Shown here: piece by piece, positions 1 to 13,314 of the stretch | Layout: each line of letters opens with the position of its first letter | How positions within the stretch are numbered: position 1 is the first letter of the stretch | Origin: a virus | Lineage: Duplodnaviria > Heunggongvirae > Uroviricota > Caudoviricetes | Direction: 5' to 3' (one strand) | IMG/VR virus record: IMGVR_UViG_2698536536_000004 | Length of the DNA stretch: 13,314 nt | The notes under the pieces: model-generated | Databases searched by the model: none | Told to the model about the DNA's origin: nothing | The model's input: only the letters and a program-made list of their open reading frames with translations | Made by a program: the position numbers and the translations under genes

Positions 1-155
1 CTAGATGTAGAACTGTGTGGTGACGGTCTTCCAGCTATTCGGCTCCTGCTGTATTGAAGCATACCAGGCTATTTCAATATCGCTATGCTGCGGCAGCATT
101 TAACCCCTTGTAATTCATTGCCATAATTGATTTAATTCACAAATAAAACTATAAC

Positions 156-824
156 ATGGTGAAATTAATGAAAAAAAACACAGATGATGGGGCTAAAATT
201 TACACACCACTTACCCTAAAGCTTTATGACTGGTGGGTTTTGGGAGTATCAAATCGGCTTGCATGGGGATGTCCTACAAAGGAACACCTTCTTCCACACT
301 TTCTGGAACATTTAGGTAACAACCATCTGGATATTGGTGTTGGAACTGGGTTTTACCTTACTCACGTACCTGAGAGTAGTCTGATATCTTTAATGGATTT
401 GAACGAAGCTAGCCTGAACGCGGCATCTACAAGGGCTGGGGAATCAAAAATTAAACATAAAATTAACCATGATGTTTTTGAACCTTATCCCGCGGCGTTA
501 CATGGTCAATTTGATTCCATTTCCATGTTTTACCTTCTTCACTGCCTGCCTGGAAATATATCTACAAAAAGCTGTGTAATACGCAATGCGGCGCAGGCCT
601 TAACTGACGATGGAACTCTATACGGAGCCACAATTCTTGGCGATGGAGTTGTGCACAATAGCTTCGGTCAAAAACTGATGCGCATTTACAATCAGAAAGG
701 CATCTTTTCAAACACAAAAGATTCCGAAGAAGGCTTAACACATATACTCTCAGAGCATTTCGAGAATGTTAAAACCAAGGTTCAAGGTACTGTAGTAATG
801 TTTTCCGCTTCAGGGAAAAAATAG
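156..824 (+). CDS. Class I SAM-dependent methyltransferase (ybcY-like prophage cargo gene)
   Basis: 222-aa ORF with a glycine-rich motif I (LDIGVGTGF) typical of Rossmann-fold SAM methyltransferases. No DPPY/NPPY or PCQ DNA-methyltransferase motifs are visible. M5 at 168 has the better SD (GGTGA) and may be the true start. AT-rich. Confidence 0.7.
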   Translation: MVKLMKKNTDDGAKIYTPLTLKLYDWWVLGVSNRLAWGCPTKEHLLPHFLEHLGNNHLDIGVGTGFYLTHVPESSLISLMDLNEASLNAASTRAGESKIKHKINHDVFEPYPAALHGQFDSISMFYLLHCLPGNISTKSCVIRNAAQALTDDGTLYGATILGDGVVHNSFGQKLMRIYNQKGIFSNTKDSEEGLTHILSEHFENVKTKVQGTVVMFSASGKK

Positions 825-1371
825 CATCCAACCGCAGCATGTTCTTGCATAAGGCGTGTCTGCGGTTTTTCAACTATTCAGATACATCACTCCCATCACA
901 TTCATTCCTCCGCATCATAGGCATATAGGCTATATCACCTTGATATTTTTCTTCTTCAGATAAAAACTGTTATCTATGTATACTTTTAAACCCAATCCGT
1001 GTAGAGTCTCTGCATAAGATAGTTTGCAGTTGCCACTTCAGCTTGCGCCATAAACCGCCTGATTTTTGCTGCCACCTGTTAGCATTCCTGTATACCTGAA
1101 ACGACAATGTTTATCTACGAACTTTAAGAACCCCCAGGATAAAAATTGTCAACTATATCATATATAACACATTACTAATTCGAGGCTATATGAACAGCAT
1201 ACTGATAATCACTTCGCTCCTTATCATATTCAGCATTTTTAGTCATGCGCTAATAAAATTAGGGATTGGCATATCCAATAACCCAGACAAAACCGATGTA
1301 TAAGTCAACATATCCTGAATCAGACATACAATATCGCAATGAAAATCAATAATATTTTAAGGAATATCTTC

Positions 1372-1605
1372 ATGAAATCAAAAGACACCCTAAAGTGGTT
1401 CCCTGCGCAGCTTCCTGAAGTAAGAATTATCCTAGGGGATGCTGTAGTGGAAGTAGCAAAACAGGGAAGACCTATCAATACCAGAACATTGCTTGATTAC
1501 ATTGAAGGAAACATAAAGAAAAAATCATGGCTGGATAACAAAGAATTATTACAAACAGCGATATCAGTTCTTAAAGACAACCAAAATTTAAATGGTAAAA
1601 TGTAA
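1372..1605 (+). CDS. ydfK: YdfK/YnaE-family small prophage protein (cold-shock-induced family in K-12 Qin/Rac)
   Basis: The ORF from M12 (MKSKDTLKWFPAQLPEVRIILGDAVVEVAKQGRPINTRTLLDYIEGNIKKKSWLDNKELLQTAISVLKDNQNLNGKM, 77 aa) matches my recollection of YdfK/YnaE. AAGGAA lies upstream of this ATG. The six-frame ORF starts earlier at 1339. Confidence 0.55.
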   Translation: MKSKDTLKWFPAQLPEVRIILGDAVVEVAKQGRPINTRTLLDYIEGNIKKKSWLDNKELLQTAISVLKDNQNLNGKM

Positions 1606-1921
1606 TATAATAAACTTACTTTTTTATCATTTTTCCACTTTAACAACATTTTGCTCCACTTTTCCACGACCAAACAACTTGAAATCTGGTTAAAATAACA
1701 CGCAACACTATTCTTCTTCCTTGAGTCCGCCCGGAACTCGAAAAACAAACCGAGTTAAAGCCATTTTTCACAAAATCGATTTTGGGTCTCACCAAAATTA
1801 CGGGGTTGCATACGCATTCGTTTATTTTCGAACGTGTACATACAAATATGCACAAAAATAATCATAATTATTTTCTGAGATGCATTATGATATGAACACC
1901 AATTTCGTATAGAGTCTCACT

Positions 1922-2512
1922 ATGTCTCAAATTTTTGCTTACTGTCGGATATCAACGCTGGATCAGACCACCGAAAATCAACGCCGGGAAATCGAAAGTG
2001 CAGGTTTTAAAATCAAACCTCAGCAAATAATCGAAGAACACATTAGCGGCTCAGCAGCAACCAGTGAGCGTCCTGGTTTTAACCGGTTGCTTGCTCGCCT
2101 GAAATGTGGTGATCAATTGATTGTGACAAAACTGGATCGCCTTGGTTGTAATGCAATGGATATCAGGAAAACAGTGGAACAACTGACCGAAACAGGTATC
2201 AGAGTGCATTGCTTAGCATTGGGGGGCATTGACCTGACCAGTCCAACAGGAAAAATGATGATGCAAGTAATTTCAGCAGTCGCTGAATTTGAACGAGACC
2301 TTTTACTTGAACGCACTCATTCCGGGATAGTAAGAGCCCGCGGCGCAGGGAAACGTTTTGGTCGACCACCTGTGTTAAATGAAGAACAGAAACAGGCGGT
2401 ATTCGAACGAATTAAGTCAGGTGTAAGTATAAGTGCCATTGCCCGGGAATTCAAAACCTCGCGGCAAACCATTTTAAGAGCCAAAGCAAAACTTCAGACA
2501 CCTGACATATAA
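1922..2512 (+). CDS. Small serine recombinase, resolvase/invertase family, with C-terminal HTH
   Basis: 196 aa. The N-terminal motif YCRISTLDQ fits the serine-recombinase catalytic motif Y-x-R-x-S-T-x-x-Q (putative nucleophile Ser11). The C-terminal GRPP...SISAIAREF region looks like an HTH DNA-binding domain. It lies next to tail-fibre remnants, as Pin-type invertases do, but the N-terminus differs from the canonical Gin/Pin MLIGYVRVST. Confidence 0.85.
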
Positions 2513-2609
2513 AAAATAATCTCGGTGTGAGATGCTTTACGTCTTCCAAGCCCCCTTCCTTGCCGTAAATGGAAAGATACATCTAATTATAGAATTTATA
2601 TGTTTTACC

Positions 2610-2814
2610 CTACGGCAGTGCTGGCCATTCAATATCCTGTGCAGTTGACGTATCAACACGGTTCAGCAATACCCGATACTTTATCGGTACTGTTTGCTGG
2701 CAGACCTGTATGAGGCGGAATATATGCGTCACCTTCACCAATAAATTCATTAGTTCCGGCCAGCAGATTATAAATTTTTATGGTCCGTGGTTGTTCACTC
2801 ATTCTGAATGCCAT
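2610..2814 (-). pseudogene. Tail fibre assembly protein (Tfa) remnant with internal deletion and frameshift
   Basis: Manual translation from the ATG at 2814 gives [44 protein letters not shown], a Tfa N-terminus, then a stop after 53 codons. A second frame just downstream reads [23 protein letters not shown], a Tfa C-terminus, with the stop at 2610-2612. The roughly 120 codons between are missing. Confidence 0.6.
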
Positions 2815-4412
2815 TATGCAAGCCTCACAATATAGTTAAATGCGATGTTTTTGACGGTGTTTTCCGCGTTACCAGCAGCGTTAACGGTGATGGTGTGTCC
2901 ATGTGAACCAATCGCAACGGAGTGCGTATGAGCACCAATACCGACAGTATGCGCGTGTGCACCTGCAGATGCTGCTGTGCCGGACAGTGAATGGCTATGA
3001 TTACCATCTGTACTGGTATTCGCTAACCACCCCGTAGACATACCTACTGAGCCTTGTACACCCCAGGTATTTTGACCTGAGCTTGTATAACCATATTGAT
3101 AAGTATCTTTAAAAACACTGGGGTTAAATCGACGGCCATCTCTATGGCTGTGATTACCAGCTGCATTCGTGCTGCCACTTAAACTATGGGTATGCGCACC
3201 AGTGTTATTCGTGGATTTAGTGCCGTAATCAAACGACGATGTGGTTTTCGTCCCCAAATCTGTACTGGATGCGCTGGCGCTGTGGGTATGCGATTTAATG
3301 CCGTCCTGTTCCTGAGACAATACGGCCCGACCACTGGCAGGTTTGCCCTTAATCGTCCAGCCACGCATATCAGGGATCACGCCTGACGGATAAGCGGCTG
3401 CAAGTTTCGGGTAAGCAGATTTGTCAAAAGTCTGCCCCTGCATCAGGGCATAACCAGACGGAACGGTATCTGATGGCCACGGGATTGGTGCGCCGACTGG
3501 GTAGCTTTCTGGTGGAAGATTTTTCGAGGTATAAACTTCTGCCCAGTCATCCTCAAAACCATAACCGTCTCTTGAAGAACGGTAGAACAGACCACCATTT
3601 CTGTAATGCGCCTTCATCTGCAAGGTCCGGCAACTTCCGACTCCGGTATAGAAGTTAACCAGAATATAGCTGTCGCCAGAGCGGGTGACATTATAAGCGC
3701 CTGATTCGGCATTCCAGGGAACGCCACCATCCGCATCGGCATATGTATCCGTTGCCCTTCTGGCAAAAGCAGCCACATGCGCGGCGGTTAAAGTAATATC
3801 TTTGGAACCATCAAACTCAACACCAGAAACCCGTCTTGGCGTTTGCAGCTTTGTTGCTGTTAATGCATTACCGTTCAGACTTGCGGACAGTTTGGTTCCA
3901 ATAACCAGTTCGCCGGTTGCGTTATCAATAGCAAACGGTCTTAATGTATTCCAGCCACCATAAACATCACCTTGATTGGTAAGCAGCAGGTAAGTTTTAG
4001 CGCCATCATTACGCCATAATGCCCCATACTCCCCACCTATCATTCGAATCTGATTACCACCACGCGCTACAATTTCGTCTGTGGCAAAAAGTTTTTTGCA
4101 CGACAAGTTATCGTTAACGATTAACGAATGAGACTCATAAAAACCACGCCCACTCTTAAAATCAAGGATAACGTCCGCCGCGATACATTCAGTCGCCGGA
4201 TTTGTTGCCCCAAACTTATAGGTCGTATCATTAACAACGAGATCAGCACCAGGTGCGGATATTGACAGGCCATCTTCGATATCTTTGTATGGTATGTAGC
4301 TGACACCTTCCAGACCATCGTTACCACTTGGGCCAGTGATTAACACTGATGCTATAGCAATTGCTCCGCCACCAATAGCAGCAGCAACGGCTTTTCGTAA
4401 TGATGGAGGCAT
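2814..4412 (-). CDS. Chimeric ORF: SAR-endolysin N-terminus (~45 aa) fused in frame to a side tail fibre (Stf) distal region with an HxH-repeat tip
   Basis: 532 aa. The N-terminus [45 protein letters not shown] matches the Gly/Ala-rich signal-arrest-release domain of phage-21-type endolysin (RrrD/R21) as I recall it. The sequence then becomes beta-rich fibre-like and ends in seven HxH motifs and [11 protein letters not shown], typical of lambdoid Stf C-termini. The start overlaps the holin stop (TAATG), with GAGGTG upstream. Confidence 0.75.
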
Positions 4413-4627
4413 TATTCACCTCTCGCAGCCTTGCGCTTATCTTCTTTAATCTTGAAATAAAGGTTTGTCAGGTACGTCAGCAGGCCAAATACCAGGCTAC
4501 CCAGCACACCTATTGCTGCCCACTGTGAGGGCGTGACTTTATCGAGCAGCTGTAAAAACCAGTAACCGGCACTACCTGCTGAGGTGCCATAGGCGACACC
4601 CGTTGTTAACTTATCCATGGATTTCAT
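4412..4627 (-). CDS. essD: Phage-21-type class II holin (pinholin S21 family)
   Basis: From the internal Met the product is [71 protein letters not shown] (71 aa), with two predicted TM helices and the dual-start motif M-K-S-M. The SD GAGGTGGGG lies upstream of ATG 4627. The six-frame ORF extends to 4672, probably spuriously. Confidence 0.85.
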
Positions 4628-4754
4628 AACCCCACCTCGCAGACAAAGCGGGTGTAAATTGAGGGAATACAACGTATCGCAAAAAAGCAGAAACGTAACA
4701 GACTCGGAGTCAGTGAATAACTCAGGTATTGGGTTATCAGCTAATATCGAGACT

Positions 4755-4785
4755 CAAAAAATGGAAAAACCCGCTCGACGGCGGG
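4755..4785 (-). terminator. Intrinsic terminator in the late-operon leader (tR'-like), ~130 bp upstream of the holin
   Basis: The minus strand reads CCCGC-cgtcga-GCGGG followed by TTTTTCCATTTTTTG, a GC stem-loop plus U-tract. Its position upstream of S matches the lambdoid pR'-tR'-S arrangement. Confidence 0.5.
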
Positions 4786-4990
4786 TTTAAGCTGTGTGAC
4801 GAAGTAACCACTCTTAACAGCATAACCAATTTTTTACGTACGTAAACCACAAAATGATATTTGCGAGAATGCTACCGAGTATTGAAAACACCACTACAAA
4901 TACATAAGCAAATCTCAACAAATAACCAACAAATAATTTCCAGTGTTATTTTTAGCCGATTTAAATTGAACCTTCAAATTACAGAGCACT
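4786..4990 (-). promoter_or_regulatory. Probable late promoter (pR'-like) and Q-utilisation region; exact -35/-10 not resolved
   Basis: AT-rich leader immediately upstream of the tR'-like terminator. One candidate is TTGAAG-17 bp-TAAAAAT on the minus strand. This is inferred from lambdoid architecture, not from a clear consensus match. Confidence 0.25.
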
Positions 4991-5216
4991 TATAAATAAC
5001 AGCCGTTAATATAAATTGGCTAATAGATTTGTTTTTATTCAGCCAAGATCCATGAATAGGATTCGATAGAAAAAAGTTCAGATAAAAATAGAGATCTACT
5101 TCACAAATCAAACGAGAAACCAAAACTTACATCTTGAAATAATCACATTGATTAGATGAATATTTATCGCGCAGTGACATCATTTTTTAATAATAGTTCA
5201 AAAAAAAGGGCTCACG

Positions 5217-6299
5217 ATGAAAAAATTAACAGTGGCAATTTCTGCTGTAGCTGCATCAGTACTGATGGCGATGTCTGCTCAGGCAGCTGAAATTTATAAT
5301 AAAGACAGTAACAAGCTGGATCTATATGGGAAAGTTAATGCCAAGCACTACTTCTCCTCTAATGATGCAGATGATGGTGATACTACTTATGCCCGTCTTG
5401 GCTTCAAAGGTGAAACCCAAATCAACGATCAACTGACTGGTTTCGGTCAGTGGGAATATGAATTCAAAGGCAACCGCGCTGAATCTCAAGGCTCCTCCAA
5501 AGACAAAACCCGTCTTGCATTTGCAGGCCTGAAATTCGGGGACTACGGCTCAATCGATTACGGCCGTAACTACGGTGTAGCATATGACATCGGTGCGTGG
5601 ACTGACGTTCTGCCAGAATTCGGTGGCGATACCTGGACCCAAACAGATGTGTTCATGACTGGTCGCACCACTGGTGTTGCAACTTATCGTAACAACGACT
5701 TCTTTGGTCTGGTTGATGGTCTGAACTTTGCTGCTCAGTATCAGGGTAAAAATGACCGCACTGACGTAACTGAAGCTAATGGTGATGGTTTCGGTTTCTC
5801 CACTACTTATGAGTATGAAGGATTCGGTGTAGGTGCAACCTATGCTAAATCTGACCGCACTAATAATCAGGTTATCTACGGTAACAACAGCCTGAATGCA
5901 TCTGGTCAAAATGCTGAAGTATGGGCAGCTGGTCTGAAATATGATGCGAACAACATCTATCTGGCTACCACCTATTCTGAAACCCAGAACATGACTGTTT
6001 TTGGTAATAACCATATTGCCAACAAAGCACAAAACTTCGAAGTAGTTGCACAATATCAGTTCGACTTCGGTCTGCGTCCGTCCGTTGCTTACCTGCAATC
6101 TAAAGGAAAAGACTTGGGTGCGTGGGGTGATCAGGACCTGGTTGAATATATTGATGTAGGTGCAACCTATTACTTCAACAAAAATATGTCCACTTTTGTT
6201 GATTACAAAATCAACCTGATTGATAAGAGCGATTTCACGAAAGCATCTGGCGTTGCTACCGATGATATCGTTGCTGTAGGTATGGTTTACCAGTTCTAA
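5217..6299 (+). CDS. nmpC: Outer membrane porin, OmpC/OmpF/PhoE family (prophage-encoded NmpC/Lc type), apparently intact
   Basis: 360 aa with signal peptide [29 protein letters not shown], the characteristic porin N-terminus, and C-terminal ...VAVGMVYQF ending in Phe. The SD AAGGG is present. Its position and orientation relative to Q and the holin match DLP12 nmpC. Confidence 0.9.
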
Positions 6300-6462
6300 T
6301 TTGATTACTAAAAGATATGTTGCGGGAGGCTTTGCCTCCCCAACATATAAGTGGCTCCCTCAAGCCACTTCCTTTAGGAGCACAACCTTGCTTCTAACTA
6401 TATAAACCTTCTGTTATATATTACCCTTTATTTTTGGGGGCGTTGCAACGCCCCATTTTTAA
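6300..6462 (+). ncRNA. ipeX: Candidate IpeX-like small RNA in the structured nmpC 3' region
   Basis: The ~160 nt after the nmpC stop contains three hairpins: ATATGTTGCGGGAGGC/GCCTCCCCAACATAT, AAGTGGCT/AGCCACTT, and a terminal GGGGCGTTG/CAACGCCCC plus U-tract. I recall a DLP12 sRNA (IpeX) encoded at the 3' end of nmpC, but the exact boundaries are not verified. Confidence 0.35.
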
Positions 6463-6470
6463 TAATTTTT
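6436..6470 (+). terminator. Rho-independent terminator downstream of nmpC
   Basis: Perfect 18-bp palindrome GGGGCGTTGCAACGCCCC followed by ATTTTTAATAATTTTT on the plus strand. Confidence 0.65.
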
Positions 6471-6487
6471 AGTAAACAATTGGCATA

Positions 6488-6871
6488 TTAATTAGAGTTA
6501 TTAACAACGATATCCATCTCTAACCGGATATCTAATGCCATTAACATCCCTTCAATTATGCCCTCAGCCTTCTGTAACCTTTTCCCGATATAACCATCAG
6601 AGCAGCAATGCTTACCTGCCAGTGACATGAATGTCATACCGACTACATAATAATCTACTAATAAATCGTGCAAATCGCTGTTGTTCTTTTTCAGACGGGC
6701 CATGCACCCGCAAATAATCATCGCGTCATCGTCACAACATTGCGGGCGAGATTTTACTTTTGAAGTAATTAATCCCTTAAAACCGGCGGCAATGGACGAC
6801 CAGGTCACATCTTCATGATTATTAGCCGCCCACGCTCCCCAACGCTCAAGAACCATCTGAATATCACGCAT
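6488..6871 (-). CDS. quuD: Late-gene antiterminator Q (phage 82/21 type)
   Basis: The product [31 protein letters not shown]...[18 protein letters not shown]... (127 aa from the internal Met) matches my recollection of DLP12 QuuD. Cysteine clusters suggest a zinc-binding Q. The six-frame ORF starts five codons earlier at 6886. Confidence 0.85.
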
Positions 6872-6956
6872 CAACTTACTCCACAAAACTCAGACCAGAA
6901 CGCCAATTACAAGCAAAAATCAACAAAACAGTATTAGTTGATTGTTATCTCTGACT

Positions 6957-7097
6957 TCATACTCCTGCTCCTGTCAGTGTTTTGGCGTAATTCTTCAGTA
7001 TTCGGTAATCGGTCAAAACAGAGCCGGGGAAACGATATAAGCGCAGACGCCCCCAGCGGTGGCGAAGAAGTTCTGCCATATTAAACTCAAACATCAT
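6957..7097 (-). CDS. ylcG: Small conserved nin-region protein YlcG (46 aa)
   Basis: Manual translation gives [46 protein letters not shown]. The start ATG overlaps the rusA stop (ATGATGA). It is below the ORF-track length cutoff. Confidence 0.5.
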
Positions 7098-7456
7098 TCA
7101 TTCCCCATTTCGGTGATGGTCAGTTCCAGCCTCCCACCTTTGGTAACAGGCATCTTCACAACGCGGTAATCAACGACCTGAGCATCATCCAGCCAGAAAC
7201 CTGCTTTAGTGAGTGCGTCAAAAGCGGCTTTTTGCAGATTATCCAGGTCACGGCGACGGCGATCCGGCATGTGGCACTCAATGCGGATTTTCACAGGCAT
7301 AGCCAGGCCGATATCCAGCATTGCGTTTTTAATGATTCGGGCGACGTTATCGCGGTATGCCTGCCCCTCTGCGCTGACGTGCGTGCGCCCGCGATTATGG
7401 CGGTAATAGCGATTATTGCTCGGAGGCCAGGGTAATGTGATGCTGTAGGTATTCAC
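7094..7456 (-). CDS. rusA: Holliday junction resolvase RusA
   Basis: The 120-aa product [42 protein letters not shown]... matches RusA as recalled. The start overlaps the ybcO stop (ATGA). Confidence 0.9.
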
Positions 7457-7743
7457 GCCTTAATAACCCCCTCTTTCAGCCAGATAACCTGTGTTCTCGC
7501 CATACCTTCCAGCGCGCATTCTTTTGCATATGCAGCATCGACAAAATGTGTGCGGCGGTCGATTTCGTCGTGGCAGGCAGAACATGCAATGGTGGCAATC
7601 AGGTCTGGCGGTTTGGTACCGGTGCCGCACAATCCAGTCAGCCGGATATGTGCCAGTACAGACGTTTCAGGGTTGCCATTACATACGCCAGGGATTCTTA
7701 CCTGGCATTCCCGACTACGCGCTGCTTTTCTCAAATCAGCCAT
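7453..7743 (-). CDS. ybcO: DUF1364-family putative nuclease (YbcO)
   Basis: From the internal Met: [64 protein letters not shown]... (96 aa), cysteine-rich. The start overlaps the ninE 3' end by 8 nt. The six-frame ORF starts at 7782. Confidence 0.75.
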
Positions 7744-7906
7744 GATTCCTCCTTGCTGCCAGTCGCAACCATTTTTTATCAACCAGGCTGGCGGTATATC
7801 CGAGCAGTGTTGGTATTTCGGAAGGCTTCAGCTCCGGTTTACGCTTACGACGATCTGGTACTCTGTAGATGTGTCCGTTCATGACACGAATAAGCGGTGT
7901 AGCCAT
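7736..7906 (-). CDS. ninE: NinE-family small protein (56 aa)
   Basis: Manual translation gives [56 protein letters not shown]. The start overlaps the ybcN stop (TAATG). It is below the ORF-track cutoff. Confidence 0.7.
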   Translation of the reverse strand: MATPLIRVMNGHIYRVPDRRKRKPELKPSEIPTLLGYTASLVDKKWLRLAARRNHG

Positions 7907-8361
7907 TACGCCTCCTGCTTGTCGCGGAGCAGCTGGAACTCGCAGCTCTGCGGAATAGTCAGGTGGCAGCCAATATTCACCGCCCAGGCTTCAACCTTAC
8001 ACAGGAAGACATACATCTCTCCGGTATCAAGATCGGAGGTATGGCGTAACGACTGGATAGTGGTGATATCACCGGTTACGACATCAACCAGGTCTTTGGT
8101 TTCATAACCGAGATATGTGTGTTTGAGAGCATCTTTTACCCAAGCTGGAGTAGCGAACGTTTTACCCCTGCTGATGAGGTATTCACTGATTTCGCTGTAC
8201 CACATGTGGCTGAGTGCATTCTGGGAAAGACTGCGTTTCTCACGCCACGGTTTAAGCACCATGCGAAAGCATTTGCCCTCCTCCAGATAAGGCTGGATCT
8301 GCCGACCGATAGCGGTGAAGTTACCGCGATGTAATTTGATGCCATCTTGTGGGAGATTCAC
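7906..8361 (-). CDS. ybcN: NinB-family recombination / DNA base-flipping protein (YbcN)
   Basis: The 151-aa product [61 protein letters not shown]... matches YbcN/NinB as recalled. The start codon is GTG, preceded by SD GGAGGT. Confidence 0.85.
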
Positions 8362-8548
8362 GCTTCACCTCCGCAGAGGTCAAACGCTGGATACAATATA
8401 TCGCAGGTGCATTTCTGCATCTGTGGAGGGAGAAGAGAGTTTGGATTGTGTGTGCGCATAAACGTCCCCGTTTAGCGCAGAAGTCACCGGAGTTGTTCAG
8501 GCTCCGATGACATGATTATGGCGAGTTGATTATCGCAAATCAAAGGTT

Positions 8549-8905
8549 TTAATTGTGCTTTATTCCTTCAAGCGTTGCCTTCATACCAACCAAAGAAATG
8601 TTTAGCTCTCCAACTTTCTCAGGGCTATATAATTCAGAATGAAGCCAATATTCTAATTTATCTAAACATCTTTTAGCCAGCTCTCGATCAAAGTCTACGA
8701 CTTGGGAAGACGCTTCATACCAAAGCCTATAAAGTTTTTCTTCTTCGTTTGGGTTATTAGGCTCACCACGTTTTAATTTTTCAGTATATAAAATTGTTGA
8801 ATAAATCGCAGGAGTTAATCCAGTGATTGCCCTCTGCCGCAGATCGGATTTGTTTGTTATCCACCCCAACAGACGATCTCCCATCCATGTGATAATTGTA
8901 TCCAT
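8549..8905 (-). CDS. Hypothetical protein, 118 aa, AT-rich cargo gene of unknown function
   Basis: Uninterrupted ORF with an ATG start and predicted largely helical product (MDTIITWMGDRLLGWITNKSDLRQRAITG...). I recognise no family. It takes the place of ybcL/ybcM/ylcH in the K-12 DLP12 order. Confidence 0.5.
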   Translation of the reverse strand: MDTIITWMGDRLLGWITNKSDLRQRAITGLTPAIYSTILYTEKLKRGEPNNPNEEEKLYRLWYEASSQVVDFDRELAKRCLDKLEYWLHSELYSPEKVGELNISLVGMKATLEGIKHN

Positions 8906-9366
8906 GCTTTAGCCCTTCTTAGTAAATAGTGTGTAGGGCGACTGAAGGACCGAGTTTATGCTTTTTCGCATTGCTTTCAGTTAGTACACCGGTATCGCAC
9001 CGGAAACAATCCTACGGCAAATTGGTTGTCTGACCTCTCGGTTTTTCGTGCATTAACCGATACCCACTACAGTCTCGGCGAAAGCTGCACACCCCCAGGG
9101 TGTACTGGTAGCACTCGGCACAGCCTAGCACGCCACTTTCTTCTCACTATCCAGTCTAATTTTATCCCCTAGTCAGACACTCAGATGTAGTGCTCCGCAG
9201 CGGCATGCGGGGGAATACAAAAACTCGGACAAAATTGGGCCCTCCTTTTTGAATCACTCGCGGGGATGTAGTTATTAATACATGGAAAAAGATCTGTTTT
9301 CAAATCCAACATTATATGGTTTCAATACCACGGGGTGGCTATGTGTTTCTCATTGTTAATTGGAAT

Positions 9367-9690
9367 CTACTGTAATCGATCCGAACGTAAATGCGGCAAA
9401 ACTCGACTCCACTTATCATCCTGCCACGGCCGGAATTTTACATGTGCCGTTTCTCTGGCAAGGATTGCCTGTGCCTTATTGAGTATCTGGGGATATTCTT
9501 GCTCGATAGAAGTGAAGCGACCAGCTTCACGATGCTCCGCAACCTGAAGAAGAGGAGTAACGTTCTGGTAGGTAATTAACATCACATTCCCTGCTCGCCA
9601 TAACCAGGCGAGTGTGCAAAGTTCGTTATCAGTGAATTGTTTTGTGATTGGGTATTGTTGAACTGCTAGAACGAGAACGCCAGCATCCAT
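9367..9690 (-). CDS. Hypothetical protein, 107 aa, unknown function
   Basis: ORF with ~50% GC (MDAGVLVLAVQQYPITKQFTDNELCTLAWLWRAGNVMLITYQ...). Overlapping plus-strand ORFs 9335-9547 and 9391-9579 are probably shadows. The SD is weak. I recognise no family. Confidence 0.45.
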   Translation of the reverse strand: MDAGVLVLAVQQYPITKQFTDNELCTLAWLWRAGNVMLITYQNVTPLLQVAEHREAGRFTSIEQEYPQILNKAQAILARETAHVKFRPWQDDKWSRVLPHLRSDRLQ

Positions 9691-9764
9691 TGGCAGTCTC
9701 TATAGTAAAACCATAGCTCAGGACGCTTCGTTCAGGATAGATAATTTTATTGTACTTACCTAAC

Positions 9765-9800
9765 TTTCTTATTATAGCACGGTTGAAAAAGTGATTATTA
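9765..9800 (-). promoter_or_regulatory. Candidate extended -10 promoter (TGcTATAAT) upstream of the 107-aa ORF
   Basis: The minus strand reads cgTGcTATAAT at 9771-9781, about 80 nt upstream of ATG 9690. No clear -35 is present. Confidence 0.25.
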
Positions 9801-9801
9801 C

Positions 9802-11328
9802 TCAAAAATAAACCTCACCATCAACCATATATTTAAGAGTACTTATCGCCTGCTGGGCGGATATTGTTTTCATTAAAGGATAGTGTTTAAAAACAATGCC
9901 ATTCATAAAATAGATATCACAGGTTTTATTATCTGTATTGATTATGATTTTTTCGAATGTTTTATAGGCAAGTGTACGACATAGCTCTCGCCCATTTTTA
10001 CTGGTTAAGTCAATAGCATGAAAATCACCAAGTGAACTCACCGCTTTACTCTTCAAAGTTTTTAATGATACAGAAGCCCTTCGTAATTCCTTATCTAATA
10101 CTCTGATTTTTTCTGCTATAGCGGTAACTTCAGGCGCAACAGATAATGCAGCAATTAAATTATTAATTTTCATCTGGAGCTCAATAATTTTCAACTCTAA
10201 AGTTTCATTAGCATCTTTCTTGTTTTCAACTGGTTGGATTTTACTACAATTAAAAAGCAACTCATTAATGATATTATAATCAACCAAATCTCTCTTTATT
10301 GATGGCCTGTCACATCGATGCAGTCTTCTCATCGGACAAACATAATAGCCATGCAAACTTCCAGATACCGCATGAACAATCATGGTATTACCACAAGCCT
10401 CGCACTTCATAACTGTTCGAAGTAGATTTATCAACATAGGATTTTTGCTACTATTGCTAATACCAAAAGGTGCCAACCGAATTTCCTGTACAGCGTAAAA
10501 CAAATCATCTGATATGACTCTGGGATAATAGCCAGCGATTTCACTTATTCCTTTACCTCTTGCACGATATGAAGGTACGCATATACCTATCAGAGCTTTA
10601 TTCGCTAATAATTTTTCAATTACAGAAGGTCCCCATGCACTTTCTTTTCCTGAGAAATTCTTTACAGCATGATCATTTAAATACTTGGCTATTGCATTCA
10701 ATGAGCGCCTTTCCATCCTGAGTTTAAAAATTAGCTCAATAGTTTTCACCCTGTCGGGGTCTGGAACAAAAGCCGTTCTTTTGTCATCTAAGGAGAGCCA
10801 TCTCGGACAAGACGCCGTCATAATCGTACCTGATTCCAGTGCATCCTGCCGTTTTTTCTTCCATGATAATTTAACCCGACTTGACTTTATCTCGCTTTCT
10901 TCATTTGCCCTTTGTGCTATAAGTATGGCTTTTATTAATGAATATGGCTCATTCAAAGAGTCAATATTATAGACTGTATTGTCGCAAAGAGTTATAACAT
11001 CAATACCGTGATTCAAAATCAATTTCAGACGTTCAATCGCTTCACCGACTTTTTCTCTTGAAAGTCTGTCCAGACTTTCAACTAACAATGTAGTTCCTGG
11101 CAATATATAACCATGCTCTATAGCATCTAAAAATTCCGAAAAAGCTCCTGATTGTGCATGCTTTCCTTTGAATGCACTTAATCCTAAATCTTCATATGTT
11201 ATGGTATCAAGATAATAATCACTATTTACCTTTAACCATTCAGCAATAAGTCTTCTCTGTCGGTTTAATGAGTCGCCAGACATCTGACCTGGTGATGAAA
11301 ATCGCATATATGCTATGGCTTTTTTCAT
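9802..11328 (-). CDS. ybcK: Large serine recombinase (YbcK-like): resolvase catalytic domain, recombinase domain and Cys-rich zinc-ribbon region
   Basis: 508 aa. The N-terminus AIAYMRFSSPGQ resembles a serine-recombinase catalytic motif. The size and the CEACGN...C/CPMRRLHRC cysteine cluster are typical of large serine recombinases. Very AT-rich. Matches my recollection of DLP12 YbcK. Confidence 0.85.
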   Translation of the reverse strand: MKKAIAYMRFSSPGQMSGDSLNRQRRLIAEWLKVNSDYYLDTITYEDLGLSAFKGKHAQSGAFSEFLDAIEHGYILPGTTLLVESLDRLSREKVGEAIERLKLILNHGIDVITLCDNTVYNIDSLNEPYSLIKAILIAQRANEESEIKSSRVKLSWKKKRQDALESGTIMTASCPRWLSLDDKRTAFVPDPDRVKTIELIFKLRMERRSLNAIAKYLNDHAVKNFSGKESAWGPSVIEKLLANKALIGICVPSYRARGKGISEIAGYYPRVISDDLFYAVQEIRLAPFGISNSSKNPMLINLLRTVMKCEACGNTMIVHAVSGSLHGYYVCPMRRLHRCDRPSIKRDLVDYNIINELLFNCSKIQPVENKKDANETLELKIIELQMKINNLIAALSVAPEVTAIAEKIRVLDKELRRASVSLKTLKSKAVSSLGDFHAIDLTSKNGRELCRTLAYKTFEKIIINTDNKTCDIYFMNGIVFKHYPLMKTISAQQAISTLKYMVDGEVYF

Positions 11329-11509
11329 GGTGACACCTGCTAACGTATGCTTTTATAAACCTTAGTGGTGGGATATAATTTTTGTTTAATTTTTATTTAA
11401 AAAGACAATTAAGGTCACATTATCTTGAATATACAACAATAATCGTATTGCAATTTTCTTACGCCATAATCTTGAAAGCACAAAAGAATACATAAAAAAA
11501 TAAAGACAT

Positions 11510-11553
11510 TAACAAAAAGCATAAAACGAGGCTCATATAAATATAAGAGCCTC
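11510..11553 (-). terminator. Rho-independent terminator downstream of emrE
   Basis: The minus strand reads GAGGCTC-(12-nt loop)-GAGCCTC followed by GTTTTATGCTTTTTGTT. Confidence 0.5.
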
Positions 11554-11584
11554 CATATTTTAGTCGTTTAGAAACAAATTATTT

Positions 11585-11917
11585 TTAATGTGGTGTGCTT
11601 CGTGACAATAAATTAATAACCAACACACCGGCACAAATCAACATCATGCCTATAATGGCTGGCAGGTCCAGCCGTTGGCCGAAAAGTCCCCATGACAGTA
11701 AGCTAATCAGGACAATACCGACTCCTGACCAGATAGCATAAGCAATCCCTGTAGGAATATAAGCCAGCGTCTGAGCTAATAACCAGAATGATGCACAATA
11801 ACAAATAATTGTACCAACAGATGGCCATAACCGTGTAAAACCTTCTGAAAACTTCATTAAGGTTGTACCAATGACCTCTGCAAGTATTGCACCACCAAGA
11901 TAAATATAAGGGTTCAT
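11585..11917 (-). CDS. emrE: Small multidrug resistance (SMR) efflux transporter EmrE
   Basis: From the internal Met: MNPYIYLGGAILAEVIGTTLMKFSEGFTRLWPSVGTIICYCASFWLLAQTLAYIPTGIAYAIWSGVGIVLISLLSWGLFGQRLDLPAIIGMMLICAGVLVINLLSRSTPH (110 aa). It has four TM helices and the conserved Glu14, and AGGAAAG lies upstream. The six-frame ORF starts at 11971. Confidence 0.9.
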   Translation of the reverse strand: MNPYIYLGGAILAEVIGTTLMKFSEGFTRLWPSVGTIICYCASFWLLAQTLAYIPTGIAYAIWSGVGIVLISLLSWGLFGQRLDLPAIIGMMLICAGVLVINLLSRSTPH

Positions 11918-11984
11918 AGAATATTCTTTCCTGTTCAAACTGGAGAGAATTGTACTACAGTTTGAACTCAACTCACCTGTTTCA

Positions 11985-12287
11985 TCATTGTGTACCCATT
12001 GATGTTCTTTTATATACCCTCAATACCCGTTTCATCGCGGCACTCTGGCGACACTCCTTAAAAATCAGATTCGTGCTCACCTTTCCTTCCCGTTCTTCTC
12101 TGGTAGCAAACCGGTAATACACCGTTCGCCAGACCTTACCTTCGATAACCAGAAGACCTGCCCGTGCCATTTTAGCCGCAGCCTGATTTATGCTGGTTAC
12201 CGTTGCGCCTGTTACCGCGGCAACGTCCTGCGCACAGAATTTCTTATGAGTCCCCAGGTAATGAATAATTGCCTCTTTGCCCGTCAT
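11985..12287 (-). CDS. ren: Ren-like protein (lambda ren homologue)
   Basis: The product MTGKEAIIHYLGTHKKFCAQDVAAVTGATVTSINQAAAKMARAGLLVIEGKVWRTVYYRFATREEREGK... resembles lambda Ren as recalled. The start overlaps the P stop (ATGA), as in lambda. Confidence 0.7.
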   Translation of the reverse strand: MTGKEAIIHYLGTHKKFCAQDVAAVTGATVTSINQAAAKMARAGLLVIEGKVWRTVYYRFATREEREGKVSTNLIFKECRQSAAMKRVLRVYKRTSMGTQ

Positions 12288-12985
12288 ACCCTTGCTCCTT
12301 TCAGCCCAAACTTAGCTTTGATTTCTGCGATCTTCGCCAGAGCCTGTGCACGATTTAGAGGTCTACCGCCCATGACAGGAAGTTGTTTTACTGGTTCAGG
12401 TATAGCCTCACCACGGTTAATTCGTGCGGTCATACAGGACAGTTCATCGGCAGCCTTGCGCCGTAATTCCGCGTCAGTCAACGCATTGGCCCGCATGTTC
12501 TGATACAGGTTGGTAACCAGCCAGTAGTGCGCGTTTGATTTCCACGGATAAGACTCTGCATCCGGATACAGCCCGCGCTTCCGGCAATACTCGTAAACCA
12601 TATCAACCAGCTCGCTGGCGTTTGGCAGCCCGGCGGTAACGGATGCTTCTTCCCGGCACCAGGCGACAAACTGCCCGGGTGATGGCAGGAATGGTCGATT
12701 CTGCCGACGGGCTACGCGCATTCCAGCGTTAACCTGTTCCATTGTGGTGATCCCGTTTTCCCGGAAAGCCAGCACCCACTGGCGGCGGATTTCGTTCAGT
12801 TCATTCTGGTCACGGTTAGCCAGGCTCGCCGGGAAAGTTGCCAGTAACTGGCTGAACACACCATTGATGATCTGCGCTACCTGTTGTACCTGCGGCTTTT
12901 CGTCGTACTGTTCCGGCATGTTGTTGGCGATCCGGCGCATCTGCTCACGGTCAAAGTTAACCATCTGTGCGGCGATGTTTTTCAT
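12284..12985 (-). CDS. P: Replication protein P (lambda P-like DnaB helicase loader)
   Basis: The 233-aa product MKNIAAQMVNFDREQMRRIANNMPEQYDEKPQVQQVAQIINGVFSQLLATFPASLANRDQNELNEIRRQWVLAF... is near-identical to lambda P as recalled. The start overlaps the O stop (ATGA). Confidence 0.85.
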   Translation of the reverse strand: MKNIAAQMVNFDREQMRRIANNMPEQYDEKPQVQQVAQIINGVFSQLLATFPASLANRDQNELNEIRRQWVLAFRENGITTMEQVNAGMRVARRQNRPFLPSPGQFVAWCREEASVTAGLPNASELVDMVYEYCRKRGLYPDAESYPWKSNAHYWLVTNLYQNMRANALTDAELRRKAADELSCMTARINRGEAIPEPVKQLPVMGGRPLNRAQALAKIAEIKAKFGLKGARV

Positions 12986-13314
12986 AAATCCACCCCGTAA
13001 ATCCAGTCAGTGTTTGTCAGGTCGAGTTTTGGTTTGCTGGCTATCATGCCTGCCTGTTGCTTGTTACGGTTGATTTCGAGTTGAGTCCACTTGTCGCGGA
13101 GTTTGGCCGGACTTAGCACGTTACCGGACCAGAAGTTGTCCTGGCATGCCCAGCGGAAAAGCACGCACATGTCGCGGTGGTTACGTCCGTCACGTTCACG
13201 CATCAGGCGGATATCGTTAGCCCACCCTGCAAAATTCGGTTTTCTGGCTGATGGTGCGATGGTCTTCACCATGTCAAACATCCACTCTGCGGCGGTCAGG
13301 TCTTCTGCTGTCAT
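12982..13314 (-). CDS. O: Replication initiator O, C-terminal (P-interacting) part; 5' end probably beyond the window edge
   Basis: The ORF runs to the window boundary, ends ...TDWIYGVDL, and sits immediately upstream of P with an overlapping stop/start. The N-terminal iteron-binding domain is not in the window. Confidence 0.65.
   Translation of the reverse strand: MTAEDLTAAEWMFDMVKTIAPSARKPNFAGWANDIRLMRERDGRNHRDMCVLFRWACQDNFWSGNVLSPAKLRDKWTQLEINRNKQQAGMIASKPKLDLTNTDWIYGVDL

Follow-up and report, generated by a model that had tools for sequence, protein, structure and literature searches.

An in-frame fusion of SAR endolysin and tail fibre sequences in a DLP12-family prophage remnant of Escherichia coli

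Lysis genes and late region

The window analysed here (the whole stretch of 13,314 nt, IMG/VR record IMGVR_UViG_2698536536_000004) carries on its minus strand a lysis region in which a holin gene is followed directly by a chimeric ORF of 532 aa (2814-4412), composed of the N-terminus of the endolysin R21/RrrD and the C-terminus of a side tail fibre protein (Stf). Upstream of the holin gene, and of a porin gene of opposite orientation, lies an intact gene for a late antiterminator Q of 127 aa (6488-6871, minus strand), which was assigned by PF06530 and is annotated as quuD in homologous sequence. A consensus scan of the interval from the porin gene to the holin gave no sigma-70 promoter at its threshold and found only a terminator-like hairpin followed by a T-run (4767-4788, minus strand), situated in the late leader at a distance of approximately 140 nt ahead of the holin start. 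Reporter expression has been obtained in K-12 from the sequence that precedes S of DLP12 (PMC7918800). No structured RNAs or tRNAs were found in the window.

The holin gene (4412-4627, minus strand; ATG at 4627, stop TAA at 4414-4412) encodes a class II holin of the S21 type, a member of the pinholin family with 71 aa, the counterparts of which in homologous loci are annotated essD. The protein covers 1-63 of the 64 positions of the profile PF04971 ('Bacteriophage P21 holin S', E-value 2e-35) and its N-terminus, MKSMDK, possesses the MKSM dual-start motif with starts at M1 and M4, confirming the pinholin that a first-pass annotation of this DNA had placed ahead of the chimera. The same annotation had described the stop codon of the holin as overlapping the ATG of the 532-aa ORF, with GAGGTG upstream, and the sequence agrees: the two genes share one base (TAATG, 4410-4414, minus strand) and GAGGTG lies 4 nt before the ATG. 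This arrangement is not new to the fusion, as it is the native S/R junction, with an identical one-base overlap in the intact phage PhiR34_1 (S 16901-17116, R 17116-17613).

Endolysin half of the fusion

The fusion consists of endolysin codons 1-45 followed, in the same frame, by the final 487 codons of stf. Its first part (rrrD/R21 codons 1-45, 4278-4412, minus strand) is 100% identical to R21 (PDB 3HDE) and RrrD (PDB 4ZPU), which upholds the proposal that residues 1-45, with E35 and D44, are the N-terminus of a signal-arrest-release (SAR) endolysin. The SAR transmembrane segment occupies residues 8-26 (nt 4391-4335) and is the sole hydrophobic segment of the fusion. It has the N-terminal position and weakly hydrophobic, Gly/Ala-rich composition by which such segments are recognised, with a Kyte-Doolittle mean of 2.1 over the 19 residues from residue 8 and a Gly/Ala content of 55% over residues 8-27.

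Homology to R21 stops at residue 45, so that E35 and D44 are kept while T50 and the remaining lysozyme fold are lost. Only 12 of the approximately 123 residues of the lysozyme domain remain, and a Pfam search of the fusion gave no match to PF00959, the phage lysozyme domain with the Glu-Asp-Thr triad, which intact R possesses at residues 34-156. At the nucleotide level, the homology to DLP12 with 100% identity ends at 4279 and rrrD alleles match as far as 4277.

The window shares with the phage 21/DLP12 lysis cassette the PF04971 holin with its dual starts, the one-base S/R overlap and residues 1-45 of R, in which the SAR segment, E35 and D44 lie. It differs in the deletion of R residues 46-165, which make up nearly the whole of PF00959 and include T50, and of Rz/Rz1. 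No ORF for the Rz/Rz1 spanins is present in the window, both genes lying within the 23.6-kb interval that is missing in comparison with PhiR34_1. As read from its genes, the cassette is able to depolarise the membrane, but neither to degrade murein nor to disrupt the outer membrane; having no working endolysin or spanins, it would be unable to lyse the cell.

Fibre half of the fusion

Residues 46-532 (stf codons 648-1134 and stop, 2814-4277, minus strand) match the last 487 aa of PhiR34_1 Stf, a protein of 1134 aa, with 100% identity. They share 99.6% identity with phage Kati and 88% identity with a 1120-aa StfR-like protein, from residue 644 of the latter. The nucleotide sequence differs from that of PhiR34_1 by a single synonymous mismatch (at 4107) in 1600 nt. 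Pfam analysis identified a Gp34_trimer-like domain (fusion residues 63-162, nt 4226-3927, minus strand) and a collar domain (residues 307-354, nt 3494-3351, minus strand), the families matched being PF07484, PF03335 and PF12604, and a C-terminal receptor-binding region is present. The latter (residues 301-532, nt 3512-2817, minus strand) is a gp37-like needle and tip with HxH repeats, which matches the receptor-binding tip of T4 gp37 (PDB 2XGF, E-value 2e-85) with the HxH repeats and the C-terminal ending included. Further matches in the PDB for the fibre part are 4UXE, 8JU3 and 5YVQ. The identity to PhiR34_1 Stf and the match to 2XGF thus establish residues 46-532 as the tail fibre region with HxH repeats that had been suspected.

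With the lambdoid Stf proteins of PhiR34_1, Kati and Rac (StfR), which have a tip like that of T4 gp37, the fusion has the Gp34_trimer-like, collar and HxH needle/tip domains in common. Unlike these, it lacks residues 1-647, and Pfam found no PF08400 tail-attachment domain in it, a domain located at residues 3-136 in intact Stf; a membrane signal-anchor stands in their place. A second difference is that the adjoining gene for the chaperone Tfa is frameshifted.

tfa pseudogene and invertase

The tfa pseudogene (2610-2814, minus strand) was delimited by blast against related sequences and by three-frame translation. It retains 44 native codons (2814-2683), after which there is an internal deletion of 371 bp with a frameshift (junction at 2682-2685, with a 4-bp overlap), and the native C-terminus of Tfa now lies in another frame (2610-2681). 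Intact Tfa has 191 aa with PF02413 at residues 73-191, and the PF02413 region has been removed in the window; no intact cognate tfa is therefore located directly downstream of the fibre sequence. This break in tfa was missed in the first-pass annotation.

Convergent with tfa is a gene for a serine invertase of the PinR/PinQ type (1922-2512, plus strand; Pfam Resolvase and HTH_7), in the same arrangement as in PhiR34_1. A search for inverted crossover repeats flanking pin found none that qualified, making the invertase an orphan. An invertible fibre segment under the control of Pin was considered and rejected, there being neither flanking inverted repeats nor an alternative stf/tfa segment.

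Origin of the fusion

PhiR34_1 is an intact phage with the gene order of DLP12, and the window is collinear with it except for one deletion of 23,585 bp spanning R codon 45 to stf codon 648. The left collinear arm comprises window 4279-8544 (phage 17249-12984) and the right arm window 2682-4281 (phage 42431-40832). In the alignment the blast end-points at 4279 and 4281 place the junction at 4277-4281 (minus strand), in a TATCG microhomology common to rrrD (...GATATCG, in the ATC-GTT allele) and stf (...TTTATCG). PhiR34_1 supplies the gene content of the missing interval: the deletion has taken the remainder of R, Rz/Rz1 and bor, the terminase genes Nu1 and A, every head and tail gene, lom and the first 647 codons of stf. 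The chromosomal context is the usual site of DLP12, with appY, ompT and envY to the right of the prophage. Judging from these sequence comparisons, the locus is the remnant of a DLP12-family lambdoid prophage of E. coli, with an ancestor resembling intact PhiR34_1.

The first-pass annotation had supposed that a single deletion joined endolysin codon 45 to the middle of stf in frame, and this is supported by the collinearity with PhiR34_1 apart from one deletion across TATCG. One illegitimate, microhomology-mediated event removed the 23,585 bp from R codon 46 through stf codon 647, leaving ends of R and stf that met in frame by chance, and a second deletion, of 371 bp, frameshifted the adjoining tfa. 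One in three deletions that join two ORFs of like orientation will fall in frame, and a long ORF at such a junction is consequently not in itself improbable.

Identity to PhiR34_1 is 97-99% in the left arm and 99.94% in the right, and prophages at the Rac or Qin loci hold nearly identical stf-tfa-pin modules. Such features could suggest a two-step origin or illegitimate recombination between different resident prophages, with a left arm from DLP12 joined to a right arm of Rac/Qin type, or else a shortening of the 735-aa R::Stf fusion of the EC361 type, which contains the entire fibre part of the window. An origin of this kind is unlikely. Both arms have the order and orientation of one intact phage, and the right flank, with ynaE/ynaM-like genes, a methyltransferase gene, appY and ompT, is the normal neighbourhood of DLP12. 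The sister prophage of TUM12355 has, in the same place, the same 3′ end of stf and 5′ end of tfa (100% over 445 nt). The EC361-type fusion was rejected as a parent because its R portion shares just 93% identity with that of the window and ends at codon ~58 instead of 45.

A TUM12355-type prophage was also rejected as a parent, as it has already lost stf sequence that is still present in the window; the two prophages therefore derive from a more complete ancestor by separate deletions.

Related deletions with an end in stf

Scars of cryptic lambdoid prophages that can be set beside the window are K-12 DLP12 nohD-aaaD'-'tfaD, TUM12355 A'::'stf, CP66-6 Rz'::'stf and the EC361-type R'::'stf at the Rac locus. 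These likewise result from a large deletion of the morphogenetic region with ends in a late gene and in stf or tfa, and have left chimeric or truncated reading frames behind. What sets the window apart are its end-points, R codon 45 and stf codon 648, with frames that match by chance. The three deletions of sister prophages that end in stf comprise one in frame, the EC361-type R'::'stf (2208 nt), and two out of frame, TUM12355 A'::'stf (1658 nt) and CP66-6 Rz'::'stf (1963 nt). With the window counted, in-frame junctions amount to 2/4 against 1.3 expected, which fits chance.

The EC361-type SAR::Stf protein is an independent in-frame fusion; 17 complete genomes and 73 contigs carry it, with tfaR intact. 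Its ORF is truncated by ISSen4 in AR_0128, and the match in AR_0118 is cut off likewise.

Distribution and age of the junction

The exact fusion protein was found on three contigs only, from GCA_001268725.1 (NCBI) and the Logan assemblies ERR12666599 and ERR3330549. These are 0-1 SNP apart over 8-12 kb, and the fusion ORF is intact in all three. Megablast with a 161-nt junction probe gave no match in 5,426 complete E. coli genomes (0/5,426), and exact scans with the junction 29-mer (CCATACAAAGATATCGAAGATGGCCTGTC) found it absent from 185,579 GTDB species-representative genomes and from the contigs of 241 million metagenome records. The survey proposed in the first-pass annotation thus did not find the same junction kept across other E. 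coli genomes; it is confined to the source lineage, in a few near-clonal genomes. It should be mentioned that a further deletion of 5 kb is present upstream in L005, one of the sequences compared.

The source assembly is a draft and E. coli has several similar copies of stf and rrr (a median of 3 matching places per genome), circumstances in which an assembly or sequencing artefact could produce a chimeric contig by joining prophage fragments at a short repeat. This is exceedingly improbable here, as the identical junction, with kilobases of identical flank, occurs in three independent assemblies from different sequencing runs, and the 5 nt shared at the junction are far too short to mislead an assembler. 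On these comparisons the fusion junction is real, but rare and very recent. Conservation across lineages under purifying selection, a mark of domestication, was not found. The substitutions are too few for dN/dS: with carriers 0-1 SNP apart and one synonymous difference from a living phage, there is nothing on which selection could be tested. The one base in 1.6 kb also argues that the fusion has had no time under selection.

Fate and possible role of the product

Since the native ribosome-binding site and overlapping start are kept behind the pinholin, activity of the remaining late operon would probably lead to transcription and translation of the fusion. Its SAR segment would direct the product into the Sec pathway and hold it in the inner membrane, the fibre fragment facing the periplasm, until depolarisation of the membrane released it. 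The product would be unable to cut murein, because so little of the lysozyme domain is left, or to attach to a tail, because the N-terminal domain of Stf is gone, and it would be without its cognate chaperone. Engineered fusions of PhoA to the SAR domains of R21 and P1 Lyz undergo Sec export and are mostly membrane-bound, the R21 construct being largely membrane-tethered, with small amounts released uncleaved (PMC8385771). As in these, an R21 SAR N-terminus stands before a foreign passenger in the window; the fusion here is however natural, and its passenger is a trimeric, beta-rich fibre fragment of 487 aa whose folding normally takes place in the cytoplasm and with the aid of a chaperone. 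Given the portability of the R21 SAR domain, and by analogy with these constructs, export of the product is plausible.

Both a neutral scar and a domesticated module had been put forward for the fusion at first pass. The scar is favoured: the fusion is very probably a neutral by-product of ordinary prophage decay after one 23,585-bp deletion, and not a selected device, and is most likely functionless. The domesticated module is unsupported, the junction being private, tfa broken, the difference from a living phage one synonymous base and the parallel fusion cut by an IS element.

Some observations do run against a neutral scar. The ORF is intact in 3/3 carrier assemblies and keeps its SAR domain as well as a complete receptor-binding tip; the second, independent SAR::Stf fusion at the Rac locus retains tfaR, and a recurrent advantage is possible; and Tfa could come in trans from other prophages of the same genome.

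In a domesticated module, the SAR domain would deliver a folded receptor-binding fragment to the periplasm, where it would exclude phages with the same fibre or be released by depolarisation in concert with the pinholin. The exclusion route envisaged is the blocking of a porin or LPS receptor during its biogenesis. The intact ORF with its native translational coupling, a complete tip that shows no difference from the one in a living phage, the existence of a second independent in-frame SAR::Stf fusion, the portability of the SAR domain (PMC8385771) and the proposal that the DLP12 lysis module is domesticated in K-12 (PMC7918800) all speak for this reading. It is nevertheless very unlikely, since the junction occurs in a few near-identical genomes only and is absent from all large surveys, the sequence divergence is too small for selection to show, and the cognate tfa is frameshifted. 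The tip of T4 gp37 binds surface-exposed parts of its receptors (OmpC/LPS), and such parts are out of the periplasmic reach of a gp37-type tip. In addition, the parallel fusion is IS-cut in AR_0128, and the in-frame rate is that of chance. A wider proposal, that SAR-endolysin::tail-fibre fusions are a recurrent route by which E. coli places a phage receptor-binding domain in its own envelope, tethered to the membrane until depolarisation by the co-expressed pinholin releases it, for exclusion of phages with that fibre or for modulation of the envelope or vesicles, is highly improbable; were it true, the fusions at the DLP12 and Rac loci would be its first two examples.

Export together with a changed phage sensitivity would make the fusion a natural re-use of SAR as a delivery signal for a receptor-binding domain. 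No finding of this analysis points to such a product, and the fusion matters little as it stands. It is a clean case of cryptic prophage decay that has been fully reconstructed, with both parents, the 5-nt microhomology and the lost interval of 23.6 kb all nameable thanks to the survival of PhiR34_1 as an intact DLP12-like phage. It also shows that at least one natural lineage can do without the endolysin and spanins of DLP12, for which domestication in K-12 has been proposed. For annotation the locus is a caution, as pipelines name the ORF just 'tail fiber protein'.

Structure of the fusion ORF and its pinholin gene

The 532-residue ORF on the minus strand (4412-2814) joins codons 1-45 of the signal-arrest-release (SAR) endolysin gene R in frame to the 3′ part of the side tail fibre gene stf. 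A PDB sequence search found residues 1-45 to be the same as those of phage 21 lysozyme (3HDE) and DLP12 RrrD (4ZPU) at every position, with the alignment collapsing right after YKDI, which upholds the SAR-endolysin assignment of the first-pass annotation and places the break at this point. E35 and D44 are kept, but T50 and the remaining lysozyme fold are gone, and no lysozyme domain was detected in a Pfam search of the fusion, whereas in a related phage, whose R is intact, PF00959 occupies residues 34-156. The sole hydrophobic stretch of the whole protein is the Gly/Ala-rich segment at residues 8-26. Having no catalytic domain, the fusion cannot be classed as a SAR endolysin.

From residue 46 to its end at 532, the fusion has 100% identity with the C-terminal 487 residues of the 1134-residue Stf of Escherichia phage PhiR34_1 (PV340559.1), as the proposed tail fibre origin predicted. 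The same residues are 99.6% identical to the side tail fibre of phage Kati (tblastn of phage genomes in both cases) and 88% identical to a 1120-residue StfR-like protein from its residue 644 on. This region possesses a Gp34_trimer-like domain, a collar domain and fibre repeats (Pfam), while residues 301-532 align with the T4 gp37 receptor-binding tip of known crystal structure (2XGF, E-value 2e-85), a match that takes in both the iron-binding HxH repeats and an 11-residue stretch at the C-terminus. Compared with a lambdoid Stf, the receptor-binding half is present, but the attachment domain is missing from the fusion and the chaperone from the locus, so that the product is not a tail fibre proper.

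Upstream lies the 71-residue holin ORF (minus strand, ATG at 4627, stop TAA at 4414-4412), which matches the full profile of PF04971 ("Bacteriophage P21 holin S", E-value 2e-35) and begins with MKSMDK, the dual-start motif of the S21 type. Its stop overlaps the fusion ATG by one base (TAATG, 4414-4410, minus strand), GAGGTG lies four bases 5′ of that ATG, and the fusion stop at 2816-2814 likewise overlaps the start codon (ATG) of a 53-residue ORF on the same strand. Comparison with the PhiR34_1 map shows that the native translation signals of R are retained. ORF calling, Pfam and reading of the sequence agreed with all coordinates and sequence features first recorded here. The locus descends from, and works like, the pinholin and SAR-endolysin cassettes of phage 21 and DLP12, but unlike a functional lysis cassette of these phages it has no spanins. 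A sigma-70 consensus scan between the porin and holin genes found no late promoter at its threshold. A strong terminator-like hairpin followed by a T-run (4767-4788, minus strand), some 140 nt 5′ of the holin start, may be the tR′-type terminator of the late leader.

Origin by deletion

PhiR34_1 has the gene map of a complete DLP12, with int, exo-bet-gam, cI, cro, cII, O, P and ren in its early part, then emrE, ybcK, ybcL, ybcM, ybcN, ninE, ybcO, rusA, ylcG, Q and a porin gene in opposite orientation, and finally S, R, Rz, bor, Nu1, A, all head and tail genes, J, lom, stf, tfa, pin and ynaE-like genes. Window 4279-8544 corresponds to PhiR34_1 17249-12984 (99.0% identity), 2682-4281 to 42431-40832 (99.94%) and 858-2685 to 44626-42799 (99.95%). 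The window lacks just one interval, of 23,585 bp, running from R codon 46 to stf codon 647. Where the two sequences meet, many E. coli strains have rrrD alleles with ...AAAGATATCGTT (match to 4277), the stf side has ...GCGTTTATCGAAGAT and the window itself ...AAAGATATCGAAGAT; both parents therefore share TATCG, a microhomology of the kind typical of illegitimate recombination. In several complete genomes DLP12 matches the left arm at 100% identity, the match ending at 4279 in each, and the source contig (GCA_001268725.1, CXYB01000006.1) runs rightward into appY, ompT, envY and nfrA, the normal DLP12 neighbourhood. Collinearity, the single missing interval, the shared TATCG and this neighbourhood all support the earlier claim of one deletion.

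Distribution and age of the junction

An assembly artefact, raised earlier as a possibility, is ruled out, as the junction occurs in an NCBI draft and also in the Logan assemblies of two separate runs. A look-up of the exact fusion protein gave these three contigs, which over 8-12 kb show at most a single base of difference from the window. Among 5,426 complete E. coli genomes, a 161-nt junction probe gave thousands of matches to one half or the other and none spanning the junction; the survey of other E. coli proposed earlier thus came back empty. The exact junction 29-mer was also absent from GTDB (one genome per species) and from 241 million metagenome records. With three near-identical contigs and none elsewhere in these surveys, the junction, which is previously undescribed, is private and near-clonal. 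The fibre half differs from PhiR34_1 by one synonymous base in 1600 nt, so the event is very recent.

Decay and parallel deletions

The 53-residue ORF following the fusion is the start of tfa, whose breakage escaped the first-pass annotation. Intact Tfa has 191 residues with a Caudo_TAP domain at 73-191; comparison with it and three-frame reading delimit a pseudogene at 2610-2814 (minus strand), in which 44 native codons are followed by a 371-bp internal deletion (junction 2682-2685, 4-nt overlap) and a frameshift, the 23 native C-terminal codons surviving in a different frame from the first 44. Given this frameshifting deletion, the cognate chaperone of the fibre tip is dead. Another fusion carrier (Logan ERR12666599) has a further loss of approximately 5 kb upstream, relative to window 7893-12877, from ybcN to part of the replication region, and decay is continuing within the small clade of carriers.

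Other deletions also end in stf. In the EC361 type, a prophage at the Rac locus, essD is followed by a 735-residue in-frame fusion of R codons 1 to ~58 with stf from about codon 461, found in 17 complete genomes (NZ_AP027417.1 378784-380991, or 6231-8438 of the extracted locus, and 16 others) and on 73 contigs of a large collection. tfaR and pinR are intact beside it, and it is annotated just as "tail fiber protein". Its R part is only 93% identical in DNA to that of the window, so this fusion arose independently. In AR_0128 (NZ_CP021722.1, locus 2851-6066) an ISSen4 insertion, which also took out essD and genes upstream, cuts the 735-residue fusion, annotated there as a partial pseudogene; AR_0118 shows the same cut-off match pattern. 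TUM12355, the closest DLP12 relative, has terminase A joined out of frame to the last 313 nt of stf (locus 5184-6841, 1658 nt), and CP66-6 has an Rz-like gene joined to stf, also out of frame (6960-8922, 1963 nt). Two of these four scars (window and EC361 type) are in frame, where chance would give 1.3, and this small sample (n = 4) gives no hint of selection for in-frame products.

Predicted fate of the product

A fragment 5′ of DLP12 S drives a reporter in K-12 (PMC7918800). The R21 SAR domain, whose sequence is the same as that encoded by the fusion start, exports PhoA, keeping most in the membrane and freeing a little uncleaved (PMC8385771). Collapse of the proton-motive force by pinholin frees SAR proteins, and S21 pinholes are too small for protein passage (PMC6116005). 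With the operon on, the chimera would be made and inserted with its fibre fragment in the periplasm; depolarisation would free it into the periplasm and no further, for want of muralytic activity and a spanin. The usual folding of the fibre fragment takes place in the cytoplasm with Tfa, which makes it doubtful that it would trimerise correctly once exported by Sec. The receptor parts that a gp37-type tip recognises are surface-exposed and would be out of reach from the periplasm. A product so confined, of doubtful folding and with its receptor parts out of reach is unlikely to have a host function, and the suggestion of a domesticated module is not supported. The locus is one of the many deletion scars found in cryptic lambdoid prophages. 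That SAR::Stf fusions are recurrently used as envelope-displayed receptor-binding domains has no positive support and is highly improbable; were they so used, the interest of the locus would rise.

Neighbouring genes

An intact 360-residue porin gene (nmpC/ompD-like, 5217-6299, plus strand) lies between Q and the holin gene on the opposite strand, as in PhiR34_1. T4 gp37 binds OmpC or LPS, and it is conceivable that this moron and the receptor of the fibre, whose tip resembles that of gp37, are linked. The intact lambdoid phage PhiR34_1 has the full DLP12 gene order, with emrE, ybcK, ybcL/ybcM, the nmpC/ompD-like porin and bor, so a complete phage genome with the "cryptic" DLP12 gene set is still in existence. 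Window 8545-9792 is not collinear with PhiR34_1, ybcL and ybcM being replaced, as in TUM12355, by a 118-residue ORF with no function assigned (8549-8905) and a 107-residue ORF with a P22 antirepressor C-terminal domain (9367-9690). The PinR/PinQ-type invertase gene (1922-2512, plus strand) is an orphan, as in PhiR34_1 and Rac, with no inverted crossover sites or alternative fibre segment detected nearby. The PhiR34_1 record ends at window 858, which leaves the ybcY-like gene for a 222-residue SAM-dependent methyltransferase (156-824) beyond that phage genome. A further tfa fragment precedes this gene in TUM12355, suggesting an older prophage remnant next door.

Follow-up and report, generated by a model that had tools for sequence, protein, structure and literature searches.

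The late-gene switch of a DLP12/PA-2-type defective E. coli prophage appears intact up to a pinholin whose endolysin has been lost

Introduction

The pinholin of phage 21 is lethal once it is triggered, while degradation of the cell wall needs a SAR endolysin, an enzyme whose behavior and E-X8-D-X5-T catalytic triad have been described (PMC9239132). PF06530 is the protein family of the antiterminator Q21 of this phage (PMC9388147, bioRxiv 651190). In phage 21, pR' adjoins the Q21 gene and tRNA genes are located between tR' and S. The PR' promoter of Shiga-toxin phages is constitutively active and its transcript is terminated in lysogeny (PMC7547250). In those phages the stx cargo is positioned downstream of pR'/tR'; they also have an extra ~200 nt and a second terminator (+258) that gives rise to the Hfq-binding sRNA StxS.

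The reference layout of the DLP12 prophage of E. coli K-12 is quuD - nmpC - essD - rrrD - rzpD/rzoD. Q-type control of its lysis operon, with terminator readthrough, has been published according to a citation in PMC7918800. The arrangement of Q, a reverse-oriented porin gene and S is also already known: PA-2 has it, as do 36 phage records and 2,017 of the 5,426 complete E. coli genomes. Working phages (PA-2, PhiR68_2, mEp332, ev243 and others) carry Q, the reverse porin and a complete S-R-Rz set, as does the 434B hybrid, which acquired a K-12 DLP12 segment.

Results

The analyzed stretch of 13,314 nt, henceforth referred to as the window, is by gene order a DLP12-like prophage, and the interval described here is the known late-gene control and lysis region of a DLP12/PA-2-type defective E. 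coli prophage. Positions 1–12412 are 100% identical, over the covered part, to the E. coli draft genome GCA_001268725.1, in which appY-ompT-envY-nfrA is found downstream of the prophage. The window resembles DLP12 of K-12 in the order and orientations of emrE/ybcK, ybcN, ninE, ybcO, rusA, ylcG, quuD, nmpC and essD and in its chromosomal neighbors appY, ompT, envY and nfrA; this characteristic gene order adjoining appY-ompT-envY identifies the prophage as DLP12 (qsr'). The left end of the prophage, at the tRNA-Arg (argU) site, is not included in the window but is present in relatives, and the immunity region is also outside the window. Unlike K-12 DLP12, in which nmpC carries IS5 (seen in the 434B hybrid), the window has an intact nmpC; its rrrD, however, is cut after codon 45 and fused, and rzpD/rzoD, bor/iss and nohD are gone. 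PA-2 and 36 PA-2-like records display the same arrangement with 93–100% identity in Q, the porin, the porin-S intergenic region and the holin, but continue into R, Rz, bor, terminase and structural genes that are missing from the window. The ORF list and Pfam matches located quuD, the nmpC-type porin, essD and a minus-strand hairpin where an initial annotation had placed them. The layout is no oddity of this locus; PA-2, the 36 phage records and DLP12 in a third of the complete E. coli genomes have it as their normal functional arrangement.

The quuD gene, the final gene of the early-right operon, occupies 6488–6871 on the minus strand when read from its ATG and encodes a 127-aa Q antiterminator of the Q21/Q933W family; an alternative upstream TTG start extends the ORF to 6488–6886. 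Phages PhiR34_1 and PhiR68_2 carry a Q with 100% identity to QuuD, which matches PF06530 (E 3.5e-53) and shares 78–81% identity with Q of Shiga-toxin phages, including EDL933-Stx. Homology to Q21, whose structure has been solved (6P18/6JNX), is more distant (E 7.6e-7, 29% identity). A PF06530 protein homologous to Q21, as expected of a Q21/Q933W-type cassette, is thus present.

An intact nmpC/lc-type porin gene is located at 5217–6299 on the plus strand, opposite to Q and S. Its 360-aa product gives a full-length Porin_1 match (E 3e-153) and is homologous to PA-2 lc, and relatives carry the annotation 'porin OmpC'. The 3' UTR of nmpC (6300–6463, plus strand) is structured, with fold z-scores of -8.35 on the plus strand and -6.4 on the minus strand, and the terminator scan showed that it ends in a hairpin terminator (GGGGCGTTGCAACGCCCC followed by a T run). 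No Rfam family match was found for this segment, which we take to be the region known as IpeX. The IpeX RNA has been cited as an ompC-targeting sRNA (PMC5745476, PMC3333887). On the other side of the gene, the upstream regulatory region (4850–5216, assigned to neither strand) is 97% identical to PA-2 and belongs to the same insert, which stops at the -35 element of pR': homology to porin-less phages starts only at GTTTACG, around position 4847. The insert, on the strand opposite to the late genes, would be self-contained, as it brings along the promoter region of the porin, nmpC itself and a terminator in a structured 3' UTR. The late operon had initially been described as split by the porin. 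That description does not hold, as the late unit starts at pR' (4846–4812), downstream of the porin, and an insert sitting between Q and pR' leaves the late unit uninterrupted.

The late promoter pR' was placed by homology on the minus strand, with a -35 element (TTTACG) at 4846–4841 and a -10 element (TATGCT) at 4824–4819. The 16-nt spacer includes the conserved CGTAAAAA, the predicted start is at 4812–4814, and the promoter is ~25 nt upstream of the terminator hairpin. The TTTACG-N16-TATGCT of the window aligns with TTTACG-N16-TATCAT of the Shiga-toxin phage YYZ-2008 (L006, 1502–1529). In YYZ-2008, 258 nt separate this site from the U run of the second hairpin, the same distance that dRNA-seq and Term-seq gave between PR' and tR' in the Shiga-toxin phages of Sakai (PMC7547250). 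From this homology to the dRNA-seq-mapped PR' we infer that pR' is a cognate, constitutive sigma-70 late promoter, although a promoter scan missed it with a score of 8/12 against a threshold of 9. The initial annotation had pointed to the minus strand of 4786–5216 for such a promoter, and the homology to Shiga-toxin phages indicates that one is present there. Two features are candidates for Q binding: CGTAAAAA, which is conserved within the spacer, and TAAGAGTGGTTAC, which is invariant and follows right after the predicted start. The Q-binding repeats of phage 21 (ATTGAGCA/AATGAGCA) have no copy in the window.

The predicted late leader of ~50–58 nt (4756–4814, minus strand) was located by scan and homology and contains a tR'-type hairpin with a U-rich tail. 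In the terminator scan the hairpin AAACCCGC-CGTCGA-GCGGGTTT at 4788–4767 is followed by TTCCATTTTTT to position 4756, giving an 8-bp stem, a 6-nt loop and a U-rich tail (4766–4756) at about +25 to +58; ~130 nt separate the end of the hairpin from the essD ATG. The minus-strand intrinsic terminator that had been noted upstream of the holin at 4755–4785 is confirmed at 4788–4756 by the scan, and its assignment as tR' agrees with the Q21-type family, the annotated tR' of phage 21 covering +3 to +50 of pR'. On its own the scan result is within chance (4 sites vs 2.1 ± 1.5 in shuffles). The hairpin is nevertheless considered to be beyond chance because the promoter-leader-hairpin block is homologous at the equivalent site in Shiga-toxin phages, PPyecE and SfII (E 8e-9 to 8e-28). 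Of the 17 loci compared, 12 have the 13-mer core of the block, each as a single copy and on the strand of Q and S. They comprise all loci that combine a close QuuD relative with the stretch upstream of S, and three further loci in which only that stretch is represented (PA-2, SfII and the second KSC207 locus). In addition, 4628–4960 is 100% identical to the live phage PhiR68_2. The conserved core GTTAAGAGTGGTTACTTCG (4818–4800) probably holds a sigma-dependent pause element.

Comparison with the described switches sets these elements in context. Phage 21 has an annotated promoter, start, pause element (+2 to +8) and terminator in the same geometry, and shares with the window the PF06530 Q family, a pinholin family with dual start and a SAR endolysin N-terminus. 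The two differ in their promoter and leader sequences, which are unrelated, in the low identity of Q, in the absence of Q21 binding repeats from the window, and in the porin insert that parts Q from pR'. The window is homologous to Shiga-toxin phages (933W, Sakai Sp5/Sp15) in the promoter, the initially transcribed region and the first hairpin, but lacks their additional ~200 nt and second terminator. The porin cargo of the window is upstream of pR' rather than downstream like stx, and this difference in position accounts for the separate regulation of the porin and for the coupling of stx to late transcription. Since the 258-nt RNA of Shiga-toxin phages extends to the second terminator (PMC7547250), their first hairpin must be partly read through. 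The homologous hairpin here may likewise leak, so that essD could be expressed constitutively to some extent. The 5' UTR between terminator and essD (4628–4755, minus strand) contains the RBS GAGGTGGGG, and no second terminator was predicted within it.

The essD gene (4412–4627, minus strand) encodes a phage-21-type pinholin (PF04971 'P21 holin S', E 2e-35) that shows 100% identity to its counterpart in strain KSC207. Its dual start (MKSMDK...) corresponds to a 71-residue antiholin from Met1 and a 68-residue holin from Met4, a feature annotated in phages 434B and 21, so that EssD has both the class II pinholin character and the dual-start antiholin. The switch and the pinholin have identical counterparts in live phages and by this measure seem fully functional.

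Downstream of essD, only codons 1–45 of rrrD remain (4278–4412, minus strand). The remnant contains the SAR anchor together with Glu35 and Asp44 of the catalytic triad, and is devoid of Thr50 and of the entire lysozyme domain. Its reading frame continues into the 3' part of a side tail-fibre gene (487 C-terminal codons; 2814–4277, minus strand), forming a chimeric minus-strand ORF of 532 aa (2814–4412) in which only residues 1–45 are common with RrrD. The tail-fibre part, which shares 97% identity with its strain 165 counterpart, matches Pfam Gp34_trimer, Collar, Phage_fiber and gp37_C. No further RrrD or RzpD remnant was detected in the window by tblastn (RzpD hits were at chance level, E above 4), and its ORF list contains no Rz/Rz1-like spanin. 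The endolysin loss described initially is therefore borne out: rrrD stops after codon 45, and the transcription unit has neither a SAR endolysin with triad and lysozyme domain nor an Rz/Rz1 spanin pair. An illegitimate deletion of ~23 kb has brought codon 45 of rrrD next to the distal half of the tail-fibre gene; besides the lysozyme domain and Rz/Rz1, it eliminated bor/iss as well as the genes for head and tail. The junction (4278/4279) is within a 3-nt 'TAT' microhomology. A separate 367-nt frameshifting deletion at 2682–2685 shortens the adjoining tail-fibre assembly gene to a 53-aa remnant (2653–2814, minus strand).

None of the 5,426 complete E. coli genomes contains the junction, and records of the exact fusion protein are limited to three contigs. 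One carrier of the same fusion has an additional deletion, and independent deletions occur in relatives, sister lineages having lost other segments, including part of essD. Given this rarity, the microhomology junction, the second nearby deletion and the independent deletions in relatives, the fusion allele looks like a product of prophage decay rather than an adapted function. A second endolysin::tail-fibre fusion, also in frame, is present in strain 165, and the two independent in-frame fusions are those of the window and of the Rac locus of 17 genomes. The in-frame state of both fusions is not required by neutral decay and counts against the decay reading.

These data bear on whether a Q-controlled pinholin without endolysin has been kept for non-lytic suicide or abortive infection, fired by its own Q or by the cognate Q of a superinfecting phage. 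Q, pR', the leader and the pinholin are all intact, with identical counterparts in live phages, and both independent fusions preserve the holin and the reading frame. Since Q works in trans on any cognate pR', the unit might be switched on when a PA-2 or 933W-type phage infects the cell. The triggered phage 21 pinholin kills, and wall degradation depends on a SAR endolysin (PMC9239132). The rarity of the allele, its microhomology junction with an adjoining frameshifting deletion, and the continuing loss of segments in sister lineages and in one carrier of the same fusion all argue against such retention. Extra pinholin would moreover be made only when the infecting phage makes its own, and protection would be modest. 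We regard an adapted device as unlikely. A more elaborate two-part module is a long shot: Q of a superinfecting phage of the same family, or resident Q, would fire pR', and the added pinholin would cause premature non-lytic depolarization and cut the burst of the invader. The fusion protein, carrying the receptor-binding tip of the tail fibre, would be exported, freed to the periplasm on depolarization, and might mask a surface receptor, the two in-frame fusions then reflecting selection.

Discussion

We consider it highly likely that the locus is a DLP12/PA-2-type lambdoid late-gene switch, intact to the pinholin, whose endolysin and ~23 kb of particle genes were lost by a rare deletion, and that the result is a by-product of decay and not an adapted system.

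As pR' adjoins Q in lambda, phage 21 and Shiga-toxin phages, it could be located directly downstream of quuD, with a late transcript running antisense through the porin to 4788–4756 and an operon that is truly split; Q-modified polymerase could traverse the porin gene and its terminators. However, scanning of 6487–6300 showed no promoter-like site or copy of the Q-linked module, and this segment is occupied by the hairpins of the porin 3' UTR. The block that adjoins Q in porin-less phages is here at 4846–4756, with homology beginning exactly at the -35 element, and a pause/Q-loading site normally works only when promoter-proximal (PMC4914094). A lambda-like placement is accordingly very improbable. 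Least probable of all is that the conserved element at 4812–4792 and its surroundings serve the porin and not the late switch, for although the element is a partial palindrome and the 1986 PA-2 GenBank record J02580 annotates a CRP site on AGTGGTTACTTCGTCACACAG, the element, promoter and hairpin adjoin Q in the porin-less YYZ-2008 and PPyecE, the same element is upstream of S in SfII, and the porin start codon is 400 nt away, with another annotated CRP site much closer to it.

For the late switch preferred here, polymerase leaving pR' without Q would make a leader of ~50 nt and mostly stop at the 4788–4756 hairpin. By homology to Q21, QuuD would load on polymerase paused just past the start, and a QuuD nozzle on the RNA-exit channel would block formation of the terminator hairpin. 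Antiterminated transcription would then reach essD and beyond, and its predicted output is the pinholin together with a membrane-anchored, catalytically dead fusion protein. It is reasonable to predict from published pinholin biology that Q expression would lead to lethal membrane depolarization without wall degradation; the growth arrest or behavior resembling abortive infection that was proposed initially would be in line with the same biology.

The locus has little significance beyond correct annotation, namely that pR' and tR' of the DLP12/PA-2 late region are precisely placed, with the porin between Q and pR'. If Q-triggered depolarization without lysis is true, the endolysin-less allele, which shows no sign of selection, would represent a simple natural holin-only killing remnant.

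Gene content of the prophage

The window holds a defective lambdoid E. coli prophage of the DLP12 type. By ORF listing and Pfam, its minus strand carries, in this order, emrE, ybcK, ybcN, ninE, ybcO, rusA, ylcG and the antiterminator (Q) gene quuD (6488-6871), which encodes a full-length PF06530 protein. The plus-strand porin gene nmpC (5217-6299), encoding a full-length Porin_1 protein, separates quuD from the minus-strand genes essD (4412-4627; a phage-21-type pinholin with an MKSMDK dual start), a 532-codon ORF (2814-4412) and a 53-codon remnant of a tail-fibre-assembly gene (2653-2814). Beyond this remnant, a Pin-type invertase gene, ydfK and a methyltransferase gene lie on the plus strand. 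These assignments match the annotation of close relatives, and EssD is 100% identical to that of strain KSC207. Contig CXYB01000006.1 (GCA_001268725.1) is 100% identical to window 1-12412, the stretch that the retrieved locus covers, and its downstream genes (appY, ompT, envY and nfrA) are the same as at the K-12 DLP12 site. All elements listed in the initial annotation, namely Q, the porin, the pinholin and a minus-strand terminator, were found.

Loss of the endolysin

The 532-codon ORF was identified, using Pfam and comparison with the SAR endolysin RrrD, as an rrrD remnant fused to a tail fibre. Residues 1-45 are common to RrrD and comprise the SAR anchor, Glu35 and Asp44; the remainder is tail fibre, 97% identical to one from strain 165 and containing Gp34_trimer, Collar and fibre-repeat domains. 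Lysozymes of this kind have the catalytic triad E-X8-D-X5-T (PMC9239132); the remnant is missing its third residue together with the entire catalytic domain. As tblastn of the window recovered no other lysozyme or spanin remnant, the earlier proposal that the lysis cassette lacks its endolysin was borne out.

A complete prophage occupies the same site in KSC207, with 99.9% identity to window 4279-13312, and identity over this interval reaches 100% in three further complete genomes. Compared with KSC207, the window is without ~23 kb containing the rest of rrrD, rzpD/rzoD (Rz/Rz1), iss, ylcI, nohD, terminase and every head and tail gene as far as the middle of the tail fibre. The fusion junction, CAAAGATAT joined to CGAAGATGG, falls within a 3-nt TAT common to both parents. 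A second, frameshifting deletion of 367 nt relative to KSC207 (breakpoint 2682-2685) truncates the tail-fibre-assembly gene and is a second decay event adjoining the main deletion.

The Pin-type invertase was rejected as the maker of the junction, which shows 3-nt microhomology instead, the nearby inverted repeat being at chance level. This repeat, the only one near the junction, is 16 nt long with 14/16 matching (2622-2637 / 4257-4272), does not extend, and is probably due to chance. One arm is 6 nt away from the junction; the second falls in the gap separating the invertase gene from the remnant of the assembly gene.

The predicted late promoter and the position of the porin gene

Window 4847-4757 (minus strand) aligns with post-Q DNA of the Shiga-toxin phage YYZ-2008 and of prophage PPyecE, directly after Q, and with SfII DNA just 5' of S. 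This three-phage alignment defines a predicted late promoter, pR', on the minus strand, with a -35 of TTTACG (4846-4841) and a -10 of TATGCT (4824-4819) separated by a 16-nt spacer that contains the element CGTAAAAA; an invariant TAAGAGTGGTTAC lies between the -10 and the terminator hairpin. In YYZ-2008, TTTACG-N16-TATCAT was called as a promoter by the promoter scan, with a predicted start at ~1536, 258 nt from the U run of the second of two downstream hairpins. In the Shiga-toxin phages of Sakai, the PR' start mapped by dRNA-seq and the tR' 3' end mapped by Term-seq likewise lie 258 nt apart (Sy et al., PMC7547250). By homology to the Shiga-toxin-phage start, late transcription in the window would begin at 4812-4814.

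Of the 17 loci compared, 12 have a single copy of a 13-mer core of the pR' module, on the Q/S strand; they comprise those in which the stretch 5' of S occurs along with a close relative of QuuD, plus three with that stretch only. Loci whose Q proteins are distant or unrelated (phiP27, APSE-1 and mEp390 among them) lack the 13-mer. This distribution, the uniqueness of the 13-mer within the window and the 78-81% identity between QuuD and its counterparts in these Shiga-toxin phages tie the pR' module to the Q type. The 1986 GenBank record of phage PA-2 labels AGTGGTTACTTCGTCACACAG (locus L004 1730-1750, equivalent to window 4792-4812, minus strand) as a CRP-binding site; in the predicted late promoter region this is the conserved stretch that is transcribed first.

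The initial annotation described a late operon split by the porin gene. The operon is instead uninterrupted, as homology to porin-less phages begins exactly at the pR' -35 and the promoter scan detected no promoter-like site in the 188 nt after quuD. On this basis the porin cargo (~6487-4850) lies between Q, with which the early-right operon ends, and pR', from which the late operon starts. A second pR'-type module next to quuD was looked for and not found, and the 188 nt are filled by the strongly structured porin 3' UTR and the porin terminator. The 3' UTR (6300-6463, plus strand) contains four hairpins (z = -8.35) with the terminator at its end; no Rfam family covers it. We take this segment to be the IpeX region, IpeX having been reported as a repressor of OmpC and OmpF.

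SfII (L005 1-1443) and mEp390 (L015 1328-2146) likewise have reverse-oriented cargo genes, placed either just after Q or ahead of the pR' module. Shiga-toxin phages carry their toxin genes downstream of pR'/tR', whereas the porin cargo of the window lies between Q and pR'. Cargo may have been inserted repeatedly at the boundary between Q and pR'.

Among 5,426 complete E. coli genomes, 2,017 carry the block 4279-7200 without a break, spanning the rrrD 5' end, essD, the leader, nmpC, quuD and ylcG. The order Q, reverse porin, holin also occurs at 93-100% identity in 36 phage records, among them PA-2 (with the porin gene lc), mEp332, ev243 and PhiR68_2. Because these phages continue with R, Rz, bor and terminase genes, the arrangement is consistent with a late operon that works. 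In the hybrid phage 434B the K-12 DLP12 version is present, its nmpC interrupted by IS5.

The leader terminator and predicted antitermination

The terminator scan identified the hairpin AAACCCGC-CGTCGA-GCGGGTTT followed by TTCCATTTTTT (stem-loop 4788-4767, minus strand), ending ~130 nt 5' of the essD start codon. Although the scan by itself is within chance (4 sites in the window versus 2.1 expected), the element is kept at the corresponding position across many phages. Rfam gave no match for the whole window at gathering thresholds, and over 4300-7000 it returned chance-level matches alone (Trp_leader and TarB).

Two hairpin terminators follow PR' in YYZ-2008 (L006 1560-1586 and 1766-1794). 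The second corresponds to the published Shiga-toxin-phage tR' (+258, the 3' end of the StxS sRNA), while the first (~+25 to +50) is homologous to the window terminator and matches the phage 21 tR' in position. To our knowledge, the termination frequency at the first hairpin has not been reported. Since some Shiga-toxin-phage transcripts get past it to reach +258 (PMC7547250), the homologous hairpin of the window may be leaky.

QuuD was ruled out as a Q82-type protein, as PF06530 is the Q21 family (PMC9388147), named Q21/Q933W elsewhere (bioRxiv 651190), and QuuD matches the solved Q21 chains (E 7.6e-7, 29% identity). In the phage 82 pR', the pause falls at +25 and GCC occupies +15 to +17 (PMC5001585); an apparent GCC match in the window leader was discarded as evidence once the Q82 reading failed. 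In the curated phage 21 record, a pair of 8-bp Q-binding repeats occupies the spacer between the -35 and the -10; downstream are the start site and a sigma-dependent pause element (+2 to +8), and the terminator spans +3 to +50. The geometry of the window is alike, with the hairpin and U tail at ~+25 to +58, but the sequences are unrelated. By homology to Q21, QuuD would engage the polymerase during its pause and build an RNA-exit nozzle, thereby blocking formation of the terminator hairpin.

Rarity of the fusion allele

The rrrD::tail-fibre junction was found in one piece in none of the 5,426 complete E. coli genomes. Three contigs are on record with the exact 532-residue fusion protein. One of these carriers, ERR12666599 (L012), has lost a further 5 kb, window 7893-12877 (ybcN through the replication genes), and has an integrase-family gene a few hundred bases past the new joint. 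Decay has continued within this lineage.

Independent deletions join essD' to the tail fibre in CFSAN061772 (L001 5012-7017) and a terminase gene to the tail fibre in TUM12355 (L009 4684-6341). At the Rac locus of 17 genomes, RrrD-like residues 1-58 are in frame with a tail fibre (strain 165, L008 4685-7107), giving a 735-aa fusion after a class II holin. Two in-frame SAR-anchor::tail-fibre fusions have a chance of ~1 in 9 of arising together and are a curiosity. Because the junction is rare and relatives carry different, independent deletions ending in the tail-fibre gene, the pattern is that expected of ongoing prophage decay.

Predicted functional consequences

Q, pR', the leader, the terminator and the pinholin are sequence-identical to the versions in live phages, so the switch and pinholin are probably functional. 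The phage 21 pinholin makes nanometre-scale holes and is lethal when triggered, and the SAR endolysin is required for wall degradation (PMC9239132). The prediction that Q induction would lead to depolarisation and death without lysis is thus sound as physiology; nothing indicates selection for such an outcome. For K-12 DLP12, low-level expression of the lysis genes and their control by Q, RpoE and Hha have been reported (PMC7918800). The original account stands in its observed elements and in the endolysin loss and fails in its split late operon, pR' starting after the porin. The late-switch system is already known, and the endolysin-less allele is a rare decay variant.

Follow-up and report, generated by a model that had tools for sequence, protein, structure and literature searches.

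A conserved structured RNA bordering a variable cargo slot in lambda-like phages of Enterobacterales

Background

Between ybcK and ninB, the lambda-like prophage sequence studied here (IMG/VR record IMGVR_UViG_2698536536_000004, 13,314 nt; the whole of this stretch is referred to as the window) contains two small open reading frames (ORFs) separated by some 460 bp in which no gene is apparent. A preliminary description of this locus proposed that the gap might harbour either a structured RNA or a decayed gene, and that the surrounding island might carry defence or toxin-antitoxin (TA) cargo. The question this raises is what the gap encodes, and whether the gap or the ORFs on either side of it constitute the conserved unit of the locus.

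Results

The gap and its neighbours

Both ORFs lie on the minus strand at the positions originally proposed:

8549-8905, minus strand: 118-aa ORF, referred to here as cargo A (PHROG 12412, function unknown)
9367-9690, minus strand: 107-aa ORF, an N-terminally truncated remnant of a P22-type antirepressor (Pfam P22_AR_C, E = 1.1e-15)

The intervening gap (8906-9366) contains, as had been claimed, no ORF of 60 codons or more, the only frames inside it encoding 48 aa and 43 aa; a 70-aa ORF on the plus strand starts at 9335 and then exits the gap. The reported step in base composition was likewise confirmed, the GC fraction being 0.47-0.52 in the gap, 0.35-0.40 in the 118-aa ORF and 0.32-0.38 on the ybcK side. 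The comparison with the DLP12 prophage of K-12 was correct as regards the order ybcK-ybcL-ybcM-ylcH-ybcN, but only ybcL and ybcM are replaced in the window, where a 33-aa ylcH-like ORF is still annotated at about 8358-8459 (mapped from the RefSeq twin of the window).

Of the two ORFs, both listed initially as unrecognised, only that of 118 aa still lacks a functional assignment. The 107-aa ORF also corresponds to the PHROG anti-repressor Ant and bears the RefSeq name 'P22AR C-terminal domain-containing protein'; it is 83% identical to residues 100-202 of an intact 202-aa protein at another locus (L005), lacks the N-terminal 99 residues of that homologue and is probably not functional as an antirepressor. 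The 118-aa ORF is a real, conserved protein, the cargo A family spanning 19 protein clusters and including named members from E. coli, Enterobacter and Obesumbacterium. It has no match in Pfam, PADLOC or NCBIfam, and its AlphaFold2 model, a generic three-helix bundle (pLDDT 76), found no informative match in a fold search against the PDB. The neighbourhood is decaying in the window, as seen in the truncated antirepressor and a frameshifted ylcJ.

A conserved island of constant length

Within the gap lies a sharply bounded island of conservation between unrelated flanks:

8936-9267, minus strand: structured RNA body of 332 nt, AUCCCCGCGAG...CAGUCGCCC, covered over its full length by covariance model R1

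The model matched the window end to end at 360.7 bits (E = 3e-101), on the minus strand only. Approximately 85 complete copies, all of 330-332 nt, were found in IMG/VR and metagenomes and represent 30 distinct sequences that share at least 74% identity; a few more, found beside homologues of the cargo genes described below, bring the total to about 35 distinct sequences that are 74-100% identical. This diversity is modest, amounting to about ten lineages and an effective sequence number of 1.02 for the covariance model, and the length of the body is 330-332 nt in all of them. The window and a second lineage (L010), for instance, have RNAs that are 99.1% identical with zero gaps, set between flanks that are 62-68% identical with many gaps. 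Similarly, the copies from Klebsiella phages and from E. coli 3426 are 78-83% identical and have different flanking genes, and a 43-nt stretch in the 5' domain is invariant across these two lineages and the window.

The gap sequence is present in 159 of 5426 complete E. coli genomes, KSC207, FORC_041, EC93 and NCTC9699 being examples of strains that have it, and further copies come from two Klebsiella phages and from the phages Turner and IdasGreatGrand. Among the E. coli matches listed, no gene or pseudogene is annotated beneath the RNA by NCBI (PGAP/RefSeq). Two pattern scans of 185,579 species-representative genomes returned zero matches and then 13 chance matches, with no true copy; a looser pattern applied to IMG/VR yielded no new lineage, and the DLP12 prophage of K-12 has no copy. 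The RNA is therefore absent from the representative genomes and, as far as these scans indicate, confined to accessory prophages, being carried by a minority of E. coli, Klebsiella and related lambda-like phages. Among these, the genes on both flanks change from phage to phage, and the conserved unit appears to be the RNA rather than the ORFs.

Comparative support for a complex fold

The gap had been called hairpin-rich, which is not evident from folding energy, as the window copy does not fold with a better minimum free energy than shuffled sequences do (z = -0.54). A single-sequence fold is uninformative alone; the structure is real, and is shown only by comparative data. The fold model, drawn from 24 sequences, comprises 107 pairs in 19 helices and is 96.8% paired, whereas sliding the partners lowers this to 33-43%. 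Changes on both sides are seen at 29 pairs, compared with 4-8 for slid partners, some of these counts reflecting few events given the small number of lineages, and the covariation score is 0.245, against about 0.05 in the slid-partner control. The observed structure values were reached by none of 500 shuffles. The consensus energy is -167 kcal/mol, compared with -142 on the opposite strand, and many pairs are G-U, which together fix the RNA strand as minus. Conservation and covariation, both proposed as checks on the locus, were thus found across lineages, as a sequence island and as covarying helices. The modelled structure has the following parts:

9164-9267, minus strand: 5' domain (RNA 1-104), a P1-closed junction with a P2-P3-P4 arm and the P5 hairpin; helices 1-5
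8940-9156, minus strand: 3' domain (RNA 112-328), closed by GACUGG/UCAGUC, with two multi-helix arms; helices 8-19
9187-9192, minus strand: first half of a kissing loop, CACUAC, in the P5 loop, with its partner at 9065-9070 (helix 6)
9065-9070, minus strand: second half of the kissing loop, GUAGUG, in the loop of the CCGAGAC/GUAUCGG hairpin
9171-9178, minus strand: first half of a pseudoknot, GUCUGACU, on the 3' side of the 5' domain, with its partner at 9028-9035 (helix 7)
9028-9035, minus strand: second half of the pseudoknot, GGUCAGAC, within the near-invariant GAGAGGUCAGACAACCAA block

Covariation is strongest in the 3' domain, at helices 9, 10, 11, 14 and 18. In the model, the 5' and 3' domains are joined by the kissing loop and the pseudoknot. 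The former, of 6 bp, is 98.6% paired, with three of its six pairs varying on both sides (AU/GC 12:11; AU/CG/UA 11:8:5), and the latter, of 8 bp, is 99.5% paired and includes a change from C-G to U-A in the L149/L184 lineage.

The individual motifs singled out in the preliminary description do not correspond to this structure. The three pairings named there are present as sequence, but none is a conserved helix: GGUAUCG partners locally with CCGAGAC, CGAUACC falls within the loop and 3' arm of another hairpin, and the CCAG/CUGG and CCGCA/UGCGG pairings are lost in other lineages. Likewise, the gap does contain five CCGAG pentamers, a local enrichment given that the window has 13, but four rather than all five are on the minus strand, the other being on the plus strand (CUCGG in the RNA), and as a repeated motif they were discounted because they are not kept in other lineages.

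Absence of coding capacity and of similarity to described RNAs

The RNA body encodes no protein, with stop codons in every frame in several lineages, length differences of 1-2 nt among copies and no three-base periodicity in the variable columns (61/65/49). An antisense frame, open for 110 codons in a few lineages, is closed in most. These data bear directly on the suggestion that the gap is a decayed protein gene, or alternatively a DNA-level site such as an origin, recombination site or operator array. Such an explanation would suit the decaying neighbourhood and the open antisense frame, but annotation by PGAP places not even a pseudogene beneath any match listed, the length is fixed, there are no repeats or iterons, and the compensatory changes, which are strand-specific and involve G-U pairs, can be understood only at the level of RNA; together with the stops and the lack of codon periodicity, this leads us to reject the decayed gene and to regard the absence of any RNA gene as the least credible reading of all. 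Scarcely more probable is a dual-function RNA that also encodes a micro-protein. In most lineages, AAGGAGG stands 8 nt upstream of a UUG opening a 19-codon frame (MSEFLYSPACRCGALHLSV), a spacing that suits translation initiation. However, a deletion of 1 nt puts L073, L149 and L184 out of frame, and of these L073 has lost the Shine-Dalgarno-like sequence while L149 has an altered form of it (AAGGUGG). The variable codons specify radical changes (G/R/E, L/P/Q) that follow the P5 hairpin and the kissing loop, and the invariant part has no synonymous variation.

No described family was matched in the gap. Rfam 15 (4227 covariance models, including ROOL, GOLLD, IsrK/IsrJ, riboswitches and ribozymes) gave no gathering-score match anywhere in the window, nothing in 8300-9900 at E <= 10, and nothing on the RNA from six other lineages. 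ARAGORN identified no tRNA or tmRNA gene in the window, Tandem Repeats Finder (8362-9801, minimum score 30) identified no repeats, and literature searches found no description of the RNA. A number of functional classes were also considered and rejected. A retron would have an adjacent reverse transcriptase gene, but the RefSeq twin of the window has none annotated up to 9 kb away in either direction, and the neighbours of the RNA vary between lineages. A type I TA system of the hok/sok kind would have a hydrophobic toxin ORF of around 50 aa, but no frame stays open across lineages, and the sole Shine-Dalgarno-like candidate is the 19-codon frame, which lacks hydrophobic character and is disrupted by a frameshift in three lineages. 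A riboswitch is disfavoured by the lack of conservation of the linker and terminator, by the lack of any alternative pairing seen and by downstream genes that are mutually unrelated. The prophage sRNA svsR, a 77-nt RNA at the 3' end of cI, is unrelated. As a potential antisense target within the window, a 12-nt match in ybcN (8051-8062) is at chance level and is not kept in other lineages.

Predicted transcription signals and the cargo slot

A sigma-70-like promoter is predicted upstream of the body, the start site and 3' end of the RNA likewise being predictions from the sequence:

9298-9303, minus strand: predicted -35 hexamer TTGAAA of the RNA's own promoter
9275-9280, minus strand: predicted -10 hexamer TATTAA, with a spacer of 17 nt and 7 nt to the first conserved base
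8906-8935, minus strand: linker from the body to the 118-aa ORF, with a weak GCCC...GGGC hairpin overlapping the ribosome-binding site and no intrinsic terminator

The -35 position is occupied by TTGAAA, TTGAAT or TTGTAT in nearly all lineages, although the surroundings have diverged, and the -10 hexamer in other lineages is TTTAAT or TTAAAT, ending 6-7 nt before the body. The -10 was missed by a generic scanner because this demands A at position 2 and T at position 6. A strong intrinsic terminator follows the body where the next gene is cargo B, cargo C or a DUF1367 gene, but a clear terminator is absent from the window lineage and from three others (with cargo A, D and E). In the window lineage the mRNA of the 118-aa protein, which is probably co-transcribed with the RNA, would consequently also include the RNA as its 5' portion, and in lineages of this type the RNA would be no separate transcript unless processed. 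The sequences of linker and terminator differ between lineages, and no alternative pairing with the RNA body is evident.

The genes downstream belong to at least six unrelated families across phages, and an ORF on the same strand always starts within about 110 nt after the RNA; where there is a terminator, the cargo start codon is about 15-50 nt beyond it. At one locus (L054) an ordinary nin-region gene (DUF1367) comes immediately after the RNA and its terminator, and the L010 lineage combines an intact RNA with a cargo A reduced to 66 aa by a frameshift. The RNA is directly upstream of every cargo A homologue examined, down to 69% identity, and of all cargo B homologues at 53% identity or more, and is missing beside more remote relatives, at 39% identity for cargo B and at 51%, 44% and 39% for cargo C. 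Three of the cargo proteins are 177-183 aa long, and cargo B is a two-transmembrane protein. None of the proteins of cargo A to E matched a Pfam or NCBIfam family, PADLOC giving only a below-threshold LeoBC match for cargo B, and searches of the cargo C and D sequences against the PDB found nothing. Cargo C, which occurs in other phages and not in the window, gave a weak HEPN-like hint that was not significant by Foldseek. With this single hint and no PADLOC, Pfam or NCBIfam assignment for any cargo protein, the original proposal of defence or TA cargo is unproven.

Discussion

Proposed role of the RNA

A structured RNA, one of the options originally put forward for the gap, is strongly supported by covariation, constant length and the predicted promoter and terminators. 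On balance, the gap probably holds the gene of an autonomous non-coding RNA, about 332 nt long and compact in its fold, in effect a phage 'moron' made of RNA. Its own sigma-70-type promoter would drive transcription in the direction of the phage early-right operon, and in most lineages transcription would stop at the strong intrinsic terminator a few bases past the body. As conservation extends to long unpaired stretches that are invariant and to the tertiary contacts, and no antisense target is conserved, the RNA most likely acts through its three-dimensional fold. This could involve binding a host or phage protein or a ligand, or self-assembly through the complementary loops; base-pairing with mRNA is a less likely mode of action. 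Its biological role could lie in lysogenic conversion, in exclusion or in phage development. The varied downstream genes may then be hitch-hiking cargo in a recombination hot spot, of which the RNA gene would be the conserved left anchor.

The main rival is a cis-acting leader or antiterminator, a somewhat unlikely but serious contender, in which the RNA would be the regulatory 5' section of a portable cassette that expresses the adjacent cargo and consists of a promoter, a structured leader and an optional terminator. It might operate by processive antitermination, as with HK022 put or Bacillus EAR, or as a sensor setting the read-through or translation of the cargo in the lysogen. This would account for a conserved body that begins at the predicted transcription start and for the invariable proximity of a same-strand ORF. 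The short distance from terminator to cargo leaves no room for a second promoter, so that expression of the cargo in a lysogen would need read-through, and an antiterminating leader would allow layouts both with and without a terminator. A role in cis also explains the linkage to cargo A and to the closer cargo B homologues at least as well. However, 332 nt with two tertiary contacts far exceeds known antitermination RNAs, at about 70-120 nt, and the unconserved linker and terminator offer no evident expression platform. Nor do unrelated cargo families suggest a common ligand logic, and the RNA persists beside a broken cargo A and before an ordinary nin-region gene, with more distant cargo homologues doing without it.

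It is unlikely that the RNA is an antitoxin or regulator that neutralises or gates a toxic or abortive-infection protein encoded downstream, in the manner of type III TA systems (ToxIN, CptIN, TenpIN, AbiQ/antiQ). These resemble the present loci in being located on mobile elements and in having a constitutive promoter, a non-coding RNA, a terminator and an ORF of around 170-190 aa, an order found here with cargo B and C, though not in the window lineage, where the terminator is missing; the sizes of the three similar cargo proteins and the two-transmembrane character of cargo B would also fit. Yet type III antitoxins consist of tandem 34-36-nt repeats, of which this RNA has none, and no cargo protein matches ToxN, AbiQ or another PADLOC model, the HEPN assignment of cargo C not being significant by Foldseek. 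One near-identical RNA would, furthermore, need to serve six unrelated proteins, whereas distant cargo homologues lack the RNA and locus L054 has the RNA without such cargo.

Comparison with known phage RNAs

If the gap does contain an autonomous RNA gene, the closest parallels may be ROOL and GOLLD. These large, ornate RNAs are associated with phages, have no known function, constitute Rfam families and are the subject of a cryo-EM study (bioRxiv 10.1101/2024.12.08.627333). Like these, the new RNA is borne by phages or prophages, has no conserved protein neighbour, and is large and multi-helical with long-range tertiary contacts, and its complementary loops could act within or between molecules. 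It differs in having no sequence or structure match to them in Rfam scans, in being found in Enterobacterales instead of Firmicutes or rumen bacteria, and in its length of around 332 nt, compared with roughly 580-800 nt. The putL and putR RNAs of HK022 are also from a lambdoid phage and lie at or near a promoter start, followed by a terminator and genes, and an action in cis on RNA polymerase would match by analogy. However, put RNAs are about 70 nt long with two stem-loops and are located right after pL or pR, whereas the new RNA, in the nin region, has 332 nt, 19 helices and a pseudoknot.

Lambda 6S RNA from pR' and StxS (PMC7547250) are short terminated transcripts from constitutive lambdoid promoters. 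The new RNA would similarly be expressed by a prophage, from a promoter with a terminator behind it, and would lie upstream of cargo or late genes. By contrast, 6S and StxS are by-products of Q antitermination at pR' with little conserved structure, and the new RNA lies upstream of Q and has an extensive covarying structure. The pRNA of phi29, about 120-174 nt long and encoded beside the packaging genes of Bacillus podoviruses, is likewise a structured phage RNA, the function of which depends on loop-loop base pairing, but it has no sequence relation to the new RNA, and lambdoid packaging is not known to need an RNA.

Implications

Large structured RNAs on mobile elements have repeatedly proved to be ribozymes, guide RNAs, templates or assembly scaffolds. 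Among bacterial non-coding RNAs the one described here is large, and the comparative support for its fold, two tertiary contacts included, is unusually clear. We tentatively suggest, as a conceivable though doubtful extension of these results, that it represents the first example of a hitherto undescribed class of phage RNA, compact and pseudoknotted, and functionally tied to the hypervariable cargo slot behind it. In one version of this proposal, a large cis-acting RNA would license RNA polymerase into whichever defence, toxin or conversion gene has recombined downstream, representing a portable RNA-based expression switch for morons; in another, a lysogen would produce a self-assembling or protein-sequestering RNA particle that alters the outcome of phage infection. 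With a tractable host and culturable phages such as Turner and IdasGreatGrand, the function of the RNA is directly testable.

Few genetic elements have been studied as much as the lambda-like prophages of E. coli, yet this RNA has no family, no RefSeq annotation among the matches listed and no mention found in the literature. Lying at the left edge of a cargo hot spot with at least five orphan protein families, it could serve as a marker with which to harvest new prophage cargo, possibly including defence or exclusion genes. Roughly 3% of complete E. coli genomes carry at this position a gene that annotation pipelines have left blank.

The prophage and its variable slot

The window is a DLP12-like lambdoid prophage; in a RefSeq twin 99.9% identical to it, the genes are ordered on the minus strand as replication P, ren-like, emrE, ylcJ, ybcK, the island, ybcN, ninE, ybcO, rusA, ylcG and quuD. 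As in K-12 DLP12, it carries the recombinase-family gene ybcK, which had no PADLOC match, and emrE; an intact ompC/nmpC-type porin gene and iss lie elsewhere in the window. The two small ORFs of the island are positioned as in the preliminary description, as are the GC step at the gap and the absence within 8906-9366 of any ORF of 60 codons or more. In K-12 this slot is indeed occupied by ybcL and ybcM, although ylcH has not been replaced, since a ylcH-like 33-aa ORF remains in the window; of five CCGAG pentamers reported for the minus strand of the gap, four are there and one is on the plus strand.

Features of the island and its surroundings
11585-11971, minus strand: emrE
9802-11328, minus strand: ybcK
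9367-9690, minus strand: 107-aa ORF
about 9304-9325, minus strand: stretch shared with other lineages, AACCATATAATGTTGGA
9298-9303, minus strand: predicted -35, TTGAAA
9275-9280, minus strand: predicted -10, TATTAA
8936-9267, minus strand: 332-nt RNA body
8549-8905, minus strand: 118-aa ORF (cargo A)

Both ORFs had been described as unrecognised. This holds for the 118-aa ORF, which has no match in Pfam, PADLOC or NCBIfam; its family is small, with 19 clusters, named members from E. coli, Enterobacter and Obesumbacterium and many invariant residues. It is a real protein, modelled as a three-helix bundle (pLDDT 76) for which a structural neighbour search returned nothing informative. The 107-aa ORF, by contrast, contains a P22_AR_C domain (Pfam, E = 1.1e-15), matches anti-repressor PHROGs and shares 83% identity with residues 100-202 of a 202-aa protein found intact before the same gap in other prophages; it is a 5'-truncated antirepressor remnant.

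Distribution of the element

Of 5426 complete E. coli genomes, 159 gave a blastn match to the gap, with no annotated feature beneath it in the E. coli matches listed, and so did four phage records; the copies in E. coli strain 3426 and a Klebsiella phage are 78-83% identical, and their neighbouring genes differ on either side. IMG/VR and metagenomes, scanned by pattern and then with nhmmer, yielded around 85 complete copies comprising 30 distinct sequences, with a few more from loci reached through cargo homologues. Every copy is 330-332 nt long, with a minimum pairwise identity of 74%, and the conserved region extends from a promoter-like sequence to an abrupt end after ...CAGUCGCC. The RNA of the L010 lineage aligns without gaps to that of the window at 99.1% identity, whereas the 300-400 nt on each side are 62-68% identical with many gaps. 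No true copies were found in two scans of one genome from each of 185,579 species, and the element is a rare accessory of enterobacterial lambdoid phages. K-12 DLP12 has its own unannotated 464-nt gap in the equivalent place, between ybcK and ybcL (L186:4430-4893).

Structure of the RNA

It is firmly shown that the element is an RNA, conserved, non-coding, strand-specific and sharply bounded, and that its fold is complex. Representative sequences gave two domains in RNAalifold; over 20 sequences the pairing of this fold reached 96.7%, compared with 33-46% for slid 3' partners, and 23 pairs changed on both sides, compared with 3-7. A systematic search for further covarying stacks added two long-range helices. 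One is a kissing loop between the CACUAC loop of P5, a 5' domain hairpin, and a GUAGUG loop (98.6% paired, three of six pairs covarying), replaced elsewhere by CGCAAC/GUUGCG, CACCAC/GUGGUG or CAUCAC/GUGAUG; the other is a pseudoknot of GUCUGACy with GGUCAGAC (99.5% paired, one C-G to U-A exchange). The full model, on 24 sequences, comprises 107 pairs in 19 helices, with 96.8% of cells paired (33-43% when slid), 29 pairs changing on both sides (4-8) and a covariation score of 0.245 (about 0.05), reached by 0 of 500 shuffles, these statistics resting on only about 10 lineages, with an effective sequence number of 1.02. The strand is fixed by plentiful G-U pairs and by a consensus energy that improves on the opposite strand's (-167 versus -142 kcal/mol).

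A covariance model built from the alignment matched the window at full length on the minus strand only (360.7 bits) and recovered the complete RNA from every lineage; K-12 DLP12, including its 464-nt gap, gave no copy. The structured RNA suspected in the gap is thus borne out by comparison, yet none of the three pairings originally picked out is among the conserved helices, and the window copy folds no better than shuffled sequence (z = -0.54), so 'hairpin-rich' cannot stand alone as an observation.

The element does not code for protein: several lineages have stop codons in all frames of both strands, copies differ in length by 1-2 nt, and variable columns number 61, 65 and 49 by codon position. 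Within the 5' domain, a 19-codon frame with AAGGAGG and UUG was rejected as coding, being frameshifted in three lineages and subject to radical replacements. The AAGGAGG, near-invariant and 8 nt before the UUG (RNA 24-30 and 36-95 for motif and frame; window about 9173-9244), is an exposed Shine-Dalgarno-like motif to which ribosomes or the 16S rRNA 3' end could bind.

Predicted transcription signals and the cargo slot

Nearly all lineages have a promoter-like pattern (TTGAAA, TTGAAT or TTGTAT, a 17-nt spacer, then TTTAAT or TTAAAT) ending 6-7 nt before the first conserved base of the RNA. Where cargo B, cargo C or DUF1367 comes next, a strong intrinsic terminator with a GC-rich stem of 7-9 bp and a run of 5-8 U is predicted 4-5 nt past the RNA body; the window, cargo D and cargo E lineages lack it, and the window's 118-aa ORF begins 31 nt beyond the body. 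The RNA is predicted to have a dedicated promoter and, in most lineages, a dedicated terminator as well. Several lineages, with L067, L060, L085 and L158 at the corresponding position, share a stretch just 5' of the -35, ACCATATGTTGTATAG, which reads AACCATATAATGTTGGA in the window; it could be an UP element or operator. The L070 lineage (IMGVR_UViG_3300029107_000019) has lost its -35 region, but not its -10 region, to a recombination event 30 nt before the RNA, which itself is 99.7% identical to that of the window.

The gene after the RNA varies by lineage, as do those upstream, which include an antirepressor and a predicted dATP/dGTP pyrophosphohydrolase, among others. At least six unrelated ORF families, five without assigned function, occupy the slot directly 3' (L066, L022, L093, L003, L054 and the window), which is a cargo hot spot.

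Genes found directly 3' of the RNA
Cargo A: 118 aa, window's lineage (8549-8905)
Cargo B: 178-191 aa, two transmembrane segments
Cargo C: 183 aa
Cargo D: 177 aa
Cargo E: 95 aa
F: DUF1367 gene, an ordinary nin gene, not cargo

The RNA lies directly upstream of every cargo A homologue down to 69% identity, of cargo B homologues down to 53% and of a 68% cargo C homologue; it is missing beside distant homologues of cargo B (39%) and cargo C (51%, 44% and 39%), the former (L157) in a non-lambdoid context. The L010 lineage has a frameshifted cargo A beside an intact RNA. Cargo B (L085:7372-7908, L066:9460-10035) has one N-terminal and one C-terminal transmembrane segment and a weak, below-threshold PADLOC match to LeoBC (E = 0.012). 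Cargo D (L093:5704-6237; also L073) had no family match; its N-terminus, MKNIIIDSNAWNF, resembles the start of a PIN-domain nuclease.

Possible function

No match was found on the RNA in Rfam 15, scanning the window and other lineages, or in the window with ARAGORN, and literature searches gave no description; svsR is a different RNA. The element appears to have the defining features of no known RNA family and is best regarded as a new class of narrow distribution and predicted expression. The nearest analogies, ROOL/GOLLD, put RNAs, type III antitoxins, lambda 6S/StxS and phi29 pRNA, have architecture or lifestyle alone in common with it.

On balance, the RNA probably acts autonomously: it would work through its fold rather than antisense pairing, because the only 12-nt complementarities within the window are no better than chance and lack conservation, and independently of any particular neighbour; a recombination hot spot, and perhaps the RNA's promoter too, would be exploited by the cargo genes. 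The main rival, possible if doubtful, has the RNA serve the cargo slot in cis as a leader or antiterminator, accounting for the tight spacing to cargo, the lack of space for cargo promoters behind terminators and the tolerance of both layouts; the size of the RNA, its persistence without cargo and the unconserved linker and terminator count against this.

The remaining explanations are poorly supported. That the RNA is a type III-like antitoxin is improbable, and the island region contains no tandem repeats. A micro-protein is highly improbable, and a pseudogene or DNA site has the slightest chance of all.

The RNA promoter is separated from ybcN-ninE-ybcO-rusA by no predicted intrinsic terminator (window 7906-8905, minus strand), so it might drive these nin genes in the lysogen of this prophage variant.
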